A DNA stretch of 64,000 nt from sequence record NC_094493.1, one strand, 5' to 3'. This document shows positions 1 to 64,000 of the stretch, one piece after another. The DNA comes from a phage. The notes beneath the pieces were generated by a model that saw nothing but the letters and a program-made list of their open reading frames with translations, did not search any database and was not told where the DNA came from. The translations under genes and the position numbers were made by a program. Positions within the stretch are counted from its first letter, which is position 1; every line of letters begins with the position of its first letter.

Positions 1-5
1 GGGAT

Positions 6-932
6 ATGACACAAAGAGTGGCATGTGAAGTTGTTAACTTTGAACTTCACACGCTTTCTGCGTGGTTAAAGCATCTAACAGAAGATGTTGTCCCAGGATG
101 GGATAATAGATTCTTAAGGGTTACTAATAATCTAGCAGACGTTCCAGACAAAGCTGCTGCACGTCAAGTTCTCAATGTATACTCGCCTGAAGAAATGGAC
201 GATCTGTATGTTGACAAGTCTGGAGACATAATGACTCAGACTCAAACTTTGGGCCTTCAAAGAATCGAGTTTGCATCTGCGTCAACAGACAATGCGGCAA
301 TATATACCACCATAACCTCAGACAAGACGATGATGGATTTCTGGATTATGGACAACATTGGTGGTGCTGACGGCACAGATCTTGATGATCCTTCTCACCA
401 AATAGACGGGTTCCGTTGGAGATTTCAGCCTTCTGGTTGGCAGCCTGTGTTTTCGGCTATGAAGCTCAATGCTATAACTGCCAACCGTGCAAGACTGGCT
501 ATCCAAGGAAATCTTGAATGCAACGATGCAAAAAGTTCCTCTGCAAATGCCAATGCGGTCACGATACCAAGAGCCACTGTTAACGGACAACAATCCTGCG
601 GAAGCGCTCAAATAGGTGGAAGAGTTGATTGTAACGATGAAACCGTTAGAGGCCAATATGCAACAGTTGGTGGAAGAAACGTGGTCCGCAGGGTAAATGG
701 TAACAGCGCAGACGGTAGTGGTAACCTTACTATCCCTATGCCTAGTAGAGGGGTTGACGATGTAAGGATAGCAAACCGTTTCAAAACCACCTACAGAGAG
801 TCAAGAGTCTACCCTGGACATGTGATGTGCTCTGGTAACTACGCTTATAAACACCCTTATCAAGGTGATTACTGGACAGGTGCTATCCAAAAACTTGTAA
901 ACGGTCAATGGATCACTATATCTTATGCTTAA
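6..932 (+). CDS. hypothetical protein, probably virion/tail-associated
   Basis: 308-aa ORF, ATG at 6 (upstream context outside window, so true start unverifiable); G/N/T/S-rich beta-type composition; first gene of a co-oriented structural block. Confidence 0.5.
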   Translation: MTQRVACEVVNFELHTLSAWLKHLTEDVVPGWDNRFLRVTNNLADVPDKAAARQVLNVYSPEEMDDLYVDKSGDIMTQTQTLGLQRIEFASASTDNAAIYTTITSDKTMMDFWIMDNIGGADGTDLDDPSHQIDGFRWRFQPSGWQPVFSAMKLNAITANRARLAIQGNLECNDAKSSSANANAVTIPRATVNGQQSCGSAQIGGRVDCNDETVRGQYATVGGRNVVRRVNGNSADGSGNLTIPMPSRGVDDVRIANRFKTTYRESRVYPGHVMCSGNYAYKHPYQGDYWTGAIQKLVNGQWITISYA

Positions 933-943
933 AAAGAGGGTAA

Positions 944-1210
944 ATGAAACTAACTCAGTTTTTATGGGGATTGGTTGCGGCATCTGATGACCCTACGAAA
1001 GTGTCCCAATCTAAGCTATGGTCGAACATAGGCATGGCGGTAATGACTGGGGTGTTTATTCATATGGGGTATAATGATACGCTTCCTGAATGGTATGCGT
1101 GGATATACGCGCCTTCGGTAGCTTGCCCCCAGCTTATTAGCAAATTCATCTCGCTCCGGTGGGGTTGCCAGCACCCTGACCACGTTAAAAACGAAGAGCA
1201 AAAAGCTTAA
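944..1210 (+). CDS. hypothetical protein (88 aa)
   Basis: ATG preceded by AGAGGG RBS; lies between two structural-type genes. Confidence 0.5.
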   Translation: MKLTQFLWGLVAASDDPTKVSQSKLWSNIGMAVMTGVFIHMGYNDTLPEWYAWIYAPSVACPQLISKFISLRWGCQHPDHVKNEEQKA

Positions 1211-1219
1211 GGAGAAATC

Positions 1220-2965
1220 ATGGCGCAAGACATGACAAGCTTTGAGCAGGCGGTAGATCAAGTAATTGTTGATTCTGAACGTTTGCACCTGATTGTCAAC
1301 GGTAACGCTGTGGATGAAGTTGTCGTAGAGGATGGGACCACCATCCCTACGGTACGAAAAGCCATGCTTGACACCCTTTATTTTAAAACGCCACCGATCC
1401 CTTGGGCGTATGGTGCATCCACAACAGTTTTTAACCAGCTGTATGAGTTTAAAGGGGATACAGGCCCTCAGTGGTGGTACGCTCCCGCAGCATCAAAATC
1501 TAACCCGGTTAGAATGCCAGCAGATCCTTCACAATCTCCAAACTGGAGATTATACACCGACTCTGCAGTAATGGCAAAATACTACGCAAAACTTAACAGC
1601 CCAAGGTTCGAAGGTGACCCGCGAGTACCTACACCTCCAATGGACGATAAGTCAGAGTCCATAGCAAACACAGAATTTGTTGTTGACTATGTTGATAGCA
1701 TATTTGAAGCCATGGAGGGGATGAAAGTTACTGTAGGGTCTTTGGTGGTAAAAGGTCTTACAGAACTCGCCAACACCATAGTTGGGGGCACCCTTACCTT
1801 ACATGGACCTGTTAATGGAGCAGATTCTACTGCACGCTTCAGGAACCTAATCCTCACGGCAAATACTTCTACACTTACTTTTGCGTGGAGCGATCCTAAG
1901 CATACAGACTGGAGAAGCACAGAGCTGCAACCTCATGAAGTGTCCACCCACAGGGTTATAGCTGACACTATAACTTCTGGGAAACCAGTGGCTAATAATA
2001 ACGATGTACATTTTGATGGTCTGGGTAATAACTTTTTTGACTACGTGTACATTCGTGGTAATGCCATGAAGGCAGCAACCGAACCGACATTGCAGGTCGA
2101 TGGGACCACCAGGGTTAAGAACCTTGAGGTGACAGGTACCGTTACAGGGATAACCTACTCTGTCGATGGCACCATGATCTACCCTAGCTATATTGAAAGC
2201 ACGGGTGATGCATTGATAAATGGCGATTTGGAGGTTGGCGGGTCTGTAGTTATTCGAGGTACAGCCTCTATCCAAAATATAGCTCTGAATACTCTAAGAG
2301 TCAATGAGCGTGCAACTTTTGAAGGAGAAGGGCTTACAGCTAATAAAGGTACAATTACCGAGCTGACAACCACCACTTTAACTGCAACAACTGCAAACTC
2401 TGAAAACTGCAACGTTACCAGAAACTTGCAGGTAAATGGAGATGTTAGTTTAAACGCAGCAGGGACGGGAACCACCTACCTTCACAACCTTGAAATATCC
2501 GGCACAGTGACTGGGTGGCTGCCAGACTTCTCTAATGTCAACTTTGTTTGTAATGGCATCAACTCCAGTGGTAAGATAACCACCTCTCAAGAAATTGAGG
2601 CGGGTAAAACCATTACTGCCCCTACTTTCCACGCAGGAAAGGTAGATTTTGATTTAGAGGAGGTTGACGCGTCCAGTGGGACATGGACACCTAACGGACA
2701 GGCCAGTATGTATGTTGTCCACGCTAAAGGGGATTTTACAATAGGTCAGTGGCCTGGGACATCAGCGGAAGATAAACCTTATCCATTCACTGCAGTTATC
2801 TATGTAATTCAGGATGCTGTAGGTCACAACGTGACTTTGCACGATAAGTATGCTATCCTGTCGGCAACACCTGTTATTAACAACAAGGCTAACAGTGTTA
2901 CCCTGCTGCAATTAACATATTGTGGTGTTGGTGATATCGTAGACGTAGTAATTGCACAACGTTAA
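1220..2965 (+). CDS. tail fibre-like protein
   Basis: 581-aa ORF with AAGGAG RBS; T/G/N/V-rich with reiterated TLT/TGT-type beta-strand motifs typical of fibre proteins; product is inferred. Confidence 0.6.
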   Translation: MAQDMTSFEQAVDQVIVDSERLHLIVNGNAVDEVVVEDGTTIPTVRKAMLDTLYFKTPPIPWAYGASTTVFNQLYEFKGDTGPQWWYAPAASKSNPVRMPADPSQSPNWRLYTDSAVMAKYYAKLNSPRFEGDPRVPTPPMDDKSESIANTEFVVDYVDSIFEAMEGMKVTVGSLVVKGLTELANTIVGGTLTLHGPVNGADSTARFRNLILTANTSTLTFAWSDPKHTDWRSTELQPHEVSTHRVIADTITSGKPVANNNDVHFDGLGNNFFDYVYIRGNAMKAATEPTLQVDGTTRVKNLEVTGTVTGITYSVDGTMIYPSYIESTGDALINGDLEVGGSVVIRGTASIQNIALNTLRVNERATFEGEGLTANKGTITELTTTTLTATTANSENCNVTRNLQVNGDVSLNAAGTGTTYLHNLEISGTVTGWLPDFSNVNFVCNGINSSGKITTSQEIEAGKTITAPTFHAGKVDFDLEEVDASSGTWTPNGQASMYVVHAKGDFTIGQWPGTSAEDKPYPFTAVIYVIQDAVGHNVTLHDKYAILSATPVINNKANSVTLLQLTYCGVGDIVDVVIAQR

Positions 2966-2972
2966 TATATCT

Positions 2973-2999
2973 AACCGCTCCTGACGGGGCGGTTTTCTT
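2973..2999 (+). terminator. putative intrinsic terminator
   Basis: GC hairpin CCGCTCC/GGGGCGG followed by TTTTCTT, immediately after the stop at 2965. Confidence 0.5.
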
Positions 3000-3013
3000 A
3001 TCTGGAGAACACA

Positions 3014-6000
3014 ATGCTTCCAATCCCTTTGCTAAAACTTGGTCGTCATTTCCTCGATAAGAGGGGTGGAATTAAGGAACTTGCTGTTCTGTCATACCCA
3101 ATAGACAACAGTGATGGTACAAGCAACACAGTATCCTATGTAAATAGCTTAGCTATACTTTTTGATGATGGTCAGCTTAATATTACTGGCTATAATAGGT
3201 TCGGAGAGTGTCGGACTGGAGATCTTGATACAATAAACTATCCTAATGAGGCAGCTTGGAACGTAGACCATGTTTGGAGAGCTGACCGTGCATTTGTAAT
3301 CCGCACATTCGATAATAAATTTTTCTATATTGGTTGCACAGCTGGTCTTATCGGATCGGAGGCAGCAGGTGGAAACGATGTTTGTGTCAGAGAGTGGACA
3401 CCTTTGCCGGAACAGATCGTAACAGGGTTGCATTTGGACACCCATCCTGAGAGACTTGTTGAAGTAATGGGTGGCGTAAACAATACAGTGTGGGTAATTG
3501 CTGCACCAGAGGCTGATGGTATGCTTCACCTGTACGGCTCTGGCAACAATACTTACGGCTCTCTTCATGTTGACAAAAATCAGCATGCAACCCCTGTAAA
3601 GATTGGTGAGACATCGGAAAATCCTGAAACAGGTCCTTGGAAAAACCCAAGCATCAACTGCGAGGTGCATGACAACTCTGTTATTTTCGGTGGTCCTAGA
3701 GGTTTCTGGATTGCTGGATACGACTTTCTGAGAAATAACAGTAGAAACGACCTTGTTTGGCCTCCTGTGCAGATTACTCGTAACGATTTGAGGGGCATTC
3801 CTGCAGATGAGGAGTGGAAAGGGTTTATGTGCGGTCCTAACGGGGCAATAATTGCCACACAGAGGATGCATAGACCCGATGACCAGCAGCTTGTTAACGT
3901 ATTTTATGGTCAAAACATTTGGGGAGATGATACATGGCGGGAACTGAATATCACCTACACCCATGAGGTAATAATGGCTCGTGGGTACGGCACAAGTGGC
4001 ATTTTCTTCAATAATGGCACCAAGCAGTATCGTGGATTCTCTCGCAACTTGTGTAATGATATTGGTGCACAATCTGCAAACAATAGTCCTAGGTCCGATT
4101 TTATCCACTATCAAGCTCTTGCTACAGCTAAATATGTTGAGCAACGCCTGCCAGTTAGCTGGACAGAGAGTGTTTATTTCCAAGGCATCCATAGAGAAGG
4201 TTTCTTAGGGACCTTTACTGTTGTTAATGGTAAACTTTGGTGGTCAGGCATCCCAAGGGGAAGTTTTGCAGGCTCTAACAACCTGTTTGGAGGCAGACTT
4301 AATAGCCAGGGGTTCACAGAGATTCCGGAGAATTGGTATAAAAATGTCCCGGTAGATAGCTGGGGTATCGAAGACATCTTTGATGTCAATGGTGTGAGCA
4401 ATGTTAGCAACATTTACATCGGAGATACTGTCAAGATGAAATTGAAACCTCAGCCGGAGGGTGCTACGTTCATTATTGACAAGATTGAGTTGGTAAATGC
4501 TACAGGCACTGTTGTTACAGATGCAAACTATCAGTTCTCCACTAACTGGAACCATGGTGGTGCTAACGAAGTTGTGGTCACCCAGTATAACCGTAACATC
4601 AACAGACGTGGTTTGTATTCTATCAAGATCACCTACCATGACAAGCATGGCACTGGAAGAACCTATACGACAAGGACTTTGAACTGGAACACTATAGTTC
4701 CTGCGTATCCGTCCAACGGCAAGTGGCATACCGTTGGTAGAAACAAGCAGTTCCATGTTAACGATACTGTATACTTTGGGCTGAATGGGACCCAGCCTGC
4801 AGTAGAAGGGGATACATCGTATATGGTCAGACTCCACAGAATGGATGCTGGATCAGTCACTTATGATGTGACCCAAGAGATCTACGATCAAAGACGCGCC
4901 ACGTATGACAATATTGTAAAAACACAAGCCTTGTGGGAGTTCAATCCTAATGGCAAGGGTGGTAAAATGTTGCAGGTTAATGAGCAGAACGGAACGTCGT
5001 TGACTGTCCACGAACACCAAGACCCTTGGCCTGATCCTGGAAAACCTCACCCTGGCGCTCGTACACTGAAAATTGTCAGCCATGATGTAGGATATTTCGG
5101 AATACGCTGGGAAGCTACAGTAAGATATGCCGACGGGACAACAAACAACATAGGGATCACTCTTGGTGGCACTAGTGAGGATAACTCACTGAAAATTGCC
5201 TACACTCCTAGAGGCATCTCTATTGACAATATGGATGTTGTTCGCAACGGTTACGGCGATGTGAATGTCAAAGTTACTCTTGGCGAACATCTTGGTGGGG
5301 AAAGGATCATCATGTATGCCTTTGATCATGATCCGCGCACCAATGGGACTTATGCAAATCAGGCATGGAGTTACCTGATAAATGCACCTGAGCCAAATAC
5401 TAAAGAGTTCTACTATGGTATGAAGCGAGATGTGTGCAAGAAAACAGGAACACATGATTGGATTGCTATCTGCGTTAAAGATGAGCGCACAGCTTGGGAT
5501 GAGCCTGTTAACAGATGGTTCATAGGTATTCCTACCAGAAGTGATAAGTATGTCGCAGAATATATTGTATGCATGGGCGGTACCAACCTAAACATGTGTT
5601 GGAACGAAGATGTAAACAAATACTCTGATTATGACTATATGAGGGATTACTCTTGTAATTTGTGGTTTAACCAAACTACAGGTTACCCTCCGCGTCAGGC
5701 AAGGGTAAATCCTGCAATCTTTACAGATACGCAGGTTTTCTTGACAAAACAGGCCAACGAGGTCCAGACCTTCAAGAACAAATACGACCCTAATAAGTGG
5801 TTCTATAACTGCTATGGGGCATTTTTCTGGGGACCTGGAGAATTACCTGGTGGTGGCTCTTGTTTTGAGGCTGCAACTTACGCCAGTGACAGATTTATGG
5901 GCCAGGTCAAGAAATACAAGATAATTCCAGGGCCTGAAACTTTAGGTAACGCTGTCGACCCCTATATCATCATGAGTGATCTAAGATCGAACATGGATGG

Positions 6001-8641
6001 AACATCCATATCTATGCAAGTTCCGGTAACAAACGGATACAAGCGTGTTGTGATGATCATTAAGTGCGATCTGATAGGTAAGCAAGTTCTTGCAGAGAAC
6101 GGAACTTCCACCCACCTATTTGAGACTGCTCTGCACTATCAGTTTGCTGATTCACCTTTTGCAGGGGATAAGAGAATATCTGACACAGACGCTGTGCGAT
6201 GCAAGAAATTTATGCTAGGTGGCGGGTGGTGGTGGTATGAATTTGACTTAACAGACAAATTCACCGACACATCTAAAGTGGTGACAGGACTTCGTCTAGA
6301 CCTGGGTGAGAACATGCATAAAAGTGTTTGTGATGGCACCTACGGTGATCCTACGGTATACTTGAAGTATGTTTCTTTTGAGCACCCTGAAGATGTTGTT
6401 TATGGTCCAAAACTGAGGCTGTTTGGCAATTGGATTGCTAAAGACAGAGAAGGGATGGGTAGGAAGGTAAGAGGCTTCCTGGTCGATGCTGGCACAGAGG
6501 ATATGCTGGTGAATGCGGTGTGGCCTGAATTACCGGGAACTCAGTGGGACAATTCTGCTAAGTCTATAAACTGGTTCAATATCCACAGAGCTATGTGGGC
6601 AACTAACTGCTATCTGTGGAAAGAGTTGAATGACGGCGCTTTCGGGTTTACTGGTGGCAGAAGAATGGCAATCATTTGCTGGACAACGCTGCAGAGATGT
6701 TATGACCATGACTATGAGATTGGAGGCAGGGCATGGAAAAATATAAGGGATAGAATCATAACTAACTTTGCAGATCCTAACGGTGGCGGGGCGTATGGTT
6801 TCGACTGCAGCAGACTTATCCATTTGAACGGATCTTCGGCCTACAAGAAAGAAGGTTACTCTGGGTCTATGATAGAATGGGGTCTGGTGAAAGATGCTCG
6901 CGTGCTGATGGGTCAACAACTTGCTGCTGCAATAGGTCCTAATGCAGTGCAATCTGTTAAACCTGCGTGGTTTGATATCCCATTGTGGTCATCCGGTACA
7001 CCAGGAACTGCTGCAATCAACCCGACCACGGGGGATCTGGAAATCTCTTGGGAGGACTTGAAGCAGGTCGGTGGTTGGGATAAAACAGGGTATCAGGTTC
7101 AGTGGTGGAGACCTGATGGATCTTTAGCTGCTGATGAGTTTGTTAAGGACAATTTCTACACTATGTCCTCTGCAAAAGCACAGCAATTATTTGGTCAGGC
7201 CACTCCGTCAACGATCACCATGTCTATGTGCTGTAAAGACAACAGGACTGGAGCTTTGGGGCCAAGGGTTGCTAAGGTTTTCTCAGGTATTAAATGGAAT
7301 CTTCCTGTTCAAAGTGTTTCATGGAAGCAAATAGGTGATAACAAGCTGCTGGTTACCCCTGCCTGTCAGTTCAACGCAACTCTTAACGTTGATCCTGCTG
7401 TTGCGGCAAACTCAGCTAAAGCTTCTGACTTCTCTGTGTCTAACACTGCTATGGCAGATGTGAGGAAGATTGACACGCTGAACGCCAGAATTACCTGTAA
7501 AAACACTTATGGCACATTCCAAATCATCAACAACTTCACAGATGCTGATTCTAAGGTAGTGAGGACAGCAAGCCAGACTCTGAGTTTAGGAACTCTGGCC
7601 TATGCGGCCCTGATCACCGAGCAGTCGGCAACACTCCAAGGAGGTGGTGTAGGCAAGTCCATCGCAACACCTGTGTGGAAGCCAAATGAGTGGGTTGTGT
7701 TTGATTTGACTGTTGACTTCTCTAGCGATAATAACTGGACGTGGGTAAGGAATTGCTTACCTCAGTTGATGGGTGGTCCAAGCTCTGTCAGCGATAGCCA
7801 CGATTCTACTGACCCCAGCGTGTTCCAGATTGGTAAAACTCACCCAGAGACTGGAGAAACGTTGCCTGACAGGAAGTATGCGTTGGTTTGCATCTCTTAC
7901 GGGAAGGCAGATGTCACATTCTCAGGGACACACACTTATAACGGAACTTACAACTTCTCAAGGAAGTATAGTCTCAAAGCAGGGAACATTATAGACGAGG
8001 TCGGTGTGCTGTATAATCCGGGCAACGGCATAGGGATTGTGGGCGGTAAACTGCAGATGCAGGAACCTTCTATCACCCCTTCCAACGTATCCGGGATTAG
8101 AAAGACTTGGGAAAGTAGTAATACCAACATTGCAACAGTGGATGCCACCACAGGGCTGGTAACATTTAAAGCTACTGGGAATGTCACCATAAAGTTTGTA
8201 GTTAGAGATGATGCAGGCCGCAAAACGTCTTCAACATCGTTTACTGTCAGACAGATGGCACCTCAGTGGTTTATTTGGGAAGGAAATCCTCTTGACGGGG
8301 CTTACCCTAGACCTGCAGGAACGTCCAATATGAGGGTCTTTACCGGTCCGGTCATGGACAATCCGACCACAACCACCAACCCTACATTTTTCGGTGCTTA
8401 CATACCTGAAATTATTGGCCTACCAAGGAACCAGATACAACTGCTTTTCGGAGCAGGTGTTGATGGCCTAGCAACTTTTGGGTACAGTGACAACATTGAT
8501 GCAGCCAGAAGCTCGGGTTGGATTGGATTTAAGTTTCAGTGGAACCCTGGTGGTAGAACATTAGGTGTTGCAAGCATAGGTGTTATGCTACCTGGTAACC
8601 AGCAATACCATCTCGAAGCTTATACAAACTTCCCTAGTTAA
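3014..8641 (+). CDS. giant virion structural protein (putative adhesin/fibre) with Ig-like Big_2-type domain
   Basis: Uninterrupted 1875-aa ORF with GGAGA RBS; beta-rich W/G/N/T composition; Big_2-like segment IRKTWESSNTNIATVDATTGLVTFKATGNVTIKFVVRDDAG near the C-terminus. Confidence 0.85.
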   Translation: MLPIPLLKLGRHFLDKRGGIKELAVLSYPIDNSDGTSNTVSYVNSLAILFDDGQLNITGYNRFGECRTGDLDTINYPNEAAWNVDHVWRADRAFVIRTFDNKFFYIGCTAGLIGSEAAGGNDVCVREWTPLPEQIVTGLHLDTHPERLVEVMGGVNNTVWVIAAPEADGMLHLYGSGNNTYGSLHVDKNQHATPVKIGETSENPETGPWKNPSINCEVHDNSVIFGGPRGFWIAGYDFLRNNSRNDLVWPPVQITRNDLRGIPADEEWKGFMCGPNGAIIATQRMHRPDDQQLVNVFYGQNIWGDDTWRELNITYTHEVIMARGYGTSGIFFNNGTKQYRGFSRNLCNDIGAQSANNSPRSDFIHYQALATAKYVEQRLPVSWTESVYFQGIHREGFLGTFTVVNGKLWWSGIPRGSFAGSNNLFGGRLNSQGFTEIPENWYKNVPVDSWGIEDIFDVNGVSNVSNIYIGDTVKMKLKPQPEGATFIIDKIELVNATGTVVTDANYQFSTNWNHGGANEVVVTQYNRNINRRGLYSIKITYHDKHGTGRTYTTRTLNWNTIVPAYPSNGKWHTVGRNKQFHVNDTVYFGLNGTQPAVEGDTSYMVRLHRMDAGSVTYDVTQEIYDQRRATYDNIVKTQALWEFNPNGKGGKMLQVNEQNGTSLTVHEHQDPWPDPGKPHPGARTLKIVSHDVGYFGIRWEATVRYADGTTNNIGITLGGTSEDNSLKIAYTPRGISIDNMDVVRNGYGDVNVKVTLGEHLGGERIIMYAFDHDPRTNGTYANQAWSYLINAPEPNTKEFYYGMKRDVCKKTGTHDWIAICVKDERTAWDEPVNRWFIGIPTRSDKYVAEYIVCMGGTNLNMCWNEDVNKYSDYDYMRDYSCNLWFNQTTGYPPRQARVNPAIFTDTQVFLTKQANEVQTFKNKYDPNKWFYNCYGAFFWGPGELPGGGSCFEAATYASDRFMGQVKKYKIIPGPETLGNAVDPYIIMSDLRSNMDGTSISMQVPVTNGYKRVVMIIKCDLIGKQVLAENGTSTHLFETALHYQFADSPFAGDKRISDTDAVRCKKFMLGGGWWWYEFDLTDKFTDTSKVVTGLRLDLGENMHKSVCDGTYGDPTVYLKYVSFEHPEDVVYGPKLRLFGNWIAKDREGMGRKVRGFLVDAGTEDMLVNAVWPELPGTQWDNSAKSINWFNIHRAMWATNCYLWKELNDGAFGFTGGRRMAIICWTTLQRCYDHDYEIGGRAWKNIRDRIITNFADPNGGGAYGFDCSRLIHLNGSSAYKKEGYSGSMIEWGLVKDARVLMGQQLAAAIGPNAVQSVKPAWFDIPLWSSGTPGTAAINPTTGDLEISWEDLKQVGGWDKTGYQVQWWRPDGSLAADEFVKDNFYTMSSAKAQQLFGQATPSTITMSMCCKDNRTGALGPRVAKVFSGIKWNLPVQSVSWKQIGDNKLLVTPACQFNATLNVDPAVAANSAKASDFSVSNTAMADVRKIDTLNARITCKNTYGTFQIINNFTDADSKVVRTASQTLSLGTLAYAALITEQSATLQGGGVGKSIATPVWKPNEWVVFDLTVDFSSDNNWTWVRNCLPQLMGGPSSVSDSHDSTDPSVFQIGKTHPETGETLPDRKYALVCISYGKADVTFSGTHTYNGTYNFSRKYSLKAGNIIDEVGVLYNPGNGIGIVGGKLQMQEPSITPSNVSGIRKTWESSNTNIATVDATTGLVTFKATGNVTIKFVVRDDAGRKTSSTSFTVRQMAPQWFIWEGNPLDGAYPRPAGTSNMRVFTGPVMDNPTTTTNPTFFGAYIPEIIGLPRNQIQLLFGAGVDGLATFGYSDNIDAARSSGWIGFKFQWNPGGRTLGVASIGVMLPGNQQYHLEAYTNFPS

Positions 8642-8654
8642 CAGGAGGCAAATA

Positions 8655-8683
8655 AAAAGGGGCCAGACGGCCCCTTTCTTTTT
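8655..8683. terminator. bidirectional intrinsic terminator between convergent genes
   Basis: AAAAAGGGGCCagacGGCCCCTTTCTTTTT: GC stem flanked by an A-run and a T-run, between the plus-strand stop at 8641 and the minus-strand gene ending at 8688. Confidence 0.65.
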
Positions 8684-8687
8684 ATAA

Positions 8688-8888
8688 TTAGTAATATTCC
8701 CAACACGACCCATCTTCAGACGGCTGGACACGCTTACCTTCATGATCGACATAGGTGTAACCACAGCCTTCACAAATAACAGGTGCTGCATAGCCTTCCT
8801 TCCACTGACCCTCAGTGATCAATCCTTTCAGATCTCCGCAGTCACGACCAAACAACTCTTCAGAACAGTCTTTACAAAAATCAGCCAT
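8688..8888 (-). CDS. small zinc-ribbon-like protein
   Basis: 66-aa ORF with CxxC...CxxC cysteine pairs (CKDC...CEGC); last gene of the minus-strand block. Confidence 0.55.
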   Translation of the reverse strand: MADFCKDCSEELFGRDCGDLKGLITEGQWKEGYAAPVICEGCGYTYVDHEGKRVQPSEDGSCWEYY

Positions 8889-8957
8889 CTCTATCAGTCT
8901 CCATATTTAACCAATCTATATTACATATTGCCGAAGAAACAGTATTTCATTTCATCA

Positions 8958-9176
8958 TCACAGATCTCCAACAACTTCCCAAATACCCCAGTGAGCATCT
9001 ATATCCTTGATAAAGTATCTTTCTCCACGGTTTGTCCACACACCTATCCCAACTTTACCATCTATCCCATTGTATACATCTGCCTCATACTCTTTGCCCG
9101 GTGTAAAGTGTACACCCATCATAAGGGCTGTTATTCCATTAGGATTTTTAAATTTAACAAATTTTACTTTGCTCAT
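8958..9176 (-). CDS. hypothetical protein (72 aa)
   Basis: Co-oriented ORF abutting the next gene (9176/9178). Confidence 0.5.
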   Translation of the reverse strand: MSKVKFVKFKNPNGITALMMGVHFTPGKEYEADVYNGIDGKVGIGVWTNRGERYFIKDIDAHWGIWEVVGDL

Positions 9177-9177
9177 A

Positions 9178-9507
9178 TTACTTAACCCTTGCAGTTACAG
9201 TAGCGCTATACCCCATGTAGTTATGAGACATAAAGAATGTAAGCCCTTTAAGTTCAGGATTCTTTCTAAGAAATCGTTTCAATTTTCGAATGCAATTAAC
9301 ACCATGATCATAGTTTGAGAAATTAAATTTAATACCCTGCTCCATCATAGTGCACACTTCTTCATGGGTATGCCATTGTCTATCGTGGTCACAAAACCAG
9401 TAACCAATACCTTCTTTTTCTTGGATATGCAATCCCCAAAATACTTTATGCATTGGATATTTTGGTTTTCTACCATGATAATGTAGTTTAATATTCACAT
9501 GTGCCAT
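9178..9507 (-). CDS. hypothetical protein (109 aa)
   Basis: Co-oriented ORF in a tightly packed minus-strand block. Confidence 0.5.
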   Translation of the reverse strand: MAHVNIKLHYHGRKPKYPMHKVFWGLHIQEKEGIGYWFCDHDRQWHTHEEVCTMMEQGIKFNFSNYDHGVNCIRKLKRFLRKNPELKGLTFFMSHNYMGYSATVTARVK

Positions 9508-9674
9508 TTTTTGTTACTCCGTTCTGTATCTGTGATAATGAGAATAGCAAACTGGGGTGTGTGCTGTCAACAACATTTTTAAGCGTTTTGGGGAAGTTTT
9601 TGAAAGGTGGGTGTAATCACAAGAGAGGGTGGAGTTATTGAAGGCACAGGCCTCTTTTGAGGCCTTAAAATCGA

Positions 9675-10055
9675 TTATGACACTTTGACGTAGCGCTCTG
9701 ACAGAGCTGGAAAGCCAAAAGCAGTACCTATACTACCGTATGCTACCCACCATTGAAGTTCATCGTGACACCATTTTCCGATCAGGAAGGTGCTGGGGTA
9801 GCGGGTCAGTATTTTGGCATAAGCTTTAGGGTCTGCATCTTCTGGGATAATGATACTTGGAACATCTTTGTTATGACCACAGCAGCAGTTTAGAGTTTTC
9901 AATCCTGCCGCCCATAGACTCATGATAGGCTTAGCCATGCACTTATCAAGGCACACACGTTTTTTGCCGTCACGGAGCTTTTTAGGCACATCAACGATAA
10001 CATTTTGATGCTTGGCACCTTTCACTTTCCAATTATAGGATTTACACTTGCACAT
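9675..10055 (-). CDS. hypothetical Cys-rich protein (126 aa)
   Basis: ORF with clustered cysteines (CKCK, CLDKC, NCCCGH), possibly metal-binding. Confidence 0.5.
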   Translation of the reverse strand: MCKCKSYNWKVKGAKHQNVIVDVPKKLRDGKKRVCLDKCMAKPIMSLWAAGLKTLNCCCGHNKDVPSIIIPEDADPKAYAKILTRYPSTFLIGKWCHDELQWWVAYGSIGTAFGFPALSERYVKVS

Positions 10056-10261
10056 TTAATCAGTCTCCATCTAGAAAGCAATACTTTACTTAAAATCTTT
10101 GTCACCTATTACGATTGCACGAATCCACTCATTGTGATGTTCAATGGCGGTAAGGTGTAACATAATGCAGTGATTGTCATTACCAAACACGGTGCGGTAA
10201 GCTTTAGCAGCACCATGATATAACTTCCACATCAGGTGATGATATCTTCGCCTCATGGCTC

Positions 10262-10732
10262 TTACTCCGGTTCAGGATCTGGGTAATCTTCAATAATAAA
10301 TGGCCATCCGTTCCGCTTAGCTTCAGACTTATACTCGATCTCCTTCATTGCAAACTCTAACTGATTTTTAGCCGGAATACATGCCGGAGAATCATCAATC
10401 CAGATATCTGGGTAGATATCAAACTGCGCCAGATAGGCTGCCTTCTGAACACCTCCAGTATAAAACACGCCAACATCAAGCTCCTTGCGCCAATACTCAA
10501 TGTCTACATTGTCTTGAGTAATGAATCGGAAAGTCACAAGGTAGACTGTCCACCCCTCCTTCTTCAGATCCCTGATCAGGCGGGAGAAGATGAAAGGGCT
10601 CGCATTAAACGTTCCATCAAAGTCAATGGCAATGATGTGCGTGCCGTGGCGAGTCTCATATGGATTGCTTGTGGTAAGATTGCTGTAGTTAAAAGGGACC
10701 TCTTCCCCGCAGTAGCTGTAGTCCATATTCAC
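10262..10732 (-). CDS. HAD-superfamily phosphatase-like protein (possible nucleotidase)
   Basis: HAD motif I-like IAIDFDGTF and a late WIDDSP acidic motif; 156 aa. Confidence 0.5.
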   Translation of the reverse strand: MNMDYSYCGEEVPFNYSNLTTSNPYETRHGTHIIAIDFDGTFNASPFIFSRLIRDLKKEGWTVYLVTFRFITQDNVDIEYWRKELDVGVFYTGGVQKAAYLAQFDIYPDIWIDDSPACIPAKNQLEFAMKEIEYKSEAKRNGWPFIIEDYPDPEPE

Positions 10733-11004
10733 ACCTTCTCGTTGATAAATTTACGGGCGGTTTGGTGAGTTGTTTCTGCTGTCTTCAGAATAATATTAAT
10801 TTTATCGTCAAGATCATTCATCTCAGCAGCTAATTCAGGAATCTCTCCGGCATGCATAGTGAAATCATACATAGACATGCCAAGAATCTCATTGATTCGG
10901 CGGTTGCATTCTGCAGCACGCTGGTTCATTTTCCAAGCTAACACCAGAGCCTCTTGCGTAGCCTCCAGTGCAAAGTCTAATACGTCAGCTTCTTCTTTCG
11001 TCAT
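10729..11004 (-). CDS. hypothetical protein (91 aa)
   Basis: 4-nt start/stop overlap with downstream gene; helical, acidic. Confidence 0.5.
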   Translation of the reverse strand: MTKEEADVLDFALEATQEALVLAWKMNQRAAECNRRINEILGMSMYDFTMHAGEIPELAAEMNDLDDKINIILKTAETTHQTARKFINEKV

Positions 11005-11059
11005 CTCAGTCTCTCTTGTTGTATTGTTGGTAGGTGCATGAACACCTTATATCTCACTT

Positions 11060-11626
11060 TTATTCAAACTGCAATAGCAAGTCCACCACCGCACTAGGCC
11101 TGTCAACAAATTCCCCAGGCCCACATGCCCATAGAGGGTATCCATCAACATACCGCCATATCCAACCTGCAGTGTGAAGCTCAAGCAGGGCAGTGCCGTC
11201 CTTACTGTCAACCACCCTTTCCCACAGTGTTGGGCAGCGAAGCTTGAGAATCGGGTCCCCGCCCTTATACCCGTCCATGTAGATACCCATTGCAAAGTTC
11301 AGCATCATCTTTTTGTGCACTGATCTCTTACTGAGAGTGCTCATCACTTCCTCTTTGTGAATGTTTGTAAGCTTCTCCTTGGCTACCCGCAGATTGTTGC
11401 AACCATTGTTCAGCAGATCTTCCAGACACTTGATCCGAAGGTCGTGAATGTCTTTGTCGTGTACCGTTGGCACAGGGTCGTAGCGGTATAGCACTGTTGA
11501 TACAAGGTTGCTCGGGTGTGGGTCTGACAGCAACCCATAACCCCAATACTCTTCTGTATCTGAAAGGACAAGACACCCAATGTCTCTGTCAAGCTTTCCT
11601 GTGTTGTAAGCCACATTGACCGCCAT
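11060..11626 (-). CDS. hypothetical protein (188 aa)
   Basis: Long ORF in the co-oriented block; abuts 11629. Confidence 0.55.
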   Translation of the reverse strand: MAVNVAYNTGKLDRDIGCLVLSDTEEYWGYGLLSDPHPSNLVSTVLYRYDPVPTVHDKDIHDLRIKCLEDLLNNGCNNLRVAKEKLTNIHKEEVMSTLSKRSVHKKMMLNFAMGIYMDGYKGGDPILKLRCPTLWERVVDSKDGTALLELHTAGWIWRYVDGYPLWACGPGEFVDRPSAVVDLLLQFE

Positions 11627-11628
11627 GA

Positions 11629-11874
11629 CTATAGCTCCACTAACAAAGTGCTTTCAAAGTGCCGTTCATGCAGACCGTTGTAAGGGACCACTTCTACAAC
11701 GCCATCACGGACATATGGGGCCATCATGGTGGTATAATCTCCAAACGGGTTGGTATTGTCACTAACCACAACCACCTTCTGCCCTTCCTTGGCAGAGTGC
11801 CAAATAGATCTGCACTTCATCAGGTGTTCGAGAGCTCCAGGTAAAATTTTGTTACGTTCTTTACGGGTCTTCAT
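11629..11874 (-). CDS. hypothetical protein (81 aa)
   Basis: Start/stop overlap with neighbours on both sides. Confidence 0.5.
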   Translation of the reverse strand: MKTRKERNKILPGALEHLMKCRSIWHSAKEGQKVVVVSDNTNPFGDYTTMMAPYVRDGVVEVVPYNGLHERHFESTLLVEL

Positions 11875-12320
11875 AATAGGTATAGCTCCTTATGAAAGTA
11901 GTCTTTTAATTTCTCACTGAGAAACCTCTTGATACCTTCCTCTAAAGTGTTTTCGATGTAGTCCAGCTTAACTGCTTCGATGGACATATCATAGATCGCC
12001 AGCTCTAAGCTGTCAAGTCCCATCATAGCATGAACCATAAGATTTTCATCTTCAGATACATTCAGGGGACTTCCTATAACATCTGTAGGGAGGATAGTTT
12101 CCCAATTATTCTGGGTGGTAGTTCTCCCGCCATCCACTTTACGGCGTAGTTCGAAGGTGTTCTTAGTGTAGAACACTTCATAAGAAACGATACGGCTGTC
12201 GCTCTCATAATAAACGAAGTTCAGGTAGGAGCCTAGCCGCAGTCGGCAAACTTCTACCCCAAACCATTGTTTCTTATAAGAATTCAGGCTAATGCTGTCG
12301 CATTCACGTTTGCTCAACAC
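11871..12320 (-). CDS. hypothetical protein (149 aa)
   Basis: Co-oriented ORF, 4-nt overlap with downstream gene. Confidence 0.55.
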   Translation of the reverse strand: MLSKRECDSISLNSYKKQWFGVEVCRLRLGSYLNFVYYESDSRIVSYEVFYTKNTFELRRKVDGGRTTTQNNWETILPTDVIGSPLNVSEDENLMVHAMMGLDSLELAIYDMSIEAVKLDYIENTLEEGIKRFLSEKLKDYFHKELYLL

Positions 12321-12336
12321 GGCTCTCTCCTTTTTG

Positions 12337-12570
12337 TTAATCTTCGTAAATCAGGATTTCTGCTTTAGGTTTTCGTGCTTTCAGGTCCAGCTCTATCCAG
12401 TGCACCATAGCTGTTTCAAGAAAAACAGCTTGGATGCATCCGTCCTCAGCGTGCCCCACCAACATAACAAGATCTTCACCTTCGTCATCTGCATAACTAA
12501 CATACAGAATCTCTCCAGGTTCAAAGTCTTTCACAACCTGATTGCTGGATAATTTACGAATTTTTGCCAT
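12337..12570 (-). CDS. hypothetical protein (77 aa)
   Basis: Co-oriented ORF, acidic. Confidence 0.5.
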   Translation of the reverse strand: MAKIRKLSSNQVVKDFEPGEILYVSYADDEGEDLVMLVGHAEDGCIQAVFLETAMVHWIELDLKARKPKAEILIYED

Positions 12571-12571
12571 A

Positions 12572-12835
12572 TCAGAAACCCTCTAAAAAGCTCTTGTAGA
12601 AAATAATTTCAGTGTCCACACCTGTCACGATCTTATCGTTTCGGATCTCATCTGTGAGGTAGGTATCGAAACGTAGTACTTGTGTGGTATTGTCACACAT
12701 CCACTCAGCTGTGACCATTGCGAAAATCTTAGCATCTTCATTATCTGGTGTGAATGTTACCACCTCGCCGCACTTAAACTTTTCGATAGGTTGAGTGTTA
12801 GCTTTCGGTTCTGCGATAGTGATTTTCGTGGTCAT
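12572..12835 (-). CDS. hypothetical protein (87 aa)
   Basis: Co-oriented ORF abutting neighbours. Confidence 0.5.
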   Translation of the reverse strand: MTTKITIAEPKANTQPIEKFKCGEVVTFTPDNEDAKIFAMVTAEWMCDNTTQVLRFDTYLTDEIRNDKIVTGVDTEIIFYKSFLEGF

Positions 12836-13101
12836 TACTCTTCCTCCATAGTTTCACCAAATACTTCGATACGAGCATCGAGCTCGGTTGCTTTCAGCTC
12901 CCCAACAAAATATTTTAGTTCTTTCTCGTCCAGATCGTAAGCCCACACACAAGAAGAACATGCAGATTTCACAATCAGCAGCGTAGATACACGACCTGAC
13001 TCTGTGATCATGCTCACAATGGTTCCCACAGGGAACGTGTTGATAGCTTTTTTAACTGGGCGTTCAGCTTTAATTACTACCTCTGTTGCCATAAATAACA
13101 T
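12835..13101 (-). CDS. hypothetical protein (88 aa)
   Basis: Co-oriented ORF, 1-nt overlap with downstream gene. Confidence 0.5.
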   Translation of the reverse strand: MLFMATEVVIKAERPVKKAINTFPVGTIVSMITESGRVSTLLIVKSACSSCVWAYDLDEKELKYFVGELKATELDARIEVFGETMEEE

Positions 13102-13107
13102 CCTCTC

Positions 13108-14589
13108 TTACTTAGCGTACTCGATTAATTCCACAGTTTTACCAAAGCTAGGGATATAATTTTTATTATACCCTTCGGTTAGAACCCATAAAGTATCGTA
13201 CTTTTTCCACTTGTTGTCAACAGCCTTTTGTTCAAAGTTATGCTCAAAGTATAGGTCGGTCAGGACGATGACATCTTTTGCATTTGGTATGTTGGCATCC
13301 AGATACTCGAACACGCAAGCAGCTGTTGTTCCCCATGTTGAGTGGACCTCATAGTTGATCATTTCGTCTATGTTGCCGCGAGTGTATACTTTAACCTCCC
13401 CAACCTCAGTTGACCAACAGAACATTGTAACCTTAAATTCTTTATACAGATTGCACAATCCGGTTATTTCATTGAACATTTTCTTTAAAGTTCTTTGAGA
13501 GATCGAGCCAGAAACGTCTAAAGCTACAACAATATCTATGGTGTTTTCCGGATTACGACCGGGAACAATAACGTGCTGGTTCTTGTTTATAGCCCCAACT
13601 TTTCGCATTGTGCTGGTCAAAGACCCAGATCGGCGACCAGGTTTTCTGTAGGTCAGTTCAGCCTTTCGTTTAGACAACATGCGTTGCTTAATGATGTCTA
13701 TATAGTTGATTACAGGCTTACCCCTGTTCTTGACAAACTCACGCACCGCCTCAGGGCAACGACCTCCGGAAGCTTGCATTGCTGCTTCCAGCATGTCACC
13801 AGAGTCTTGCATGGCCTGATCTTTATCAGATTGGCTGATTACAGGTTGTGGCTGATCATACCCCATAGCCTTTCCAAGATCATCGCTGGTGCCACCGTTG
13901 CCGCTCATGTGATCATCGGTTTGTCGCTTATCTCCTTGAGAATTCTCACCTTTGCCGCTCTTACTTTTACCGTTATTCTGATCTCTTTGCTTATCAAGAA
14001 CTGCATAGACGTTCTCAGCAATCCATCCATGAAACTTCATGTCGCAGTAGCAACTAGCTAAGAAGCCAAAAGGCTTACCTTTTACGAACTCAGTGCTTTT
14101 CCCCTTTGGGAAGAAAACACAAGGAGGCTTGCTAAAGTCAACCACAAGACCTGTGTTGATAACGTGATCACAAGCAATATTGAACAGTTCCGGCTCAAAG
14201 CTTTTACCACGGACCAGATGATCACAGATAATATGCCCCACCTCATGTGACAGAAGAAAGGCCACCTCTTTCACAGATTTTGGGGAATAGAAAACCTCAG
14301 CCATCTCAAACTGCTTGTCAGTCAGAGATGCTTTAAGAATGGTTTTACGCTCATCCGCCAACCCCATAATGAACTCAGGGCTGTAGTAGATGCGTTTATG
14401 GTCGGTTGCCATGGTGGAGCACCATGTGTGGTTTTCTACGAACTGCAACCCTGACAGCAGTGTGCCATAAAACGGCAGCTTTTCAAGGAGATACATACGT
14501 GCAGCCTGCAACATTCTCAGGGCATCATCTTTCTGTGAGGCAATGATTTCTGAACTTCTGCTATCCATTAAAACTCCAGAAGGGGCCAT
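13108..14589 (-). CDS. vWA-domain protein with N-terminal HExxH metallopeptidase-like domain (MoxR-partner type)
   Basis: HEVGHIICDH (HExxH) near the N-terminus and a von Willebrand A MIDAS-like VVALDVSGSIS motif further on; 493 aa; ATG confirmed. Confidence 0.75.
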   Translation of the reverse strand: MAPSGVLMDSRSSEIIASQKDDALRMLQAARMYLLEKLPFYGTLLSGLQFVENHTWCSTMATDHKRIYYSPEFIMGLADERKTILKASLTDKQFEMAEVFYSPKSVKEVAFLLSHEVGHIICDHLVRGKSFEPELFNIACDHVINTGLVVDFSKPPCVFFPKGKSTEFVKGKPFGFLASCYCDMKFHGWIAENVYAVLDKQRDQNNGKSKSGKGENSQGDKRQTDDHMSGNGGTSDDLGKAMGYDQPQPVISQSDKDQAMQDSGDMLEAAMQASGGRCPEAVREFVKNRGKPVINYIDIIKQRMLSKRKAELTYRKPGRRSGSLTSTMRKVGAINKNQHVIVPGRNPENTIDIVVALDVSGSISQRTLKKMFNEITGLCNLYKEFKVTMFCWSTEVGEVKVYTRGNIDEMINYEVHSTWGTTAACVFEYLDANIPNAKDVIVLTDLYFEHNFEQKAVDNKWKKYDTLWVLTEGYNKNYIPSFGKTVELIEYAK

Positions 14590-14601
14590 TGGCCCCTGTC
14601 A

Positions 14602-15642
14602 TTATTTAACGTGTTTGAAAATACCTGCCAACTCGGTCATTGTCATGCGGGTGGTCTTCATAAGATCTGTCATAGCTTTCTCCATAATTGGAGATACTAC
14701 CATAAAGTTTCCTTTAGTGAAACCCTTATTCCAGTCGGTCACCAACAGTGGTTTAAGTCCAGCTCCGAGACGTTCACCAGTTAAAGCACAGCATTTGCGA
14801 ATATACGAACTCTTAAATTGGCTGAACGACAGATCAACTTTCATACCTGCATCGTAGAACGTTTGACAATAGAAAGTGTAAGCCTTAGCAATCTCAACAT
14901 CATCAGGCAGTGCAGGAACCTCTTCTGCAATCCCCTCTTCGACCTCCTGAGGCTCTTTTTCCTCTTCAGAGTTCTGTTCTTCAACTTCTTCTGTCACAGT
15001 CTCGTTCACGATGTCTGAAATGTGTTTGTTGGCTGCACGATCAGCCATGAAATTTTTAAAGTCCTGCATTGGTGACATATCTTCTTCCTCTTCGTCAAAT
15101 AGTGCTAGTTTATCTTCTTCTGTCCCGTATTGCAAGATGAAATCTTCAAAAGTATAATCACCTTTCAATTTCTCCATACGCTCTTCGCTCAGGTGGAGCA
15201 TCATCTGCTGGACAATTTTTCGATCAGTTTTGTCTTTAATCAGGATTGCAGTCTTTTTATCTACCAGACAGTCTTTCAGAGCATTGCACCTCAACCCTAC
15301 CACACAACAATTATCAATTGCGTAAGGACCTTCATCATCTATCCGCTCCAGAGATGGGTAGAAAGGATTTCCCAGTCCGTTTTCATCTGTGTGCATGTCG
15401 AAAGGTATAAGAGTGTAGTCGCATACCCCCTCCCCTAAAAGTTTTTTACCAAATAGGAGGTATTCTTCCCATGACAGGTCGAACTCTATATCTCGTTTCC
15501 GTGCGTTATTCTGTTTGCGTCTATATTTTTTGAGCAAGCGCTCTAACTCTTCTGGTGTATAATATTTTTCAAGATTCATGAGTTGTCTCTCGTGCTCTGT
15601 AAGTGAAGAAATCGTATCAATTGTCTTAACAGATGTCAACAT
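14602..15642 (-). CDS. hypothetical protein with duplicated Cys-containing motif and acidic linker (possible HNH-like nuclease)
   Basis: 347-aa ORF; two related segments (KRDIEFDLSWEEY...GVCDYT and AKAYTFYCQTF...KCCALTGERL) plus ERIDDEGPYAIDNCCVVGLRCNALK; ORF track starts at TTG 15645, ATG at 15642 used here. Confidence 0.55.
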   Translation of the reverse strand: MLTSVKTIDTISSLTEHERQLMNLEKYYTPEELERLLKKYRRKQNNARKRDIEFDLSWEEYLLFGKKLLGEGVCDYTLIPFDMHTDENGLGNPFYPSLERIDDEGPYAIDNCCVVGLRCNALKDCLVDKKTAILIKDKTDRKIVQQMMLHLSEERMEKLKGDYTFEDFILQYGTEEDKLALFDEEEEDMSPMQDFKNFMADRAANKHISDIVNETVTEEVEEQNSEEEKEPQEVEEGIAEEVPALPDDVEIAKAYTFYCQTFYDAGMKVDLSFSQFKSSYIRKCCALTGERLGAGLKPLLVTDWNKGFTKGNFMVVSPIMEKAMTDLMKTTRMTMTELAGIFKHVK

Positions 15643-15652
15643 CAAAAACGTG

Positions 15653-15681
15653 TTGACTTTACTCTAAATCTCCGATATAGT
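15653..15681 (+). promoter_or_regulatory. sigma70-type promoter for the plus-strand middle operon
   Basis: TTGACT, 17-nt spacer, TATAGT, about 40 nt upstream of the ATG at 15722. Confidence 0.6.
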
Positions 15682-15721
15682 GCACCCATTCGAAAGAAAA
15701 CCAACATAGGAGCACTCACTC

Positions 15722-16621
15722 ATGGCAAATCTTAACAGTTTTAGTACGCGGTGGAAACAGGACATAACAACCAATCTTTCAGCTGGGGACATCCTTTCTG
15801 CAATTTACGAGGCTTTAGATGATAAAGCTACTTCAAAAGCGGTTTGTACCAACCCACTAATTCCTGTAGTGATGAAGGTTATTGAGCGTAGATTGGTATC
15901 TGGGTCTGATAAGTGGACATATTTAGATAATGAAGGACACACCTATTCCAATGGGTACGTCGATATAAAAGTAGAATACGCGGTATCATACCGCCGGAGC
16001 GGTTCTGTAACTTTCAACTTCTCTGGAGGTTTTCGATCTCTGGCTACCTCACCTTTTGTTTCCTCAGAGGAGAAGTATGAGCTGCCATTTCTTTGGATGA
16101 TGGCTAACGCGACAGGAAAAACCCCCGTTAGCATCCGAGTAAAATACAACTACAACGGATCTAGTAAGATCTATGCCGAAAGTGTCTCAGCAAGTTTTTA
16201 TTTTGTGATGGGGGATGGAATCCTCAAACATATAAAGATGTGCGACATGCATGATGTTATAAATGAAGTGACTGATAAGAATGTTCTAGTGAAAGACCTT
16301 AACAATTTTTATACACCCGGAGACTATTACGTCAGCCGTCCACTGTGCATCTTTAATGCCGCACACCCTCTAGGTGAGTATTTGATCGCCAATAGCGATA
16401 TTGCCAATAACCGATTCGAGGTAGCAAGAGTTCAGAATGAGGTATTGACATCTTGCAAGAGCGGTGATAAGTTTACCGAAGAAGAGATGGGTGTTTTAGA
16501 AATGATGGGATATAAGTGTAGCCTTTGGGTAGATGAGGTGTTTAATGATTGCATCTATGGACAGGATATTTACCCATTAAAGAAGTATACTGATACAAGT
16601 TTAATTTATGCGAGGGTTTGA
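15722..16621 (+). CDS. hypothetical protein (299 aa)
   Basis: ATG with GGAG RBS; first gene after the divergent promoter region. Confidence 0.6.
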   Translation: MANLNSFSTRWKQDITTNLSAGDILSAIYEALDDKATSKAVCTNPLIPVVMKVIERRLVSGSDKWTYLDNEGHTYSNGYVDIKVEYAVSYRRSGSVTFNFSGGFRSLATSPFVSSEEKYELPFLWMMANATGKTPVSIRVKYNYNGSSKIYAESVSASFYFVMGDGILKHIKMCDMHDVINEVTDKNVLVKDLNNFYTPGDYYVSRPLCIFNAAHPLGEYLIANSDIANNRFEVARVQNEVLTSCKSGDKFTEEEMGVLEMMGYKCSLWVDEVFNDCIYGQDIYPLKKYTDTSLIYARV

Positions 16622-16896
16622 CTATGATGAAGGCATGTGGTAATGTATATTACGTCGGTGAACATGTTCAGGCAGACAGTGTGTGGAAATCTATTAAGTC
16701 CACCACTGACGATGCCTTTCTGAGTGGACTATGTTTCCCCAATCCGGGAGACATCCTCCCTCATCCTGGAGATTTTGTTGTCAACAAGATGGACGGTTAT
16801 ACCGTGTGCCTGATGGTTGAAAAAATCTTTTTAGACACTAGACACAATCACCGTCTTGTGTTAAAATTTCAAGAATGTAAAATGACAATTGCCTAA
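16618..16896 (+). CDS. hypothetical protein (92 aa)
   Basis: 4-nt overlap with upstream stop (translational coupling). Confidence 0.5.
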   Translation: MTMMKACGNVYYVGEHVQADSVWKSIKSTTDDAFLSGLCFPNPGDILPHPGDFVVNKMDGYTVCLMVEKIFLDTRHNHRLVLKFQECKMTIA

Positions 16897-16909
16897 GGAG
16901 ACCTTACCG

Positions 16910-17266
16910 ATGTCTAAAGTTACTTATCGTGCAGCTATTTACTGCAATGAACACCCAATCAATAATGATGGTCACTGCCTTTTTAAAGAAAATCAGTTGG
17001 GATGTATTGTCCTCCCTGATGAAGGGAAAGGTTATCTGATTGCATTGACAGGGTTTGAACCTGAAGCTCTGGAAGCCAATCTGGACTACCTGGTAGAAGA
17101 GGGTGCTGCAGACCTGGTTGCCAATGGCTTCTCCATAAGCCTTGACGAAGTGGAGCGCTTCATGGGCAATTACCGTGTAGTGCGTGAGTTTACTATCGAG
17201 GTGGAAACTCCAGAGTGGGGTAGCCATGAAACTAATGCCGAAGAAAAAGAAGAGGGGGTAGAATAA
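16910..17266 (+). CDS. hypothetical acidic protein
   Basis: ATG 16910 preceded by AAGGAG; ORF-track start 16889 is TTG. Confidence 0.55.
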   Translation: MSKVTYRAAIYCNEHPINNDGHCLFKENQLGCIVLPDEGKGYLIALTGFEPEALEANLDYLVEEGAADLVANGFSISLDEVERFMGNYRVVREFTIEVETPEWGSHETNAEEKEEGVE

Positions 17267-17523
17267 TGAAAGTGCAGATCTTGACTAATGCCGAGAAGAT
17301 GTTTATTGAAGATACACCTTTTGAAGCTGGTGAGCTACAGTTCATTTATTTTGTTGACTTAGATAAGGTGTTCCCTGCACTGAATCTTGGTCTGGATGAA
17401 GTTCCTCATAAGGTTTTGTGCCAAGTTGTTCGTGCATTAGCGGCAGATGGGGAGTTCCACACCCTTGAAGATGTCCAGACCTACGGGTATCTTGAACTAC
17501 AACGAGAAGAAGAGGTGAACTGA
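17266..17523 (+). CDS. hypothetical protein (85 aa)
   Basis: Overlapping stop/start with upstream gene. Confidence 0.5.
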   Translation: MKVQILTNAEKMFIEDTPFEAGELQFIYFVDLDKVFPALNLGLDEVPHKVLCQVVRALAADGEFHTLEDVQTYGYLELQREEEVN

Positions 17524-17525
17524 TA

Positions 17526-17906
17526 ATGGCCCAGTGGAAGACAACAGTTGACCTTCATGATCAGTGGTTAGGACGCATCACTGAAGACGGGAAGCTAGTG
17601 GAGTGGGACAATAAGCATGTTAGCGAGTTGGCAAGCATTGTGGCTGGCAAGTTACGCTCCAAGTTCCCTGAACAACTGGATCCTGATAATTCAAAGTTCG
17701 ATCCTGAGTTGGAGGATGTTGTATACTACTTCGATACCGTGGATGACTACGATGCGTGGCTTGCAGCACGGGAGCTTTACCCACAAGGCTCTGCTATGCG
17801 CCAGATGGAAGAAGATTATCCTCCGTGTGAGCAATTCAATAGCGCAATGACTTGCCTCTATGATTGGGCAGATAAGAACCTTGTCTGGATTCGAACTGCA
17901 TTCTAG
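17526..17906 (+). CDS. hypothetical protein (126 aa)
   Basis: Co-oriented ORF in operon. Confidence 0.5.
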   Translation: MAQWKTTVDLHDQWLGRITEDGKLVEWDNKHVSELASIVAGKLRSKFPEQLDPDNSKFDPELEDVVYYFDTVDDYDAWLAARELYPQGSAMRQMEEDYPPCEQFNSAMTCLYDWADKNLVWIRTAF

Positions 17907-17909
17907 CAG

Positions 17910-18218
17910 GTGGTGGTGGCAGGGATGCCGCTTAGAAGAGTAATAAACATGTTATACCAGAAACACGAACTTTGTGCAGAAAAAGAGTTAAATTTTGACA
18001 AAGTTATCCACAGATATTGTTATGGGAAGACCGGAAGACAACTAAGAAGGTGTACCCCAACATTCTTTCACCCCAGTAGACGGCTAAGTCCTGAAGAAGC
18101 AACAGCAGAAAGGGTTGCATACAACTGGGAAGTTGTGTACGATATTGACAGATCCGATGTGGCATCTGTTTTGGAAAACTTTGAAAACACTTACACACAA
18201 GTAGAGGACTTTTACTAA
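17910..18218 (+). CDS. hypothetical protein (102 aa)
   Basis: Co-oriented ORF; stop overlaps the start of the AAA+ gene. Confidence 0.5.
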   Translation: MVVAGMPLRRVINMLYQKHELCAEKELNFDKVIHRYCYGKTGRQLRRCTPTFFHPSRRLSPEEATAERVAYNWEVVYDIDRSDVASVLENFENTYTQVEDFY

Positions 18219-19402
18219 TGTCAAGAAACGTATTTGAAAGTGGTCAAATCACTGTCCGTGAGTTGCCAGCTATCATTCAGTTTGCCCAACGTCATAACCG
18301 ATCTGTCCTGATTTTAGGACCAATGGGCGTGGGGAAGAGCCAGGTGATGAAGCAGATCGCCGATAATATGTTCGGTGAGCGAGATGACAACCTGGTTGAC
18401 GTGCGACTGTCAGATAAAGATCCTGCCGACTTATCTGGGCTACCTATCCCTGTAGAAGCGGATGGAACTACACGTACAGTGTTTGCAATTCCAGAATTCT
18501 GGCCTGCAGATCCGGGCTGGAGCGGAATTATCTTTCTGGATGAGCTCACTCATGCAGATAACTACCTGCAAAAGGTTGCAATGCAGATTATGCTCGACCA
18601 CAAGTGCGGCACCTATGCATTCCCTAAGGGCTCTGTTTTTGTAGCTGCAGGTAACCGTTCTACAGATGGTGCTGTTCTTTCGGCGCTCGAAGCCCCTCTG
18701 GCTAACCGCTTTATCATTGTAGAAGTTACAAGCAACGCAGAGGTGTTTATTGAGGACTACGCATTCCTTAATGGGGTGCACTCCTCTGTAATTGGATATC
18801 TGAAAAGAGTTCCATCAGCTATTGATAATTATGAGGCCATGGCTGAGATTAATTGTCCATCTTTTGCCACACCGCGATCTTGGGTTGCTGCATCTGATAT
18901 CTTGCACGATTTTGACAGCGGTATTATTTCTGACGCTATGGCCCGTGTTCTTCTACAAGGTGCTATTGGTCACACTGCAGCGGTAGAGATCTGGACTTAC
19001 CACACCAAGAAACGCAACTTACCGGAAATCGGTCGGATTATGGCAGGAGGTTGCAAAGAATACGTAGGCCCTAAACAGCCAGACATCTTGTGGATTCTTG
19101 GATCTGAAGGTTGTATCGCTATTCGTAATATGATGGAAAATGCAAGTATCTCCGACGAAGATCTTGTTAGCTGTGTGGCAAACTTCCTCGATTTCCTTTG
19201 GGAAAACTTCAAGGACGAGAACCGAGATTTTGTATTCTCAGTCTTTATGGCGATGATGAAACCTAATGCCTTAGGAAATGCCTTGCTTATCGGTAAAGGT
19301 CGTGACAAGATTGTTGCTCAGCTGATCAAAGCATACCCAAACCTGATGAAGATTGTAAAAGAGTTTGGTGAAGAGTTTAGCGCCATTTTGGCTAAAGCTT
19401 AA
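18218..19402 (+). CDS. MoxR-like AAA+ ATPase
   Basis: Walker A LILGPMGVGKS and Walker B IIFLDELTHAD; single AAA core of about 390 aa as in MoxR/AAA_5 proteins. Confidence 0.75.
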   Translation: MSRNVFESGQITVRELPAIIQFAQRHNRSVLILGPMGVGKSQVMKQIADNMFGERDDNLVDVRLSDKDPADLSGLPIPVEADGTTRTVFAIPEFWPADPGWSGIIFLDELTHADNYLQKVAMQIMLDHKCGTYAFPKGSVFVAAGNRSTDGAVLSALEAPLANRFIIVEVTSNAEVFIEDYAFLNGVHSSVIGYLKRVPSAIDNYEAMAEINCPSFATPRSWVAASDILHDFDSGIISDAMARVLLQGAIGHTAAVEIWTYHTKKRNLPEIGRIMAGGCKEYVGPKQPDILWILGSEGCIAIRNMMENASISDEDLVSCVANFLDFLWENFKDENRDFVFSVFMAMMKPNALGNALLIGKGRDKIVAQLIKAYPNLMKIVKEFGEEFSAILAKA

Positions 19403-19411
19403 GGAGGTTGT

Positions 19412-19792
19412 ATGGCTAAAGTAGGTAAGCGGGGAAACTACCTGGTGGTATTGACCGAGGAGCCGGAGAAGGAGTACGAATGCAGCTCCACTTGCGTGAT
19501 CGATATCCGAGAAAAAGATGTAGATGAAATCTGGTTTAAAATATTGGACGCTTGCGATAGCAGTGATTATTTCTTCATCTATGTCAACGATAAGGCTGGG
19601 TTCTTCCATGACGACGGAGAGTTGCCGTATGAAATCTATGAACTTGTAGAGGCTTGCCATCGTGGAGATGCGGAGTTGTTTGGCTTACGGCTGAAAAGCG
19701 GTAAATTCTTCTATCAAGATGAGTGCATGAATCTTCATAACTTTGTAGAGGGAACTTGCAACGATGGAGAGATTTTGGCACACTACGATTAA
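19412..19792 (+). CDS. hypothetical protein (126 aa)
   Basis: ATG with GGAGG RBS immediately after the AAA+ gene. Confidence 0.5.
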   Translation: MAKVGKRGNYLVVLTEEPEKEYECSSTCVIDIREKDVDEIWFKILDACDSSDYFFIYVNDKAGFFHDDGELPYEIYELVEACHRGDAELFGLRLKSGKFFYQDECMNLHNFVEGTCNDGEILAHYD

Positions 19793-19804
19793 TTTCTAAT
19801 ACCA

Positions 19805-19830
19805 CCCCGCTTCGGCGGGGATTTTCTATT
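19805..19830 (+). terminator. putative intrinsic terminator
   Basis: CCCCGCttcgGCGGGG hairpin followed by ATTTTCTATTT. Confidence 0.6.
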
Positions 19831-19840
19831 TGGAGTTATT

Positions 19841-20341
19841 GTGAAAATTAAGATCTTTGCTATTATTTTGAGCGCATTTTTATCGCTGCCTGTTGTTGCA
19901 GCACCAAAACAAAAAGTATATCATACTTGCAAGCCCTCAGATACTAAGGAAAACATTTTGGCATGTAATATCTACAGGGAAGCTAGAGGGGATGGCACGA
20001 TGGGTATGCTGGCATCTGGGTTTGCCACATTAAACAGGAAATCTCACCCTAAATACCCAGACACTATAAGAAAGATTGTCTACCAACCTAACCAGTTTTC
20101 GTGGACAAACCACGGCAAAACTTTTAAGGTGACAGAAAAAGATTCATGGGATCACGCTAAAAGTCTTGCAAAGATGCTTCTAAAGGTCTATAATAACAAC
20201 CATGTTGCATACATGGCTATGGATATAACAGGTGGAGCAACACACTACCATACAACCAAAGTACGACCGAAATGGGCAAAAAAGATGCAGAGGACAGCTC
20301 AATTCGGGAGCCATATCTACTACAAGGAGCGCAATAAATGA
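19841..20341 (+). CDS. secreted cell-wall hydrolase (SleB/Hydrolase_2-like), candidate lysis enzyme
   Basis: GTG start with GGAG RBS; N-terminal signal peptide MKIKIFAIILSAFLSLPVVA; NIYREARGDG and GATHYHT motifs reminiscent of SleB-family hydrolases. Confidence 0.55.
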   Translation: MKIKIFAIILSAFLSLPVVAAPKQKVYHTCKPSDTKENILACNIYREARGDGTMGMLASGFATLNRKSHPKYPDTIRKIVYQPNQFSWTNHGKTFKVTEKDSWDHAKSLAKMLLKVYNNNHVAYMAMDITGGATHYHTTKVRPKWAKKMQRTAQFGSHIYYKERNK

Positions 20342-22320
20342 TTGTAAACAGTAATGAAACTAAAGCAGTGCTAACCGGAAATATGGAGGTCACCAGGGGC
20401 TCAATTTCTCTGAACAAAGAGACTTTTGGGCTAATCATTAAAGGGATTTACGAAGATAAGGTGCTGGCAAGCTGCCGTGAACCAATCTTCAACGCTGTAG
20501 ACTCCCATGTTGAGTCTGGACGGGGTGATGTACCGATCATCATTCACTCTCCTACAGACCTTGAACCATACTTCTTTGTGCAGGACGTTGGATTGGGCAT
20601 GTCAGAAGAGATGGTCCGCAACACGTTCATGAACCTTGGAGAGTCAACCAAGCGCAACAGTAACGCTCTGGTAGGTAATAAAGGTGTTGGTTCAAAGGCT
20701 CCGTTCAGCATGGTGGACACTTTCGATGTTATCAGTGTGCACAATGGTGTTGAAAGCACATATCTATTGTTCTTGGATCAGGGTATCCCAAACGTTACCA
20801 AGATCCGCGAGCGGAAGACTGAAGAGCACAACGGGGTAAAAGTTCAGTTCCATGTTAAGAAAGAGCATGTCCTGAAATATCGCACTGCTATTGCATCGTG
20901 CTTACGCTATGCGAAGTTTCCGTTCATCGTCACCGATCCCATGACCAGTAAGATGTTAGAAGGTGACAAGGTTGAGGCACAGTATCATTACGAGAAGGAT
21001 GGCTGGAAAATGACCATCCTGAAAGGTTATACCAGTTCTGATGAGAGCCGTGTTGTGATGGGTCACCAACCTTACCGCTCCAAGTTCCTGGAGACATTGA
21101 CCGATTACCCTGCAATCTGCGTGGAAATTCCTATTGGGGATTGCAATATTAACCCTGGGCGTGAATGGACCATAGAGGGCCATGACGACGGTGGATTCCA
21201 GGATCGCCTGGAGGCATTTGTCAAAGAAGGTATACGTCTTCGCGGGGCAGAAGTTGTTGCAGAACTGGAGACGGCAAAAACCTCCGCAGAAGCACGTGAA
21301 ATGATGAAGAATAGTGGAGTGTTCGGACACATCTTCGGCAAGAACTTTATGTGGAACCGTTGGGAAGAAACAGGGCTTGGCGACTTAGGCGATTGTGAAA
21401 TTTTCGCTGGCGGCTTAAATAAAGGCCGCATAGGCTATGCTCGTTACGGAAAGTCGGAGTTCTTACGAGGTGTATACCTTGTATTTAACGACGGAGACGG
21501 CAAATATAACCGGAATAAGTGTAACTACTTAAGCGAGATCACCGGACGCAACGTTTTCTATTGCCGGAACACGGATCTGGTGAAAGAGTTTAAAGAGGCG
21601 GCACACCATCCGTTCTTTGCAGATACGGTCAAATTGTTATCGGAGCTTCCACGCCGACCTGCGAAGAAAGGTGAAACCAAAACTCGTTACGAGCCAGGCT
21701 ACTGGGTTAAGAAGCTTAGAGAGGATGGCTACTTCCATCGTGAGCGCCTCACGAAGGCAGAGTTCAAGAAGATTAAGCATTGCATCCCTTATGAGGGGGA
21801 TATCCAACGGGGAAGCTGCTGGCTGGGCCAGATGAGTAACATCTACCAGCAAAATTATGACCGTGTGCGTGCTGCACTCCAGATTCCTGAAGGTGAAGAT
21901 CTGTACCTGGTATCAGAATCTCGTCTGCTTTGGACTGATCCTGATTGCCAGTATGTTACAGAGAAGAATGTGGAACATTTGTTGAAAGAGGATGCTTGGA
22001 AATTCTTACTGACTCGCGCAGCAAATGAAACTTCATATGACAGCCTGTATAGACAATTAGGGAAAATTATCCCCATGCAGGATTTTGGAAATTATCGGCC
22101 ACATTTCCACAAGTGGGAAGGTAACACCGCGTGGAAGCACAGTGAGCTAAATCATCGTGCCAAAATCTTAATCGCCAACCGGGTTAAGTGCGGGAAGGCC
22201 TATATTGCAAGATTGGAAAAGAAATATCCACTTTTGAAGCATGTAGGCTTGAAATATTGGGACACTCCTGCTATGATTGAATACCGTGAACTGATCGATA
22301 CAAAGAATAACATCAAATAA
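20338..22320 (+). CDS. rIIA: rIIA-like GHKL-family ATPase
   Basis: Bergerat-fold motifs in order: N-box EPIFNAVDSH, G1 FVQDVGLGMS, G2 GNKGVGSKAPFSMVDTFDVISVHNG (close to the T4 rIIA segment as I recall it); 660 aa; AAGGAG RBS. Confidence 0.7.
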   Translation: MIVNSNETKAVLTGNMEVTRGSISLNKETFGLIIKGIYEDKVLASCREPIFNAVDSHVESGRGDVPIIIHSPTDLEPYFFVQDVGLGMSEEMVRNTFMNLGESTKRNSNALVGNKGVGSKAPFSMVDTFDVISVHNGVESTYLLFLDQGIPNVTKIRERKTEEHNGVKVQFHVKKEHVLKYRTAIASCLRYAKFPFIVTDPMTSKMLEGDKVEAQYHYEKDGWKMTILKGYTSSDESRVVMGHQPYRSKFLETLTDYPAICVEIPIGDCNINPGREWTIEGHDDGGFQDRLEAFVKEGIRLRGAEVVAELETAKTSAEAREMMKNSGVFGHIFGKNFMWNRWEETGLGDLGDCEIFAGGLNKGRIGYARYGKSEFLRGVYLVFNDGDGKYNRNKCNYLSEITGRNVFYCRNTDLVKEFKEAAHHPFFADTVKLLSELPRRPAKKGETKTRYEPGYWVKKLREDGYFHRERLTKAEFKKIKHCIPYEGDIQRGSCWLGQMSNIYQQNYDRVRAALQIPEGEDLYLVSESRLLWTDPDCQYVTEKNVEHLLKEDAWKFLLTRAANETSYDSLYRQLGKIIPMQDFGNYRPHFHKWEGNTAWKHSELNHRAKILIANRVKCGKAYIARLEKKYPLLKHVGLKYWDTPAMIEYRELIDTKNNIK

Positions 22321-22330
22321 GGAGACCAAG

Positions 22331-23536
22331 ATGATTTTCATCTACGAACATTTCAAAACTCGTAAAGAAGCACGCGACCGCCGTGCAGAACTTGAGAAGA
22401 AGGGTTTCACATGTGCCATTGAGAAAGGTGACACAACCTGGACACTGGCAGTGGGTGCCCCAGAATTGTTCGATCCTGACCGTGACAGCGTCTGCTACAC
22501 CCGTGAGGATTTTGAAACCCGTGAAGAGGCCCGTCTATTTCGATATGGGCTGGAAGATAACGGTAAGTACGCCATGATCTTAGACTTAGGCGAAGGTTCC
22601 GTTAAACGTTGGAGCGTGATATACCCACTGTGTGTTGTTCACGGTGTGGGGTTCACCGGGGTGGCAATCAAGTCAGAAGAACCTTTAGTAGAAGTCAAAG
22701 ACCCGGTGCTGGAGGTGGTGAGCAGTGTGTCTCAGCAACAGACTCGAAGCATCGAGCCTTTAGTAGTTATTTGTGGGGAACTCCTCCAGATCACCTGCAA
22801 CGAAGGCATTTTTGAAATTCGCCGCAGCGAAAGTGAGGAAGTTTACCAGAAAGTCTTCGACCATATCTCTGTTCAGGAATATGATGAGGCAATTGGTGAA
22901 ATCCTTGTCTGGCTGGAACGCAAGAATGAGTTCACCACACTTGCAGACAACCTGATCATGAAAGATGGTAAGCTCTACTACTACGGTGTAGAGATGCGAT
23001 CCACCATTGCAAAGAAAATTGAGAAAGACTATGCAGACGGAACACTGGATGACCGCTATGTGAAATTCCTCGTTCGCCTGCTACGCAATCCTTCTGCAAA
23101 ATCTGTAAACATGCTCTACGATTTTATGCAGGCCAACGATATCCAGATTGCAGAAGATGGTCGAATCATTTGCTACAAAGGGGTTCAGTTTAACGGCAGC
23201 AAGTGGGTGGATTGGCACAGTGGTAAAGTTCCACAATACCAGGGTGCTTTTGTATCCATGCCTCGTAACTTTGTAGAGGATGATCCTGAAGCTGCGTGCT
23301 CCTATGGCTTACACTGCGCCAGCAAGGAGTATGCAAAGAGCTACGGCACTGTAATGACTGTCATGGTTGACCCTGCAGATGTGGTTAGTGTGCCATACCA
23401 ACACAATAGCGCTAAGTGCCGTGCCTGCCGCTATGAGATTGTGGTAGCTCCGGAAGCACGCAAGGACGGAGACCCGATTGAATACGTGGTTGACCGAGAC
23501 GGTAACACTATCGACATTCTTTACGAGGAGGCGTAA
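22331..23536 (+). CDS. hypothetical protein, possible rIIB-like partner
   Basis: 401-aa ORF with AAGGAGA RBS directly downstream of the rIIA-like gene; assignment by synteny only. Confidence 0.45.
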   Translation: MIFIYEHFKTRKEARDRRAELEKKGFTCAIEKGDTTWTLAVGAPELFDPDRDSVCYTREDFETREEARLFRYGLEDNGKYAMILDLGEGSVKRWSVIYPLCVVHGVGFTGVAIKSEEPLVEVKDPVLEVVSSVSQQQTRSIEPLVVICGELLQITCNEGIFEIRRSESEEVYQKVFDHISVQEYDEAIGEILVWLERKNEFTTLADNLIMKDGKLYYYGVEMRSTIAKKIEKDYADGTLDDRYVKFLVRLLRNPSAKSVNMLYDFMQANDIQIAEDGRIICYKGVQFNGSKWVDWHSGKVPQYQGAFVSMPRNFVEDDPEAACSYGLHCASKEYAKSYGTVMTVMVDPADVVSVPYQHNSAKCRACRYEIVVAPEARKDGDPIEYVVDRDGNTIDILYEEA

Positions 23537-24906
23537 TGGAAAAAGGGCAGTATGATGTAGGCACAGATGCTGCCCTCGTTGCAATCATGAGCGGTGAGAA
23601 TGTCTTCGTTTCAGGACCCGCAGGTTGTGGGAAGACGTACCTCATCAACATGATCCAGTCAATGTATGGAGACTCTTGCATAACGGTTGCCCCGACAGGG
23701 GTAGCCGCTTTAAACGTTAATGGAGCAACAGCACACCGAACCTTCGATCTTGCAGCAGGTGTGAGCATGGAGTCAGACTGGACCGCAATAAGGGCAAAAA
23801 CAGCAAAGCCTTTGAAAAGCAAGGCATTTACCATCCTAATTATCGATGAAATCTCTATGATCCGTGCTGATAAGTTTATAGAGATGGATAGGAAACTCCG
23901 CTTCCTTCGAAAAAATGACAAACCTTTCGGAGGCATACAGGTCATATTGTTTGGCGATTTTTACCAGGCACCTCCTGTTGTCTCTTCTATGGAGAAGGAA
24001 GCCTACTTCAACTTCTACCATACGGACCTGTGTTGCTACACCGAATCTTGGAAAGAGCTTGACCTCCACAACATAGCCCTAATAGATCAGTTCCGACAGG
24101 AGTCTATTCGATTTGCCACAATGCTCAACTGTGTTCGCGAGGGTCGTCGCATAAAAGAGGTTGTAGCAGAACTTAATGCTCGCTGTTACAAAGGTGGTGT
24201 ACCAACAGATGCTCTCACAATTTGCGCCACCAACAAACAAGCAGAGGAAGTAAACAGAAGGTTCTATGATGCCATCAACGCCCCAGAGAAGGTATACACT
24301 GGTGAAATGAAGGGTAAGTTTCCCTCCACCCTGCCAGTTGAGCAGGAGATGAAGTTGAAAATTGGCATGAAAGTTATGATAACCGCCAACGATGTTGACC
24401 CGACGCACAAAGTACCTTATTATGTTAACGGAACACGTGCCACAATTGTTAAATTTAAGAACAAGGCGGTGGTGGTAGAGCTTGAAGATGGAACACAGGT
24501 TGACATAGAGCAGAGGTTGTGGGAGAATAACGAGTATAAGCCCTCTCAGAGATACAACATTGCAGAAAGGAAGATGGAGAAGTTTATAGAGAGGGTAGTG
24601 ATTGGGTCATACAAGCAACTTCCTCTGAAATCTGGGTACGCCGTAACATCTCATAAAAGTCAAGGACTTACGCTAGATTGTTACAACCTAGACCTTGGAA
24701 AGAACGGAGCTTTCTCTCCTGGGATGACGTATGTCGCTTTGAGTAGAGTTAAGACAATACAAGGAATAAACTTGTTGCGTCCACTAAGAGAAGTTGACAT
24801 TATTGTTGACCCGCGAGTCGTAGAGTTTTACAATACAACATTCCCTGACTTAGACAAAATTGTCAGGAAAGATTTTGAAACCAGAGCAGAAGAGGGGGAC
24901 GTATGA
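23536..24906 (+). CDS. SF1 Pif1/RecD/Dda-like DNA helicase
   Basis: Walker A GPAGCGKTY, Walker B ILIIDEISM, GDFYQAPPV, TSHKSQGLT and YVALSRVKT motifs; ATG overlaps upstream stop (TAATG). Confidence 0.8.
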   Translation: MEKGQYDVGTDAALVAIMSGENVFVSGPAGCGKTYLINMIQSMYGDSCITVAPTGVAALNVNGATAHRTFDLAAGVSMESDWTAIRAKTAKPLKSKAFTILIIDEISMIRADKFIEMDRKLRFLRKNDKPFGGIQVILFGDFYQAPPVVSSMEKEAYFNFYHTDLCCYTESWKELDLHNIALIDQFRQESIRFATMLNCVREGRRIKEVVAELNARCYKGGVPTDALTICATNKQAEEVNRRFYDAINAPEKVYTGEMKGKFPSTLPVEQEMKLKIGMKVMITANDVDPTHKVPYYVNGTRATIVKFKNKAVVVELEDGTQVDIEQRLWENNEYKPSQRYNIAERKMEKFIERVVIGSYKQLPLKSGYAVTSHKSQGLTLDCYNLDLGKNGAFSPGMTYVALSRVKTIQGINLLRPLREVDIIVDPRVVEFYNTTFPDLDKIVRKDFETRAEEGDV

Positions 24907-25244
24907 GTTTGTGGAGAAATATCGTTAACTACGTGTGTGGCAATCCAACTCCTGAAGAGAAGGATGTTGTGATTCACGATTTTACTAAAAGATCTCGTGA
25001 AAAAGATCTACTGCTAACAAAGGTGACTGATAAAGATCCTGCAGTAGGGGACTGGGCAGGTTTTGCGTTTACATCGGACAAATACACCTTTAACAAAGGT
25101 GACTATCTTGTTGTGGATTTTAACGAAGACATCGAGGGTGCTGAACCTTACTATCAGACCCTTATCGTTGCAGGGTGTGTTGATCTCTCTGCAGGTATGC
25201 ACAGTTTGATTCTTTTTGAGCTTGACTCTGAAGACCTCCAGTAG
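24903..25244 (+). CDS. hypothetical protein (113 aa)
   Basis: Start overlaps upstream stop (ATGA). Confidence 0.5.
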   Translation: MSLWRNIVNYVCGNPTPEEKDVVIHDFTKRSREKDLLLTKVTDKDPAVGDWAGFAFTSDKYTFNKGDYLVVDFNEDIEGAEPYYQTLIVAGCVDLSAGMHSLILFELDSEDLQ

Positions 25245-25305
25245 TAAGATGTAAGTATAAAGGGGAGGCACTCCTCCCCACAAAAACTAAGGAGAGCACC
25301 AAACG

Positions 25306-26631
25306 ATGAGTAAAACCAAATTAGAACTTACCTGGATAGGTAAAAACGAGCGCAAAAAGTTAGAGCCGCACATTTTGTTAGAAGATTCTAGCAAGTCTTA
25401 CCACAGCCAGAAAGTGACCGAAAACGATATTTTTGATAATAAACTGATTTTTGGAGATAACTTATTAGCATTGAAGGCGCTAGAGCAAGAGTACGCAGGC
25501 AAAGTGAAGTGTGTTTACATAGACCCACCATTCAATACCGGGAGGGCTTTTGAGCACTACGATGATAGCCTGGAGCATTCCATTTGGCTGGGCTTAATGA
25601 GGGATAGGTTAGAAATAATTCGTAATCTTCTAAGTGATGATGGGGTAATATTCGTTCACTTAGATGATTGCGAAATGGCGTATTTAAAAGTTTTGATGGA
25701 CGAGATTTTTGGTCGTGCAAATCAGTTAAATACCATATCGATGACCACAAATTCCCCTTCGGGATTTAAGGCAACAGGAGCCACAGTTTTCTCCACAGCA
25801 AACTTTTTGCTTGTATATGCAAAAGATCGCACCCAGAAACCGCTTAACAAAATCTATATACCTAAAGGGTATGATACAGGATATAACAAATACCTATTAA
25901 ACCCGGATGACCATTATAAAAATTGGACGTGGTGCGGTATTGCCGATGCGTTTGCAAAGGCCAATGGCTATAAAGATGCAAAAGAAGCCAAGAAAAAACT
26001 GCCTGACACATTCGATGATGAATTAGCACAATTCGCAATTGATAATGCAGAACGTGTATTTCAATCTGTTGCAATTGGCGGTGGTGCTAAAATAAAGAGA
26101 AAAGAAACTATCGAGAAGTCAAAGAAAGATAGGGATAAGGTTTATGTACATCCAAATGAAGATGTTGAAGGATTTTATATCGCAAATGGTAGGCAAATGG
26201 TCTTTTACTCCAACAGGCTTTTGGAAATTGACGGTGATATGCAACCTGCGGAACTAATAACTGATGTTTGGACAGACATTAGTTGGAATGGAATAGCAAA
26301 TGAAGGCGGCGTTAGTTTCAAAAATGGGAAAAAACCAGAAGCGCTTTTGAAGCGAATTTTCGAAATGTGTACGCGAGAAGGCGATTTGGTATTGGATTCA
26401 TTCGGTGGTTCGGGAACTACTGCTGCTGTAGCTCACAAGATGAAAAGACGTTGGATCTCCATCGAGATCGGTGATCATTGCCATACCCATATTATTCCGC
26501 GCTTGGAAAAAGTGATCGATGGGGAAGATCAAGGTGGTATTTCTAAGTCTGTAAACTGGCAAGGTGGTGGTGGCTTCCGTTATTACAAACTTGCCCCGAC
26601 CTTAATTGCGAAAGATAAGTCTGATCAATAA
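25306..26631 (+). CDS. DNA N6-adenine/N4-cytosine methyltransferase (beta-class)
   Basis: Motif IV DPPFNTG precedes motif I-like FGGSGTT; 441 aa; AAGGAGA RBS. Confidence 0.75.
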   Translation: MSKTKLELTWIGKNERKKLEPHILLEDSSKSYHSQKVTENDIFDNKLIFGDNLLALKALEQEYAGKVKCVYIDPPFNTGRAFEHYDDSLEHSIWLGLMRDRLEIIRNLLSDDGVIFVHLDDCEMAYLKVLMDEIFGRANQLNTISMTTNSPSGFKATGATVFSTANFLLVYAKDRTQKPLNKIYIPKGYDTGYNKYLLNPDDHYKNWTWCGIADAFAKANGYKDAKEAKKKLPDTFDDELAQFAIDNAERVFQSVAIGGGAKIKRKETIEKSKKDRDKVYVHPNEDVEGFYIANGRQMVFYSNRLLEIDGDMQPAELITDVWTDISWNGIANEGGVSFKNGKKPEALLKRIFEMCTREGDLVLDSFGGSGTTAAVAHKMKRRWISIEIGDHCHTHIIPRLEKVIDGEDQGGISKSVNWQGGGGFRYYKLAPTLIAKDKSDQ

Positions 26632-26644
26632 AGAGTACAATCAA

Positions 26645-26950
26645 ATGATGAAATGTTATAAACCATACACTTTTGAAATCGATTTCGAACTTGACGATAT
26701 GTTCACTGTGGAAGCTCAGGCAGTTGTCCAGTTGCCAGACCCAGAGTGCCGTGATTCTGATGTTGACTATTACGGATTTAGACAAATTACCGATGTGCAT
26801 GTTTACCACAACGGTGAAGAGGTGGACTTCCACCAATTGCCAAACGATATGCGCCACTCAATTTACAAACGTGCAGCCCGTGAACTAGAGTCCTATCTGG
26901 ATGCAGCGACGACAGCAGCTGCATTTGCTGAAGAAGTGGGAGGTTTCTGA
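26645..26950 (+). CDS. hypothetical protein
   Basis: ORF-track ORF 26606..26950 trimmed to the first ATG clear of the upstream gene. Confidence 0.45.
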   Translation: MMKCYKPYTFEIDFELDDMFTVEAQAVVQLPDPECRDSDVDYYGFRQITDVHVYHNGEEVDFHQLPNDMRHSIYKRAARELESYLDAATTAAAFAEEVGGF

Positions 26951-27345
26951 TGATTACAGGTGTGAAGATTATCCAATACCACTTAACCAAATTGGAAGAT
27001 GCTGAAAAAGAGCTTGCAGAAGTTCTAAATAGTGGATATACTTTGCTATCATGCGCCTGCTCAGACACCTACGCTGTGTGGACACTTATCCGGAAGGAGG
27101 AGCCTGCAGGGATCTTGGTGCCAAACCCTAAGATTATCAGTGAAGTGGAGGACTGCTCTCAGGACGGCCTGTCAGAAGACTGGGAAGCATGGGAAGGTGG
27201 TGAAAACCCTGCACCAGGTAAGTGGGTAAAATACAAACTACGTAGCGGTGCACAGCACGCTGGATACTCTGATAACCTGGACTGGAGTCATTCTTCACCG
27301 GAATCATTGGTAAGTGCATATGATATCGTTGCTTTTCAGGAATAA
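26950..27345 (+). CDS. hypothetical protein (131 aa)
   Basis: Start overlaps upstream stop. Confidence 0.5.
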   Translation: MITGVKIIQYHLTKLEDAEKELAEVLNSGYTLLSCACSDTYAVWTLIRKEEPAGILVPNPKIISEVEDCSQDGLSEDWEAWEGGENPAPGKWVKYKLRSGAQHAGYSDNLDWSHSSPESLVSAYDIVAFQE

Positions 27346-27357
27346 GGAGAGAGTGTT

Positions 27358-27840
27358 ATGTCAGATTTTATGTGGAAAGTAGGTTATGCCTCTCCTGAAA
27401 TGTGCGAGGCTTGCTTTGTAAAAATAGGCCGCGAGGATATTGACAAAGTGATCTTTAAGTTTCGTGATGTATCTGTGATCGGCAACCGAGTGCTTAAGCA
27501 CTTAAAGAATCTGAAGCTCACCAAAAAGAAGTTCTTCGGACTTTTCGAAGAGAAAGTTGATGCTTGGACCCATTGCATTCAGGAAGCTAAATCTCACTAC
27601 AGTGCTATCGTTACCCCAGAACGGGTAGCCAAGATGGAAGGATTCATCAACAGCACAGAGTTTGAGTGCCTAAAGGCTGCCCTTAATAGTTATCCAAAGT
27701 GCCTCAAACACCTTGACAAGTATGTAGAAAAGGATGGGGAAATGTATCTCACCCTGGATGCATACTATGAGATGCAAGAAATTTTAAATTTAGATTTGAC
27801 ATTGGTATCCACCGAGTATACAATAGGTATCCGGGTTTAA
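27358..27840 (+). CDS. hypothetical protein (160 aa)
   Basis: ATG with GGAGAGAG RBS. Confidence 0.55.
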   Translation: MSDFMWKVGYASPEMCEACFVKIGREDIDKVIFKFRDVSVIGNRVLKHLKNLKLTKKKFFGLFEEKVDAWTHCIQEAKSHYSAIVTPERVAKMEGFINSTEFECLKAALNSYPKCLKHLDKYVEKDGEMYLTLDAYYEMQEILNLDLTLVSTEYTIGIRV

Positions 27841-27846
27841 CACTAG

Positions 27847-27873
27847 GCCCTGCCCGAAAGGGTGGGGCTTTTT
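27847..27873 (+). terminator. intrinsic terminator (copy 1 of a shared hairpin)
   Basis: GCCCTGCCCGAAAGGGTGGGGC hairpin followed by TTTTT; identical hairpin recurs at 38254. Confidence 0.65.
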
Positions 27874-27891
27874 GCATTAGGAGACAGCAAA

Positions 27892-28656
27892 TTGAAATTT
27901 ATCTATAAAGAACACTACCACAAAGGTGTTGTGTGGAGTCTATTTGACGGATCTGGCGGTGCAGTCATTGACTGGGCAAAAGCTGGATATCTGTGCCTGT
28001 GCTTTAACGCAGAAGGTGCTGACCACGGCAGTTATGCAGAGGTGATCACCGATCATCCAAATATTCACTATGTAGATTATTGGATTGATCCATGGTTCCC
28101 TCAGGAAACTTTCTGCATGTACCCAGCTCCGGACTTTGTTCTTGCATTTCCTCCGTGCACGCATTTAGCGGTATCAGGTGCTGCACATTTTAAGAAAAAG
28201 CTGGCTAAGGATCCTTTGATCCAAATTAATGCTGTAAAGGATGCTCGGGTTGCGGAAGAGCTGGGAGAGATTTACGATTGCCCGTGGCATGTAGAGAATC
28301 CTGTTGGTGTTATGTCCACACTGTGGCGCAAACCTGATTACCGTTTTCATCCTTCTGACTATGGCGGGTATTTACCGGAGGATGATGTAAACCCCTGGTT
28401 TCCTGAATTTATAGCTCCACGTGATGCCTATCCAAAAATAACTTGCGGCTGGATAGGTAATGGATTTATAATCCCGGCCACAAAACCTGTCCAGCAAATA
28501 GTTGACGCGGTTAGCGGGTATTCCATGCAACACGCCAAGCTGGGTGGAAAGAGTGCAAGAACGAAGATGATCCGAAGCCTCACACCACGTGGCTGGGCAA
28601 AAGCCGTATTCTTAGCAAACGAGCCTGTAGTAAGGAGCAGAATTAATGGGAAGTAA
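27892..28656 (+). CDS. DNA (cytosine-5) methyltransferase-like protein with atypical PCT motif
   Basis: Motif I-like LFDGSGG, motif IV-like FPPCTHLAVSGA and motif VI-like VENPVGV in canonical order; start set to TTG 27892 after AGGAGA RBS (ORF-track GTG 27862 lies inside the terminator hairpin); start uncertain. Confidence 0.5.
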   Translation: MKFIYKEHYHKGVVWSLFDGSGGAVIDWAKAGYLCLCFNAEGADHGSYAEVITDHPNIHYVDYWIDPWFPQETFCMYPAPDFVLAFPPCTHLAVSGAAHFKKKLAKDPLIQINAVKDARVAEELGEIYDCPWHVENPVGVMSTLWRKPDYRFHPSDYGGYLPEDDVNPWFPEFIAPRDAYPKITCGWIGNGFIIPATKPVQQIVDAVSGYSMQHAKLGGKSARTKMIRSLTPRGWAKAVFLANEPVVRSRINGK

Positions 28657-30724
28657 ATTTATGGCATCTGCATACAACCGTTTCGGTGAGCCAAACCCGA
28701 AAGCAACTAAGTATAAAAGTGGGGGAAGTGTGAAACGAGACTATCGTGATGAAAAAGAAGTTGAAACTGTAGAGACTGTTTTAGAAAATACTAAAATTGT
28801 CCCTGTCCCACAACAAAATATCGGTCTGATGGCTGCACAATATTTTGGTGTGCGATCAGCATTGTCCCAAGAAGACGGTGTGACAGTCACTGCAACATAT
28901 TTCCCATATTACGACCGCTACGGAAATCTGTCTGGTTTCAAAAAGCGTGACTGGACTATTCCTAAAGAGCAAAGGGGCCATTTCTCCGTTGTTGGCATCG
29001 TAAAGGCCAACTCCCAGATGTTTGGTCAAAAGCTGTGTGCATCTTCCAACAACCGTAAGCAGATTAACGTTTGTGAGGGAGAAGGTGATGTTATTGCAGC
29101 ATGGCAGGCTGCATATCAGATACAAGTAAAAGGGATTCTCACCAACGCTAAAGCCCCGGCAAAGGTGAAGCAGTGGGCTAAAGAGGTCCAGGACGGGATC
29201 GACGCAGTTATCAACGGTGGTGATCTGGCAGGAAAACCCTGCCTGCCTTTTGTTGGAATTAACTGTGGATGTGCAAACGCAGTAGATACTTTTGCAAACA
29301 ATGAGAAGTTTATCCGTAGCTATGGAACAGTTGTGCTGGCAATGGATAACGATGCAGCTAACGAGGTAGAGAAGCAAAAACACGTCATTAAAGGTGTTGA
29401 GGCCACGCACAATATCGCAGCATTTTTGATGGCTGATAACGTTTACCACGTAGAATACCCTGGTGAAGTAAATGACCCTGACGGTGTAAAAGATATCCGA
29501 GACATGCTGAAGGCTAAAAAGCTGGAAGATATTGTCAACATGTTCCGGCACCCTGTTAAATATGTGCCTGATGCTGTGTCGGATTTAGAAGACTTCTCTA
29601 TCGAGTCTTTGCGGAAAAAGACTTCCAACGGGGTAGATATCAGCGCAGAGTTCCCAAAACTGCAAAAAATGCTAAAAGGCTTGCACAAAGGGACACTCGT
29701 AATGCTTACAGGTCCGTCAGGTGGCGGTAAAACAACCATAGCTAAAAAACTGGAACACTGTATTGCAAGATACCTAATGGACCCGACATGTCCGAAGGCC
29801 GATGACTACGAAGAGGATGATCGTCTATGCATGATCCATCTTGAGGAGGATCCAGAGGAAGCAATTAACTCCTTGTATGCAAACCAGTTAGGGTTTGATG
29901 TTAAAGAGTTTGTTGAAGATCCTAGCCAGTTTTTAACTGATCAAGAACACGCAGAGATTCACCAATCATGGGCAAAAGCTGGAAAAATCAAAGTGTTCAA
30001 ACATTTCGGATCTATTCCGGTGGACGAGTTGATTACTAAGCTTAAGCAAATGGTTTGCCTGTACCATTGTCGTTATATTGTGCTTGATCACCTGTCCATG
30101 GTAATTTCAGGGCTTAATGTTAAGGATGAGCGAAAAGAACTGGACATGGCTATGACCCAACTGGCTGCGTTTTGTAAGCAGTTTAACGTGTTTATCTTGG
30201 TGATCGCTCACCTCAAACGTATAGAGATTGTGCCTCCTAAGGACAAGGATGGTAACCCGTTACCTTTCTGGTATCCTGTGCGAAAAGAGAATTTGCGAGG
30301 ATCGGCTGGGCTTGAACAGTTGAGTTGGGTAGTCATAGGTGTCGAGGCCGAAGAAATGGTGGATCGTTCTCGTGGACGTGTCCGTCTGGTAAGTCTTAAA
30401 AACCGTCCAGCAAAAACTTTAGGTATTGCTGACACTTTAGTTATGGACCCTCACACAGGCAAGTTCCATGATGCCAGCAATTGGTACTGGGATAAAGAAA
30501 TGCAGATGTTTACAGACGGAGAAGGTGGGGAGGTTGTTTGGAGACCTCAGGCTATGTTTGAGGATCAGGAGCATACAGTTGTAGAAACACCTATGGGTAA
30601 GGTTGTGGCTGATAAGGTTGTAACTCCTACTGTTAAACCTGTTGACACGCAGGAAGACCTCCAGTACGATGATCCATCCTCTGACCAGGTCCCCGGTTTT
30701 GAGGATGATGAAACGCCTTTTTAA
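28646..30724 (+). CDS. primase-helicase (TOPRIM domain + DnaB-like helicase)
   Basis: TOPRIM-like CEGEGD and AMDNDAAN; helicase Walker A LTGPSGGGKTT and Walker B YIVLDHLS; acidic tail ending DDETPF; AAGGAG RBS; 692 aa. Confidence 0.7.
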   Translation: MGSKFMASAYNRFGEPNPKATKYKSGGSVKRDYRDEKEVETVETVLENTKIVPVPQQNIGLMAAQYFGVRSALSQEDGVTVTATYFPYYDRYGNLSGFKKRDWTIPKEQRGHFSVVGIVKANSQMFGQKLCASSNNRKQINVCEGEGDVIAAWQAAYQIQVKGILTNAKAPAKVKQWAKEVQDGIDAVINGGDLAGKPCLPFVGINCGCANAVDTFANNEKFIRSYGTVVLAMDNDAANEVEKQKHVIKGVEATHNIAAFLMADNVYHVEYPGEVNDPDGVKDIRDMLKAKKLEDIVNMFRHPVKYVPDAVSDLEDFSIESLRKKTSNGVDISAEFPKLQKMLKGLHKGTLVMLTGPSGGGKTTIAKKLEHCIARYLMDPTCPKADDYEEDDRLCMIHLEEDPEEAINSLYANQLGFDVKEFVEDPSQFLTDQEHAEIHQSWAKAGKIKVFKHFGSIPVDELITKLKQMVCLYHCRYIVLDHLSMVISGLNVKDERKELDMAMTQLAAFCKQFNVFILVIAHLKRIEIVPPKDKDGNPLPFWYPVRKENLRGSAGLEQLSWVVIGVEAEEMVDRSRGRVRLVSLKNRPAKTLGIADTLVMDPHTGKFHDASNWYWDKEMQMFTDGEGGEVVWRPQAMFEDQEHTVVETPMGKVVADKVVTPTVKPVDTQEDLQYDDPSSDQVPGFEDDETPF

Positions 30725-30782
30725 TGTTTAACAAAGAGCGGGAGGGGTAGTACAACCGCCTCCCCTTTAAGGAGAACTGTAT

Positions 30783-33206
30783 ATGAGTATGTGGTCTTTC
30801 GATCTGGAGGCCTCCGGGCTTTTGGAAGATCTAGATCTTTATTATCACTGCGGTCTGTTTAAAGAGCTGAATAAGAACCGTTTTATGCTGTTCCTTCCTC
30901 TAAATGACCGCACACACTACTCCGAGGAGGATATAGAGAAGGCTAAGAACTTTATTCTGGCAAAGAAAACTCTTTATAAAGATTTTGAAGTTCGCATAGC
31001 AGATTTTTCGGAGTTGGAAGGTTGGCTTACAGGCAATTCCGACTGGTCACCAACAGCTTTGAACTGCCATAACTGCTACAGTTATGACTTTATGCTGATG
31101 GAAAGATTATCCGGTATTCATTTTGACATGTTCCGTGATCCTAAATGCATGGGTACTATCAACGACCACCAGGTTAACCTGTTTGATACGTTGGCGATGA
31201 GTCGAATCTTGTGGCCTGATCGCCCTTTACCAAAAGGTTGTCCGGACTCTGTATTCAACCCGGTCACTAAGAAAATGCAGCCTGTTGGTCCTCACGGCCT
31301 TATGGCATGGGGCTATGCTCTTGGTAACCAGAAAGTTCAAATTGATGACTGGCGCGATCTTCCGTTGTGGAAGTATGTGGATCGTGTATTTGAGGACGTT
31401 ATCATCCAGGAGCTGCTCTGGAAAGAACTGGTAGCGGAATCAAAAGGTGTATTCTACGGCAAGTCTGACATGCAGAACTTTATGTACGATCCTGCCAAAG
31501 AGAAGCCGAAAGGGTTCAAGAAGATCACCTGGAAGAACGCATTACGCCGAGGCATGCTGCAGCACTTCCTGATGGAGCTGCAGGCCCGTCAGGGTGTGTA
31601 TTTCGACATAGATGGAGCTATTGCTTTACGTGACCGTTGCGATGCGTGGATGAAAGAAATCGCTGATCGTGTTGAACCACAACTGCCTTTAAAAGAGCTG
31701 TCAATGTCTCAGCGGCCCAAGTTCCCTGAAAAGCCGTTTAACCAAGACGGGACAATCTCTAATAATGGTTGGAAATGGTTAAAAGATAAGCTTGGCTATC
31801 CTGTAGACATGAGCGCTCTAGAGTTCAAAGCCCCGCCTAAGAGAGCATTTACCTCCACAGGAGATGTCAGTAAGATGGGGATAAAATGGTGTGAAGAGAT
31901 GGGCTGCAAAGACCCCGATAAGATGGCTGATTTCTTGAGAGGCTATATTAAGGGCACCTCAACACCACAACCTTTACCTAAAGAGCTAATGGATCAGGCA
32001 ATAAGCGATCTGCAGCAGAAGCGAATGCCTGACTGCAAGATACCTATGAAAATCAGCAATCAGGACGACATTAAGCGATACCTGATCAGTGCTGGTTGGC
32101 TTCCGACAATGTGGAGAACTAAGGATGTAACTAAAGACAGCAAGAAGAAAGCTCTACCTGATGCAGATGTTGATGCACGAGTATATGCATACATGGACGA
32201 GCTTTTAGAGTCAGAGTATTGTGACCTAATTATCAACTTCTGGAACAAAACTGATGCTAAGTTTCAGACAACAGTGCACAAGTTCCGAAGCTTTCCTAAC
32301 TCCGAAAGGATTAAAAAGGAAGTATTCGGGAAAATACGTAGAAAAGCTAGGGCACTTATTACTTCTCCGCAACTGAAAGATACGTTTGGACACCTATGTC
32401 CGAATCTTGAAAAATTGAACGGAGAGATGGCTAAGGATATCGTCTTGTGGTTATCCTTGCGAAACCGCAGATCGGTCCTTGATCCAATCAAGGAGGATAA
32501 GGTTGATACTGGTCTTCTTAATCACCCACGCTTGAAGATTGACCATAAGCTTCCTGCTAAAAGCTCCGGATTAACAAACACTTCCAGACAGAAACACAGC
32601 ATTTGTGCAAACATGCCTAAACCCTCTCCTAAAGTGGTTATGGGTAAGGAGATGCGTAGCTTGTGGGGTGTTCCTCCTGGATACTTTGAGATCGGTATTG
32701 ACGGGTCCAACTTAGAGCAGCTTATCGGGGCTTGGGGTGCCTTTGAGTTCGACAACGGCTTGTATTATGATGTTGTAAGTAACGGGGACGCACACCAAAA
32801 CAATGCTGAGGCATATACAAAAGTAGCAGGCAGAGAGGTGTCTCGTAACGACGGTAAACCTATCACGTATGGGGTTATGTACGGGGCACAAAAAGATAAA
32901 GTTGCAGATATGCTGGACATCTCTCCAGAGTTGGGACAAAGGGTAATCGATGCACTCTGGGATGCCAACCCTGGTCTTAAGGGGCGCAAAGAGGATCTGG
33001 AGAAATTCTGGGAAGCAACAGGTAAGAAGTTTATCTACTCTTTTGATGGTCATGCTATCTGGACCCGATCTAAACACTCTTTACTTAATGCATACCAACA
33101 GAATGGTGGTGCATCGCTGTGTGACTTGGTTGGGATACTTATGCACCACCAAATGGTGAAGCGTGGGTGGTACGATGAAGGTGTTCGTCGTATTATTTAT
33201 TACCAT
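30783..33206 (+). CDS. family A (T7-like) DNA polymerase, exon 1
   Basis: 3'-5' exonuclease Exo I FDLEASG; motif A IDGSNLEQL; motif B RNDGKPITYGVMYGAQ; reading frame stops 1 codon after ...IIYYH, exactly where motif C (HDE) should continue. Confidence 0.85.
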
Positions 33207-33482
33207 AAATAACATTGTGGCTTCATAGAGTAATCTATGTCGAATAACCTCTTTAACTGCGGGAAGCCTAAACCTTATGGCAAGGTAATCCGCAACGAAG
33301 CGCTCAAAAGAGCGAACGCTCAGAGGCCATTCCGAAAGGAAGTAGACCAGCAAGTGCGGTCGAAATGGGAGGATTCCTGTGGTTGCTTATCATAGGAATA
33401 TGAGATGGTCCGATCCTACGTGAAAACGTATGGCTATGCACGTAATGGTGCGGGGTAGCTTAACGACCTACCTGAACTATTG
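33207..33482 (+). ncRNA. putative group I self-splicing intron (no ORF) interrupting the DNA polymerase
   Basis: 276 nt between ...YYH and DEYQLQV...; 5' exon ends in U and intervening sequence ends in G; P-like AACTGCGGGAAG (33255), Q-like AATCCGCAACG (33287), R-like GTAGACCAG (33342) and S-like GAGATGGTCC (33402) elements; candidate guide GTGG at 33217. Confidence 0.7.
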
Positions 33483-33836
33483 GATGAGTACCAACTTCAA
33501 GTGCCTGACACACCGAAGTATAAGACTGTGTACACCTTCGACACAATTGAAGAACTGGAAGCATTTAAGGCAGAGCAGGAAGCCAAACTTCATGTGTTCG
33601 ACGGTCATAAGTACAAAAAGGCACGCAAGGATGAGGACGGAAACGAAGTGGTTGACAGAGACGGAAACACGGTGTACGATCCTATCCTGAACGATAACGG
33701 AAAGCTTGAACTTATCTGGAGCCCTGTGGGTGAAATGGTGGTGCATTGCTTCTGGCAAGCTTCTAAAATGATGGGAGTCCCGTTCCAGATCACAGGTGAA
33801 TACTTGTGTGGTAGTAACTGGGGTGATTGTCACTAA
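33483..33836 (+). CDS. family A DNA polymerase, exon 2 (motif C to C-terminus)
   Basis: Begins DEYQLQV (completing H|DE motif C) and ends ...GSNWGDCH with a C-terminal His as in T7 gp5 (from memory); no RBS or ATG of its own. Confidence 0.75.
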   Translation, partial: DEYQLQVPDTPKYKTVYTFDTIEELEAFKAEQEAKLHVFDGHKYKKARKDEDGNEVVDRDGNTVYDPILNDNGKLELIWSPVGEMVVHCFWQASKMMGVPFQITGEYLCGSNWGDCH

Positions 33837-33885
33837 TGTAAACTATCAGCACAGGGAGGTGCTGTTGAGCAAAGAGGAGACTTTT

Positions 33886-34170
33886 ATGGTAGTAGAGCCA
33901 ACAAAAACATTTACATCCATGACCATTCCTGTTATTATGCAGGTGGAGTGTGTTCAGGTATCTCAAGTGTGGCCTGGCACCAAAATCCCAACAGGGCCTG
34001 ATTTCTTTCAGGTTGGGAAAGTGTACAATGTCTGGAAGGCACCAGATTGTTACCCTTTCATTAAAGATGAACGTGGGATGCTGTGGTATCTTGGAAATGA
34101 CTTGACACTGCACCTTGGGAATGCTATTATTGCAGTATTCAGATTTAACAAGAAGGAGACCGATCAATGA
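33886..34170 (+). CDS. hypothetical protein, member 1 of a 3-gene tandem paralogue set
   Basis: ATG after AAAGAGGAG RBS; shares GK.Y.V...IKDE.G..WY motif with the next two genes. Confidence 0.55.
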   Translation: MVVEPTKTFTSMTIPVIMQVECVQVSQVWPGTKIPTGPDFFQVGKVYNVWKAPDCYPFIKDERGMLWYLGNDLTLHLGNAIIAVFRFNKKETDQ

Positions 34171-34394
34171 CGACTTTGGTTAAAGCTACCTTTGTAGAAG
34201 AAAAGATGACAGACATGTCATTCTTTAAAGAAGGAAAGACCTACGAGGTTTATTACGATAAAGCTCGTGCAAACAAAATGATTAAAGACGAGGAAGGGGT
34301 TGACTGGTATATCTCTCACCTGGCAAACGGTGAGTATCATATCTACGGAACCACTTTGCTTGCCAAGTTTGTAGTTGTTGAAGAGGACCTATGA
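34167..34394 (+). CDS. hypothetical protein, paralogue 2
   Basis: 4-nt overlap with upstream gene; FKEGKTYEVYYD...IKDEEGVDWYISHLANG. Confidence 0.55.
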   Translation: MTTLVKATFVEEKMTDMSFFKEGKTYEVYYDKARANKMIKDEEGVDWYISHLANGEYHIYGTTLLAKFVVVEEDL

Positions 34395-34585
34395 AAGTAA
34401 AGTATCTTGCTGAAGGTATGAATAGGTATTTTACCCTTGGTGAAGAATATTGGCCCTTTACAAACAACGGCGATGTCTACGTGAAAGATAATTTCGGCAC
34501 GCCGTGGTTTCTGCACTCTAATGGGCTGGGATACTCCATTTACTGCGGTGCAGTGAACAACACAACTCTTGCAGAGTTCGTTTAG
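34391..34585 (+). CDS. hypothetical protein, paralogue 3
   Basis: 4-nt overlap with upstream gene; FTLGEEYWPF...VKDNFGTPWFLHSNGLG. Confidence 0.55.
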   Translation: MKVKYLAEGMNRYFTLGEEYWPFTNNGDVYVKDNFGTPWFLHSNGLGYSIYCGAVNNTTLAEFV

Positions 34586-34595
34586 AGGAGGTAGG

Positions 34596-34967
34596 ATGTT
34601 AGTAAAAGGTACCCACACAGTCAAACAACGTATTGAAGTTGAGATTGATGATTGTGAGCTGAAGCATATTTTACGGTCATGCTCCAACGTTTTGCTCCTT
34701 AGTATTCTTCAGGAGCGAGCGGAGAATGAGTTCTTAAATGCATTGGCAGGCCGTCCCGGTGACTTCTGTGTGCGTAAGCGTGGTGACAACAAGTCATGGT
34801 TGTGGGAAATCGATGCCGACTGGGATTACCACAAAAATGAGGGTATAGATGAGCCTATTCGTGAACTGACTGAAAACGAAGTTCAGATGTACGAAGATGT
34901 TTGCCAGTGGGCAAAAAGTCAACAAACCTACCTTGATCCTTGGTGGATGATTGAAAATAGTCGTTGA
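34596..34967 (+). CDS. hypothetical protein
   Basis: ATG after GAGGAGG RBS (ORF-track start 34569 trimmed). Confidence 0.55.
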   Translation: MLVKGTHTVKQRIEVEIDDCELKHILRSCSNVLLLSILQERAENEFLNALAGRPGDFCVRKRGDNKSWLWEIDADWDYHKNEGIDEPIRELTENEVQMYEDVCQWAKSQQTYLDPWWMIENSR

Positions 34968-34992
34968 CAAGAAGTAAGGTTAGATGTAAGAT
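34964..34992 (+). promoter_or_regulatory. sigma70-type promoter
   Basis: TTGACA, 17-nt spacer, TAAGAT, upstream of the ATG at 35044. Confidence 0.5.
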
Positions 34993-35043
34993 ACTCCTCA
35001 CAAACAGAGTATTGATTGTTAAATAATTAAGGAGACCTCTAAG

Positions 35044-35298
35044 ATGAAAATCATGTTGAAACCAGAATGCGTTGCAAACGACCGAGCTTTTAAAGATTGC
35101 ACACTTGGCGCTACTTATGAAGCAGAGTTTTGTGAGAACCCTTTGGTAAAAGCCCTTTTGGAAGAAGGGGCCCCTCTATCACAAGAAGAGCTTGATGAGC
35201 TGGAAAACTCAGCACAGTGCCTTACCTTTAAAGATGATGAAGGAGACTCTGTCTGGTGCACTGTTAACGAAGTAGTTTTTGTAAAAACTGAACATTAA
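35044..35298 (+). CDS. hypothetical acidic protein, member of a 2-gene paralogue pair
   Basis: AAGGAGA RBS; KPECVANDRAFKDCTLG...DDEGDSVWCT motif shared with the next gene. Confidence 0.6.
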   Translation: MKIMLKPECVANDRAFKDCTLGATYEAEFCENPLVKALLEEGAPLSQEELDELENSAQCLTFKDDEGDSVWCTVNEVVFVKTEH

Positions 35299-35301
35299 TA
35301 C

Positions 35302-35330
35302 TTGACAACAGCGATAGGACCTAATACAAT
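35302..35330 (+). promoter_or_regulatory. sigma70-type promoter with downstream hairpin
   Basis: TTGACA, 17-nt spacer, TACAAT; -10 sits inside an AGGACC...GGTCCT hairpin; upstream of the ATG at 35362. Confidence 0.55.
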
Positions 35331-35361
35331 GGTCCTATCAAAACGAAAGGGGACCACAGCA

Positions 35362-35619
35362 ATGACCAAACAATATCAACGAATTAAAGCCAAGGTTAAG
35401 CCAGACTACCTAGAGAAGGACTCTGCTTTTCGGGACTGCACAGCTGACAAAGTTTACACAGGGGCCGTCCTGTTGAACGATAAACTTGAAGTAGATGTGC
35501 TGGGTAAAGAGGCCGTTATCGAGGATGACAACGGTGACTGTGTTTTCTGCACCACACGGGAGCTAGAAGTCTTAGAATACTTCGGTGAAATCTTCAACTC
35601 CTTAGACGAGGAAGCGTAA
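35362..35619 (+). CDS. hypothetical acidic protein, paralogue of the 35044 gene
   Basis: ATG after AAAGGGGA RBS; KPDYLEKDSAFRDCTAD...DDNGDCVFCT; ORF-track start 35302 is the TTG of the -35 hexamer. Confidence 0.55.
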   Translation: MTKQYQRIKAKVKPDYLEKDSAFRDCTADKVYTGAVLLNDKLEVDVLGKEAVIEDDNGDCVFCTTRELEVLEYFGEIFNSLDEEA

Positions 35620-36008
35620 TGAAAAATATTTGGGATATCGATATCTTTGAAGCCTCTAAGCTTGACGGTGCTGATGGAGTGATTATGGTGTCTGATGGTA
35701 AGGCAACACTAACTTCCGGAGATATCATCTATGCCTTGGACGAGCTGGCGCTTCTGAAATCTACCGGTAACACTTTGGAGGAGCGTCTTCAAGGATTCGC
35801 TTTCAAAGAAGGTACAAATACAGCCATGATGTGCACCACGCGGACAGTTCAGGTTGGTAACGGTGTCTATATGATTATTGCTGTGTGTCCTAAATTCAGC
35901 AACGTCAACAAAGATGATGCTGACGCGGTCAACGATGTGGTTGTTCTCTTCGTGGGTGACGCTATGGCAGATCTGATGAATGCAGGAGAAGCAGCAAATG
36001 AAGACTGA
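35619..36008 (+). CDS. hypothetical protein (129 aa)
   Basis: Start overlaps upstream stop. Confidence 0.5.
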   Translation: MKNIWDIDIFEASKLDGADGVIMVSDGKATLTSGDIIYALDELALLKSTGNTLEERLQGFAFKEGTNTAMMCTTRTVQVGNGVYMIIAVCPKFSNVNKDDADAVNDVVVLFVGDAMADLMNAGEAANED

Positions 36009-36300
36009 AAACATCACCCCAGCAGGGTTCTTAAAAGTATACCGTGAACTGCTATATACTACAGAGGACAGTGTTCTAGAGTATCCAGAATATCTTTTGC
36101 TGTATAAGTATCTGCAGGAGGCTGGTGAAAATCTGCCAGTTAGTGCAGAAGGTGGTCCAAACTGGATATACAGCGCATGGAGAAAGGTTGACATTCTCCC
36201 AGACCCAGGTAAAGATATGGTAGTTTGGCAGCTTATCAACAACATCGGGATTCCAATCTTTGATGAAGCTGTTAAAATCTATTTTGAACTTGACGATTAA
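35998..36300 (+). CDS. hypothetical protein
   Basis: ATG after CAGGAGAAG RBS (ORF-track start 35980 trimmed). Confidence 0.5.
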   Translation: MKTENITPAGFLKVYRELLYTTEDSVLEYPEYLLLYKYLQEAGENLPVSAEGGPNWIYSAWRKVDILPDPGKDMVVWQLINNIGIPIFDEAVKIYFELDD

Positions 36301-36317
36301 TATCAGGAGACCTTAAG

Positions 36318-36563
36318 ATGGCTGAAGTAGTTGCTCGCGCAGGACAGAAAGTACGTTGTGTGGAAGTAGGTTTTGGTGGCAAAGGGTGTCAAAACTTGAC
36401 TCAAGGTAAGGAATACGCTGTTATTTCTGGTGGTGGCGACGAGAGTATTGTGTTCGAGGGCCACATCCTGGATGCTGAAAACTTTGAAATCTTTGACGAC
36501 GATGGAGATCCGATCACCTGCCTGCTGGACGGGAATTGGGGAACTTTCGAAGTGATTGGCTAA
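36318..36563 (+). CDS. hypothetical acidic protein (81 aa)
   Basis: ATG after CAGGAGA RBS. Confidence 0.55.
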   Translation: MAEVVARAGQKVRCVEVGFGGKGCQNLTQGKEYAVISGGGDESIVFEGHILDAENFEIFDDDGDPITCLLDGNWGTFEVIG

Positions 36564-36646
36564 CAAATACCTATTGTAATTTACAGAAGGGGATGCTAAA
36601 ATAGTGTCTCCTTCTATGTTGTTCAAATAAAATCGGAGATTCCATA

Positions 36647-37012
36647 ATGGAACAAATGAACGATCAAGCGTCGGTTGCGATGAACGAGCAAGAACAACCT
36701 CAAGAATTTTTCTTAGGGTTAAGTAAAGATCAAGTGTCTCTTCTGCTAGTGCTTTCTTCTTTCATGGGAAGACTTCAGGAGCTCACACAACAGCCAGAGG
36801 CTGAACAATTATTCCAAGCTTTGCGTGAAGAAGAAAAATATCGTCGTTTGGACTATGCCTTAGGTTGGGTAGCTCAACAACGGGATATGCTGATGGCCCT
36901 CTCTGGGACCACAAGTTTTGCAATGGGCCTGTTGGCTCAAGTTCAGGACAAATTAATTCAAGCAGGGTTCGCACACACGGCAAGCACTAACGAAGAACAA
37001 GGAGACAAATAA
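36647..37012 (+). CDS. hypothetical protein (121 aa)
   Basis: ATG after GGAGA RBS; Q/E-rich helical. Confidence 0.5.
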   Translation: MEQMNDQASVAMNEQEQPQEFFLGLSKDQVSLLLVLSSFMGRLQELTQQPEAEQLFQALREEEKYRRLDYALGWVAQQRDMLMALSGTTSFAMGLLAQVQDKLIQAGFAHTASTNEEQGDK

Positions 37013-38238
37013 TGAGCGTTATTCAACAATTCGCTAACCCAATGAATCCGCGTGAAACTGTTTTACTAGCTCACGGCATGATTAAACGTGTTAGCATCAA
37101 GCCTATTAAAGGTGCTGATCCTACAACAGGTATTAAAACCACTGTGTGGCAAGGTAAGAAAATTGAATCCAGCCACACCATCTCTTTACTGATTTCTGAA
37201 CTGGATTCCTCTGATAACCTGCTTCAAGGTGGTGAAGAAGTCTGGATCAGCATGGGTGATAAGCTGCTTAAACCAGGTCATCAAGACTCTGTCTCTGTTA
37301 AGATTGATGACAAGTGGGAAACCGTAACGCCAGGATGGATCGTAAATATCCCTTTGAAGGCAAACGAGCATAACGGTAAGACCTATTACAAGGGCTCACT
37401 GGCTAAGATGGTTAAGCTGGGTGCAGGAGAGGCTCCAGCAGCGACTCAGCAGCAAAAACAGCAACAAGGTGCACAATCACAAGGCCAGAAGCAGAAACCT
37501 CAGCAGAATGCCAATCAGGACGTTTTACGCATCTATGGTGATGTGACTCAGATTGTTGGCAACGTGGTTACTGTTAATGACCACAAGATTGGCGAAGGTG
37601 CTATGGTTGTAACTGATGAGCAGCTTAAAGACCTGGTGGTAGGTGGTCGTGTTGCAGCCATTGTTGACAAAGACACCGGAAACATTATCAGTGGTTTCAA
37701 GGCCTATCCCCCTAAGGCAGAGAACGGCACTCAAGGATCTGGTGGCAAGCGTAAATCCTCTTACGACCCTATCGGTGTGGAAACGGGGCATAGCATCAAT
37801 GCGTTGCAGATCATCCTGGATCGCGGGTTTAAGGTAGACGACCCACTGGGCGTGGCTAAAACACTGCACGTAGTCACCATTGAGCTTAAGAAAGAGTATG
37901 CTCAAGCCACCAACCGAACTGAAGATGAAGTAGGTGCCAGTGTCGGTAATGCGGTGTTGAACGCTTGTCGCCGTATTGACAAGAAAACGAAAGTTGATGA
38001 TTTTGCAGCGGCAATTACTGCAGAAGCAAAAGATGTCTTGACTAATCTGGCTGAACCGTTGTACGATTGGATCAAGAACGGTGCTGGGTCAACCGACCAT
38101 CAAGAACCTCAGGCTGCCAAACAGGAAGCAGCTCCACAGCAAAACACTGTAGACGCTCCTCCTGTAAATGATGCGGAAGATGACCCAATGGATCAGAATC
38201 CAGCACAGTACGCCTTTGATGATGACATCCCTTTTTAA
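37012..38238 (+). CDS. single-stranded DNA-binding protein-like
   Basis: 408 aa; Q-rich linker then acidic tail ending ...AFDDDIPF, identical to the E. coli SSB C-terminal hexapeptide as I recall it; AAGGAGA RBS; sits with replication genes. Confidence 0.6.
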   Translation: MSVIQQFANPMNPRETVLLAHGMIKRVSIKPIKGADPTTGIKTTVWQGKKIESSHTISLLISELDSSDNLLQGGEEVWISMGDKLLKPGHQDSVSVKIDDKWETVTPGWIVNIPLKANEHNGKTYYKGSLAKMVKLGAGEAPAATQQQKQQQGAQSQGQKQKPQQNANQDVLRIYGDVTQIVGNVVTVNDHKIGEGAMVVTDEQLKDLVVGGRVAAIVDKDTGNIISGFKAYPPKAENGTQGSGGKRKSSYDPIGVETGHSINALQIILDRGFKVDDPLGVAKTLHVVTIELKKEYAQATNRTEDEVGASVGNAVLNACRRIDKKTKVDDFAAAITAEAKDVLTNLAEPLYDWIKNGAGSTDHQEPQAAKQEAAPQQNTVDAPPVNDAEDDPMDQNPAQYAFDDDIPF

Positions 38239-38253
38239 CAATTAGTTAACATA

Positions 38254-38282
38254 GCCCTGCCCGAAAGGGTGGGGCATTTTTG
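38254..38282 (+). terminator. intrinsic terminator (copy 2 of the shared hairpin)
   Basis: GCCCTGCCCGAAAGGGTGGGGC followed by ATTTTTG then an AAGGAGA RBS. Confidence 0.65.
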
Positions 38283-38300
38283 TATAAGGAGATCTGAAAA

Positions 38301-38717
38301 ATGACATTAGAAGATATCATTGTTAAACCTGAGAACTATGACCAATACAACCTGTCAACTCAATCTGTAGACCTCGGATGCGCCACAGTCAGTGCATGGC
38401 TGGTTAACGGAAAAGAGCTTGACGAGTGCCTAGAAGCACACATGTCGGTGAATAAATTTCTTGATGAAAATACCCACTGGCTAGAGGGTGCAGGAGTATA
38501 TGCTTCATGGTTGGAGAGTATGGGATTCGACTACCAATCTGAAGAGGGGTGGTGGAGCTATTTAGCTATCTGCCCAGAGACGCTGCAATGCTTCATGAAA
38601 TATTCTGAAGATTTGGAGTACCGGGCGGTGGTTGATAGTGCCATTGCCCGTTATAGCCGTAAACCTTTTTCCCACGACATTAAAACTGTGGAAGAATTTG
38701 TTGAAGTTTTCTGTTGA
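38301..38717 (+). CDS. hypothetical protein (138 aa)
   Basis: ATG after AAGGAGA RBS. Confidence 0.55.
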   Translation: MTLEDIIVKPENYDQYNLSTQSVDLGCATVSAWLVNGKELDECLEAHMSVNKFLDENTHWLEGAGVYASWLESMGFDYQSEEGWWSYLAICPETLQCFMKYSEDLEYRAVVDSAIARYSRKPFSHDIKTVEEFVEVFC

Positions 38718-38813
38718 CACAGGTTGAAAGGTGTGCAATTATAACTTCATATAACGGGAGGACGCGATGAACGAAGAAAACTGGGATGTATAACTAACAG
38801 GAGGCCACTGCCC

Positions 38814-39011
38814 ATGATTTATCGAATCCGTGTAAGAGAAGATGCACCAGGCTGTTACTTTGACTGGCGTGGGTGGTGGTTTCTCCACCCAATGGATGGA
38901 CTCACAGATAGAATGCTGGATGCTGCCCTTTACACAGATACCGACATAGAATATAATCTCTATCTGAAGGACGGTATAGATAACGGCCTGTTTGAAGCAA
39001 TTCCTGTGTAA
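38814..39011 (+). CDS. hypothetical protein (65 aa)
   Basis: ATG after CAGGAGG RBS. Confidence 0.5.
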   Translation: MIYRIRVREDAPGCYFDWRGWWFLHPMDGLTDRMLDAALYTDTDIEYNLYLKDGIDNGLFEAIPV

Positions 39012-39079
39012 GAGACTGTGATAACTATGTTTTATGATCTTCCTGTAGCGCCACCACCTGTTGAACCCGGAGAACTAAG

Positions 39080-39505
39080 ATGATTTATGAAATGCCAAAA
39101 CTGATTCGTGACGATGCCCAAAACGCTCACACCATTATTATGGGCAAACGCATGGATATTATTTGTCATAAAGATTTCTGGGAAGGAAGTTACTTCACAG
39201 AGTATTTTGGTAAACTGGACAATGGTCTGCTGATCCAGTTCTACACCGATGCGGAAAACAATATCTGCTGGGAGTTCGAAACTGAAGATATCCATAAACT
39301 TTTCACCTTCCTCGGTATTAAGGTTGAGGCCAAGTTTGAAGAAGGTGAGTGCGACGATTGTGGATTCTACGAGGTAACAGATTTCTACCTCCCGAGCGGT
39401 GAGAACCTTTACTATGAAAGCCACTTCGGTAACTCCAATATGCCACAGTGCTGGACTGAGTTTTTTGAAATTGCGGAAGAGGAGCTGGCATACCGTGATT
39501 ATTGA
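39080..39505 (+). CDS. hypothetical acidic protein (141 aa)
   Basis: ATG after CGGAGA RBS. Confidence 0.5.
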   Translation: MIYEMPKLIRDDAQNAHTIIMGKRMDIICHKDFWEGSYFTEYFGKLDNGLLIQFYTDAENNICWEFETEDIHKLFTFLGIKVEAKFEEGECDDCGFYEVTDFYLPSGENLYYESHFGNSNMPQCWTEFFEIAEEELAYRDY

Positions 39506-39953
39506 TACTGTAGGGGGAGATCTAATCTCTCTTTTCAAGAAAGGGTCGGGCCACATGATCCACGGTTGTAACTGCTTTCACACAATGGGTGCAGGCATAG
39601 CGAAAGACATTGCCCGTGAGTTCCCTCAAGCACTGGCAGCCGACAAAGAGACTGCTTATGGTAATCTAGACAAGCTGGGTATGTTTTCTTGTTGGGAGCA
39701 TTTTGCCAAGAACAGGGTCGTATATGGAATCAACCTGTATACCCAGTTCTACCCAGGGCCCAATGCTGAATACTTCTCAATCATGAAAGGTTTTGAGCGA
39801 GTCAACGAGGTATTCAAAGGTGTGTCATTGCCGTTCTACATTCCTAAAATCGGATGCGGTATTGGCGGTCTAAAGTGGGAACATGTAGAAGATGTAATTA
39901 ATCTTGCAACCACAGATATTGATGTGGTTGTAGTAGAGTACAAAAAGTGTTGA
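39495..39953 (+). CDS. macro-domain protein (putative ADP-ribose binding/hydrolase)
   Basis: HGCNCFHTMGAGIAKDIA (like the macro-domain N..N...G.GVA motif) and IPKIGCGIGGL (like G.GI.G) at the expected spacing; start ambiguous (GTG 39495 overlapping upstream stop, or ATG 39555). Confidence 0.6.
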   Translation: MIIDTVGGDLISLFKKGSGHMIHGCNCFHTMGAGIAKDIAREFPQALAADKETAYGNLDKLGMFSCWEHFAKNRVVYGINLYTQFYPGPNAEYFSIMKGFERVNEVFKGVSLPFYIPKIGCGIGGLKWEHVEDVINLATTDIDVVVVEYKKC

Positions 39954-39978
39954 CGACCATCTTCTGAGGTGATATAGT
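39950..39978 (+). promoter_or_regulatory. sigma70-type promoter
   Basis: TTGACG, 17-nt spacer, TATAGT, followed by a TCTCCACA...TGTGGAGA hairpin. Confidence 0.5.
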
Positions 39979-40204
39979 CTCCACAACAACTAAGAGAGGA
40001 GAGCACTGTGGAGACTAAAATCTTAATTCTTGCTGTGGTAGATACAACCGAAGGAGCTATATTCGAATCTGCAGGAGGGTATTTCTACCTACCATACGGA
40101 AAAAGAACTTCCGAGCCAAGTAAAGATTCAATCCGCAAAGTGTTCCCGTGTGCTTTCTGGCTGGAGATTTTGGTATAAGATTGCAGAGGATTTGGGAGAG
40201 AATT

Positions 40205-40399
40205 ATGAGAAACAAGAAAGAGCTTTACTCTGGTGAGTGGATCAACGATCAACAGGTGGGAGAGGTAACCTGCTTCCGATGTTTTACCAGGTACAATCTT
40301 AAAACTGCACCAAAAAGTGTTCCAAAGACTGATGGTTATTACATAAAAGAACCTTATTGCCCAAAATGTAAATGCCGATTATACTGGAGTAACCTGTAA
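40205..40399 (+). CDS. small zinc-ribbon protein
   Basis: ATG after GGGAGAG RBS; CxxC...CxxC (CFRCF...CPKCKC); ORF-track start 40148 trimmed. Confidence 0.5.
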   Translation: MRNKKELYSGEWINDQQVGEVTCFRCFTRYNLKTAPKSVPKTDGYYIKEPYCPKCKCRLYWSNL

Positions 40400-40403
40400 A
40401 AGA

Positions 40404-40431
40404 TTGACATCTGAAAACTGCAGTGTATAAT
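40404..40431 (+). promoter_or_regulatory. consensus sigma70 promoter
   Basis: TTGACA, 16-nt spacer, TATAAT (both hexamers consensus) upstream of the ATG at 40463. Confidence 0.65.
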
Positions 40432-40462
40432 ATATGCATAAACTAACAGAGAGTGATGTATT

Positions 40463-40654
40463 ATGGTAATTTTTAACCGGGATGGTATCATAGTTAGACA
40501 GCACCCGTTCCTTGAATACTATCAAATTGAGCAATGGTGCTACGGGGATTGCAGTCACTCCTATGGGCAAAGTTGGGGATATCGTACAGTTTTTGAATCC
40601 ACAGACCTTGACAAAGTAAGACAGAAAGTTTTAGAACTTATTAACAACAAGTGA
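40463..40654 (+). CDS. hypothetical protein (63 aa)
   Basis: ATG after GAGAG; downstream of the consensus promoter. Confidence 0.5.
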   Translation: MVIFNRDGIIVRQHPFLEYYQIEQWCYGDCSHSYGQSWGYRTVFESTDLDKVRQKVLELINNK

Positions 40655-40661
40655 GTATGAT

Positions 40662-40994
40662 ATGGTAACATTAGAAAGACGTAAAGCTATCGCCGCCACA
40701 CTGGCAGACATCTTTTGGGAGTGCAATTTAAAAGATACTAGATATTGTGGCGCATCTGTAGATGCATTGTTCCCACGGCCTACTATTGTTGCAATGGGCA
40801 ACCTGCTCGATGTGGTATATGGAGCATGGGACAAGGAAGGTGGATTCTATATCTGGCAACCTGACTACGGGACTTGGAAAGAGGTTAGTGGTTCTTCGGA
40901 CTTCACTCCTGCAGTGGCTAAAATGGATGGCTGGAAAATCTATGTCGGTAACGACATGGAACTGAAAGGCGAAATTGTTTACTGGTTACCTTAA
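40662..40994 (+). CDS. hypothetical protein (110 aa)
   Basis: Co-oriented ORF. Confidence 0.5.
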   Translation: MVTLERRKAIAATLADIFWECNLKDTRYCGASVDALFPRPTIVAMGNLLDVVYGAWDKEGGFYIWQPDYGTWKEVSGSSDFTPAVAKMDGWKIYVGNDMELKGEIVYWLP

Positions 40995-41015
40995 GAAAGT
41001 CCAGGAGATAAAGTT

Positions 41016-41261
41016 ATGAACAAAGGGTGGACATTTGTAGACGGCGTTAAAAACATGCCTCTAGGAAAGTATATTGTAGCCATGGCAGATGAGAATGGCA
41101 ATGTGGATTTCGGAGCTTGCGAGGTTGTTCTTGCAGGATCTGGTAACTATGTGGACAAAACCGGGATAATTAACGGTCAGTTCTACTTTGATCACAACCC
41201 TGTTGTAGCGTATATGGCTATGCCAGAGTTCAAGTTCCCAAAGGAGGGTGCAGATGTTTAA
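41016..41261 (+). CDS. hypothetical protein (81 aa)
   Basis: ATG after CAGGAGA RBS. Confidence 0.55.
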   Translation: MNKGWTFVDGVKNMPLGKYIVAMADENGNVDFGACEVVLAGSGNYVDKTGIINGQFYFDHNPVVAYMAMPEFKFPKEGADV

Positions 41262-41451
41262 GCTTAAATCTGCATGGAACATCGCTGTGGGGGACGAGAT
41301 CCGTATCCCAGGTGGAAAGACCATTATGAAGATATCTCGTATCGAGTACGAAGGTGATCGTGTATTTCATATCTTTGCAGAGGATGGTCGAGAAATTTAT
41401 ATACAGGCAGGCTCTCACATCTATATTCGTAAGAAAGGGGACGACAAATGA
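41248..41451 (+). CDS. hypothetical protein (67 aa)
   Basis: Overlaps upstream gene end; GGAGGG upstream. Confidence 0.45.
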   Translation: MQMFKLKSAWNIAVGDEIRIPGGKTIMKISRIEYEGDRVFHIFAEDGREIYIQAGSHIYIRKKGDDK

Positions 41452-41777
41452 CAGAGATCATCATTTCAACTGCAGGGTATGTGTTCCTGACAATCATTGC
41501 ACTGACCATTCTGGTGGTGGTATATGGAATTGTTATTCTCCCTATTCTTGAGACAATTAGTTTGTGTCGGTGTTGGAGAAAGGCTTACGGTCCACAGCCG
41601 TGGAAGGACTGGCCCCACCTGGTGCACATAGCGTTCTCTTATGCTTATGATCACGCCAGCAGTGCATGCATAACCGGGTATCACGCCCACAACTGGAGCT
41701 GGGAAGGGTTGAGGAAATGGAATGTTACAAAGACCATACCTCTGCGCATGTACAAACCTAAAAACAAAGACAGCTGA
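41448..41777 (+). CDS. hypothetical membrane protein
   Basis: 4-nt overlap with upstream gene; N-terminal hydrophobic helix IISTAGYVFLTIIALTILVVVYGIVILPIL. Confidence 0.5.
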   Translation: MTEIIISTAGYVFLTIIALTILVVVYGIVILPILETISLCRCWRKAYGPQPWKDWPHLVHIAFSYAYDHASSACITGYHAHNWSWEGLRKWNVTKTIPLRMYKPKNKDS

Positions 41778-42088
41778 TACTTGAAAATTCCTGGCATATC
41801 AAGTATAAGGGGGATTTCTAAAATGGATTTCCTCCTTTTGATATTTCACCGGGCCGGATATTTTAAAATTCTTAGAAAATCAGAAAATGGATCGAAAACT
41901 AAAATGGATTTTTCAGAGTAGGCGCGACAAGCTGAATAACTCATCCTATCGTTTGCACCATATTCCAGGCCACCATTATAGATTTCCCACACATGCTAAC
42001 CTCCCTCTACTAGAACTTCCTCCACTTACCCTTGACCTTCTATGGTAACAATCTAACCACTATCTTGAAGTTGCGGTGCAGCTTTCCA

Positions 42089-42270
42089 GGTACTCGATCT
42101 ACTTTTCATTTCAGGGCTTGGATTTTCTGAAAATTTTTCTCGATAAATTTCTCAGTACTCGATCTGTTTTTCGTTTTCTGAATCGGATTTTCTGGAAATC
42201 GTTCCGGCTCTCGACCTGAAATTTTTGGGGACGAAATCGATTTTTCGTTTTCAGAAATGGATTTTTAAAA
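42089..42270. repeat. iteron-like imperfect tandem repeats in a 1-kb non-coding gap
   Basis: GTACTCGATCT at 42089 and 42155; GGATTTTCTG(A/G)AAAT at 42118 and 42185; TTTTCGTTTTC at 42160 and 42243; AAATGGATTT four times between 41821 and 42266; unit about 66 nt. Confidence 0.5.
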
Positions 42271-42412
42271 TTTCTATATGGGAATATTTTAGTGGATACT
42301 ATTTTATAGGAAATTGTTACGGAGGGTAATTAGCGTGCTAATTAAATTTATTAAATGCGAGGAGTTCTCATTTAGAATTTTGAATGATAATCATTCTCGT
42401 TTGCAGAATAAC

Positions 42413-42436
42413 GGGCAGGCCCGGTGATTGTCTCCC
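42413..42436. repeat. 24-nt motif GGGCAGGCCCGGTGATTGTCTCCC (copy A)
   Basis: Direct variant CCGGTGGTTGTCTCCC at 42556; inverted 23/24 copy at 51506..51529. Confidence 0.5.
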
Positions 42437-42796
42437 GGCCCCTACTGCCCCGGCTTGTTATTATAGTAACACACAGGACAAAGAAAGCAAGAAGTTTTTG
42501 CATAAATTTTTAGACGATAATGATAATCGTTCTCATTTCATGCAGCGCCCATCCCCGGTGGTTGTCTCCCCCGTCACCGGTGCCTGCCGTCCTTTCGATA
42601 GGTATATTTTGCCACCTGGCGGGGCCGCTGTCAACACTTTTCAAAAAAAAAAAATTCTAACCTGATGCGCTGACCGCTGCAACCTGGCGGGGCCAGCCTG
42701 GCAGGGCCTAACTGACCAGGTAGGAGAGAATGAAGGCTTGCAAACCTGGTGGGCCTATGCTATAGGATAGGTAACAATTGAAGAGGAGGTACAAAA

Positions 42797-42973
42797 ATGG
42801 AAGGTAATATGATCCCCCTGGAAAATGTAGCTATTAATGACGCTGAGGCTATCGCCCTGGTTGAAAAGGCTATGGCGGGAGCGTTGGAACATAAAGAAGA
42901 GTACGAAAAAATGATGGTTAACCTGGCAGGGGCGGCGGCTGGAGAATTCTACCCAAAAAATAATTTTAACTAA
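42797..42973 (+). CDS. hypothetical small protein (58 aa)
   Basis: ATG after GAGGAGG RBS; absent from the ORF track (under 60 aa). Confidence 0.5.
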   Translation: MEGNMIPLENVAINDAEAIALVEKAMAGALEHKEEYEKMMVNLAGAAAGEFYPKNNFN

Positions 42974-42976
42974 TGG

Positions 42977-43005
42977 TTGACAGCTCGGACAGTTCTTGTT
43001 ATTCT
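42977..43005 (+). promoter_or_regulatory. sigma70-type early promoter
   Basis: TTGACA, 17-nt spacer, TATTCT. Confidence 0.5.
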
Positions 43006-43058
43006 TATCCTCGCAAGGTGAACAACACCACACCAATTAACAGAGAGGATAAAAAATC

Positions 43059-43256
43059 ATGAACGCCTACGGAATTAAAGTACGTCGCAACACTCGCCAG
43101 GTGGTCACCAATCAAGTGATTTGCCGGGTGGATGTAACCATCAACAACGGGCAAGGCCTTTATAAATTTCGTCGCGGTCATAGCTATACCCTGCAACAGC
43201 TTAACCGTTGCGCCCTGACAAAAGGTCAGATCAACCACTGGTTTAATAAAAAATAA
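43059..43256 (+). CDS. hypothetical basic protein (65 aa)
   Basis: ATG after AGAGAGGA RBS; K/R-rich. Confidence 0.55.
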   Translation: MNAYGIKVRRNTRQVVTNQVICRVDVTINNGQGLYKFRRGHSYTLQQLNRCALTKGQINHWFNKK

Positions 43257-43258
43257 TG

Positions 43259-43287
43259 TTGACATATGGTCTGACACAAAATACACT
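43259..43287 (+). promoter_or_regulatory. sigma70-type early promoter
   Basis: TTGACA, 17-nt spacer, TACACT. Confidence 0.55.
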
Positions 43288-43319
43288 GAAATCGCAAAAG
43301 ACACTAAGAGGATAAAATC

Positions 43320-43718
43320 ATGAAAACCACTACCTTTAATTTTGATAATGCGGACTTTTCTTTTTCTGATGTCAAGAACTGCCGCCGTGATCGTGGATTT
43401 TACAAGTCTTATAATCTGGTGGGCCTGGACGATGACAATAATTTGCACGAAGTAGCTGAGATCCGGTATTATGCCGCCGCCAGTGGTAACACTCACTACT
43501 GCGTGTTTTGGATTCACGACAACAAGAACAATAAGTACGGTTATACTGGCGGCAAGGCGAGCGGTCACGGTTACGATAAAGCTAACGCAGCACTTGAGAG
43601 TGCATTAAATGCTATGGAGATCACTGCCGACGGCTGGATCTACGAAGAAGAGTTTTTGTCGGCACTTGCTGACCACCTGGGCTATAAAAAGCACATTGTG
43701 ACATGCGCCCACGAATAA
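43320..43718 (+). CDS. hypothetical protein (132 aa)
   Basis: ATG after AAGAGGA RBS. Confidence 0.6.
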   Translation: MKTTTFNFDNADFSFSDVKNCRRDRGFYKSYNLVGLDDDNNLHEVAEIRYYAAASGNTHYCVFWIHDNKNNKYGYTGGKASGHGYDKANAALESALNAMEITADGWIYEEEFLSALADHLGYKKHIVTCAHE

Positions 43719-43724
43719 AAATCA

Positions 43725-43752
43725 TTGACACGCTGCAAAATTTAAGTAAACT
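43725..43752 (+). promoter_or_regulatory. sigma70-type early promoter with 5'-UTR hairpin
   Basis: TTGACA, 16-nt spacer, TAAACT; then GGCGGGAAtgttTCCCGCC hairpin and AAAGGA RBS. Confidence 0.55.
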
Positions 43753-43800
43753 AGACACAAAAGGCGGGAATGTTTCCCGCCAGCACAAAGGAAAAAGATC

Positions 43801-44205
43801 ATGAATAAGAACGTACGCCGCATCATGAACGAACTGGCAAACGATGAAAAAATTATTGACATGCACTTAGTGAACATTTGCCGCCGTTGTGTAACCTATA
43901 ACAACCGCGCCGCAAAAGCGCGTGAGATGAACGCAAAAGGCACCTTAAAGCCCTTCCAGGTGGTGGTAAAGGCCATTAAAGATGTAGCTAATACGGCAAA
44001 CCAGGTACAGGGGAACACCAACGAGAGTACCAATATTGATCCGGCTTACATCATGAAACGGATCCGGACCTGCAAGAACAAAGAGCAAGTGTATAACGTC
44101 ATAGACTGGTTGGATTCCATGGGCGACGTGGTTTATAATAGGTTTTCTGCAGCCATTGAGATCCAGCTAGACAGGTTGGACGGGAAAGTACTAAAAACTT
44201 ATTGA
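43801..44205 (+). CDS. hypothetical protein (134 aa)
   Basis: ATG after AAAGGAAAAAG. Confidence 0.6.
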   Translation: MNKNVRRIMNELANDEKIIDMHLVNICRRCVTYNNRAAKAREMNAKGTLKPFQVVVKAIKDVANTANQVQGNTNESTNIDPAYIMKRIRTCKNKEQVYNVIDWLDSMGDVVYNRFSAAIEIQLDRLDGKVLKTY

Positions 44206-44206
44206 G

Positions 44207-44253
44207 TTTATTTTTAGATGGCCTTGACTCCAGGGCCATCGATAAAGTAAACT
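44207..44253 (+). promoter_or_regulatory. repeated palindrome-bearing promoter element, copy 1
   Basis: TTATTTTTAGATGGCCTTGACTCCAGGGCCATCGATAAAGTAAACT: GATGGCC/GGCCATC inverted repeat brackets TTGACT; TAAACT 18 nt downstream. Confidence 0.55.
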
Positions 44254-44285
44254 AATCTCAGTTAAGCGAAAAAGGGGGCTTTAAG

Positions 44286-44405
44286 ATGGGCACTACACGC
44301 CAATACACAAAGGTAACTATTATCGTCTGCGTTGTCGGTTACATCCTGGCGCAAATGTTAATGAGTAGCGCTAACAGTTTTGCAAAATTTTTCTTAAATT
44401 TTTAA
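44286..44405 (+). CDS. putative small membrane peptide (39 aa)
   Basis: ATG after AAAGGGGG RBS; hydrophobic core VTIIVCVVGYILAQ; downstream of repeat copy 1. Confidence 0.35.
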   Translation: MGTTRQYTKVTIIVCVVGYILAQMLMSSANSFAKFFLNF

Positions 44406-44433
44406 TTGACAAGCTAACTTAGATCGGTATACT
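44406..44433 (+). promoter_or_regulatory. sigma70-type early promoter with 5'-UTR hairpin
   Basis: TTGACA, 16-nt spacer, TATACT; then GGGAAAACTTCCC hairpin and AAGGAGAAAA RBS. Confidence 0.65.
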
Positions 44434-44484
44434 TAAACCCGTAAACGGGAAAACTTCCCAGAACACACAAAAGGAGAAAACACC

Positions 44485-44826
44485 ATGACCACTATGACCG
44501 CCGCAGAAAAAGCTATTCAGGTTGCCGCACTGAAAAAACAGATCGCAGACCTTGAGAACAAGATCGATACCTTTGAAATCGACGAGGACAAGTACGACGA
44601 AAACTATGATGAATGGTTAGACGAGATCTACGGCGAAATCATGATCGGAAACATTTCTTTTCTTCCGTCGCGTATCCTCAAGGAGCTAGATCCTATCGCT
44701 TACCGCTGCGGATTTAGCGACTACATCGACAGCCTGGATATTGAGGACGATGAAGAATACCAGGAATTACAGACAGAGTTAGAAGAAGCAAAAGAAGAGC
44801 TTGCGGAGCTGGAAGAAAACGAGTAA
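44485..44826 (+). CDS. hypothetical acidic coiled-coil protein (113 aa)
   Basis: ATG after AAAGGAGAAAA; E/D-rich. Confidence 0.6.
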   Translation: MTTMTAAEKAIQVAALKKQIADLENKIDTFEIDEDKYDENYDEWLDEIYGEIMIGNISFLPSRILKELDPIAYRCGFSDYIDSLDIEDDEEYQELQTELEEAKEELAELEENE

Positions 44827-44828
44827 GA

Positions 44829-44875
44829 TTATTTTTAGATGGCCTTGACTCCAGGGCCATCAATAAAGTAAACTT
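44829..44875 (+). promoter_or_regulatory. repeated palindrome-bearing promoter element, copy 2
   Basis: Near-identical to copy 1 (ATTATTTTTAGATGGCCTTGACTCCAGGGCCATCAATAAAGTAAACT). Confidence 0.55.
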
Positions 44876-44915
44876 TATACTGTTAACACTGAACTAATGC
44901 ATAGGAGTTAAAACC

Positions 44916-45161
44916 ATGGCAGCACTAATCACCAAATATTATGCCCCTACCAACACCAAAAGCGCCCGTATCATGGTAAAAGGCTTCGGACGTAAAAAGG
45001 TTTACACCTGGGATTATGCCTTAGACACGGAAGACAACTACACCAACGCGATGACAGATTTTATTAATGAGCTGAACACGCGGATCTTGACAAATTATAA
45101 AATTACCGATATTGCCTATATAGGGGAAGGCGGGATCTGTTTTGTCGGTATCGTCAAATAA
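44916..45161 (+). CDS. hypothetical protein (81 aa)
   Basis: ATG after TAGGAG RBS. Confidence 0.55.
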   Translation: MAALITKYYAPTNTKSARIMVKGFGRKKVYTWDYALDTEDNYTNAMTDFINELNTRILTNYKITDIAYIGEGGICFVGIVK

Positions 45162-45165
45162 ACTG

Positions 45166-45212
45166 TTTTTTCGGTGGTCCTGGTAGCAGGGCCATCTATA
45201 AAGATAGTTTAT
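45166..45212 (+). promoter_or_regulatory. degenerate copy of the palindrome-bearing element
   Basis: GGTGGTCCTGGTAGCAGGGCCATCTATAAAGATAGTTTATC shares the GGGCCATC(G/T)ATAAAG core. Confidence 0.35.
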
Positions 45213-45236
45213 CAATACAATGAAAGGAGAAAGTAC

Positions 45237-45590
45237 ATGATCAGCGGGGCAAGTTTTATTATTGGCGCTATTGCTACGGCTTTAATTGTAAACAAGATCC
45301 AATCTAAAAATGAAAAAGAGAGCAACGCGCTCACAGAATACCCATTTTGGGTATTCAACGACAATGAAGACTACATTATCAAGTACAAGAATGAGAAGGG
45401 CGACCAGGTAACACCGCGACCGATCCCAGCTTACAAGATGCAAGAAACACTATACCGCCTAAAGGCTGGAGGCGCAAAAATCGTAGACTTTTGGGGATAT
45501 GATTGCAAGGATCAGGAGGTTATAAAGCGCCGTATCCGGGCTATTCAGGCCAATATTGAAGTTAGCAAGGGGGGAATATATGAAGATTAA
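45237..45590 (+). CDS. hypothetical protein with N-terminal transmembrane helix
   Basis: ATG after AAAGGAGA RBS; ISGASFIIGAIATALIVN hydrophobic N-terminus. Confidence 0.55.
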   Translation: MISGASFIIGAIATALIVNKIQSKNEKESNALTEYPFWVFNDNEDYIIKYKNEKGDQVTPRPIPAYKMQETLYRLKAGGAKIVDFWGYDCKDQEVIKRRIRAIQANIEVSKGGIYED

Positions 45591-45777
45591 TTTTGAGAAG
45601 ATTGTAAAGCGATCTCATGATTCCAAAGAGCTGCCGGAACGACGCCAGCGCAACAATAAACTGAATAAGCCAAAAAGATTTGGGAAGATCTGGCGGAATC
45701 ATTATGATCGTAAATTGCCGGGCCTACTTTTGGAACGTGAACGACAGGCGGAACGATACCGCCACAAAGGCAAATAA
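45580..45777 (+). CDS. hypothetical basic protein
   Basis: ATG after AAGGGGGG; K/R-rich; overlaps upstream stop. Confidence 0.45.
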   Translation: MKINFEKIVKRSHDSKELPERRQRNNKLNKPKRFGKIWRNHYDRKLPGLLLERERQAERYRHKGK

Positions 45778-45785
45778 CAACCAAC

Positions 45786-45812
45786 GCCCCGCCATTGTGC
45801 GGGGCTTTTTTA
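45786..45812 (+). terminator. intrinsic terminator
   Basis: GCCCCGCcattgtGCGGGGC followed by TTTTTTATTT. Confidence 0.7.
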
Positions 45813-45959
45813 TTTCTATCCTACGAATAGCGCCCCTGGTTGGCCCTGTAAACGCCATAAAAGCCCCTACCTATGCAATCCCCTTTCTTAACCTGAAAAC
45901 AGCGTCTAGGGCCGTTTTATGGCGTTAAAAATGTTATTGACAGTGATTTTATTTAAAGC

Positions 45960-45988
45960 TTGACACCTTGGAATAGTCCGGATATACT
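45960..45988 (+). promoter_or_regulatory. sigma70-type early promoter
   Basis: TTGACA, 17-nt spacer, TATACT; second TTGACA 23 nt upstream. Confidence 0.65.
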
Positions 45989-46023
45989 GACCACATCAAA
46001 GCAAGAAGGAAGGAGTAAACGCC

Positions 46024-46284
46024 ATGCGTAAATTGAAAAATTTTGATAAGGTAGATGTAGTACTGAATAATTTTTACTACTGCAATAATAAAGCCGTTTG
46101 GTGGCGTGATAGTTCCACCGATAAAGTTAAGGCGCGCTTTCTCCAAGGGCACTGGCAAGGCCGTCCAGTGATTAAAATCATGGGGCAATTGGTAGCGTTT
46201 AAAAATTGCCGCCGTGTTGATGACGTTGAAGAGATTTTAAGCATTTTGCGCCACAATAATTTAAAAAATAGTGTTGACAAGTAA
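46024..46284 (+). CDS. hypothetical protein (86 aa)
   Basis: ATG after GAAGGAAGGAG RBS. Confidence 0.6.
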   Translation: MRKLKNFDKVDVVLNNFYYCNNKAVWWRDSSTDKVKARFLQGHWQGRPVIKIMGQLVAFKNCRRVDDVEEILSILRHNNLKNSVDK

Positions 46285-46301
46285 ATCTCGATAAGTATAC
46301 T
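46274..46301 (+). promoter_or_regulatory. sigma70-type early promoter with 5'-UTR hairpin
   Basis: TTGACA, 16-nt spacer, TATACT; then GGCGGGAAAACTTCCCGCC hairpin. Confidence 0.65.
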
Positions 46302-46358
46302 TAAACACACAGGCGGGAAAACTTCCCGCCACTAACAAAGAAAATAGGAGAAAATATC

Positions 46359-46982
46359 ATGACCACCGTTAACATTACCACAGGTTACAATTTATCTTTC
46401 GACGTGCTGACCGATGAACAAAAAGAAAAAGCTATTGAAATGGTCCGCGAAAGAGAAGAACACAGCGGGGATAACTTTTTTGCAGAAAGTGTAATTGAAG
46501 ACTATAAAGAACATATCTTTCCAGAGTATGGCCTTGAAGATACCAAGGTACATTGGTCCGGCTTTTGGTGCCAGGGCGACGGCGCGTCAATCAGTGCGGA
46601 AAACGTGGATTTAGAAAAATTCTTGCGTAAAGTCAAGTCTCTGACTAAATTCCGCTCAATTCGTCACTTGTTCGGCACAATGCACGATGGCGAGCTATCC
46701 GCAAGTGTTGAGCGTGATCCATATAGCCGCTATAGTCACGAAAACACTGTAAGCGGGTACATCGATACTACATGGCTAGACCTGACAGCCAAGCAAGAAA
46801 GTAAGGTTGAAGAGCTGGAAGAGCTGATCACCGAGACGGTACGGGAGCTATCCCGCAAGGTTTATGTAGACCTGGAGGAGGCCTATCTTGAACAGTTTAC
46901 TACCGAAAACCTGATCGGCCTTATTGAAGCCAATGATTGGCGGTTTAATGTGGATGAATATGGGGAGATGAGTTTTTCATAA
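46359..46982 (+). CDS. hypothetical protein (207 aa)
   Basis: ATG after ATAGGAGAAAA RBS; largest early-region ORF. Confidence 0.65.
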   Translation: MTTVNITTGYNLSFDVLTDEQKEKAIEMVREREEHSGDNFFAESVIEDYKEHIFPEYGLEDTKVHWSGFWCQGDGASISAENVDLEKFLRKVKSLTKFRSIRHLFGTMHDGELSASVERDPYSRYSHENTVSGYIDTTWLDLTAKQESKVEELEELITETVRELSRKVYVDLEEAYLEQFTTENLIGLIEANDWRFNVDEYGEMSFS

Positions 46983-46990
46983 ATAAAGTG

Positions 46991-47018
46991 TTGCAATAAT
47001 CTAAAAACCTGCTATATT
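46991..47018 (+). promoter_or_regulatory. sigma70-type early promoter with 5'-UTR hairpin
   Basis: TTGCAA, 16-nt spacer, TATATT; then GGGGCgagatgacttGCCCC hairpin. Confidence 0.55.
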
Positions 47019-47071
47019 AAAACTCAAGGGGCGAGATGACTTGCCCCACACAAAACAAAGAGGAAAACATC

Positions 47072-47452
47072 ATGAAAAACACCACCAAGGCTATTGACAC
47101 CGTTATGTTTAACCTGGTTACATTCCGTGAAGATATGAAAGATCTTCCACGTGAAACTGTGTGCGACCATATCGAAAACTATCGCAAACTAATCAAAGAG
47201 TTGCCTTTAAAACGTGACCAATATGCGGCTAACGCTATGCTTAACGCCATGATCAAAAAGATGATTCAGTGTGATTTAACTCTGGCCTATGATTATGCAG
47301 GTGGTCGTTTTGCAGTATACAATCAGCCCGTGCCTGGTATGAGCACCACCGAAGAATTGCACGCGCTCAATCTAAAACAAGATGTGTGGGATAGTATGCC
47401 CCGCGTGGTGGTATGGGTAGAAAGCGGAAAGATTTACGGCGATAATTTTTAA
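47072..47452 (+). CDS. hypothetical protein
   Basis: ATG after AAAGAGGAAAACATC; ORF-track start 47036 lies inside the 5' hairpin. Confidence 0.6.
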   Translation: MKNTTKAIDTVMFNLVTFREDMKDLPRETVCDHIENYRKLIKELPLKRDQYAANAMLNAMIKKMIQCDLTLAYDYAGGRFAVYNQPVPGMSTTEELHALNLKQDVWDSMPRVVVWVESGKIYGDNF

Positions 47453-47462
47453 TCAGGTAACA

Positions 47463-47490
47463 GGCGGCGGCATATTTGCCGCCTTATTGT
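47463..47490 (+). terminator. intrinsic terminator
   Basis: GGCGGCggcatatttGCCGCC followed by TTATTGTT. Confidence 0.55.
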
Positions 47491-47519
47491 TAATCAGAAC
47501 TGTAAAAGAGGTACATAGA

Positions 47520-47891
47520 ATGGAATTTATTATTTTGGCTATATTAGTTGCCTTGTTTAACGCCTGGATCGCTGGCAAGATGGGCAGATCCGCCTTTTTA
47601 TGGTTTATTATATCTATTTTCCTGGGAGTGGTTGCAACTATTGTATTGGTTATCCTTGCAATTGTTGACAAGGGGAATAATAGAAAGGGTAAAGTATTTT
47701 CAGACCTGTACGACGCTCAAACATTTGTCAACGCCTACTACAGCGATCTTCCAGTCTCCCTACGTTGCAGCCTTGCACAACAGGTTTTCGATGAAGCTAA
47801 AACCAGAGATCACGCCCATGAGATTTGTTTAACTGAGGCGGATCGCCTATTTGAGAGGAATAGAAAATATGTGGACCAGCCGTTTAAATAA
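47520..47891 (+). CDS. hypothetical membrane protein (two predicted TM helices)
   Basis: ATG after AAAGAGG; MEFIILAILVALFNAWIAG and FLWFIISIFLGVVATIVLVILAIV. Confidence 0.55.
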   Translation: MEFIILAILVALFNAWIAGKMGRSAFLWFIISIFLGVVATIVLVILAIVDKGNNRKGKVFSDLYDAQTFVNAYYSDLPVSLRCSLAQQVFDEAKTRDHAHEICLTEADRLFERNRKYVDQPFK

Positions 47892-48090
47892 TGCCACGTT
47901 AATTAATCCCTTTAGTGAAGATTTGAAGCCAGCCGCCTGGCGCGATGGATTCAATAACGAAAGCTTTATTTTCAGGCCTGATCTTAAGGAATTTTATAAC
48001 AATGGATCGAACAACGACAGAGATAATTTTTCTTGTAATGTGCGTGGTGATAATACTCCTGGGGGCCATTGCAAACCACGTCACTGCTAA
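47869..48090 (+). CDS. hypothetical protein
   Basis: ATG after GAGAGGAA; overlaps end of upstream gene; frame choice uncertain. Confidence 0.4.
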   Translation: MWTSRLNNATLINPFSEDLKPAAWRDGFNNESFIFRPDLKEFYNNGSNNDRDNFSCNVRGDNTPGGHCKPRHC

Positions 48091-48110
48091 CAGGAGGGAA
48101 GGGGGAGACG

Positions 48111-48230
48111 ATGACAACCAAGGATAAGCCCCGCACCGATAAGGTGCGCCGTGTTATGGTATGGCTTGAGATCATCGCCCTTGAAATATTGTTAGGCGTA
48201 GGGATGTACTTTATCGCTGTAAGTAACTGA
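48111..48230 (+). CDS. putative small membrane peptide (39 aa)
   Basis: ATG after GGGAAGGGGGAG; hydrophobic WLEIIALEILLGVGMYFIAV. Confidence 0.35.
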   Translation: MTTKDKPRTDKVRRVMVWLEIIALEILLGVGMYFIAVSN

Positions 48231-48234
48231 TAAC

Positions 48235-48265
48235 GGCCCCCAATCCCTGGGGGCTTAACTTTTTC
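48235..48265 (+). terminator. intrinsic terminator
   Basis: GGCCCCCaatccctGGGGGC followed by a T-rich run. Confidence 0.6.
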
Positions 48266-48286
48266 AAAAATTTTTCTTCCCGGGTG

Positions 48287-48315
48287 TTGCAATCCGGTCC
48301 GGAATATGGATAATA
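48287..48315 (+). promoter_or_regulatory. sigma70-type early promoter with 5'-UTR hairpin
   Basis: TTGCAA, 17-nt spacer, ATAATA; then GGGGAgcaaTCCCC hairpin. Confidence 0.5.
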
Positions 48316-48366
48316 ACAATCAACGGGGAGCAATCCCCACCACAAAGACTAGAAAGGAGAAACAAA

Positions 48367-48567
48367 ATGAGCAATAATATCCGCGTTATTAACTTCAAAA
48401 AAGAAGAAAAAATTGCCGTGCTGATTGACGGTCAAGAAATCTTTAAAGGTGATTATGAAGATCATCAAACGGCGATTAGTATCACTCGCGTGATTGGTTA
48501 CCACAATTTTTACCCTCAAGGCGCTGAGGCAGCAGTAAAACGAATTAAAGAGATTGTAGGCCTGTAA
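48367..48567 (+). CDS. hypothetical protein (66 aa)
   Basis: ATG after AAAGGAGAAACAAA. Confidence 0.6.
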   Translation: MSNNIRVINFKKEEKIAVLIDGQEIFKGDYEDHQTAISITRVIGYHNFYPQGAEAAVKRIKEIVGL

Positions 48568-48569
48568 AA

Positions 48570-48616
48570 TTTATTTTTAGATGGCCTTGACTCCAGGGCC
48601 ATCGATAAAGTAAATT
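48570..48616 (+). promoter_or_regulatory. repeated palindrome-bearing promoter element, copy 3
   Basis: TTATTTTTAGATGGCCTTGACTCCAGGGCCATCGATAAAGTAAATT, near-identical to copies at 44207 and 44829. Confidence 0.55.
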
Positions 48617-48658
48617 TAAACCCTGTTAAAATAATCAGTGCAAAAAGGAGTAATGATC

Positions 48659-48958
48659 ATGTTTATCCAGGCTAATAATCTTTATTTCTTTGATGGTCAG
48701 ATCGTAGACGGCGTGGAAGTAGAGATCACTGGGTGCCCCGGTGGTCAGGCTATGATGTTCCGTAATAATGCCTTTGATGATCCCTGTATCCTCCTGGCGA
48801 TGGAAGTTACCAAGCTGGATGATAAGAAAACGCTGATTGACTATTCTATTAAAGATCATCCTGATTATCATATGATTCATGGCGATCTGTGTATCGTTGA
48901 CCGTGACAAGGTGGGCGGCATTGTGATCGCTATTGTGAACGATGTTTTCTCTAAATAA
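48659..48958 (+). CDS. hypothetical protein
   Basis: ATG 8 nt after AGGAG; ORF-track start 48638 is GTG. Confidence 0.6.
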   Translation: MFIQANNLYFFDGQIVDGVEVEITGCPGGQAMMFRNNAFDDPCILLAMEVTKLDDKKTLIDYSIKDHPDYHMIHGDLCIVDRDKVGGIVIAIVNDVFSK

Positions 48959-49016
48959 TTCCGGCAAATGATGCAAAATAAGGCCCCTGGCAGGGCCTGC
49001 AGCGATATAATCACAT

Positions 49017-49050
49017 AAAGGCTATGCGGTTGCATGGCCTTTATTATTTT
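49017..49050 (+). terminator. intrinsic terminator (preceded by a second GC hairpin)
   Basis: AAAGGCtatgcggttgcatgGCCTTT followed by ATTATTTT; AGGCCCctggcaGGGCCT hairpin at 48981. Confidence 0.6.
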
Positions 49051-49098
49051 AGCGTTACAGCTGCCCCCAAGGCGCTTAAAAAATTTTTAAAGAAGTAC

Positions 49099-49127
49099 TT
49101 GCATCAAGTCCTACAATATGGATAATA
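49099..49127 (+). promoter_or_regulatory. sigma70-type early promoter
   Basis: TTGCAT, 17-nt spacer, ATAATA; ATATGGATAATA block shared with the 48287 promoter. Confidence 0.5.
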
Positions 49128-49187
49128 AAGGGTGTCGGGGGGCGGTGAGGCCTCCAATCATTAACCAGATAGATAGGAGTTAAAACC

Positions 49188-49472
49188 ATGGCTATTGTTA
49201 CCGTTGGCGATGTAGTAGAAATGGAAGCCAAATACTTAAAAGCGGGTATGCATATCATACGGAATGATCAAGAATTGTTATTAACCATGGTTGAATATAA
49301 TCCCGGTCAGGATTATCCTAGCGTTGACTACTTTTTCCAGTATGTTGATGAAGAATTAAAAGAGGATGAGGCTTATCAGGGTGAATTTTGTAATTTCTTT
49401 TGCCCTGATGAGGTTGTAAAAGTTATTTATCAACCTGGCGTACCTTTCCCGTTGCACGCCATCAATAAATAA
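49188..49472 (+). CDS. hypothetical protein (94 aa)
   Basis: ATG after TAGGAG RBS. Confidence 0.6.
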   Translation: MAIVTVGDVVEMEAKYLKAGMHIIRNDQELLLTMVEYNPGQDYPSVDYFFQYVDEELKEDEAYQGEFCNFFCPDEVVKVIYQPGVPFPLHAINK

Positions 49473-49534
49473 GCCTGGCGGGGCCGAAAAGGCCCCTCCT
49501 GAAATTATGAAAAAATAAAGAGGGGTAAATCATC

Positions 49535-49762
49535 ATGATTGAACAAGTTAAACGCGCCGAGGCTATTAATGGCAATGTGATCTATTTTGTCAGCAAAAAC
49601 GAAAAAGTACCATATGCGGCGGTAATAGTACAGCCTGACGGCAATTATTGGTTTACTGTATACGGATCTTATTCTTTTGGGCGTCCGGTGCATGATAGAA
49701 TTTTGAAAGTAGCGAACCCTACCGGGAAGAATATCACAGCAGAAAAATTTTTTGAAAAATAG
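49535..49762 (+). CDS. hypothetical protein (75 aa)
   Basis: ATG after AGAGGGG; preceded by CCTGGCGGGGCC motif and GGCC...GGCC hairpin. Confidence 0.55.
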   Translation: MIEQVKRAEAINGNVIYFVSKNEKVPYAAVIVQPDGNYWFTVYGSYSFGRPVHDRILKVANPTGKNITAEKFFEK

Positions 49763-49793
49763 TTGACATGACCGTATAAGACTGTAGTATATA
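49763..49793 (+). promoter_or_regulatory. sigma70-type early promoter with 5'-UTR hairpin
   Basis: TTGACA, 17-19-nt spacer, TATA-rich -10 (GTATATA); then GGGGGCaaGCCCC hairpin. Confidence 0.55.
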
Positions 49794-49838
49794 AATCAAA
49801 GGGGGCAAGCCCCACCAACCACAAAGAGGATAAAAACC

Positions 49839-50018
49839 ATGGCTATTATTGCAAAGACCGAGATTGTAGGGTTAGATTCTATTCTCCTGGCATATGAGGA
49901 AGCTATAGAAATGTATGTGGTTTCCTACGGTGAATATATCCGTGAATATAAATCTGTTGATCTAGCTTTTGAATGTTATATTCGCCAGGTCAATAAAGCA
50001 TATGATGATTATCGTTAA
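49839..50018 (+). CDS. hypothetical small protein (59 aa)
   Basis: ATG after AAAGAGGATAAAAACC; absent from the ORF track (under 60 aa). Confidence 0.5.
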   Translation: MAIIAKTEIVGLDSILLAYEEAIEMYVVSYGEYIREYKSVDLAFECYIRQVNKAYDDYR

Positions 50019-50024
50019 AATAGT

Positions 50025-50052
50025 TTGACAACAATTATAAATCGGGTAGAAT
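50025..50052 (+). promoter_or_regulatory. sigma70-type early promoter with 5'-UTR hairpin
   Basis: TTGACA, 16-nt spacer, TAGAAT; then GCGGCAatgaTGCCGC hairpin. Confidence 0.6.
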
Positions 50053-50103
50053 GTATTTCGTAGGGCGGCAATGATGCCGCTCACAACTAGAAGAGGGGTC
50101 ATC

Positions 50104-50298
50104 ATGGCGCTTAAAAAACTAACAAGCAATACTCGTTGGGATGAAATCGACGGGGAAGTTTACATTTTCGCCCGTAAACCAGGGGATCAAAAATGGTCAA
50201 AGGCTTTTACTTGCCACCCTGCAACAATAGACCTGATAAAAAGGGAAGGTCTACGTGAAGCAGTATCAAGAAGCCTACTGATCCCTTGTAAAAAATAG
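50104..50298 (+). CDS. hypothetical protein
   Basis: ATG after GAAGAGGGG; ORF-track start 50071 lies within the 5' hairpin. Confidence 0.55.
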   Translation: MALKKLTSNTRWDEIDGEVYIFARKPGDQKWSKAFTCHPATIDLIKREGLREAVSRSLLIPCKK

Positions 50299-50327
50299 TT
50301 GGACAATACGCGGTTACCTGGTAAAGT
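50299..50327 (+). promoter_or_regulatory. weak sigma70-type promoter
   Basis: TTGGAC, 17-nt spacer, TAAAGT; then GGGCG...CGCCC hairpin. Confidence 0.4.
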
Positions 50328-50379
50328 GTACGACATAGGGCGGGGCAATAAGGCAACGCCCATTAATGAGGGTGGAATC

Positions 50380-50484
50380 ATGTTAGAGAAAATTTTCACG
50401 GTTGTAGTAGTGGGCCTGGCGTTATCGGTTGGAGTAGTTGCAACTATGGCTAACATGATCCTATCTTCCCACGGTATTGGATAA
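50380..50484 (+). CDS. putative small membrane peptide (34 aa)
   Basis: ATG after GAGGGTGGA; hydrophobic FTVVVVGLALSVGVVATMANMIL. Confidence 0.35.
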   Translation: MLEKIFTVVVVGLALSVGVVATMANMILSSHGIG

Positions 50485-50494
50485 GGTGAATCAA

Positions 50495-50710
50495 ATGATC
50501 ACGAATAAAACAGGTAAAACAGAATTTTTACGCGGCTTGCAGATCGGCAAGCCTGAGATCTGGTATTGCACTAAAACACCACGTGACGAAATGAAAGATT
50601 TTACCGCCACGCTGAAGCGGGTAAAGATATCTATCACGCAGAAAAAAGCCTTGATAGTGGTTGAAGGTGAGATCCCCCAAACCGTTGTTATAGTTGAGCG
50701 TACAGCATAG
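50495..50710 (+). CDS. hypothetical protein
   Basis: ATG after AAGGTG; ORF-track start 50477 is TTG. Confidence 0.5.
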   Translation: MITNKTGKTEFLRGLQIGKPEIWYCTKTPRDEMKDFTATLKRVKISITQKKALIVVEGEIPQTVVIVERTA

Positions 50711-50798
50711 TTTAATTTATAGAGATACCTGAAAATTAACCAATAAAGCATAAACAGGCGGTAACCGCCTTAAACGTAGCAGAAAGAGGATAGACACA

Positions 50799-51083
50799 AT
50801 GAAAAAGATGATCGCAGTGGTTGCCCTGGTTGTTGGACTTAATGCGCCTGTAATGGCTAAAGAGCTGGCAAAAGAGGTTAATCTAACGGATATTCATGCC
50901 GTCAATCAAATCGGGGTTACTTATCGCTTATGCCTTGCCGCTAAAACTTTTAATGACGGCACAACAGAGTACTACGGATTCGAGGGTATCCGGTGCGGTG
51001 AGCTTGCTCGCGACCTTAAGGAAGATCCAGATCTGGAAGATCTACCCATCACCGTAAACGGTAAAGCTTACGTAAACCGTTAA
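50799..51083 (+). CDS. hypothetical secreted protein
   Basis: ATG after AAAGAGGA; signal-peptide-like N-terminus MKKMIAVVALVVGLNAPVMA. Confidence 0.6.
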   Translation: MKKMIAVVALVVGLNAPVMAKELAKEVNLTDIHAVNQIGVTYRLCLAAKTFNDGTTEYYGFEGIRCGELARDLKEDPDLEDLPITVNGKAYVNR

Positions 51084-51085
51084 CC

Positions 51086-51220
51086 ATGAGAAAGATAACC
51101 ATCACCTTGGGGATTGTGGTAGCAATACTGGCGCTCTTTCCCCTTATGGTTAGGTATGTGCTGATCAGTGTTGTCCTGATAGTCAGTGATCTATTGGAAA
51201 CGGTTGGCACCTTGTTTTAA
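51086..51220 (+). CDS. putative small membrane peptide (44 aa)
   Basis: ATG 2 nt after upstream stop; hydrophobic ITLGIVVAILALFPLMVRYVLISVVLIV; not in the ORF track. Confidence 0.3.
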   Translation: MRKITITLGIVVAILALFPLMVRYVLISVVLIVSDLLETVGTLF

Positions 51221-51233
51221 AGAGCGATAAAAA

Positions 51234-51425
51234 ATGAATATCGAACAAGTTAGAAAGGTATTAGCGGTACTGCGTTATCATAATCATAGAAAGGTCATAG
51301 ACGATCCTGATTATGTTGATTCAAGCCTGGAAGAGGATACACTACAAGCCATAAGTAACATGCAAGAATTGCTAAAGCGCATGACAGAGAAAAACCGACC
51401 GGACTACATAGGCGAAAAAATATAA
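51234..51425 (+). CDS. hypothetical protein (63 aa)
   Basis: ATG-initiated ORF followed by a terminator. Confidence 0.5.
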   Translation: MNIEQVRKVLAVLRYHNHRKVIDDPDYVDSSLEEDTLQAISNMQELLKRMTEKNRPDYIGEKI

Positions 51426-51441
51426 TATTTATAAACTACAA

Positions 51442-51469
51442 AACAGGGCTTGCAATGGTCCTGTTTTTT
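51442..51469 (+). terminator. intrinsic terminator
   Basis: ACAGGgcttgcaatggtCCTGT followed by TTTTTTG. Confidence 0.7.
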
Positions 51470-51505
51470 GTTATACTTATTCCACGGCAGGCACCTGGCG
51501 ACGGG

Positions 51506-51529
51506 GGGAGACAATCACCGGGCCTGCCT
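51506..51529. repeat. inverted copy of the 42413 motif (copy B)
   Basis: GGGAGACAATCACCGGGCCTGCCT is the reverse complement (23/24) of 42413..42436; preceded by CACCTGGCGACGGGG, which resembles the CCTGGCGGGGCC motif. Confidence 0.5.
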
Positions 51530-51553
51530 GTCATATAAGAACTATAAAAACCG

Positions 51554-51582
51554 TTGACATCTGCCATGGGGTGGGGTAACAT
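51554..51582 (+). promoter_or_regulatory. sigma70-type early promoter with 5'-UTR hairpin
   Basis: TTGACA, 17-nt spacer, TAACAT; then GGGGCaagacgtttGCCCC hairpin. Confidence 0.55.
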
Positions 51583-51640
51583 TTATCTTGAAGGGGCAAG
51601 ACGTTTGCCCCACACAACAACCAGAAGAGAGGAAAACATC

Positions 51641-51913
51641 ATGTCAAGCTGGATTAATCAAGAGGTCGAATCACGTTTTAATGCTATATGGGATCTCATC
51701 GAAAAAGAGGACGGAACATCAAGCCCTTACCTCAATAATCTTGAATTCCATTTTGTGGAAGCGATGAACGCAGAACATGATCACGAAGGTGGTGCGGACG
51801 AGTTCGCTAAAGGGTATGGCTTCAACAATGCCAACGAAATGATCGAGGCGGTTGTACTCCAGGCTGAGGAAGATTATCAATTAAAAACGCTTGAATTCTG
51901 CCGCCGTAAGTAA
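51641..51913 (+). CDS. hypothetical acidic protein
   Basis: ATG after AGAGAGGAAAACATC; ORF-track start 51554 lies within promoter/hairpin. Confidence 0.6.
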   Translation: MSSWINQEVESRFNAIWDLIEKEDGTSSPYLNNLEFHFVEAMNAEHDHEGGADEFAKGYGFNNANEMIEAVVLQAEEDYQLKTLEFCRRK

Positions 51914-51974
51914 TAAGATAATGACACGGGCCAAAAGGCCCACTAAACCAGGACCACATAAAGAGGAAAACATC

Positions 51975-52238
51975 ATGAAACGTCTTGACCAGCTCAAACT
52001 AGTTCAGTACATGGCTTACAGAATTCTTGAAGTCCAAAAAGGTAGCAAAAAAGAAGTTTGCGAGAAAGCGTACAAGATCTTTACTCGCAAAAAAGACGAT
52101 TGGATGTTACGCCAGACTAAAAAGGCTGACATCTTGGGGTACCTGGAAGAAGAGATCCGGCTTGAAGAACAAGAAGAGATCCGCCGTAGTGAGGCAGATT
52201 ATCAGGCAGCTTGGGAAAACTGGATGAGCAACAAATAA
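51975..52238 (+). CDS. hypothetical protein
   Basis: ATG after AAAGAGGAAAACATC preceded by GGGCCaaaaGGCCC hairpin; ORF-track start 51891 is TTG. Confidence 0.6.
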   Translation: MKRLDQLKLVQYMAYRILEVQKGSKKEVCEKAYKIFTRKKDDWMLRQTKKADILGYLEEEIRLEEQEEIRRSEADYQAAWENWMSNK

Positions 52239-52304
52239 TACAACAAGTTACATGGTCAGGGGCAATAAAGCCCCTTGATTACATAAAAATTATGCTATCC
52301 CTTG

Positions 52305-52333
52305 TTGACAGGGATCGGCAGTTTTGCTATATT
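52305..52333 (+). promoter_or_regulatory. sigma70-type early promoter
   Basis: TTGACA, 17-nt spacer, TATATT. Confidence 0.65.
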
Positions 52334-52382
52334 CTTTTTTGAAGGGAAGTTGTAAGAAAATTAACTAAGAGGTAAAAACACC

Positions 52383-52802
52383 ATGAACATTAAATCTGAT
52401 AATCCGGCATATAGCTTTGATAACGCTTTTTGTCACGGTCCGGCGGCGAAAGGATTCGAAATCGATGGTAAACTAGTTATTGTTAATGTTGACGGGGAAG
52501 AGGTTGCAGTATATCCGGTGGCAGACGTTAAAAGCCGTCTACAATGCCGCATGGATGTTACCGCCTATCAGCTTGATCCGGTCCGGGTAGTTGCCCTGGT
52601 CCTGGAAGAAGAAATTAAAGCAATGCACCACAGCAACAAGTTTATTGGTGACGCTCAAGATAATATGCAGGTATGCCGCTATAAAGTTAATGAAGTGCTT
52701 AAAGAGTACGGCTATAAGGATTTAATGATCAAGCGTGATGAAAAATTCCGCTACCGTAACGACCTGGCAAATCGGATTTTTGAAATATACGAATCATTAT
52801 AA
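52383..52802 (+). CDS. hypothetical protein (139 aa)
   Basis: ATG after AAGAGGTAAAAACACC; last plus-strand early gene. Confidence 0.6.
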   Translation: MNIKSDNPAYSFDNAFCHGPAAKGFEIDGKLVIVNVDGEEVAVYPVADVKSRLQCRMDVTAYQLDPVRVVALVLEEEIKAMHHSNKFIGDAQDNMQVCRYKVNEVLKEYGYKDLMIKRDEKFRYRNDLANRIFEIYESL

Positions 52803-52821
52803 TTTTTTAACTGAATTATCA

Positions 52822-52846
52822 AGGGGCTTAGGCCCCTTTCTTTTTG
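52822..52846 (+). terminator. intrinsic terminator closing the plus-strand early block
   Basis: AGGGGCttagGCCCCT followed by TTCTTTTTG. Confidence 0.7.
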
Positions 52847-53565
52847 TCTGCTCTTCCCCCTACCATAAACGGCCCTACCTGGCAAGTGGAATAATTGACG
52901 AGCCATCAATCCCACACACTGTACAAATATACATGTAAAATAGCTATTGCATAACCTTTCATTGTGTGGTAGCAGGGCTATTTTTACCCGTTTTCCCTTC
53001 CAAAATTGCACGTAATGCCGCTATTGCACAAATTTTAACCTGATGCACATCTCCAATATCTTGTCAACAACTAAAAATCTTTATAAGTCATACACTTACA
53101 CAACATAGAAAGCGTGTCCTACGCGAAAAATCGAGTATAACTATAGCCGCCAGATCTCAGAATTCACGTACGCACGCCATTCTATAGCCTGCAAAGTATT
53201 TATTCCAACCACAGAATAACGGAATAGTCAATACCTGCATAAAATAATTATTCGTGTAAACTGCATAACATAAATCAGCTCAGGTGTCAACATTTTTCGT
53301 AAACAGTCCGAAATTATCACGATGAGTTATCATAAACAGAGAAATCTTTAGTCGTCTAATGTTTACTGTACATTACTATACTGACTGGAATCATTAGATG
53401 ACTAAGAGAAAGATAAGAAATAATTAATAATGTGATTATTTTACCTGTAACAATAAGGCAACTATGCAAACGAATGGCATGGCGCGACGGAGTCGCGACA
53501 TAATATAAAAGCAGTAACCATCACCCCCGTGATAGTTTGTCTGCAATCTATTAATCAGATCATAG

Positions 53566-53616
53566 TTGCCTTGTATTTAGTTAATCATGACATAACAAGC
53601 AAGGCAACTATAGATC
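53566..53616. repeat. long palindrome in the non-coding convergent zone
   Basis: CATAGTTGCCTTG...CAAGGCAACTATAG inverted repeat (13-bp arms, about 26-nt loop); AAGGCAACTATG also at 53455 and TAGTTGCCCTG at 53624. Confidence 0.5.
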
Positions 53617-55290
53617 TTCTAATAGTTGCCCTGCTTTTATATTATGTCATAGAAACACCCGAAGGGGTGACCAAAGGTCACCTGGCATAGCCAGCGAAAG
53701 ATTATTAACTTGCTAATCGTTATCATGCAAACGAATGGCATGGCTTATAATTTTTGAGCAAATAGTCTATACGTGAACAGTGAGGCATGCAATAGTAACA
53801 ATTGTTATTATATCCAGTGTTTAGTTTGCCCAGTGTGTCACTATTATGTCATATTATGTCACAGTATGTCAGACAAGTTTTTCTCCTCTTTGTCAAGTGC
53901 TGCATGAAAAATTTACAAGCTGGTATGGTAGCATTTTTGCGGTCCTGTTTACATTCAGTAATGTATGTATAATCCTTGTTGTGTGGGCGTTTAGACGTCT
54001 AGACGGTTGGAAGTCCACAGGTCAATATCTAATCTATCGGCTGCTAACTATATCCCACACAAATAGTAAGAAATATGATTGTTATATGCGTAAACAGTAA
54101 CTCATGTTATCAATCCCTGTATGTATCGCCAGTGGTGCGCATAATGGGTATTATGTTAAATTGCCCGTAATGATAATGGTTCTCACAATGATATGTATTC
54201 TCATTCCCCCACACAAAATAGATTGCAAATGTTGTGCCACTATGTGAACGGCCTCACCTATTAATTTGCCTCACTGCCTCGATATTTGAGAATTGTTATA
54301 AGAATGAGAATGATTCCCATTTCGTCCGCCTGGCAGCACTCCTGTAGGACAAGCACAAAATCGTGGCATAGCTGGACCTGTTCAGATATTTCTGGCTGGC
54401 TCTTCAGGTCTGTGTGGGAAAAGCCAACCCCCTCCGGCGGCGGGGAGGGTGTCAATTAAAAAATTTATGGGGTATATGAAGCGCTCTTCAGGTAAGGCAT
54501 GTACTATGGGATGAAACCCTCTTCAGGCAATGATATTTGTGGGTGTGATATTTGCTGGAAAGCCAGATATGACGGGACTCCCGGCGGGGCAGGGGTAGTA
54601 CAGACAGGGAAAATATGGGGATGTAGTTGGGTGAATTGATCGGGCAGGTAGAGTACGGAATATGTTACAAGTATGTTAAATATGGAGGGTGAATATCTGC
54701 AGGATTTGTGTGTAAAATCAAAGACTTAAGTAGTGTTGTGGTATTTTCTATAAATAATTCAAGTTTAATAGGTAATATTTGTCTCTATCCACTTTGTGTG
54801 GTAAACAAATTCAAATGAGATTGGTTTACAAGTGTATACATAATATGCAAATTAAAGATACAAGAAACCCCCCTCCCCCTTCGGCTACCATTCACCTTTT
54901 CCTCTGACTGGTACTTAAACACTTATTCAGACTCTTCAGGTTATCACCCATACACCATATGGCAGTGACTGGTGTCCTCCGGCCCCTCTTTCGTCACCCG
55001 TCCGCTTCGCCATGCTAATGCCATAGCCAAATGTTCGGTTGTTCACCCTGTTCACTCAGGTGTATCTCCATACCCCTTCAAACCGAAGAGAACAGAAAAC
55101 CCGAATTACTCGGTAAAAGAAAAGAGAAGAACTTAATTTTATCAGGATAGGCAAGAATGTCAAGGCATGACTGCTCACTAAACAAGCAAACAGTCATGTG
55201 TGGGAGGTAAGTGATTGTGGTGGTAGGAAATTTAGTTGAAAGATGTGTTATAGGTGCTTCCAGCACTTTAGCCTGGCAGCTAATTGTGTG

Positions 55291-55506
55291 TCAGTCCAGC
55301 GGTTCATCCTCTACTTCACTGAAATCAATGTTCATGGTCTCTTCCCAACCATCGATCTCAGCACAAGAGTGGAGTTCTTTAGGGTTTACTCCCAAAGCCT
55401 CAGCAACAGAGTCTATATTTAACACCTCTGGCAGGTATGATTCATCGAATTCAAGGTAAATCAGGCCACGAGTGTTGTCAACTCCACCAAATATTTCTAT
55501 CTTCAT
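55291..55506 (-). CDS. hypothetical acidic protein
   Basis: ATG at 55506 preceded by AGGAGA; begins MKIEIFGG, the MK[IV][KE][IL] N-terminus seen in several genes of this block; ORF-track start 55572 trimmed. Confidence 0.55.
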   Translation of the reverse strand: MKIEIFGGVDNTRGLIYLEFDESYLPEVLNIDSVAEALGVNPKELHSCAEIDGWEETMNIDFSEVEDEPLD

Positions 55507-55626
55507 GAAATCTCCTCTGGAAATGAGAGTGTGAACAGGGTTTATACGTTCCAATGCACTGGAATTATGCACGTTTGCCTCTTCAGACCATGCTTTAGCA
55601 TGAGGAACCTGTGTGGGCTCGGTGCT

Positions 55627-55839
55627 TCATAGTCTACCACCCCTGAACTCTTCGTGCTCAGGCATAATAGAGAACCAGATATCTACGATGTCTTCCCACG
55701 TTAGGTCATCAGCCTCAGGATCTACCTGGAGCGAAGATGGAGAATCTTCAGAATCGAAGTTTTCCTCTTTCACTGGCTCAGCCAAGGGACATATAGTCAC
55801 TCCTTTGGATGTCTCTTCAAATGCATGTGTGTTTATCAT
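55627..55839 (-). CDS. hypothetical acidic protein (start uncertain)
   Basis: ORF-track ORF 55627..56040 begins with TTG; first in-frame ATG at 55839; D/E-rich C-terminus. Confidence 0.4.
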   Translation of the reverse strand: MINTHAFEETSKGVTICPLAEPVKEENFDSEDSPSSLQVDPEADDLTWEDIVDIWFSIMPEHEEFRGGRL

Positions 55840-56145
55840 GTTCCACCCGTGAGTATTCCGGCAACAGCCACTATGGACGTAATGATCATCAGGATCACCA
55901 CCAAAACCTCTGACAATGTTTTCATTGTGTGTCCCATATTCTCCAAACGATGTGTGGATACTATCACTGGAGCGGAAATGTGTCAACAGAAACGTCGCGA
56001 GGGTTTGGTTAAAATCCGAGCGTATGGTGATTTGGGTCAAAACGGACGTGCGTTCTCGCTACGCTCGAAATATAAAGTTGTTTGTAGGAAGCTCTTAAAC
56101 GCTCTGTAATGAGATTAACTACCCAAGGTATTCAATCGTGCACCA

Positions 56146-56174
56146 GACAAAGAAAAGGACGCCACAGAGCGTCC
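56146..56174 (-). terminator. intrinsic terminator (minus strand)
   Basis: GGACGCtctgtgGCGTCC followed by TTTTCTTTG on the minus strand, just downstream of the gene ending at 56200. Confidence 0.6.
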
Positions 56175-56199
56175 TAGGTGTCTTAAATTTGATATTTTG

Positions 56200-56511
56200 C
56201 TATACCCATGAGGGCTTATCAAGATTGGAGTAGCTAAAAGGTGTCAAAAGGTGACTGTCAAAATCTCTCAAACTATCCAGATCTTTTTCCTCGTCCTGGC
56301 ACCATCTGTGCCTACATTTATTGTTGTAGTGCATAGAATGCATAGCGTTCTGCAACTTAACAGGTACAAGTGATTCAGGAGTAGATAGTATTGTTGGGTA
56401 TGCCAGAACCACCTCAAACAGTGGAAACACATCGAAACTAAAGTCTACCTCTGCAGAGGTTGATGGCATATAGGAGTATTTAGCCGCCTTTGTAGACATA
56501 ATCCACCTCAC
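56200..56511 (-). CDS. hypothetical protein (103 aa)
   Basis: 4-nt start/stop overlap with upstream gene. Confidence 0.55.
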   Translation of the reverse strand: MRWIMSTKAAKYSYMPSTSAEVDFSFDVFPLFEVVLAYPTILSTPESLVPVKLQNAMHSMHYNNKCRHRWCQDEEKDLDSLRDFDSHLLTPFSYSNLDKPSWV

Positions 56512-56834
56512 ACAGGTTTGATAATACCTTTACCGAATAACTCTTTGTATCTAATCTTGTCCGGATCCCCCTCCTGGATAATTTCGAAGACAATATCCAA
56601 CCCTGGGATAATCACTTCTCCAGTGTCAAGTTTGGCAAGAACAAAACCAGAAGGTTGAATGGTTTCCCAGTTGCGACGATTGGAATAGAAGACCTCGAAA
56701 ATATCACCGACCTTGATCTGTTGATCAAGATGTTCAAGATTCTCTTTCATATAGACGCAGCGTATTTTTCGTGCAGGCCATAGACCACCTGCATCACGTT
56801 CATTCAATTCTTTTACAGTGATCGGTATACCCAT
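56508..56834 (-). CDS. hypothetical protein (108 aa)
   Basis: Co-oriented ORF downstream of the 56852 terminator. Confidence 0.55.
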   Translation of the reverse strand: MGIPITVKELNERDAGGLWPARKIRCVYMKENLEHLDQQIKVGDIFEVFYSNRRNWETIQPSGFVLAKLDTGEVIIPGLDIVFEIIQEGDPDKIRYKELFGKGIIKPV

Positions 56835-56851
56835 CTCAAATCTCCTTCATA

Positions 56852-56881
56852 GATAGTAAAAAGAGGGGCCCAAGCCCCTCT
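56852..56881 (-). terminator. intrinsic terminator (minus strand)
   Basis: AGAGGGGCttggGCCCCTCT followed by TTTTTACTA on the minus strand. Confidence 0.6.
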
Positions 56882-56887
56882 TTGTCA

Positions 56888-57193
56888 TTATTCTACAGAG
56901 CGTTTGAACAGAATGTCTGCCTCAGACATGTGCTCAACCTCTTCTTCGATTTTAGCTCGACGTTTTTCAGCCTCATAGCGAATATCGAACTCGGTAGCCA
57001 CCAGAGATTTGATGAATTTAGGAGAATACAGGTGATCCTGCTTCTCAACGAGAATGATATCCTTAATGGCATCTTTCAGATCTTTAATCTGAAGCTGGAG
57101 TTCCACCAGTTCTTCGATTGTTTTGCGAAGGCGATCACGTTCTGCAGTGTCAGAAGGAAGAGAGGTGAACAGTTCAACTTTAGATTTAGCCAT
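56888..57193 (-). CDS. hypothetical coiled-coil protein (101 aa)
   Basis: Heptad-like charged helical sequence (ELVELQLQIKDLKDAIKD). Confidence 0.55.
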   Translation of the reverse strand: MAKSKVELFTSLPSDTAERDRLRKTIEELVELQLQIKDLKDAIKDIILVEKQDHLYSPKFIKSLVATEFDIRYEAEKRRAKIEEEVEHMSEADILFKRSVE

Positions 57194-57221
57194 AGTAAGA
57201 GTCTCCTTATGTTGTTTTAAA

Positions 57222-57539
57222 TTAACGTTCTACAAAAATACCGTTCAGTTCAATAACCAAGAATTTCTGGTCTTCACTATCGTCTCGTGCCAGCACCTCA
57301 CAGACGTATCGGTCATCCCCATCATCATCGCAGTCAAATACAAGACTGAGGACTTTATCATGATAAACTTTCGCCACTACCGCCTCGTAAGTATTGCCGA
57401 TTGTGAATCCAAGATAATCTCCAATGCATTTGACAACAACATGATCACCAGCATTCAAGTCAATCTTCGTCATTACTGCGCTCCTTGGGTAATAATACTG
57501 TATGTAAAACTTTAACCAGAGATGTGAATAACGCCCCAA
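57222..57539 (-). CDS. hypothetical protein (105 aa)
   Basis: Co-oriented ORF, acidic. Confidence 0.5.
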   Translation of the reverse strand: MGRYSHLWLKFYIQYYYPRSAVMTKIDLNAGDHVVVKCIGDYLGFTIGNTYEAVVAKVYHDKVLSLVFDCDDDGDDRYVCEVLARDDSEDQKFLVIELNGIFVER

Positions 57540-57628
57540 AACACACCGATAGCGCTAAAACAGACAAGGCCATCATTAAAGCTTCAGTAAAATCAGTCAC
57601 CCCTCACCTCTTGTTAGTCACTATACTG

Positions 57629-57892
57629 TCATTTATCCTTGCCGTCAAGAACTTTTTTAAATCTTTCAGGGATATCGCCTGTTCTTAGATAGCTCATGAC
57701 CTCACAAGGTTCCCACTTAAATTTCTTACAAAGCAGGGCGGCTGAGATTGTTTCATTGCGAAAAGAAAGGATATTAATATCCCATTCTGAGAACCCCAAC
57801 TTCCGAAGGGTAGCTACAGAAATCCTCACCGCAACCCAGCAGCAAAAACATGCAACAAACGCCACTGCTATAACCCACATCAGGATGTTCAT
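57629..57892 (-). CDS. hypothetical membrane protein (87 aa)
   Basis: N-terminal hydrophobic helix MNILMWVIAVAFVACFCCWVAV. Confidence 0.5.
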   Translation of the reverse strand: MNILMWVIAVAFVACFCCWVAVRISVATLRKLGFSEWDINILSFRNETISAALLCKKFKWEPCEVMSYLRTGDIPERFKKVLDGKDK

Positions 57893-57981
57893 ACAAGCAC
57901 CTTACTGAAATACAAGACACAGTGTTAAGGTTACTGACCAGCAAATAATTAATAGTGCCGTTGCAACCTTGGCAAGATTTA

Positions 57982-58269
57982 TCATAGTGCCTCTAAGATT
58001 TCATATCCTTCTGGTCGGAATACAAGCCACTCCGTGGCTCCGTTTGGTCGATACGCTTTATACAGAACAACCTGATCTCGGCACATGCACATGGCTACAT
58101 AGTTTTCATCCACACCTGCAGCCTGCATTGCATCTTCTTCTCCGGCAACCGCCTTGCTTACAACTTCCTTGGTAGGAAGGTGTGCGATCAGCTCGTCACC
58201 ATCATTAATTCCAAAATGGCTTAGTTCTCCATTGGTATCTTTAATCTTAATCTTAACCAGATCTTTCAT
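57982..58269 (-). CDS. hypothetical acidic protein (95 aa)
   Basis: Abuts the next gene (58269). Confidence 0.55.
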   Translation of the reverse strand: MKDLVKIKIKDTNGELSHFGINDGDELIAHLPTKEVVSKAVAGEEDAMQAAGVDENYVAMCMCRDQVVLYKAYRPNGATEWLVFRPEGYEILEAL

Positions 58270-58598
58270 TAGTCTTTCTCCAGGTTCAAAGGCCCTAAGA
58301 TTTCATATGCCAGATTAGAAGTTACCAGAGGATCTTCTGCATCTTTAGTATTGTACCACCCGTGAATAACCAGAGTCCCACTTTGTTTCATGTCCAACTG
58401 GAACTCTTCTGCCGTTTCCTCATCCAGCTCCAAGATTTCCATAAGGTATTTGATGTTAGGAAGGTATGCAGCTGTTACAGTTCCCTCCACCAAACCTTCG
58501 GGCCAACCTACATCTGGATGACAAGTAGGAACCAGGTTGGTCAGCTTAATGGTGTACGCTTTTTCTGCACGAGCCTTCAGTAACGGGTCAATCTTCAT
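58269..58598 (-). CDS. hypothetical acidic protein (109 aa)
   Basis: 1-nt start/stop overlaps on both sides. Confidence 0.55.
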   Translation of the reverse strand: MKIDPLLKARAEKAYTIKLTNLVPTCHPDVGWPEGLVEGTVTAAYLPNIKYLMEILELDEETAEEFQLDMKQSGTLVIHGWYNTKDAEDPLVTSNLAYEILGPLNLEKD

Positions 58599-58948
58599 TA
58601 TTCGTCCTCCTCTTCGGTGCCTGCTTCCAGCAATAAGTTAAGAATATCTTCTGCACAAGGCTCATAGAACTCTTGGCCTTCATTATCGATGATTTTGTAG
58701 TCATCTCCACGAATAATCAGAGGATCACTCTCAAAATTATCAAGACCTTTAACAACGACAACACGATCAATTGCCATCATTGTAAGAACTTTATCGACAT
58801 CTTCCTCTGCTACACCATACTGCAGCAGAATGTCTTTAGTAGGAGGAACAGCATCCACCACAACACCGTTACCAAAACCTTCCGGGAGTTTAGCTAAAAT
58901 ATCTTCCGGAACCACATTCACATCAAAACCGGTAATTTCTACTTTCAT
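58598..58948 (-). CDS. hypothetical acidic protein (116 aa)
   Basis: Begins MKVEITGFD; D/E-rich tail. Confidence 0.55.
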   Translation of the reverse strand: MKVEITGFDVNVVPEDILAKLPEGFGNGVVVDAVPPTKDILLQYGVAEEDVDKVLTMMAIDRVVVVKGLDNFESDPLIIRGDDYKIIDNEGQEFYEPCAEDILNLLLEAGTEEEDE

Positions 58949-59209
58949 TTACAGCACCTCTTCGTCAACTACTTCATAAAAATGGCCTGGGATTGCAATA
59001 GCGTTCTCACCTTCACCTACAAACACAGTTCCGTCAAGAATCAACATCATAAGAATTTCTGGAATATCCTCTTCCGGAACGTTGCCAAAACCTTTAATCA
59101 GCGTGTAGGTTGGAAGATTTACCTCTAAGATGCCACCATCTTTAGAGCGGAAATCAACACCATCCTGAATCTCTGCCATTTCAAGGTTTTTCAGTTTAAT
59201 CTTCATCAA
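58949..59209 (-). CDS. hypothetical acidic protein (86 aa)
   Basis: Begins MMKIKLKNL; directly downstream of a candidate minus-strand promoter. Confidence 0.55.
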   Translation of the reverse strand: MMKIKLKNLEMAEIQDGVDFRSKDGGILEVNLPTYTLIKGFGNVPEEDIPEILMMLILDGTVFVGEGENAIAIPGHFYEVVDEEVL

Positions 59210-59238
59210 TCAGTCTCCCGTCTTGTTAAGATGAAGGT

Positions 59239-59268
59239 ATTATTTCACACAGGGTTGGTGTTGTCAAC
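59239..59268 (-). promoter_or_regulatory. candidate sigma70 promoter (minus strand) with palindromic -35
   Basis: Minus-strand TTGACA, about 18-nt spacer, AATAAT; the -35 sits in the near-perfect palindrome GGTGTTG(T/A)CAACACC. Confidence 0.4.
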
Positions 59269-59285
59269 ACCTGTGTGCAAGAAAA

Positions 59286-59681
59286 TTACTGAAACAGTGC
59301 GGATAAATTACCTTCTGGTGGGAACTTATCTGCCAAAAACGGTGTTAGCACAGTAGCCTTCTGAAGATCTGGGGTCCACTCGTTGTTCAGAACATCCCAG
59401 TAGTACGCAATGTTGCTGTGTGGGTGCCGCATTACGAACTTTTTCCCTTCGTAGTCATCTGAAACCTCTACAGAAGAAATAACAACAGAATCTTCAAGGG
59501 TTTCTTCATAGAAAGATCCGCCTTCAAATTTCCAACGAGATGCAAGAGCCCCTGCCTTGAACGCTGCAGATAACGGACTGTCGGCAAGAACATACATTTC
59601 TTGCACTCTGCCGCTGCGATCTTTACTTCTTACGTTGTACACAGTATCTGAGCTATACTCAACACGGTATAGGCTTACCAT
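59286..59681 (-). CDS. hypothetical protein, paralogue of 61488..61886
   Basis: Shares FV..HP.S...YW......WTP....T.L with the 61488 gene. Confidence 0.6.
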   Translation of the reverse strand: MVSLYRVEYSSDTVYNVRSKDRSGRVQEMYVLADSPLSAAFKAGALASRWKFEGGSFYEETLEDSVVISSVEVSDDYEGKKFVMRHPHSNIAYYWDVLNNEWTPDLQKATVLTPFLADKFPPEGNLSALFQ

Positions 59682-60040
59682 TACCGCACCTCCTCAATAA
59701 CTTCCACATCTGAACCTACCACAAATGCAAAAGGACAGGTTTCATGAAAGACATCCGGATCGCCGCCAAGCTTGCTAACAATTTCTCCACCACTAATAAA
59801 CACAAGCTCACCGATATTCATCAGATTGCTGAAATAGTATCCATAATGATTGAAGAATGCAGCAGGGTCAGGTAGACTAGTAGCCTCAAGTTCTACATCT
59901 GTTGAGATTACTTTCTTATCATAACCTCTCGCCTTCTGAGATGCAAGATCCGCAGAATCTTCAGGCGACCGGAGATGCACAGGAATTGTTTCACCAATAA
60001 AGCGTACTTTCATATTATCACCCAACAACCATAGCTTCAA
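59681..60040 (-). CDS. hypothetical protein (119 aa)
   Basis: 1-nt overlap with downstream gene. Confidence 0.5.
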   Translation of the reverse strand: MKLWLLGDNMKVRFIGETIPVHLRSPEDSADLASQKARGYDKKVISTDVELEATSLPDPAAFFNHYGYYFSNLMNIGELVFISGGEIVSKLGGDPDVFHETCPFAFVVGSDVEVIEEVR

Positions 60041-60281
60041 AAGGGGTCATGAACGAATAAACGGCATCATCATCTGCTTCAGGGAATGCTCCCAAAGACT
60101 TCATGTCTGAGCCCTTGACAAATACAAGGTTTTGATCAAAAGCTTCTTGGGGATCAATCCGATACATATTTCGTAGAATGTCGCTTACCTCCTCATCAAG
60201 AGGTGAGTATGCTGTGCACGTTTTTCCGATCAAGCTTTGAGAATCAGGGTATCCACCTGAAGTTTTAAAATAAACAATCAT
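60018..60281 (-). CDS. hypothetical protein (87 aa)
   Basis: Co-oriented ORF overlapping downstream gene by 23 nt; start approximate. Confidence 0.45.
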   Translation of the reverse strand: MIVYFKTSGGYPDSQSLIGKTCTAYSPLDEEVSDILRNMYRIDPQEAFDQNLVFVKGSDMKSLGAFPEADDDAVYSFMTPFEAMVVG

Positions 60282-60372
60282 ATAGTATCACCTCTGGTAA
60301 GAGATTGGGATTCCTTTCCCACAAATAATTACAAATCTTCCTTATCGAGGAAGTATGCTAATCCAAGCAGGA

Positions 60373-60642
60373 TTATTCCTCTACAATCTCATACACATCA
60401 GGAGTTACAATCAACTCTTCTCCGTTACCCGGTGCAACAAACACCACCAAACCTTCAGGTGTGTGCTTTTTAGCCATCTCGATAACATCTTCGCGCAGAG
60501 CTGGCTCCATCAGATCAAAACCTTCACCCAGGGCATCACTAACCACCTTCATATAGTCCACTGGTTGTGCTTCAACAATCATGCCTTCAACCAGTCCACA
60601 GTTTTTGTCTGCCAGCTCAGTTTTGAATAATTTAATTTTCAT
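60373..60642 (-). CDS. hypothetical acidic protein (89 aa)
   Basis: Begins MKIKLFK; ends ...DVYEIVEE. Confidence 0.55.
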   Translation of the reverse strand: MKIKLFKTELADKNCGLVEGMIVEAQPVDYMKVVSDALGEGFDLMEPALREDVIEMAKKHTPEGLVVFVAPGNGEELIVTPDVYEIVEE

Positions 60643-60779
60643 TTAGAGGTCTCCTCAATTATTTGATATTAATAGCCGTAACCTAACACATTAACTACAA
60701 TTGCGATTGCAAACATAATTTCAAAGCATGCAATCTCTACATTTGGGACTAATTTCTTAATCACACCCATTGTAGCACC

Positions 60780-61097
60780 TCATTCTCCAAAGTCAATCTT
60801 TACTTTGCCTTTCCCCTTACCTTTCTTTCCACCACATTTAGCCAGCTGACGTGCTGCAACATCTACCATACGGTCAGTTGCCTCGTAAGCATCACTGCCT
60901 TTAGCTTTGGCAATAACTTCTTTTCCAGAATTGTCAAAAATGAACGCCATAACTTCCTGGTGATCATTTTCAACTTTTACACTCACACGTGCATAGTTGG
61001 CAGAGGGGTGCAAACGCTCCAGCTTAGACATTTTGTGGGAAATGAAAGACACCATACCTTCAGTGATTTCTACGTTGCCAGTGATTTCAATTTGCAT
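60780..61097 (-). CDS. hpf: ribosome hibernation promoting factor / RaiA-family protein
   Basis: MQIEITGNVEITEGM...KLE...VKVEN...KGSDAYEATDRMVDVAARQLAK lines up with E. coli HPF (MQLNITGNNVEITEAL...KLE...LKVEK...EGQDMYAAIDGLIDKLARQLTK, from memory); ATG confirmed with AGGAA RBS; Lys/Gly-rich tail. Confidence 0.8.
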   Translation of the reverse strand: MQIEITGNVEITEGMVSFISHKMSKLERLHPSANYARVSVKVENDHQEVMAFIFDNSGKEVIAKAKGSDAYEATDRMVDVAARQLAKCGGKKGKGKGKVKIDFGE

Positions 61098-61105
61098 AAC
61101 GTGTT

Positions 61106-61136
61106 CCTTTTAAAGAAGAGGGAACCAAACCCTCTT
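61106..61136 (-). terminator. hairpin (possible terminator/attenuator) upstream of hpf
   Basis: AGAGGGtttggttCCCTCT followed by TCTTTAAAAGG on the minus strand; the T-run overlaps the hpf RBS, so it may be a 5'-UTR structure. Confidence 0.4.
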
Positions 61137-61179
61137 TGAAAACAATGATACTAAATCTGAAGCGTTGTGTCAACAGTTT

Positions 61180-61470
61180 TTACAGATTGTTGTCGATAGT
61201 ATTTAAAATATCTACAGCAAGATCTGCCATTTTTCGAACATACTCTGCAAACTCAACAGGATCCTTGATCAAAGAATTTACAGGGTCGTACCCTAGAGCG
61301 TTCAAAATGGCTGCAGCATCTACAACCTTTTCATCATTTGCAAAGATCTCTCCGTCAAACTTATAGGTCCATTTTGAGTCAATCTTGGCAGGGCATGGCT
61401 GGTCCATGCTTGTTACACCATCGTCTTTAACCTCTCCTGCGTTATCAATATTCAGAACTAAATCCATCAT
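61180..61470 (-). CDS. hypothetical acidic protein (96 aa)
   Basis: Co-oriented ORF. Confidence 0.55.
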   Translation of the reverse strand: MMDLVLNIDNAGEVKDDGVTSMDQPCPAKIDSKWTYKFDGEIFANDEKVVDAAAILNALGYDPVNSLIKDPVEFAEYVRKMADLAVDILNTIDNNL

Positions 61471-61487
61471 AGTGGCACCTCACTGTT

Positions 61488-61886
61488 TCAGTTTAGCTTT
61501 TCTTCAACAACCCCATAGCTTGGGACAGAATCAAGAGCTTTCTGGTTTAAAAGTGGTGTAGCAGAATCTGCAAACGGTGTCCAAGTTTTTGTTCTGGAAT
61601 TCCAGTAATGCTTCACTCTGGAATCTGGATGCACTATAACAAAAACTTTTTCACTTGTCAACACATTAATTTCTTCTACACCCTTGCTGATAATTTCTCC
61701 GTCATAGCCCCCAGTCTGGTATCCTTCGTACCAGGTTCTTGCATAGGCATAGCCAGCCTGCCAGCATGCAGCCTCCTCCGAGGTGGAGACTACGTAGAAG
61801 TCCTTCTCAAATTCCGGAATACGCCCTTGCTTTACGCTCCAAGCTCCGCGAATTTTCATTGTAACTTTGAACAGTTTATTTTTCAC
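61488..61886 (-). CDS. hypothetical protein, paralogue of 59286..59681
   Basis: FVIVHPDSRVKHYWNSRTKTWTPFADSATPLL versus FVMRHPHSNIAYYWDVLNNEWTPDLQKATVLTP. Confidence 0.6.
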   Translation of the reverse strand: MKNKLFKVTMKIRGAWSVKQGRIPEFEKDFYVVSTSEEAACWQAGYAYARTWYEGYQTGGYDGEIISKGVEEINVLTSEKVFVIVHPDSRVKHYWNSRTKTWTPFADSATPLLNQKALDSVPSYGVVEEKLN

Positions 61887-61898
61887 AACGGTTACCCA

Positions 61899-62153
61899 TC
61901 ACAGCTCTACAATATCTGCATCTGACCCTACCCCAAAGGCATAATAGGACTCTTCCCCGAAATAATATTCAGGTGCACCAGCGGTGATCAGGTCTGATCC
62001 TAAGATAAACACCACGTTGTGGCCTACATAACTGTGATGTTGCCGCACAGGATCATCCCACGGCAACCCTTCAAAGTATACCGCAGGGACGACCTTTCCT
62101 TTCAGGAAGGATTGCCCCAAGTAGACGTTAGAATCAAGAATTTTAACCTTCAT
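61899..62153 (-). CDS. hypothetical protein, tandem paralogue (pair with 62143..62370)
   Basis: MKVKILDSNVYLGQ...GSDLITAGA...DADIVE versus MMKVKVLDSRFYIGQ...GADLIAAGA...DVEIVE. Confidence 0.6.
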   Translation of the reverse strand: MKVKILDSNVYLGQSFLKGKVVPAVYFEGLPWDDPVRQHHSYVGHNVVFILGSDLITAGAPEYYFGEESYYAFGVGSDADIVEL

Positions 62154-62370
62154 GATCGTCCTCCACTATCTCTACATCCTCACCTAGGGCAAAGTTGTAG
62201 GTCCACTGACTGTCAAAGCATTCCTGAGATGCACCAGCGGCAATAAGATCTGCCCCTTTTATTTTTAAAAGGTCAGGGTAATCTTCGTTAGGGACAGCAG
62301 TAAACACTTTCCCCACTAAAGGCTCCTGACCAATATAGAATCTTGAATCTAAAACTTTAACTTTCATCAA
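62143..62370 (-). CDS. hypothetical protein, tandem paralogue
   Basis: See 61899..62153; 11-nt overlap between the pair. Confidence 0.6.
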   Translation of the reverse strand: MMKVKVLDSRFYIGQEPLVGKVFTAVPNEDYPDLLKIKGADLIAAGASQECFDSQWTYNFALGEDVEIVEDDHEG

Positions 62371-62654
62371 CGGTCTCCATCAGGTGGTTGTGGGACGTAA
62401 ACACTGTTACGAATATCGTCCGCAGTATAGTAATAAGTGTCTCCAACCCTATCTCTGGCTGCAATGTACTCTGCTATACCAATAAGTGCCATTGATTTGG
62501 TGGCGTATCTTCCCCACTCGTTAGCTCCCCAGTAGAATTTAGACCAATAGGGAATAAGACCGAACAAATATACCTTTTGACGAACTTCCCAGTAAGTGCC
62601 TTTCCCGACAAGTTTAAACTCAACTTCACCACTGTTAATCTTTTTCATTATCAA
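62367..62654 (-). CDS. hypothetical protein (95 aa)
   Basis: 4-nt overlaps on both sides. Confidence 0.55.
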   Translation of the reverse strand: MIMKKINSGEVEFKLVGKGTYWEVRQKVYLFGLIPYWSKFYWGANEWGRYATKSMALIGIAEYIAARDRVGDTYYYTADDIRNSVYVPQPPDGDR

Positions 62655-62947
62655 TCTCCCTCTACCGTGGTCGGATTGTCAGTAAGAAATTGAGCATTAG
62701 CTGGAGGCACACCTGACATTTTCCACACGACCATAAGTTTGTAACCAGGCACTCTATTAAGCGCAGATCGAGTAGAGTTTGTGCACGTATACTTTCGCTT
62801 TCCAAACCCGTTCTCCATCATAATCCAGTACCCAGTATCTTTGTCACCAGGTATTGGTAGACCACCTTCATCAACCCACTGAATGGACCACGGCACGATG
62901 GCTACAGCTTTATATTTAAACTTTTTAAACCACTCAAAAAGTTTCAT
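62651..62947 (-). CDS. hypothetical protein (98 aa)
   Basis: 4-nt overlap with downstream gene. Confidence 0.55.
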   Translation of the reverse strand: MKLFEWFKKFKYKAVAIVPWSIQWVDEGGLPIPGDKDTGYWIMMENGFGKRKYTCTNSTRSALNRVPGYKLMVVWKMSGVPPANAQFLTDNPTTVEGD

Positions 62948-63042
62948 AATTCAGCCTCGCATAGACATAATCACTATAAACAGGCAAACAATGAATCCGA
63001 ATGCCACGCCACCCATAAACGTTAATATTGATGCAATCATAG

Positions 63043-63228
63043 TCAATCAGCCTCGCTTGGCAACTCTTCCACCTTAACATGCCGAAAAGTGTTACCGTAA
63101 TGGTTGATCCATGACATCAGCTCACTTTCTTGCTCTTCCTCTGGGATGAACTCTCGAATACTGACAAGTTTTAAGAAAACCCAATCACAATCTGCACCCA
63201 TTCTACCAGACAGACAATAGTGCTTCAT
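63043..63228 (-). CDS. hypothetical protein (61 aa)
   Basis: Co-oriented ORF. Confidence 0.45.
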   Translation of the reverse strand: MKHYCLSGRMGADCDWVFLKLVSIREFIPEEEQESELMSWINHYGNTFRHVKVEELPSEAD

Positions 63229-63247
63229 AAAAACCCTCCATCCTGGT

Positions 63248-63448
63248 TTAGAATACTGCCTCTTTTAATGATCCAAGGAGCAGCAGGTGTGAAATCTGAT
63301 CCACATCCATGGTAGATTCAATCTCCTCTTTTTTGAAAGGTTCTCGGCAAAACAGTACTACATTTGGGTTTTCGCTACGCACTATATAATACAGATCGTT
63401 CAAATCATTCTCATAGTAGGTATTAAATTTAAGAATTTTGTCACTCAT
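63248..63448 (-). CDS. hypothetical protein (66 aa)
   Basis: 4-nt overlap with upstream gene. Confidence 0.5.
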   Translation of the reverse strand: MSDKILKFNTYYENDLNDLYYIVRSENPNVVLFCREPFKKEEIESTMDVDQISHLLLLGSLKEAVF

Positions 63449-63732
63449 TTTCTAATCCTCTTCTTAGATTTTTGTGCAGAAACGCTTTCTGCAATACGAG
63501 ACAGGCGTTCTTCTGAAGCTTTACCTACCCCAGGTTTCTTGAGCGGGTTATCTTTATGACCGCAATCCAATTGGATGCTAGATACCTCCCCAACCTTGTA
63601 AGTCAATTCTAACAAAAGGTTGTCGTCCTTGTCAAATGTTTTTACGATAAATTTTTTATCGTCCTCCTGAACTTCATACCTAGTACCTGCAGTATACAGC
63701 ATGGTGCCATCAGTGTAGGATATCCAAATCAT
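63445..63732 (-). CDS. hypothetical protein (95 aa)
   Basis: 4-nt overlaps on both sides. Confidence 0.5.
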   Translation of the reverse strand: MIWISYTDGTMLYTAGTRYEVQEDDKKFIVKTFDKDDNLLLELTYKVGEVSSIQLDCGHKDNPLKKPGVGKASEERLSRIAESVSAQKSKKRIRK

Positions 63733-63926
63733 TGCACCTCCTTCTGCTGCAACAGCATTAACTCTTTGTTGGAAATCTTTACTGCTGTCTTTATTGTTCC
63801 ATCTTCACGGAACCACGACCAGAATTCTACAGTGTCACCACTATCAAGCAAGGCATGACCATGGTAAAAATCCTTGTCCTTAGACAGTTTCTCATCTATA
63901 TCTGCATCGACACATTCGTGATCCAT
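63729..63926 (-). CDS. hypothetical protein (65 aa)
   Basis: Co-oriented ORF; upstream region runs to the window edge, so start unverified. Confidence 0.45.
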   Translation of the reverse strand: MDHECVDADIDEKLSKDKDFYHGHALLDSGDTVEFWSWFREDGTIKTAVKISNKELMLLQQKEVQ

Positions 63927-64000
63927 AGCATTTTGCCTGAATGCATCGGTTATGCCAATGCATGCCTTGCTCTCAAGACTGGTATATCCGATATCTTTTA

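What the first reader, a model, noticed from the sequence alone, without database searches (positions are those of the whole stretch)
19841..20341. Signal-peptide-bearing SleB-like cell-wall hydrolase located inside the replication module
The product has a cleavable-looking N-terminal signal peptide and SleB/Hydrolase_2-like motifs (NIYREARGDG, HYHT). It is flanked by terminators and replication genes rather than sitting in a lysis cassette with holin and spanin genes. It may be a secreted or signal-anchor-release endolysin whose timing is set by the middle-gene programme.
Basis: partly seen in the sequence, partly recalled or inferred. Interest (0 to 1): 0.45.

Follow-up and report, generated by a model that had tools for sequence, protein, structure and literature searches.

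The report
Secreted SleB-like hydrolase of rV5-like phage
This is the already-annotated "cell wall hydrolase" (gene 2) of rV5-like E. coli phages: a small cell-wall-cutting enzyme with an export signal that sits just upstream of rIIA/rIIB and is most likely a second lysis enzyme beside the phage's main lysozyme. It is a real feature but an ordinary, known one.

Summary
The ORF at 19841-20341 (+, GTG start, 166 aa) is real. It matches Pfam Hydrolase_2/SleB (E 2e-19, 70 bits against a cutoff of 27), and its model matches only SleB catalytic domains in the PDB. Glu47, aligned with the SleB catalytic Glu, is invariant in 158/158 homologues. The N-terminus looks like a cleavable Sec signal peptide (MKIK-IFAIILSAFLSLPVVA|AP), not a SAR domain. 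About 90% of homologue representatives have an N-terminal hydrophobic segment.

The window is a Vequintavirus, 98% identical to phage AlexBoehm. The gene is rV5 gene 2, annotated "cell wall hydrolase, PF07486" since 2013. Buttimer 2020 described the family as signal-peptide-bearing, toxic on expression and conserved across Vequintavirinae.

There is only one terminator, upstream (rV5 t003). The 3' end overlaps rIIA (ATGA), followed by rIIB and then the helicase.

The lineage has a separate lambda-R-type endolysin, spanins next to the terminase gene and a putative holin. This enzyme is therefore best read as an accessory, holin-independent lysin. An upstream terminator hairpin and a GTG start suggest throttled expression from an early sigma70-driven unit. 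Timing and activity are untested.

Novelty: already known. Interest is low.

The parts
15653..15681 (+). sigma70-type promoter (TTGACT-17-TATAGT), equal to rV5 promoter P010. It heads the rightward transcription unit that contains the hydrolase gene 4 kb downstream.
   Evidence: 10/12 consensus match; the identical sequence is listed as P010 in rV5 Table S4; the rV5 paper defines the unit as genes 10-1-238-164. Function is predicted only.
19805..19830 (+). Rho-independent terminator-like hairpin CCCCGC-TTCG-GCGGGG followed by an interrupted T-tract (ATTTTCTATTT). It abuts the hydrolase RBS and probably attenuates transcription.
   Evidence: (MFE -14.3 kcal/mol, z -1.97); listed as rV5 t003, dG -16; identical in AlexBoehm and nomine; an analogous hairpin plus T-tract precedes the orthologue in Seunavirus, Certrevirus and Phapecoctavirus.
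19832..19835 (+). Shine-Dalgarno GGAG, 5 nt before the GTG start.
   Evidence: Read directly from the sequence; conserved in relatives.
19841..20341 (+). Hydrolase_2 (SleB/CwlJ-family) cell-wall hydrolase gene, 166 aa. Orthologue of rV5 gene 2, AlexBoehm bas56_0063 and nomine_63.
19841..19900 (+). Predicted Sec signal peptide (aa 1-20, MKIKIFAIILSAFLSLPVVA), with predicted SPase I cleavage between A20 and A21.
   Evidence: heuristics only: KD 2.5, -3 V and -1 A, Pro at -4; equivalent peptides in orthologues; 50% identity to P0002 in the signal peptide against 85% in the mature part; a signal peptide is reported for the CB7 homologue.
19979..19981 (+). GAA codon for Glu47, the presumed catalytic acid. 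It aligns with the first Glu of the SleB motif YGESRGE.
   Evidence: alignment to 4f55/4fet; E in 158/158 homologues.
19991..20323 (+). Stretch matched by the Pfam Hydrolase_2 profile (aa 51-161).
20338..22320 (+). rIIA homologue (660 aa, HATPase_c_3 N-terminus). Its start codon overlaps the hydrolase stop (ATGA), and its own AAGGAG RBS lies inside the hydrolase 3' end.
   Evidence: PF13589, 1.8e-8; PHROG 612 RIIA, 3e-124.
22331..23536 (+). rIIB homologue (401 aa).
   Evidence: PHROG 609 RIIB, 1.3e-61.

Best explanation
The gene encodes the Vequintavirus orthologue of rV5 gp2, a small basic protein (mature about 16.9 kDa, pI about 10) of the SleB/CwlJ 'Hydrolase_2' family. It is made with a classical N-terminal Sec signal peptide. 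It would be exported to the periplasm without a holin and cleaved after Ala20. There it would cut peptidoglycan glycan strands using the invariant Glu47, by analogy with SleB as a lytic transglycosylase. It is not the main endolysin. The lineage has a soluble lambda-R-type endolysin, spanins and a putative holin elsewhere in the genome. The enzyme is therefore best read as an accessory, holin-independent lysin that pre-loads or weakens the wall and adds to final lysis. It lies in the sigma70-driven early/middle unit, is the first gene after terminator t003 and uses a GTG start. These features probably keep the amount of a potentially toxic secreted enzyme low. It is co-transcribed with rIIA-rIIB, and its stop codon overlaps the rIIA start. 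Shown here: family membership, fold, catalytic residue, N-terminal hydrophobic export-type segment, gene order, hairpin and start codon. Inferred: cleavage site, periplasmic location, lytic transglycosylase chemistry, throttled expression, and the accessory-lysin role.
For: Family and fold: Pfam 70 bits against cutoff 27. The AF2 model has pLDDT 87.9, and its only significant PDB matches are SleB catalytic domains (E 3e-5, TM 0.75 on the target). Catalytic Glu47 is invariant in 158/158 homologues and aligns with the SleB Glu. Export: the n/h/c organisation has V-V-A|A and Pro at -4. The same layout occurs in Seunavirus (TPVLA|K), Certrevirus (VPALA|K), Phapecoctavirus (TPVVA|Q/K) and a T5-like phage (NSHA|T). 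145 of 160 homologue representatives have an N-terminal hydrophobic segment. Cys residues are present in the mature part (C30, C42), and a different Cys pair is conserved in most of the family, which is consistent with an oxidising compartment. Accessory role: a lambda-R homologue is the endolysin (1am7, E 3e-56, no TMD). The rV5 paper calls gp89 the 'obvious lysin' and gp129 a putative holin. Spanins lie next to the terminase gene. No gp2 peptides were found in the rV5 virion MS file. Literature: the CB7 homologue has a signal peptide and was toxic when expressed in E. coli (data not shown in that paper), and homologues occur in all Vequintavirinae genera. Kayvirus Tgl is an experimentally shown precedent: a Sec-secreted second lysin transcribable by host RNA polymerase. 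Expression: P010 and t003 are the only predicted signals upstream. No rV5-type late motif occurs on the + strand between 6743 and 26085. A hairpin plus T-tract abuts the RBS in five lineages. The start codon is non-ATG in 4 of 5 rV5-like loci, against 9/71 in the genome background.
Against: No enzymatic, localisation or timing data exist for this protein or a close orthologue. [quoted passage not shown] The signal-peptide call rests on my own heuristics, because no SignalP-type predictor was available. The h-region is long and very hydrophobic (KD 2.5), so an uncleaved signal anchor cannot be excluded. SleB itself needs muramic-delta-lactam, which E. coli peptidoglycan lacks, so substrate and bond specificity may differ. 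A constitutively exported active muralytic enzyme made early would be expected to risk premature lysis. The proposed throttling by terminator read-through and a GTG start is inference. Terminator-like hits in the region as a whole are not more frequent than in shuffled sequence (11 against 8.7).
Confidence: 0.6

Rival explanations
1. SAR (signal-anchor-release) endolysin. The N-terminal segment is an uncleaved, weakly anchored TMD that tethers an inactive enzyme to the inner membrane until a pinholin depolarises the membrane and releases it.
For: There is an N-terminal hydrophobic segment and no adjacent canonical holin. Related genera carry a small 2-TMD membrane protein gene directly downstream of the orthologue that could be a pinholin-like partner. 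Cys42 lies five residues from the catalytic Glu47, which recalls the Cys caging in P1 Lyz (from memory).
Against: It has 59% ILVFM, no Gly, and a canonical -3/-1 SPase I site preceded by Pro, and that site is conserved in other lineages. The window has no homologue of the small 2-TMD gene, and the hydrolase stop overlaps rIIA. A separate soluble endolysin exists.
Confidence: 0.1
2. An early periplasmic peptidoglycan-remodelling enzyme with a non-lytic role. It could enlarge or loosen the sacculus for the infected cell, alter the wall against superinfecting phage, or release muropeptides, acting together with the rIIA/rIIB membrane proteins.
For: The gene sits in a sigma70-driven unit with rIIA/rIIB, and no late-promoter motif was found upstream in the window. 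In Phapecoctavirus the orthologue has its own strong sigma70-like promoter with an extended -10. Its position at the head of the helicase/primase module is conserved across two subfamilies. A full lysis set already exists elsewhere. E. coli tolerates several periplasmic lytic transglycosylases (established knowledge).
Against: No direct evidence exists for any such role. The homologue was reported toxic on expression. The nearest experimentally studied analogue, Kayvirus Tgl, behaves as an additional lysin. The rII adjacency is not universal: Certrevirus and Phapecoctavirus lack it.
Confidence: 0.2
3. A catalytically dead or non-enzymatic peptidoglycan-binding protein, or a virion-associated lysin used at injection.
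For: Hydrolase_2 proteins are poorly characterised outside Bacillus. Several other 'cell wall hydrolase' labels in this genome are tail/baseplate proteins.
Against: The catalytic Glu and all other family-invariant residues are intact. A signal peptide is incompatible with cytoplasmic virion assembly. No peptides of the protein appear in the rV5 virion MS file. The gene is not in the structural module.
Confidence: 0.04

Closest known systems
rV5 gp2 and its orthologues in Vequintavirinae (AlexBoehm bas56_0063, nomine_63, CB7_83, CR3_087, the PVP-SE1 'second endolysin')
   Same: It is the same gene: 98-99% protein identity within Vequintavirus, the same length (166 aa), the same Pfam domain, the same upstream terminator t003 and the same overlap with rIIA. 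A signal peptide and toxicity on expression were reported for CB7_83.
   Different: Nothing substantive differs. In Seunavirus, Mydovirus and Certrevirus a small 2-TMD ORF follows the gene, and it is absent here. Certrevirus and Phapecoctavirus lack rIIA/rIIB at this position.
Bacillus SleB (germination-specific lytic transglycosylase; PDB 4F55, 4FET)
   Same: It shares the catalytic-domain fold and the conserved catalytic Glu in the Y-x-E-[AS]-R-G motif. Both are made with an N-terminal signal sequence; 4fet is named a 'prepeptide'.
   Different: Sequence identity is only about 20-22%. The phage protein has no N-terminal PG_binding_1 domain, since Hydrolase_2 was the only Pfam hit. The host peptidoglycan lacks the muramic-delta-lactam that SleB requires (established knowledge). 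The phage protein carries an extra helical insertion around aa 95-127 relative to SleB.
Kayvirus Tgl (Sec-secreted additional lytic enzyme of staphylococcal phages)
   Same: It works alike in outline. Both are signal-peptide-bearing lytic-transglycosylase-type enzymes encoded apart from the major endolysin. Tgl can be transcribed by host RNA polymerase and lyses E. coli when expressed with its signal peptide.
   Different: The catalytic family is unrelated (IsaA/SceD-like, not Hydrolase_2), the host is Gram-positive, and no homology is claimed.
SAR endolysins (P1 Lyz, phage 21 R, KMV45)
   Same: They also use holin-independent, Sec-dependent export of a muralytic enzyme through an N-terminal hydrophobic segment.
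   Different: SAR domains are Gly/Ala-rich, weakly hydrophobic and uncleaved, and they are paired with pinholins. Here the segment is strongly hydrophobic with a canonical cleavage site, and no adjacent pinholin is present.

Membership tests
Pfam PF07486 Hydrolase_2 (SleB/CwlJ cell-wall hydrolase family) | Profile match above the curated gathering score | tested here: met
   70.4 bits against a cutoff of 27, E 2.1e-19, covering profile positions 2-100 of 100.
Pfam PF07486 Hydrolase_2 (SleB/CwlJ cell-wall hydrolase family) | Conserved catalytic glutamate in the Y-x-E-[AS]-R-G motif | tested here: met
   Glu47 aligns with the SleB Glu and is present in 158/158 aligned homologues.
Pfam PF07486 Hydrolase_2 (SleB/CwlJ cell-wall hydrolase family) | SleB catalytic-domain fold | tested here: met
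   The AF2 model has pLDDT 87.9. In Foldseek against the PDB, only 4fet and 4f55 are significant (prob 1.00, TM 0.69-0.75 on the target).
Pfam PF07486 Hydrolase_2 (SleB/CwlJ cell-wall hydrolase family) | Muralytic (lytic transglycosylase) activity producing 1,6-anhydromuropeptides | not testable with these tools
   This needs enzymology on sacculi. [quoted passage not shown]
SleB proper (Bacillus spore cortex-lytic enzyme orthologue) | N-terminal PG_binding_1 domain plus a C-terminal Hydrolase_2 domain | tested here: not met
   It is a single-domain protein; no Pfam hit other than Hydrolase_2 appeared at E<=1. It is a family member, not a SleB orthologue.
Sec-signal-peptide (holin-independent) secreted phage lysins | N-terminal tripartite signal peptide with an SPase I (-3,-1) site | tested here: met
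   Heuristic only. There is a K2/K4 n-region, a 16-17 aa h-region (KD 2.5), Pro at -4 and V-V-A|A. The layout is conserved in orthologues while the sequence drifts, with 50% identity against 85% in the mature part. No dedicated predictor was available.
Sec-signal-peptide (holin-independent) secreted phage lysins | Sec-dependent export and processing; lysis on expression that requires the signal peptide | not testable with these tools
   This needs expression with and without the signal peptide, a secA/azide test and N-terminal mapping.
SAR endolysins | Weakly hydrophobic, Gly/Ala/Ser-rich N-terminal TMD without a cleavage site | tested here: not met
A canonical cleavage motif is present.
SAR endolysins | Partner pinholin gene adjacent | tested here: not met
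   The stop codon overlaps rIIA. No small TMD ORF adjoins the gene, and the window has no homologue of the Seunavirus or Certrevirus 2-TMD ORFs.
Canonical late lysis-cassette endolysin | Clustered with holin/spanin genes and driven by a late promoter | tested here: not met
   In the 98%-identical relative AlexBoehm, the spanins lie next to the terminase gene, and the endolysin and putative holin are tens of kb away. The rV5 late motif does not occur upstream.

The most novel reading that the evidence does not exclude
The hydrolase is not merely a spare endolysin. It would be one half of an ancestral, early-expressed envelope module of rV5-like phages, consisting of a secreted lytic transglycosylase, a small 2-TMD membrane protein and rIIA/rIIB. 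Its output would be deliberately throttled by a conserved terminator hairpin abutting the RBS and by a non-ATG start. Vequintavirus would have lost the small membrane partner and fused the gene directly to rIIA. That would hint at a functional link between rII proteins and control of peptidoglycan integrity or lysis timing.
Probability: 0.15. Interest if true: 0.5.

Novelty: already known. Interest (0 to 1): 0.15.

Why it matters
If the accessory-lysin reading is right, rV5-like phages carry two routes to the cell wall. One is a holin-gated lambda-R-type endolysin. The other is a Sec-exported SleB-type enzyme made from an early transcription unit. This matters for understanding lysis timing in therapeutic Vequintavirus phages, which are widely used against E. 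coli O157 and APEC. It also matters for lysin engineering, because the enzyme is small, very basic and active in a Gram-negative periplasm. The gene, its domain and its signal peptide are already in the literature and in more than 100 GenBank annotations, so the finding adds no new biology. Only the expression-throttling features and the lost small membrane partner are modestly new observations.

Tried and rejected
(1) SAR reading: I compared hydrophobicity and composition with SAR and Sec reference segments and looked for a cleavage motif across lineages. I rejected it in favour of a cleavable signal peptide.

(2) Lipoprotein reading: the query has no lipobox, although some T5-like homologues have a lipobox-like ...TASC motif.

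(3) Hidden holin near the gene: I scanned all ORFs of at least 35 aa in the window for two TM segments and ran tblastn with the Seunavirus and Certrevirus small ORFs. Nothing adjoins the gene and there is no homologue. The only overlapping 2-TM-like ORF (20217-20438, minus strand) is antisense to two coding genes and was treated as spurious.

(4) Own promoter: there is no room between the hairpin and the RBS. The sigma70-like hits inside the gene (19839-19866 and 20166-20194) occur at chance frequency (21 against 18.9 expected). No late motif lies nearby.

(5) Downstream terminator: none was found on the + strand before about 25085.

(6) Virion protein: there are no tryptic peptides of the protein in the rV5 MS supplement. 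This is a weak negative, because the stored file may be truncated.

(7) Transcriptome data for Vequintavirus: none was found. The PAK_P3/PAK_P4 RNA-seq papers discuss a different gene as the endolysin.

(8) Rfam and tRNA scans of the window found nothing at the locus.

(9) The SleB structure paper PMC3415495 was not available. The catalytic-Glu assignment therefore rests on the alignment, on family invariance and on my own knowledge of SleB.

(10) I could not measure the Cys30-Cys42 distance, because model coordinates are not exposed. The disulfide idea remains an inference.

Full report
1. The observation.

The family assignment is far beyond chance.
- Pfam PF07486 Hydrolase_2 scores 70.4 bits against a gathering score of 27 (E 2.1e-19), covering the whole profile.
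- PHROG 938 'endolysin' scores 1.7e-27.
- phmmer finds only the SleB catalytic domains 4F55 and 4FET in the PDB (E 2.5e-6).
- An AlphaFold2 model built on 11 sequences is confident (mean pLDDT 87.9, pTM 0.80).
- In Foldseek against the PDB, the only significant matches are those same SleB domains (probability 1.00, TM 0.69-0.75 on the target). Every other hit has E>0.6.

I aligned the query with the 160 homologues retrieved. Glu47 aligns with the first Glu of the SleB YGESRGE motif and is present in 158 of 158 sequences with a residue there. N43, Y45, R49, N65, R66, Q85-F-S-W88, H137, P143, W145, H158 and Y161 are also highly conserved.

2. The N-terminus.

Residues 1-20 (MKIKIFAIILSAFLSLPVVA) have the following features:
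- a basic n-region;
- a 16-17 residue h-region with mean Kyte-Doolittle hydropathy 2.5 and no glycine;
- a proline at -4;
- V and A at -3 and -1 before Ala21.

No lipobox is present. It looks like an ordinary cleavable Sec signal peptide.

The orthologues keep this layout although the sequence drifts:
- Seunavirus: ...TTTPVLA|KEN
- Certrevirus: ...ASVPALA|KDN
- Phapecoctavirus: ...TFTPVVA|QAE and |KAE
- a T5-like phage: ...FNSHA|THD

Against the 81%-identical homologue P0002, the signal region is 50% identical while the mature part is 85% identical. Across the 160 homologue representatives, 145 have an N-terminal hydrophobic segment, and 11 of those have a lipobox-like motif. Export is thus a property of the whole subfamily.

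The mature protein would be about 16.9 kDa with pI about 10. It has two Cys residues (C30, C42). Most of the wider family instead conserves a different Cys pair, at alignment columns 39 and 77. Both arrangements fit an oxidising compartment, but I could not measure distances in the model.

I had no dedicated signal-peptide predictor, so the cleavage site is an inference.

3. Where the gene sits.

The window is a Vequintavirus, an rV5-like E. coli myovirus. Region 18000-23000 is 98.1% identical to phage AlexBoehm and 95-99% identical to 97 other records.

Deposited annotations call the gene 'putative cell wall hydrolase' (bas56_0063) and 'cell wall hydrolase SleB' (nomine_63). The rV5 genome paper lists it as gene 2: 'cell wall hydrolase, 166 aa, 19052 Da, pI 10.0, PF07486'.

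Upstream lie a MoxR-like AAA ATPase (18218-19402) and a 126-aa protein of unknown function (19412-19792; PHROG 12370, with a T5.083 homologue according to rV5 Table S3). Downstream lie rIIA (20338-22320; PHROG 612, 3e-124; HATPase_c_3) and rIIB (22331-23536; PHROG 609, 1.3e-61). A Dda/PIF1-like helicase, methyltransferases, the primase/helicase and the DNA polymerase follow.

The hydrolase stop codon overlaps the rIIA start (ATGA), and an AAGGAG for rIIA lies inside the hydrolase 3' end. 'Inside the replication module' is therefore only loosely true, because the immediate partners are rIIA and rIIB. 'Flanked by terminators' is wrong for the downstream side.

4. Transcription signals.

One GC-rich hairpin, CCCCGC-TTCG-GCGGGG followed by ATTTTCTATTT, sits at 19805-19830 and runs straight into the RBS. 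It is the terminator t003 (dG -16) of the rV5 paper, and it is identical in AlexBoehm and nomine.

No room for a promoter exists between it and the start codon. The rV5 promoter table lists none there either. The nearest upstream promoter is P010 (TTGACT-17-TATAGT), which corresponds to window 15653-15681. According to that paper, P010 heads the transcription unit 'genes 10-1-238-164'.

The rV5 late-promoter motif TGGTAAAATA (one mismatch allowed) has no + strand match between 6743 and 26085.

The most economical reading is that the hydrolase, rIIA and rIIB are made from read-through of t003 on an early/middle, host-RNA-polymerase-dependent transcript.

Two features suggest expression is kept low.
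- A hairpin plus T-tract directly abutting the RBS recurs before the orthologue in Seunavirus, Certrevirus and two Phapecoctavirus genomes, with unrelated sequences.
- The start codon is non-ATG in four of these five loci (GTG, TTG, TTG, TTG), against 9 of 71 annotated CDS in AlexBoehm.

In Phapecoctavirus a good sigma70-type promoter with an extended -10 (TTGCAA-17-TACAAT or TATACT) lies between the hairpin and the gene. That again points to host-polymerase transcription.

These are sequence-based inferences. I found no transcriptome for any Vequintavirus. In the region as a whole, the numbers of promoter-like and terminator-like hits are no higher than in shuffled sequence.

5. The rest of the lysis equipment.

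The 98%-identical relative AlexBoehm carries several lysis-related genes elsewhere:
- i-spanin and o-spanin genes next to the terminase gene;
- a 'putative holin' (bas56_0110), whose equivalent in the window is the 2-TM ORF within 47487-47891;
- an 'endolysin' (bas56_0202) beside the DNA ligase gene.

That endolysin is a clear homologue of the phage lambda R lysozyme (PDB 1AM7, E 3e-56) and has no N-terminal hydrophobic segment. The rV5 paper likewise names gp89 the 'obvious lysin' and gp129 a putative holin, and it does not discuss gene 2 in its lysis section.

The SleB-like protein is therefore a second muralytic enzyme, not the main endolysin. No tryptic peptide of it appears in the rV5 virion mass-spectrometry file, and a signal peptide would not fit a virion protein.

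6. How general the arrangement is.

tblastn finds homologues in 1,336 phage records. These include Vequintavirinae, Stephanstirmvirinae, T5-like Demerecviridae, Pseudomonas Nankokuvirus and others, and most are annotated as cell wall hydrolase, SleB or endolysin. HMMER finds 11,334 cluster representatives in the large protein library.

The gene's position at the head of the helicase/primase block is conserved:
- Seunavirus: hydrolase, then rIIA, rIIB and helicase.
- Certrevirus: hydrolase, two small ORFs, then helicase, with no rII genes.
- Phapecoctavirus: hydrolase, small ORFs, glycosyltransferases, then primase/helicase.
- Nankokuvirus CHA_P1: among ligase, DprA and helicase genes. The published PAK_P3/PAK_P4 endolysin is a different gene with its own holin/spanin candidates.

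The published literature already says most of this. Buttimer et al. 2020 report three things: SleB-like CB7_83 homologues occur in all Vequintavirinae genera; the protein has a signal peptide and was toxic on expression in E. coli (data not shown); and in Certrevirus a 2-TMD candidate holin overlaps it. Later papers repeat the annotation. Hydrolase_2 is a recognised catalytic domain among lysins of phages that infect Gram-negative bacteria.

7. One detail I did not see described.

Seunavirus SPLA5a has an unannotated 57-aa ORF (L006:5036-5209) between the hydrolase and rIIA. It has one clear TM segment plus a second hydrophobic stretch that fell below my threshold, and a basic C-terminus. The ORF is conserved in 54 records, including PVP-SE1 gene 244, GAP31, 4MG, Klebsiella KB57 and Proteus Mydo. 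Together with the Certrevirus 62-aa 2-TMD ORF, this suggests an ancestral pair of hydrolase plus small membrane protein.

The window has no such ORF and no homologue of either one. In Vequintavirus the hydrolase gene is joined directly to rIIA.

8. Mechanism and rivals.

The best-supported account runs as follows. The protein is a Sec-exported, signal-peptidase-processed periplasmic Hydrolase_2 enzyme. It cleaves glycan strands through Glu47, with lytic transglycosylase chemistry by analogy with SleB. It is produced at a low level from an early/middle transcript and acts as an accessory, holin-independent lysin alongside the lambda-R-type endolysin and the spanins.

The closest functional precedent with experiments is Kayvirus Tgl. 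Tgl is an unrelated Sec-secreted lytic-transglycosylase-type second lysin. It can be transcribed by host polymerase and lyses E. coli only when its signal peptide is present.

The rivals are these:
- A SAR endolysin. This is disfavoured by composition, by the cleavage motif and by the lack of an adjacent pinholin.
- A non-lytic early wall-remodelling or superinfection role. This is not excluded.
- An inactive or virion protein. This is disfavoured by the intact active site, the signal peptide and the proteomics.

Family membership and the export signal are well supported. The biological role and timing are not, because no activity, localisation or expression data exist.

9. Verdict.

The interpretation needs three corrections: the signal is cleavable rather than SAR, the enzyme is accessory rather than the sole endolysin, and the gene has only an upstream terminator and is coupled to rIIA/rIIB. 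The gene and its main features have been annotated since 2013 and discussed since 2020, so it is already known and of low interest. The modest residual interest lies in the conserved expression-throttling features and in the lost small membrane partner.

Noticed in passing
window 33197-33432 (+): A group I catalytic intron (Rfam RF00028, 64.7 bits against gathering 50, E 4e-14) lies immediately after the first DNA-polymerase ORF (30783-33212). AlexBoehm annotates its polymerase as a two-piece join with a homing endonuclease inside.
   Followed up: partly
L006:5036-5209 (Salmonella phage SPLA5a, Seunavirus): An unannotated 57-aa ORF lies between the SleB-like gene and rIIA. It has one clear TM segment, a second hydrophobic stretch below my threshold, and a basic C-terminus. 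It is conserved in 54 phage records (PVP-SE1 gene 244, GAP31, 4MG, Klebsiella KB57, Proteus Mydo) and absent from this window. It could be a holin, antiholin or immunity partner of the hydrolase.
   Followed up: partly
L006:4501-5031 against the annotated CDS L006:4648-5031: The SPLA5a record starts its 'endolysin' CDS at an internal ATG. The homology begins 147 nt upstream at a TTG that adds a canonical signal peptide, so the deposited protein lacks its export signal.
   Followed up: partly
GenBank MG0656xx records matching window 18000-23000: Sixteen to twenty-three unannotated records named 'Campylobacter phage' (host C. jejuni) are 97-98% identical to this E. coli Vequintavirus. They are probably mislabelled or contaminant assemblies.
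   Followed up: no
window 22331-22640 (rIIB N-terminus, aa 1-100): There is a sub-threshold SPOR-domain hit (aa 8-42, E 1.4e-3, 19.3 bits against cutoff 21). By eye it looks like a tandem repeat of the same F-x-TR-EA...G...A motif. A peptidoglycan-binding-type fold in rIIB next to a wall hydrolase would be curious, but it is unproven.
   Followed up: no
window 19841; L006:4501; L008:4501; L009:4483: The hydrolase gene uses a non-ATG start in Vequintavirus (GTG), Seunavirus (TTG) and two Phapecoctavirus genomes (TTG), against 9/71 non-ATG starts among annotated AlexBoehm CDS. In all five rV5-like lineages examined, including Certrevirus (ATG start), a hairpin plus T-tract of unrelated sequence abuts the RBS.
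   Followed up: partly
window 47487-47891 (+): This ORF has two strong TM segments (from the internal ATG: MEFIILAILVALF...FLGVVATIVLVILAIV). It corresponds to the 'putative holin' bas56_0110 of AlexBoehm. The PHROG hit has unknown function, so the holin label is unverified.
   Followed up: no
window about 52800-55600: This stretch of about 2.5 kb has no ORF of at least 100 aa. It corresponds to the unannotated gap between bas56_0129 and bas56_0130 in AlexBoehm and to the 'non-coding' box in the rV5 map. The Rfam gathering scan and ARAGORN found nothing there.
   Followed up: no

Follow-up and report, generated by a model that had tools for sequence, protein, structure and literature searches.

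The rV5-like E. coli phage studied here probably encodes two independent orphan DNA methyltransferases, whose genes both lie on the plus strand of the window, i.e. the complete stretch of 64,000 nucleotides (NC_094493.1) that was analyzed, and are separated by 1,260 nt (~1.26 kb). Gene A encodes a beta-class amino-methyltransferase resembling the Mod subunits of Type III systems; it is ordinary, and so is the pairing of the two genes. Gene B, a member of the phrog_757 family, most likely encodes a self-sufficient, SAM-dependent and sequence-specific DNA C5-methylase. It can serve as a natural test case for the minimum protein needed to recognize and flip a cytosine, and for the question whether phages carry further cryptic cytosine marks.

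Standard curated profiles miss the phrog_757 family despite its presence in about 3% of the deposited phage genomes (~1,500 of 50,697 phage records). In this family, the usual residues are replaced at both pocket positions that are known to govern how large a transferred group can be, the one in motif X according to an inferred register. For phage therapy and engineering, a self-made cytosine mark in rV5-like, T1-like and Klebsiella phages would be worth knowing; such a mark would affect restriction, Type IV systems, nanopore base-calling and cloning.

Organization of the locus

The ORFs around gene A (22.3-33.2 kb) comprise rIIB, a Dda/PIF1-like helicase, small ORFs, a primase/helicase and a polymerase (Table 1). 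The three small ORFs between genes A and B belong to phrog_4240, phrog_11995 and phrog_12900, all families of unknown function, and are labelled hypothetical proteins in the BASEL phage RudolfGeigy. A sigma-70-like promoter match near the end of the third small ORF is the best within 22-31 kb, but it is defined by the consensus only, and such matches were altogether no more numerous than the shuffled expectation. It is followed by a terminator-like hairpin, and the record of phage Murica annotates terminators along the matching stretch.

The start of gene B at 27892, as originally predicted, turned out to be correct: the TTG codon lies just past the hairpin, with AGGAGA ahead of it at a spacing of 7 nt, and the resulting length up to the stop at 28656 agrees with the 254-aa BASEL annotation. 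The program-made ORF list starts the gene at an upstream GTG (27862) located within the hairpin. By direct reading, the 3′ end of gene B overlaps the start of the primase/helicase gene by 11 nt, and gene B is most likely expressed with the replication genes.

Table 1. Genes, motifs and transcription signals in the methyltransferase region of the window
Feature	Position	Strand	Remarks
Gene A	25306..26631	+	Putative orphan Type III Mod-like beta-class N6-adenine DNA methyltransferase, 441 aa
Gene A motif IV DPPF, residues 73-76	25522..25533	+	Direct reading; inside Pfam match
Gene A motif I FGGSGTT, residues 366-372	26401..26421	+	Direct reading; downstream of motif IV
Three small conserved ORFs	26648-26950, 26950-27345, 27358-27840	+	Intergenic between genes A and B
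Sigma-70-like promoter match TTGACA-17-TACAAT	27796..27824	+	11/12 consensus positions
Terminator-like hairpin	27845..27870	+	11-bp stem, 7 G-C pairs, T-run; between small ORFs and gene B
Gene B	27892..28656	+	Minimal C5-cytosine-methyltransferase-like, 254 aa, phrog_757; TTG start, AGGAGA RBS
Gene B motif I-like FDGSGG, residues 18-23	27943..27960	+	Aligned with DNMT3B 'SLFDGIATG' and HaeIII 'SLFSGAGG'
Gene B motif IV PPCTHLAVSG, residues 87-96	28150..28179	+	Putative nucleophile Cys89; Thr90 replaces usual Gln
Gene B motif VI ENPV, residues 135-138	28294..28305	+	Putative general acid Glu135
Gene B insert GGYLPEDD.NPWFPEF and D.Y.K.T..W strand, residues 158-187	28363..28452	+	Candidate minimal DNA-recognition/motif VIII region
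Gene B IRSLTPRG, residues 227-234	28570..28593	+	Candidate motif X, before last long helix
Primase/helicase gene	28646..30724	+	phrog_239 E 9e-160; DnaB_C

Gene A as a putative orphan Mod-like methyltransferase

Gene A matched Pfam PF01555 (N6_N4_Mtase; E 1.5e-42), phrog_67 (E 2e-63) and the PADLOC profile MTase_III PDLC03636 (E 6.9e-205), the latter with residues 1-439 and 444 of 575 profile positions. The nearest solved structures were Mod subunits, namely 6k0w (E 1e-28) and EcoP15I Mod 4zcf (E 3e-24), and in the PDB matches FGGSGTT was aligned with the AdoMet loop of Mod and CcrM. Since motif IV lies ahead of motif I, the motif order is that of the beta class. Thus, the original prediction of a beta-class amino-methyltransferase with DPPF before FGGSGTT held and could be made more precise, because gene A shows both the order (DPP[YF] before F.G.G, with a central TRD) and the profile match that characterize Type III Mod subunits. 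No Res subunit was found among the ORFs examined at 22.3-33.2 kb, and gene A was treated as an orphan methylase, not as part of a full Type III system.

Fold and motifs of gene B

The AF2 model of gene B (pLDDT 90.8, pTM 0.89) has a class I Rossmann methyltransferase fold with the topology of C5-methyltransferases, and the top Foldseek matches were DNMT3A/B (E 5e-6). A thymidylate-synthase-like fold, from which the protein was to be distinguished according to the original prediction, was ruled out by the fold search. Gene B is a full-length member of phrog_757 (E 1e-86), and only PHROG and structure comparisons link it to C5-methyltransferases. With respect to the profile match that the original prediction named as a refuting condition, no PF00145, NCBIfam or PADLOC methyltransferase profile matched at E <= 0.1. 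Precomputed PF00145 matches exist for only 3 of the 120 closest clusters.

The N-terminal half aligns with motifs I-IV of CmoX (hhalign pairwise E 6e-4) and with DNMT3B. The predicted motif order FDGSGG, PPCTHLAVSG and ENP was confirmed at residues 18-23, 87-96 and 135-138. PPCTHLAVSG aligns with 'SPPCSAFSVAG' of CmoX and 'SPCNDLS' of DNMT3B and contains the Pro-Cys of motif IV, followed by Thr in place of Gln; in motif VI, ENP carries Pro instead of the Val of Glu-Asn-Val.

For the C-terminal half, comparison of a half-profile with the PDB revealed no sequence similarity to solved C5-methyltransferases. The Q.R.R arginines of motif VIII were not recognizable, the equivalent strand reading Y-P-K-x-T-C-x-W, and residues 158-187 had no sequence match to motif VIII of the solved enzymes. 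This insert region is invariant among enterobacterial phages and missing from minimal distant family members. Further downstream, the segment I-R-S-L-T-P-R-G-[FW]-A-x-A-V resembles motifs IX and X alike, has no GN, and is part of a helix, a loop and a 19-residue helix. Arg228 may be in register with N304 of HhaI, R887 of DNMT3A and R350 of CmoX, which would place Arg228-Ser229 where canonical enzymes carry Asn-Ser/Ala. As anticipated, a protein of 254 aa is too short for a conventional target-recognition domain (TRD); ~20-45 residues are left for target recognition.

Conservation and distribution of the phrog_757 family

The family contains more than 2,000 protein clusters at 50% identity, with proteins of ~210-260 aa. 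More than 100 rV5-like genomes encode proteins sharing 98-99% identity with gene B; for RB49-like, T1-like, Webervirus, phiKO2 and lambdoid phages the identity is 45-62%. GenBank labels members as 'Dcm-like' or 'cytosine methylase', a family name that derives solely from weak similarity. In the searchable literature, no methylome or enzymology was found for any member.

Of the 120 closest clusters, 114 have PPCT, and among 225 diverse relatives C89 (220), T90 (209), E135 (224), N136 (216) and P137 (223) are almost always kept, so that the motifs are not due to chance. Similar values were obtained for R228 (221/225) and S229 (208/225), and none of the 50 cellular and viral loci covering the motif VI region has lost ENP. 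Cys89-Thr90, Glu135-Asn-Pro and Arg228-Ser229 are common to copies from Proteobacteria, Planctomycetota, Bacteroidota, Actinobacteria and archaea. The near-invariance of C89, E135, N136, P137 and R228 together with this retention from bacteria to archaea implies purifying selection on the putative active site. Thr after the catalytic Cys is not peculiar to this gene but a hallmark of the whole large family. The putative SAM ribose/adenine residues Asn39/acidic 41 and Asp66 are also conserved. Motif I is more variable: only 121 of 225 relatives have G20, and the wider family, about half of which has Tyr, Arg or Phe in place of this first Gly, keeps F-D-x-[ST]-G alone. The best explanation for gene B is weighed down by this loss, by the lack of a curated profile match and by the unmatched C-terminal half.

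Across ~50 loci no recurrent partner gene was found, and apart from one HNH no fused domains were found in the family; gene B is therefore regarded as a stand-alone enzyme.

Proposed mechanism and alternative functions of gene B

Located in the early/replication block, genes A and B would mark phage DNA that has just been synthesized. If gene A acts like Mod subunits, it would put an N6-methyl group on a single adenine within a short asymmetric sequence. In gene B, the Rossmann half (FDGSG, Asn39/acidic 41, Asp66) would bind SAM, Cys89 of PPCT would attack a flipped-out cytosine at C6, Glu135 of ENP would protonate N3, and the methyl group would then move to C5; the fold and the residue conservation were observed here, and this chemistry is inferred. 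The short conserved insert (residues ~154-200) and a basic helix before RS.TP.G may replace a separate TRD in a DNMT3-like manner, which argues that gene B probably recognizes a short specific sequence. Thr90, which follows the catalytic Cys in motif IV where DNMT3 has Asn and CmoX has Ser, and Arg228-Ser229 could re-line the pocket around the transferable group; in the assumed register, Arg228 may be the counterpart of the motif X Arg of DNMT3 and CmoX. The likely biological role is to guard against some of the host restriction systems, or else a different epigenetic function.

The original prediction of a broad-specificity anti-restriction methylase was not supported. A SAM-dependent C5-methylase that is hardly or not at all sequence-specific and modifies most cytosines as a general shield would fit a protein of 254 aa without a discrete TRD and the very high conservation of its DNA-facing segments across many phage groups. 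Yet Vequintavirinae are reported to be exceptionally susceptible to type II and III RM systems, which makes a non-specific genome-wide methylase unlikely and means that any protection by gene B is narrow. Moreover, rV5-like phages were isolated on K-12 MG1655, a strain retaining McrA, McrBC and Mrr, and several 6-bp palindromes are strongly avoided, which points to these sites being unmasked. No 5mC-type hypermutable context emerged from 2,091 polarised C-to-T changes, with no elevation above 1.45-fold in any di- or trinucleotide context, although this is a weak test since the Dcm control was also flat. For T1-like phages, the BASEL study saw no link between these methylase genes and restriction resistance. 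Altogether, the broad shield is very unlikely. The minimal TRD and the lack of a DNA-level footprint or restriction phenotype would also agree with an RNA (e.g. tRNA, Dnmt2-like) or other non-DNA substrate; this is unlikely, as both fold searches ranked DNA enzymes above Dnmt2, a helicase is fused to one family member, and the gene consistently lies within DNA replication modules and beside DNA adenine methylases, adjoining helicase or replication genes in T1-like phages and Dam in lambdoid nin regions. Just as improbable is a catalytically dead C5-methylase fold with a DNA-binding/regulatory (DNMT3L-like) or replisome accessory role. The missing curated profile match, the degenerate motif I of the wider family, the unrecognizable motif VIII arginines and a few high-GC members with Ser for Cys and EGP for ENP point in this direction, but the retention of Cys89 and Glu135 across domains of life is hard to explain without catalysis, and the putative SAM-binding residues are conserved as well.

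Transfer of a non-methyl group to cytosine C5 was weighed in particular for a carboxymethyl group from carboxy-SAM (Cx-SAM) made by host CmoA, which would yield 5-carboxymethylcytosine. CmoX combines SPPC-Ser with G-Arg-MVPP and gene B FPPC-Thr with I-Arg-SLTP; the Arg of CmoX is essential and contacts the carboxylate of Cx-SAM (PMC12783734), and how large a group can be transferred is determined by the motif IV and motif X positions together. Cx-SAM is made by E. coli, where expression of CmoX on its own leads to 5cxmC (PMC12783734). Against this reading, DNMT3A shares the motif X Arg and methylates with AdoMet, the published sequence criterion is SPPC whereas position 86 is Phe in 209 of 225 relatives, and hhalign and profile searches gave no settled register of Arg228 against R350 of CmoX. 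No CmoA or CmoY homolog occurs in the window, and neither there nor within 8 kb of 52 family loci was a cmoA or amide ligase homolog found, compared with 4,257 CmoA and 2,251 ligase sequences on the contigs of 5,615 CmoX candidate genes (PMC12783734). In addition, the identical T/R-S signature occurs in Actinobacteria, Bacteroidota, Planctomycetota and archaea, whereas cmo5U/CmoA is described as a Gram-negative trait (PMC12783734). The 'different pyrimidine modification' originally considered is thus conceivable but disfavoured, and transfer of a non-methyl group by gene B, a carboxymethyl group included, is highly unlikely. That the phrog_757 family as a whole consists not of methylases but of minimal C5-alkyl transferases with a non-SAM donor, most plausibly host-made carboxy-SAM, appears more doubtful still; if true, thousands of enterobacterial phages (rV5-like, T1-like, RB49-like, Klebsiella Webervirus, lambdoid prophages) would carry a sparse, so far undetected 5-carboxymethylcytosine or related mark without a CmoA of their own.

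Comparison with known systems

The Type III Mod subunits EcoP15I Mod (4zcf) and 6k0w share the beta-class motif order with gene A. They have ~620-645 aa instead of 441 aa and belong to RM systems, while gene A is regarded as a phage orphan.

Among C5 enzymes, gene B resembles DNMT3A/DNMT3B in several respects. Their catalytic domain of ~280 aa with a minimal TRD is similarly short and a precedent for the shortness of gene B. Motif I ('SLFDG..') shares FDG with gene B, the catalytic Cys is followed by a residue other than Gln (PCN), and the motif X Asn position is occupied by Arg, for which R228 is the candidate counterpart. Differences are the identity of 12-17%, with a non-significant sequence similarity (E ~0.5), Thr instead of Asn after the Cys, PPC and ENP instead of PC and ENV, and the occurrence of gene B as a stand-alone phage/prophage protein without regulatory domains. 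CmoX (PDB 8yf3; PMC12783734), a DNA cytosine C5-carboxymethyltransferase, is phage-encoded like gene B, has a small hydroxyl residue after PPC as well (Ser versus Thr) and an Arg near the motif X position, for which R228 is the candidate in gene B. It differs by its 372 aa, normal TRD, PF00145 match and recognizable motifs VIII (Q.R.R) and IX, and by the CmoA and ligase genes common on the contigs of CmoX candidates. With DNMT3 (PCN, methylation with AdoMet) and CmoX (PPCS) as precedents, the non-Gln residue after Cys, originally called non-canonical, is not without parallel.

The 'DNA cytosine methyltransferase' proteins of rV5-like, RB49-like, T1-like, Webervirus, phiKO2 and lambdoid phages show no structural difference from gene B. 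Canonical C5-methyltransferases (M.HhaI, M.HaeIII, Dcm; PF00145) have the same order of motif I, PC and EN(V/P). In contrast to them, gene B is below the PF00145 threshold, has PCT for PCQ, and lacks an identifiable motif VIII/IX and the GN of motif X. With 254 aa versus 327-472 aa, it is ~75-220 residues shorter, has no separate TRD and represents the smallest C5-methyltransferase-like architecture seen in the present comparison.

Genomic setting of the two methylase genes

A 4-kb stretch around gene A, encoding a Type III Mod-like methylase, and gene B, encoding a C5-cytosine-methyltransferase-like protein, is 97–99.8% identical to more than 100 genomes of rV5-like Vequintavirus phages, including Murica, BASEL phages and O157 typing phages. 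All genes of the block lie on the plus strand in the order rIIB, Dda/PIF1-like helicase, small ORF, gene A, three small ORFs, gene B, primase/helicase and DNA polymerase, with a spacing of 1,260 nt between genes A and B. The start of the primase/helicase gene overlaps the end of gene B by 11 nt, and the top-scoring match to a sigma-70-like promoter in this region is located a short way upstream of gene B, which fits expression together with DNA replication. This match sits about 20 nt 5′ of a strong terminator-like hairpin, followed by the ribosome binding site and TTG start of gene B. Such a promoter-then-terminator order is unusual and could represent a leader, an attenuator or a chance promoter match.

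Features of the methylase gene region in the window
Feature	Position	Strand	Size	Remarks
rIIB homologue	22331–23536	+		N-terminal duplicated SPOR-like segment
Gene A	25306–26631	+	441 aa	DPPF at residues 73–76, FGGSGTT at residues 366–372
Small ORF	26606–26950			Directly 3′ of gene A
Sigma-70-like promoter match	27796–27824			11/12
Hairpin	27845–27870		11-bp stem	T-run; directly before the AGGAGA of gene B
Gene B	27892–28656	+	254 aa	phrog_757 family
DNA polymerase ORF	30783–33212	+	809 aa

The homologue of the DNA polymerase gene in BASEL is annotated as a join of two pieces spanning 3,054 nt, and HNH homing endonuclease genes adjoin the polymerase gene in relatives, which suggests an intron, an intein or a split polymerase gene. 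The Pfam SPOR match in the rIIB homologue (E 1e-3) was below threshold. Also, at least 16 GenBank records named 'UNVERIFIED: Campylobacter phage', with C. jejuni given as host (MG065635, MG065659, MG065662, MG065674, MG065682 and MG065690, among others), are 96–99.8% identical to the Escherichia rV5-like sequence of the window. These are probably coliphage contaminants or records with mis-assigned hosts.

Gene A is a Mod-like adenine methylase

The assignment of gene A to the beta class in the original prediction was borne out by the order of its motifs, DPPF before FGGSGTT, and by a match to PF01555 (E 1.5e-42). The PADLOC model for Type III methyltransferases matched over the whole gene length (E 7e-205), and the nearest solved relatives were Mod subunits (6k0w, E 1e-28; EcoP15I Mod, E 3e-24). 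DPPF, as opposed to SPP[YF], favours N6-adenine over N4-cytosine as the target. No Res gene was found among the ORFs examined around gene A (22.3–33.2 kb). Within this range, gene A thus counts as an orphan and otherwise as an ordinary adenine methylase of the Mod-like kind. The small ORF directly downstream belongs to phrog_4240, to which PHROGs assigns no function, and also weakly matches two 'DNA methyltransferase' families (phrog_1573, E 2e-5; phrog_2060, E 8e-3); it may encode a methylase-associated small domain.

Start codon, motifs and conservation of gene B

The TTG start codon proposed for gene B is preceded by an AGGAGA box at a distance of 7 nt and agrees with the 254-aa BASEL annotation. 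The proposed motifs were likewise found, namely FDGSGG (residues 18–23), PPCTHLAVSG (87–96) and ENPV (135–138). Both genes exist as originally described, and the interpretation given to them was right in part.

Of 120 close clusters, 114 had Thr after the Cys, described before as a replacement of the usual Gln, as did 209 of the 225 diverse relatives and nearly all cellular copies; judged from these counts, this Thr is a hallmark of the whole family. Among the 225 relatives, C89 was kept in 220, E135 in 224, N136 in 216 and P137 in 223, and towards the C-terminus R228 was kept in 221, S229 in 208, P232 in 215 and G234 in 219. A strand of the pattern D178-x-Y180-x-K182-x-T184-x-x-W187 is conserved, too. 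Conservation of this kind from bacteria to archaea speaks for a functional active site in the family. About half of the family lacks the first Gly of motif I, the motif VIII arginines were not recognisable, and motifs IX and X are merged into one segment (I-R-S-L-T-P-R-G-[FW]-A-x-A-V) followed by a last helix of 19 residues. A few relatives of high GC content (P0238, P0241 and P0250) carry Ser where the catalytic Cys would be and read E-G-P for E-N-P; these could be paralogs that are inactive or differ in their chemistry.

Predicted fold of gene B

An AlphaFold2 model calculated from a 24-sequence alignment was confident (pLDDT 90.8, pTM 0.89), and its fold matches comprised DNMT3A, a Shigella Dcm-like enzyme, M.HhaI, M.HaeIII, DNMT1, ZMET2, M.MpeI, EhMeth, DNMT5, Dnmt2 and DIM2. 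As all top matches were C5-methyltransferases, a thymidylate-synthase-like or other fold was ruled out. For the C-terminal half, phmmer against PDB and profiles of the whole family, of the last 50 and of the last 130 residues gave nothing significant among solved C5-methyltransferases, and the hhalign alignment of the family with the profile of the CmoX family was confined to motifs I–IV. The register of Arg228 against N304 of HhaI, R887 of DNMT3A and R350 of CmoX is thus a putative one, as is the match of R-S-[LW] to the G-R-S-W of DNMT3A.

Distribution and neighbourhoods of the gene B family

Gene B had no match in Pfam, NCBIfam or PADLOC and was placed in phrog_757, 'DNA methyltransferase' (PHROGs; E 1e-86). 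By tblastn, relatives were detected in 1,502 phage records, including rV5-like phages, RB49-like T-evens, T1-like Drexlerviridae, Dhillonvirus, Klebsiella siphoviruses, phiKO2 and others, with annotations ranging from 'hypothetical' to 'Dcm-like C5 cytosine methyltransferase'. Large protein collections held 3,518 clusters at 90% identity and 2,043 at 50%, most of them of 210–260 aa. A GTDB scan yielded bacterial copies from Vibrionaceae, Alteromonadales, Planctomycetota, Verrucomicrobiota, Bacteroidota, Chloroflexota, Alphaproteobacteria, Desulfobacterota, Bifidobacterium and Herbiconiux, and two archaeal copies (Halobiforma and a Methanosarcinales MAG). Literature searches on rV5-like, T1-like and BASEL phages yielded nothing direct on methylomes or enzymology for this very large family of minimal C5-methyltransferase-like enzymes, which is annotated already, yet apparently uncharacterised.

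Across about 50 loci no recurrent neighbour or partner gene was found, and longer family members carried no informative fusion except for one HNH domain. Family members were seen in replication modules, in T1-like early regions and, next to a Dam-type methylase, in lambdoid nin regions. The copy in Methylosinus sporium (CP172862; 3219–14419) is part of a defence island, flanked by a QatABC module on one side and by a pair of PLD-helicase and DUF1156-methyltransferase genes on the other; weak matches to mad1 and mad2 of MADS (E about 5e-4) were obtained here, and the family copy itself matched no component of any PADLOC system. At four bacterial loci unrelated to each other (L029, L030, L042 and L070), a second SAM-methyltransferase-like ORF of 151–166 aa adjoins the family member, which echoes the two-methylase pairing of the phage.

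Target specificity and sequence composition

In the BASEL work, Vequintavirinae were described as "exceptionally susceptible" to RM systems, seemingly without effective protection, and methylase gene content was no predictor of restriction resistance in T1-like phages. Both reports argue against a non-specific, genome-wide cytosine modification and run counter to the broad-specificity anti-restriction methylase of the original prediction; they leave room for a discrete target motif outside the BASEL panel.

For a mutational-footprint test, the sequences of 11 relatives were mapped onto the window, which yielded 44,889 usable sites and 5,388 polarised changes. No context of 2–6 nt was convincingly hypermutable among the 2,091 C-to-T changes, and since the control for host Dcm (CCWGG) was flat as well, the method lacks power and is uninformative on the target motif. 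The C-to-T value was 0.116 at CpG versus 0.106 overall, and at always-synonymous NNC sites 0.338 with G next versus 0.283 overall. CpG is under-represented in the window (O/E 0.71) and TpG/CpA over-represented (1.16); the CpG bias at synonymous sites is mild, with C-to-T up 1.2-fold and T-to-C at 0.77-fold. A reading of the CpG depletion as a sign of CpG methylation found no support in this low-power test.

Strong avoidance in the window (1–64000) was seen for several 6-bp palindromes, namely CGATCG (0 observed versus 15.4 expected), GGCGCC (0 versus 13.1), TGGCCA (2 versus 18), GGATCC (12 versus 27.8) and GAGCTC (8 versus 22). CTAG (O/E 0.50) and GTAC (0.62) are also low over this range, and GATC, CCWGG, GAATTC and GATATC are not avoided.

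Function of gene B and comparison with known enzymes

On balance, gene B probably encodes a stand-alone DNA C5-methylase that depends on SAM, is sequence-specific and has the build of a DNMT3 catalytic domain. A non-methyl transfer, an RNA-acting enzyme, an inactive protein and a non-specific methylase are all less likely. A CmoX-like transfer of a carboxymethyl group to cytosine would be chemically possible for a coliphage enzyme, because E. coli supplies the donor carboxy-SAM (Cx-SAM) and CmoX alone produces 5cxmC there (PMC12783734). We nevertheless regard it as very improbable, as no homologue of CmoA/CmoY was found in the window or within 8 kb of 52 loci of the family, and gene B lacks the SPPC published as the criterion for CmoX. 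Moreover, the T/R-S signature of gene B is shared by copies from Actinobacteria, Bacteroidota, Planctomycetota and archaea, beyond the Gram-negative bacteria to which cmo5U/CmoA is assigned (PMC12783734). Also, DNMT3 shows that an Arg at this place in motif X does not prevent the transfer of methyl groups.

For comparison of the cofactor pockets, we equate the motif IV position with the residue that follows the Cys, in line with work on M.HhaI Q82A/N304A. Together with the Asn position of motif X, the motif IV position defines the pocket that surrounds the transferable group; for bulky cofactors, bacterial enzymes required substitutions in both motifs and DNMT1 only N1580A (PMC13594970). DNMT3A naturally carries Arg at the motif X Asn position, yet uses AdoMet (PMC13594970), and its motif IV reads PCN, whereas gene B has Thr after the Cys. 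In CmoX, whose sequence is identical to that of PDB 8yf3, the Cys is followed by Ser and the motif X position is occupied by Arg350; the enzyme accepts carboxy-SAM only, the R350N variant being dead (PMC12783734). With Thr and Arg-Ser, the predicted pocket of gene B is intermediate between the precedents of DNMT3A and CmoX.

Follow-up and report, generated by a model that had tools for sequence, protein, structure and literature searches.

A 276-nt group I intron between the His and Asp codons of motif C within the gene for the DNA polymerase of an rV5-like Escherichia coli phage

The window (the whole stretch of DNA that was analysed, 64,000 nt) comes from a Vequintavirus, an rV5-like E. coli phage, and carries a DNA polymerase gene in two exons separated by a structured insert:

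30783..33206, + strand: DNA polymerase exon 1 (ORF and script; alignment with T7 gp5; start as in the joined CDS of LL12 and RudolfGeigy)
33207..33482, + strand: group I intron of 276 nt, no homing-endonuclease ORF, IA2-type architecture (RF00028, intron-less allele, covariation, MFE fold)
33483..33836, + strand: DNA polymerase exon 2 (ORF and script; alignment with T7 gp5; contiguous with exon 1 in intron-less relatives)

Exon 1 spans 2424 nt, or 808 whole codons, opens with an ATG (30783) that is preceded by the Shine-Dalgarno sequence AAGGAG, and ends in ...RRIIYYH, as the sequence read-out, the ORF list and the script concordantly show. It contains Exo I (FDLEASG, residue 6), motif A (IDGSNLEQL, residue 639) and motif B (RNDGKPITYGVMYGAQ, residue 688), all present as quoted in the original prediction, together with the His of motif C. 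If the RNA is not spliced, the exon 1 frame continues into AAA TAA and stops one codon on, at 33212. Exon 2 comprises 117 codons and a stop, begins with DEYQLQV, the first two residues of which are the Asp-Glu of motif C, and ends in ...NWGDCH. Joining both exons by script gives an ORF of 925 aa with zero internal stops in which H|DE of motif C is restored, and the predicted junction-spanning peptide of the spliced polymerase is ...IIYYHDEYQLQVPDTPK. The ORF list, the script and the T7 gp5 alignment agree with the prediction of a polymerase split inside motif C, at H|DE, by 276 nt. The alignment of the 925-aa product with T7 gp5 (phmmer E 3e-16, BLASTP E 2e-19), which had been proposed as a check, is unbroken at the junction (query residues 633-813, T7 residues 468-658, ...yyHDEyql / wvHDEiqv) and takes in the regions equivalent to D475, K522, Y526 and HDE as well as the N-terminal DxE, while the C-terminus, also predicted to resemble that of T7 gp5, reads G.NW..CH in both proteins. 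These matches support a polymerase of family A with T7 gp5 as its closest solved relative. However, the predicted "T7-like" character amounts to a distant family A kinship, with ~25% identity over palm and fingers and a Pfam DNA_pol_A (PF00476) score of 31.8 bits, marginally under the 34.3 cut-off.

The segment 33207..33482 had been predicted to be a group I intron, and the covariance-model search bore this out with a match to Rfam RF00028 at 33197..33432 that covers model positions 1-253 of 253 and, at 64.7 bits (E 4e-14), clears the gathering score of 50 bits, well above anything that chance would give. It is the sole Rfam match of the window, even at E<0.1; no other introns or structured RNAs (Rfam, E<0.1) and no tRNAs were found in the 64 kb. 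The base before the intron, at the end of exon 1, is T (T33206) and the last base of the intron is G (G33482), as the original prediction had it. Both boundaries are fixed to the base because close relatives have an uninterrupted ...YYHDEYQ... allele, and comparison of the window with typing phage 14, whose allele lacks the intron, leaves them exact and unambiguous. That allele, ...TATTACCAT|GA(C/T)GA..., encodes ...YYHDEYQLQV... with 100% identity and occurs in typing phage 14 and at least nine others among the relatives listed. On this sequence evidence, the insert is confirmed as a genuine group I intron between the His and Asp of motif C. Its predicted elements are the following:

33203..33220, + strand: P1, CCAU plus intron AA (33203..33208) with guide UUGUGG (33215..33220) (Rfam alignment, helix map)
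33224..33239, + strand: P2 hairpin, 6 bp, GUAA loop (compensatory changes at 6/6 pairs)
33248..33253 with 33367..33372, + strand: P3, CCUCUU with GGGAGG (100% of cells paired; MFE fold agrees)
33258..33263 with 33289..33294, + strand: P4, UGCGGG with UCCGCA, around P5 at 33266..33286 (Rfam, covariation for P4, MFE fold)
33296..33318, + strand: P6 and P6a, the latter a short hairpin, CGCUC-AAAA-GAGCG (location of the HNH gene in relatives)
33325..33329 with 33406..33410, + strand: P7, GGCCA with UGGUC, in a pseudoknot with P3 (100% of cells paired)
33330..33361, + strand: P7.1 (UUCC-GAAA-GGAA), GUA linker at 33342..33344 and P7.2 at 33345..33361 (helix map, MFE fold)
33374..33398, + strand: P8 hairpin, 9 bp (Rfam, MFE fold; other hairpins there in homologues)
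33415..33433, 33438..33451 and 33454..33472, + strand: P9, P9.1 and P9.2 (covariation, MFE fold)
33482..33486, + strand: omega-G (33482) and exon 2 GAUG (33483..33486) (sequence reading)

The fold was compared across 13 homologous introns located at one codon junction in Vequintavirus, Avunavirus, Certrevirus, Seunavirus and Vibrio phages, aligned with MAFFT. Standard pairs were found in 99.3% of 683 cells, and compensatory changes on both sides in 25 of the 53 pairs; none of 500 shuffles scored as high, and slid controls paired at 32-41%. P5, P6a, P7.1 and P8 were excluded from the covariation count, being length-variable hairpins that MAFFT cannot align, and draw their support from the single-sequence fold and from alternative hairpins at those places in the homologues. 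The MFE fold (z = -2.79) recovers P1, P2, P3, P4, P5, P6a, P7.1, P7.2, P8, P9, P9.1 and P9.2. That the core helices are all intact and kept by compensatory changes shows that the RNA fold is under selection.

P1 is invariant in 13/13 homologues, with a U.G wobble (U33206 with G33217) at the 5′ splice site. P3 and P7 are 100% paired and covary, P3 through both-side changes at 3 pairs and P7 through a C-G to U-A compensatory change. The guanosine-binding site of group I introns generally sits in P7. Compensatory changes are also seen in P9 (5 pairs), P9.1 (1) and P9.2 (3), and P6 of the window intron opposes A to C at a position that is G.U in relatives. Of the elements in the original prediction, P, Q and S correctly correspond to the 5′ strand of P4, the 3′ strand of P4 and the 3′ strand of P7, respectively, and the GTGG guide to the IGS; its R element, GACCA (33345..33349), was misplaced, since that sequence makes up the 5′ half of P7.2 and P7 has GGCCA (33325..33329) as its 5′ strand. 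If GACCA is paired with P7 3′ instead, 12/13 homologues show one non-standard pair, and there is zero covariation. The omega-G (G33482) is invariant in all homologues. A putative 4-bp P10, read from the sequence and not from covariation, could form between exon 2 GAUG and CAUU at 33213..33216; the +3 base of exon 2 is U in all intron-bearing alleles and C in the one intron-less allele that was examined.

Subgroup IA2 is recognised by two additional helices, P7.1 and P7.2, which lie between P7 and P3′ and are joined by G-U-A (PMC3428280). The window intron has UUCCGAAAGGAA, GUA and GACCAGCAAGUGCGGUC at 33330..33361, where P7.2 covaries at 3 pairs and P7.1, too variable to align, is backed by the fold. 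By its predicted helices it belongs to IA2.

That phage genes for family A polymerases can contain group I introns has been established since the case of SPO1 (1990). Group IA2 introns of the T7-like phages PhiI and W31 were reportedly described by Bonocora and Shub in 2004 (J Bacteriol 186:8153). According to PMC3428280, which cites Bonocora & Shub 2004, these PhiI/W31 introns are self-splicing and occupy E. coli Pol I site 881 of the family A polymerase gene; they are of subgroup IA2, and the endonuclease-bearing forms have the ORF in P6a (PMC3428280). Site 881 corresponds to the junction between His and Asp of motif C and is common to the window and PhiI/W31 introns, which are matched by site and subgroup. 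However, the PhiI and W31 introns encode the HNH endonuclease I-TslI whereas the window intron encodes none, and the hosts are unrelated, T7-like podoviruses on one side and the 137-kb myovirus of the window on the other. The introns of SPO1, SP82, Bastille and Pf-WMP3 (site 674), of phiL7 (site 676) and of the Bastillevirinae too differ from the window intron in their site, and no sequence similarity to polymerase introns of the SPO1/SP82/Bastille/Pf-WMP3/phiL7 type was detectable by blastn.

Following the general group I mechanism, the pre-mRNA would fold so that the guide UUGUGG pairs with CCAU at the end of exon 1, and an external guanosine bound in P7 would attack 3′ of U33206. P10 would then align exon 2 (GAUG) on the guide as the terminal G33482 moves into the G site, and exon ligation would produce the predicted junction ...TATTACCAT|GATGAGTAC..., i.e. 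...UACCAU|GAUGAG..., in codons ...UAC CAU|GAU GAG..., restoring His-Asp-Glu of motif C and the 925-aa polymerase. Unspliced RNA would lead to termination one intron codon in (AAA UAA) and to a polymerase without the catalytic Asp. We infer these catalytic steps, and in vivo splicing of the 276-nt allele, from the structure and from a relative: the homologous HNH-bearing intron of phage CB7, at the same site (CB7_50, L014 1501..2187) and 75% identical to the window intron, was found to be spliced by RT-PCR and Sanger sequencing (PMC7344957). No literature on splicing of the 276-nt allele was found. It is highly probable, given the structure and the spliced relative, that the intron is excised from the pre-mRNA to yield the 925-aa polymerase.

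It could be argued that the intron is a splicing-dead relic and that the polymerase is made as two polypeptides, one ending in ...YYHK and the other being exon 2 started at TTG 33480, which assemble after translation. The mobE-split NrdA of Aeromonas phage Aeh1, which reportedly assembles in this way, is a precedent cited in PMC7344957, and in CB7 an HNH-containing insertion in the NAPRTase gene was not seen to be spliced (PMC7344957). The original prediction was right that no Shine-Dalgarno precedes exon 2, but an in-frame TTG does, one codon upstream at 33480, in place of the ATG that was noted as missing; it would formally permit separate translation, is taken as the start by gene callers, and exon 2 is called a separate CDS in navn, FFH2 and rV5. 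Nonetheless, no Shine-Dalgarno is found in the sequence upstream of this TTG, the break would part the His from the catalytic Asp of motif C, the intact core helices and their compensatory changes reflect selection on the RNA fold, and the homologous CB7 intron at this very site splices (PMC7344957), all of which makes two separate polypeptides very improbable. Hardly any credence can be given to the view that the 276 nt are no intron at all but arose as an artefact of assembly, or represent a small mobile DNA element or an in-frame insertion such as an intein. What could suggest it is the bare interruption of the ORF and nothing else, and it is already refuted by the Rfam match, the number of genomes and the covariation. 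Independent sequencing has yielded the identical 276 nt at this position in at least 22 genomes; the frame stops after one codon and cannot be that of an intein; the match to RF00028 is significant and full-length; and Pfam finds no match at E<=0.01 for the longest intron ORF (52 aa).

Among the genomes with the identical 276 nt, rV5 (NC_011041), LL12 (MH491969), RudolfGeigy (MZ501102), MaxTheCat, navn and O157 typing phage 5 share gene and position with the window at 100% intron identity; in the published genomes of this kind the exons differ from those of the window by 2-3% and the intron nowhere. Besides rV5, LL12 and RudolfGeigy, roughly 20 further records have the intron at 100% identity. 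Other alleles of the site are as follows:

FFH2: 843 nt, HNH in P6a
CB7 and phiTE: 687 nt
CR9, SSE121 and LTH01: ~771 nt
PVP-SE1: 919 nt, with LAGLIDADG
JEP1 and JLBYU08: 328 and 329 nt, ORF-less

Judging from these sequences, the element is optional at the His|Asp site of the Vequintavirinae polymerase, and its alleles form a natural series: the site is empty, or it holds an intron from one of two ORF-less lineages, or one with an HNH gene of either of two families in P6a, or one whose P7.1 contains a LAGLIDADG gene. In the sample, ~47% of alleles are empty, 18% are the 276-nt intron and 32% are HNH-bearing forms. The Vequintavirinae alleles share with the window the insertion point TACCAT|GATGA, the IGS and the core helices. 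Over its 5′ 51 nt the window intron has 98% identity with the FFH2 type, and over its 3′ 49 nt it has 94-100% identity with the FFH2 and JEP1 types, whereas its P4-P8 centre reaches only 35-48% column identity with the FFH2/JEP1 type and in P9 it does not differ from the Seunavirus/Certrevirus type. The window intron is therefore a mosaic, with FFH2/JEP1-like ends, a divergent centre and a P9 of another type. Unlike the HNH-bearing alleles, it has no endonuclease gene and its P6a hairpin is short.

The intron is real but already known, as the identical sequence is annotated as an intron in public records: LL12 and RudolfGeigy both record the CDS as two joined pieces, and the GenBank note of LL12 reads "intron-interrupted gene". 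Little is therefore new, the insertion site having been described in 2004 and the exact intron sequence annotated in GenBank. However, the rV5 reference record and genome paper miss the polymerase intron and give a 775-aa gp228 with separate "hypothetical proteins"; the rV5 genome paper mentions introns only for the terminase, and what the BASEL paper says on annotating intron boundaries stays general. The value lies in curation, since RefSeq rV5 and many relatives show a truncated "DNA polymerase" and spurious "hypothetical proteins", exon 2 often being miscalled a separate gene, where the correct annotation would be one spliced polymerase of 925 aa. Naive phylogenies from the polymerase region are also to be avoided, given the presence/absence polymorphism.

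As predicted, the intron has no homing-endonuclease ORF; its counterparts in relatives harbour HNH or LAGLIDADG genes. Its longest ORF (33237..33395) is not conserved, as ORFs in the divergent ORF-less homologues are only shorter and differently placed. A degraded endonuclease gene was also sought by tblastn with 9 HNH and 1 LAGLIDADG proteins of relatives, and nothing in the window matched at E<0.7. Judged by an encoded endonuclease, the window intron is not a homing intron and, lacking one, would be an immobile passenger on its own; its spread or loss probably proceeds via recombination during mixed infections. Mobilisation in trans, by the HNH endonuclease of a co-infecting phage or by a free-standing HNH beside the polymerase gene, is conceivable because the mosaic ORF-less intron has termini matching the HNH-bearing allele, although we regard it as doubtful. 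If true, the locus would offer a tractable model, in lytic phages, for the cycle by which introns and endonucleases are gained and lost and for "collaborative homing". A free-standing HNH gene adjoins the polymerase gene in navn, FFH2 and Vibrio phage K470.

The polymerase gene lies in two pieces:

30783..33206, + strand: polymerase exon 1, ATG at 30783 to the His codon CAT at 33204..33206, 808 codons, AAGGAG ahead of the start
33483..33836, + strand: polymerase exon 2, in frame, beginning GAT GAG (Asp-Glu) at 33483, 117 codons, ending ...NWGDCH, stop at 33834..33836

Past the CAT (His) of exon 1 the unspliced frame reads AAA TAA and stops, and joining the exons gives a 925-aa protein with zero internal stops, the layout described by the original prediction (a stop one codon past His, a 276-nt gap and resumption at DEYQLQV). 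The Exo I, motif A and motif B sequences it had named are all present in the product, as FDLEASG (residue 6), IDGSNLEQL (639) and RNDGKPITYGVMYGAQ (688), and motif C is completed as YYH/DEY (806-811; slashes mark the junction). The nearest solved structure to this product is T7 gp5 (phmmer E 3e-16; BLASTP E 2e-19), and the proposed alignment of the two, when run, spanned motifs A and B and was continuous across the junction at HDE (query ...iiyyHDEyql, T7 ...mawvHDEiqv, T7 residues 468-658), the N-terminal DxE (Exo I) also being aligned. The supposed likeness of the C-termini holds for G.NW..CH, common to both, but the match at these extreme ends is weak. We take H881, D882 and E883 of E. coli Pol I to be the His-Asp-Glu of motif C, which is consistent with the T7 alignment. 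Because Pfam DNA_pol_A scores slightly below its cut-off (31.8 against 34.3 bits, E 9e-8), 'T7-like' is best understood as meaning a divergent member of polymerase family A.

The 276-nt insert is a group I intron on four lines of evidence; established here are its group I fold, the geometry of its splice sites, the precise exon junction and its homology to an intron that is spliced in vivo. The covariance-model search that had been proposed matched Rfam Intron_gpI (RF00028) over the full-length model at 33197..33432 (64.7 bits, gathering score 50, E 4e-14), the sole Rfam match in the whole 64-kb window even at E<0.1. The minimum free energy fold of 33200..33489 independently gives P1, P2, P3, P4, P5, P6a, P7.1, P7.2, P8, P9, P9.1 and P9.2, at -88.4 kcal/mol against -74.6 ± 5.0 in shuffles (z = -2.79). 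The 5' splice site falls directly after U33206, which forms a U33206.G33217 wobble with the guide UUGUGG, and the last intron base is G33482; the U, the terminal G and the candidate guide GTGG (the internal guide sequence) had thus been rightly called. Exon 2 GAUG could also form a 4-bp P10 with CAUU (33213..33216). The predicted P (AACTGCGGGAAG), Q (AATCCGCAACG) and S (AGATGGTCC) elements are the P4 5', P4 3' and P7 3' strands, but R was placed on the wrong strand: GACCA (33345..33349) is the 5' strand of P7.2, and as the P7 5' strand it pairs with P7 3' only in the window, one position failing in 12 of 13 sequences. The feature is real and was read correctly, apart from this one misassigned helix strand. 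P7.1 (UUCC-GAAA-GGAA) and P7.2 are linked by GUA, an arrangement given as a subgroup IA2 criterion in the Pf-WMP3 paper (PMC3428280).

Very near relatives (typing phage 14, nomine, bov11CS3, ECO111 5-P and others) are intron-less, and in tblastn a 116-aa junction-spanning peptide matched them as one unbroken 348-nt piece, 100% identical. Typing phage 14 reads ...TATTACCAT/GACGAATAT... with no bases between, and since T stands against G at one boundary and A against G at the other, the insertion cannot slide; by this comparison the intron is exactly 33207..33482. Exon 2 position +3 is T in all intron-bearing alleles examined (the U pairs with A33214 in P10; window 33483..33494 against excerpt L003 3169..3180) and C in the single empty allele compared, and silent differences at +6, +9 and +12 are common to intron-less and FFH2-type alleles.

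Over the polymerase region the window shares 96-98% identity with Vequintavirus (rV5-like) coliphages, most of all with navn (97.8%), and homologous introns occupy the same codon junction in several groups.

Introns at the same codon junction
Other Vequintavirus: JEP1, 328 nt; JLBYU08, 329 nt; FFH2, 843 nt
Avunavirus: 18-1-2, 317 nt
Certrevirus: phiTE and CB7, 687 nt; CR9, 772 nt
Seunavirus: SSE121, 771 nt; PVP-SE1, 919 nt
LTH01: 772 nt
Vibrio phages: K470, 254 nt; 10AMN, 253 nt

Thirteen sequences were aligned (MAFFT) after excision of endonuclease ORFs, and P1, P2, P3, P4, P6, P7, P7.2, P9, P9.1 and P9.2 were counted on the structure of the window sequence. Standard pairs fill 99.3% of 683 cells, a share biased upwards by deriving the structure from one aligned sequence, which leaves compensatory counts unaffected; the five unpaired cells are all in P4, from MAFFT misplacing a bulge column. 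Both sides change in 25 of 53 pairs, the observed values were reached by none of 500 column shuffles, and sliding the 3' partners by 1-3 columns left 32-41% pairing and 0-6 compensatory pairs. The window and SSE121 both have GGCCA/UGGUC as P7; the other homologues have GACUA/UAGUC. The comparison supports a P3/P7 pseudoknot and points clearly to an RNA fold under purifying and compensatory selection. By the general group I mechanism, guanosine would attack after U33206, P10 would align exon 2, omega-G would mediate exon ligation, and the spliced mRNA would yield the 925-aa polymerase; translation of unspliced RNA would end at 33212, so that the product would lack motif C's catalytic Asp-Glu. 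Exon 2, predicted to have neither a ribosome-binding site nor an ATG, indeed lacks the former but has a formal start in an in-frame TTG at 33480, from which the polymerase could be made as two polypeptides; this is unlikely, because no ribosome-binding site serves that TTG and because of the selection on the fold.

In GenBank LL12 (MH491969) the identical sequence is a two-piece CDS noted as 'intron-interrupted gene; intron splice site predicted based on homology', and the BASEL phage RudolfGeigy record has a joined CDS at the same gene, comparative genomics having been used in its paper to set intron boundaries. The rV5 genome paper missed the polymerase intron, described a 775-aa polymerase and treated introns only for the terminase gene; RefSeq rV5 (NC_011041) still places two 'hypothetical proteins' (rv5_gp222, rv5_gp221) within or across the intron. 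In that record (L001 1501..4555, corresponding to 30783..33836 of the window) the polymerase is divided among ORF 229 (81 nt), ORF 228 (775 aa) and ORF 225; its match is 3055 nt long where the window has 3054 nt, which suggests that the record has a 1-nt indel close to the 5' end of the gene. The HNH-containing intron CB7_50 was shown to splice by RT-PCR and Sanger sequencing (PMC7344957); its junction is exactly that of the window (L014 1501..2187, flanks TATTACCAT/GATGAATAC). The T7-like phages PhiI and W31 have self-splicing IA2 introns at polymerase site 881, E. coli Pol I numbering (PMC3428280). From the LL12 and RudolfGeigy records, CB7 splicing and site 881 of PhiI and W31, the insertion site, intron kind and exact sequence are therefore all already known; ORF-less group I introns in phages are unremarkable, and the window intron is real, already documented and of an ordinary type.

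Copies 100% identical to the 276-nt intron occur in rV5, LL12, RudolfGeigy, MaxTheCat, navn, O157 typing phage 5 and others, and 22 records in total reach at least 99% identity. An 800-nt probe spanning the junction matched 116 phage records, and an evenly spaced sample of 60 was surveyed.

Junction states among 60 records
Intron-less: 28
276-nt intron (the window's own): 11
328/329-nt ORF-less intron: 2
842/843-nt HNH-bearing intron: 19

Segment identities show the window allele to be a mosaic. The 51 nt at its 5' end share 98% identity with the FFH2 type and the 49 nt at its 3' end 94-100% with the FFH2 and JEP1 types; P4 to P8 share only 35-48% column identity with the FFH2/JEP1 types, and P9 matches the Seunavirus/Certrevirus type at 100%. 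Under the name 'Campylobacter phage' (MG065635-MG065690, host C. jejuni) stand sixteen records that share 94-98% identity with E. coli Vequintavirus phages across the polymerase gene and have the same intron alleles; their stated host seems questionable. Partial matches of the intron (intron positions in brackets), probably to related introns in other genes, occur inside the Av-05 terminase large subunit gene (positions 8-148, 73%; H178), in phiKZ-like Pseudomonas phages (231-270, P9.1-P9.2, 90%; H187-H190) and in Bacillus phage Goe21 (15-60, 91%; H186).

The P6a of the FFH2, CR9, SSE121 and LTH01 introns holds a related HNH gene (54-78% identity), that of CB7 and phiTE a different HNH with 55% identity to the one in SSE121's upstream intron, and PVP-SE1 has a LAGLIDADG gene in P7.1 (compare PVP-SE1 L017 960..1878, FFH2 L002 3925..4767 and CB7 L014 1501..2187). 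Different endonucleases in different helices point to independent invasions of one intron. No homologue of the relatives' HNH or LAGLIDADG endonucleases was found in the window, which bears out the predicted absence of a homing-endonuclease ORF from its intron. A free-standing 244-aa HNH gene occupies the primase/helicase-polymerase interval of navn (L008 346..1080) and FFH2 (L002 770..1504), and the spacer is 58 nt only, with no HNH gene, in the window (30725..30782), rV5, LL12 and typing phage 14; among the small number of genomes compared, presence of this gene does not follow intron state. A second HNH-containing intron lies ~112-117 codons before the His/Asp site in relatives from Certrevirus, Seunavirus and Avunavirus (CB7 L014 458..1170; SSE121 L015 170..837; also in L011 and L013), by position in or near motif B (window ...KPITYGVMYG...); the window is without it. 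The 254-nt ORF-less homologue of Vibrio phage K470 (L006 1501..1754) lies at the same junction, and a free-standing HNH gene (L006 1994..2641), 3' of the polymerase gene, starts 240 nt past the intron 3' end, a layout that resembles published cases of 'collaborative homing'.
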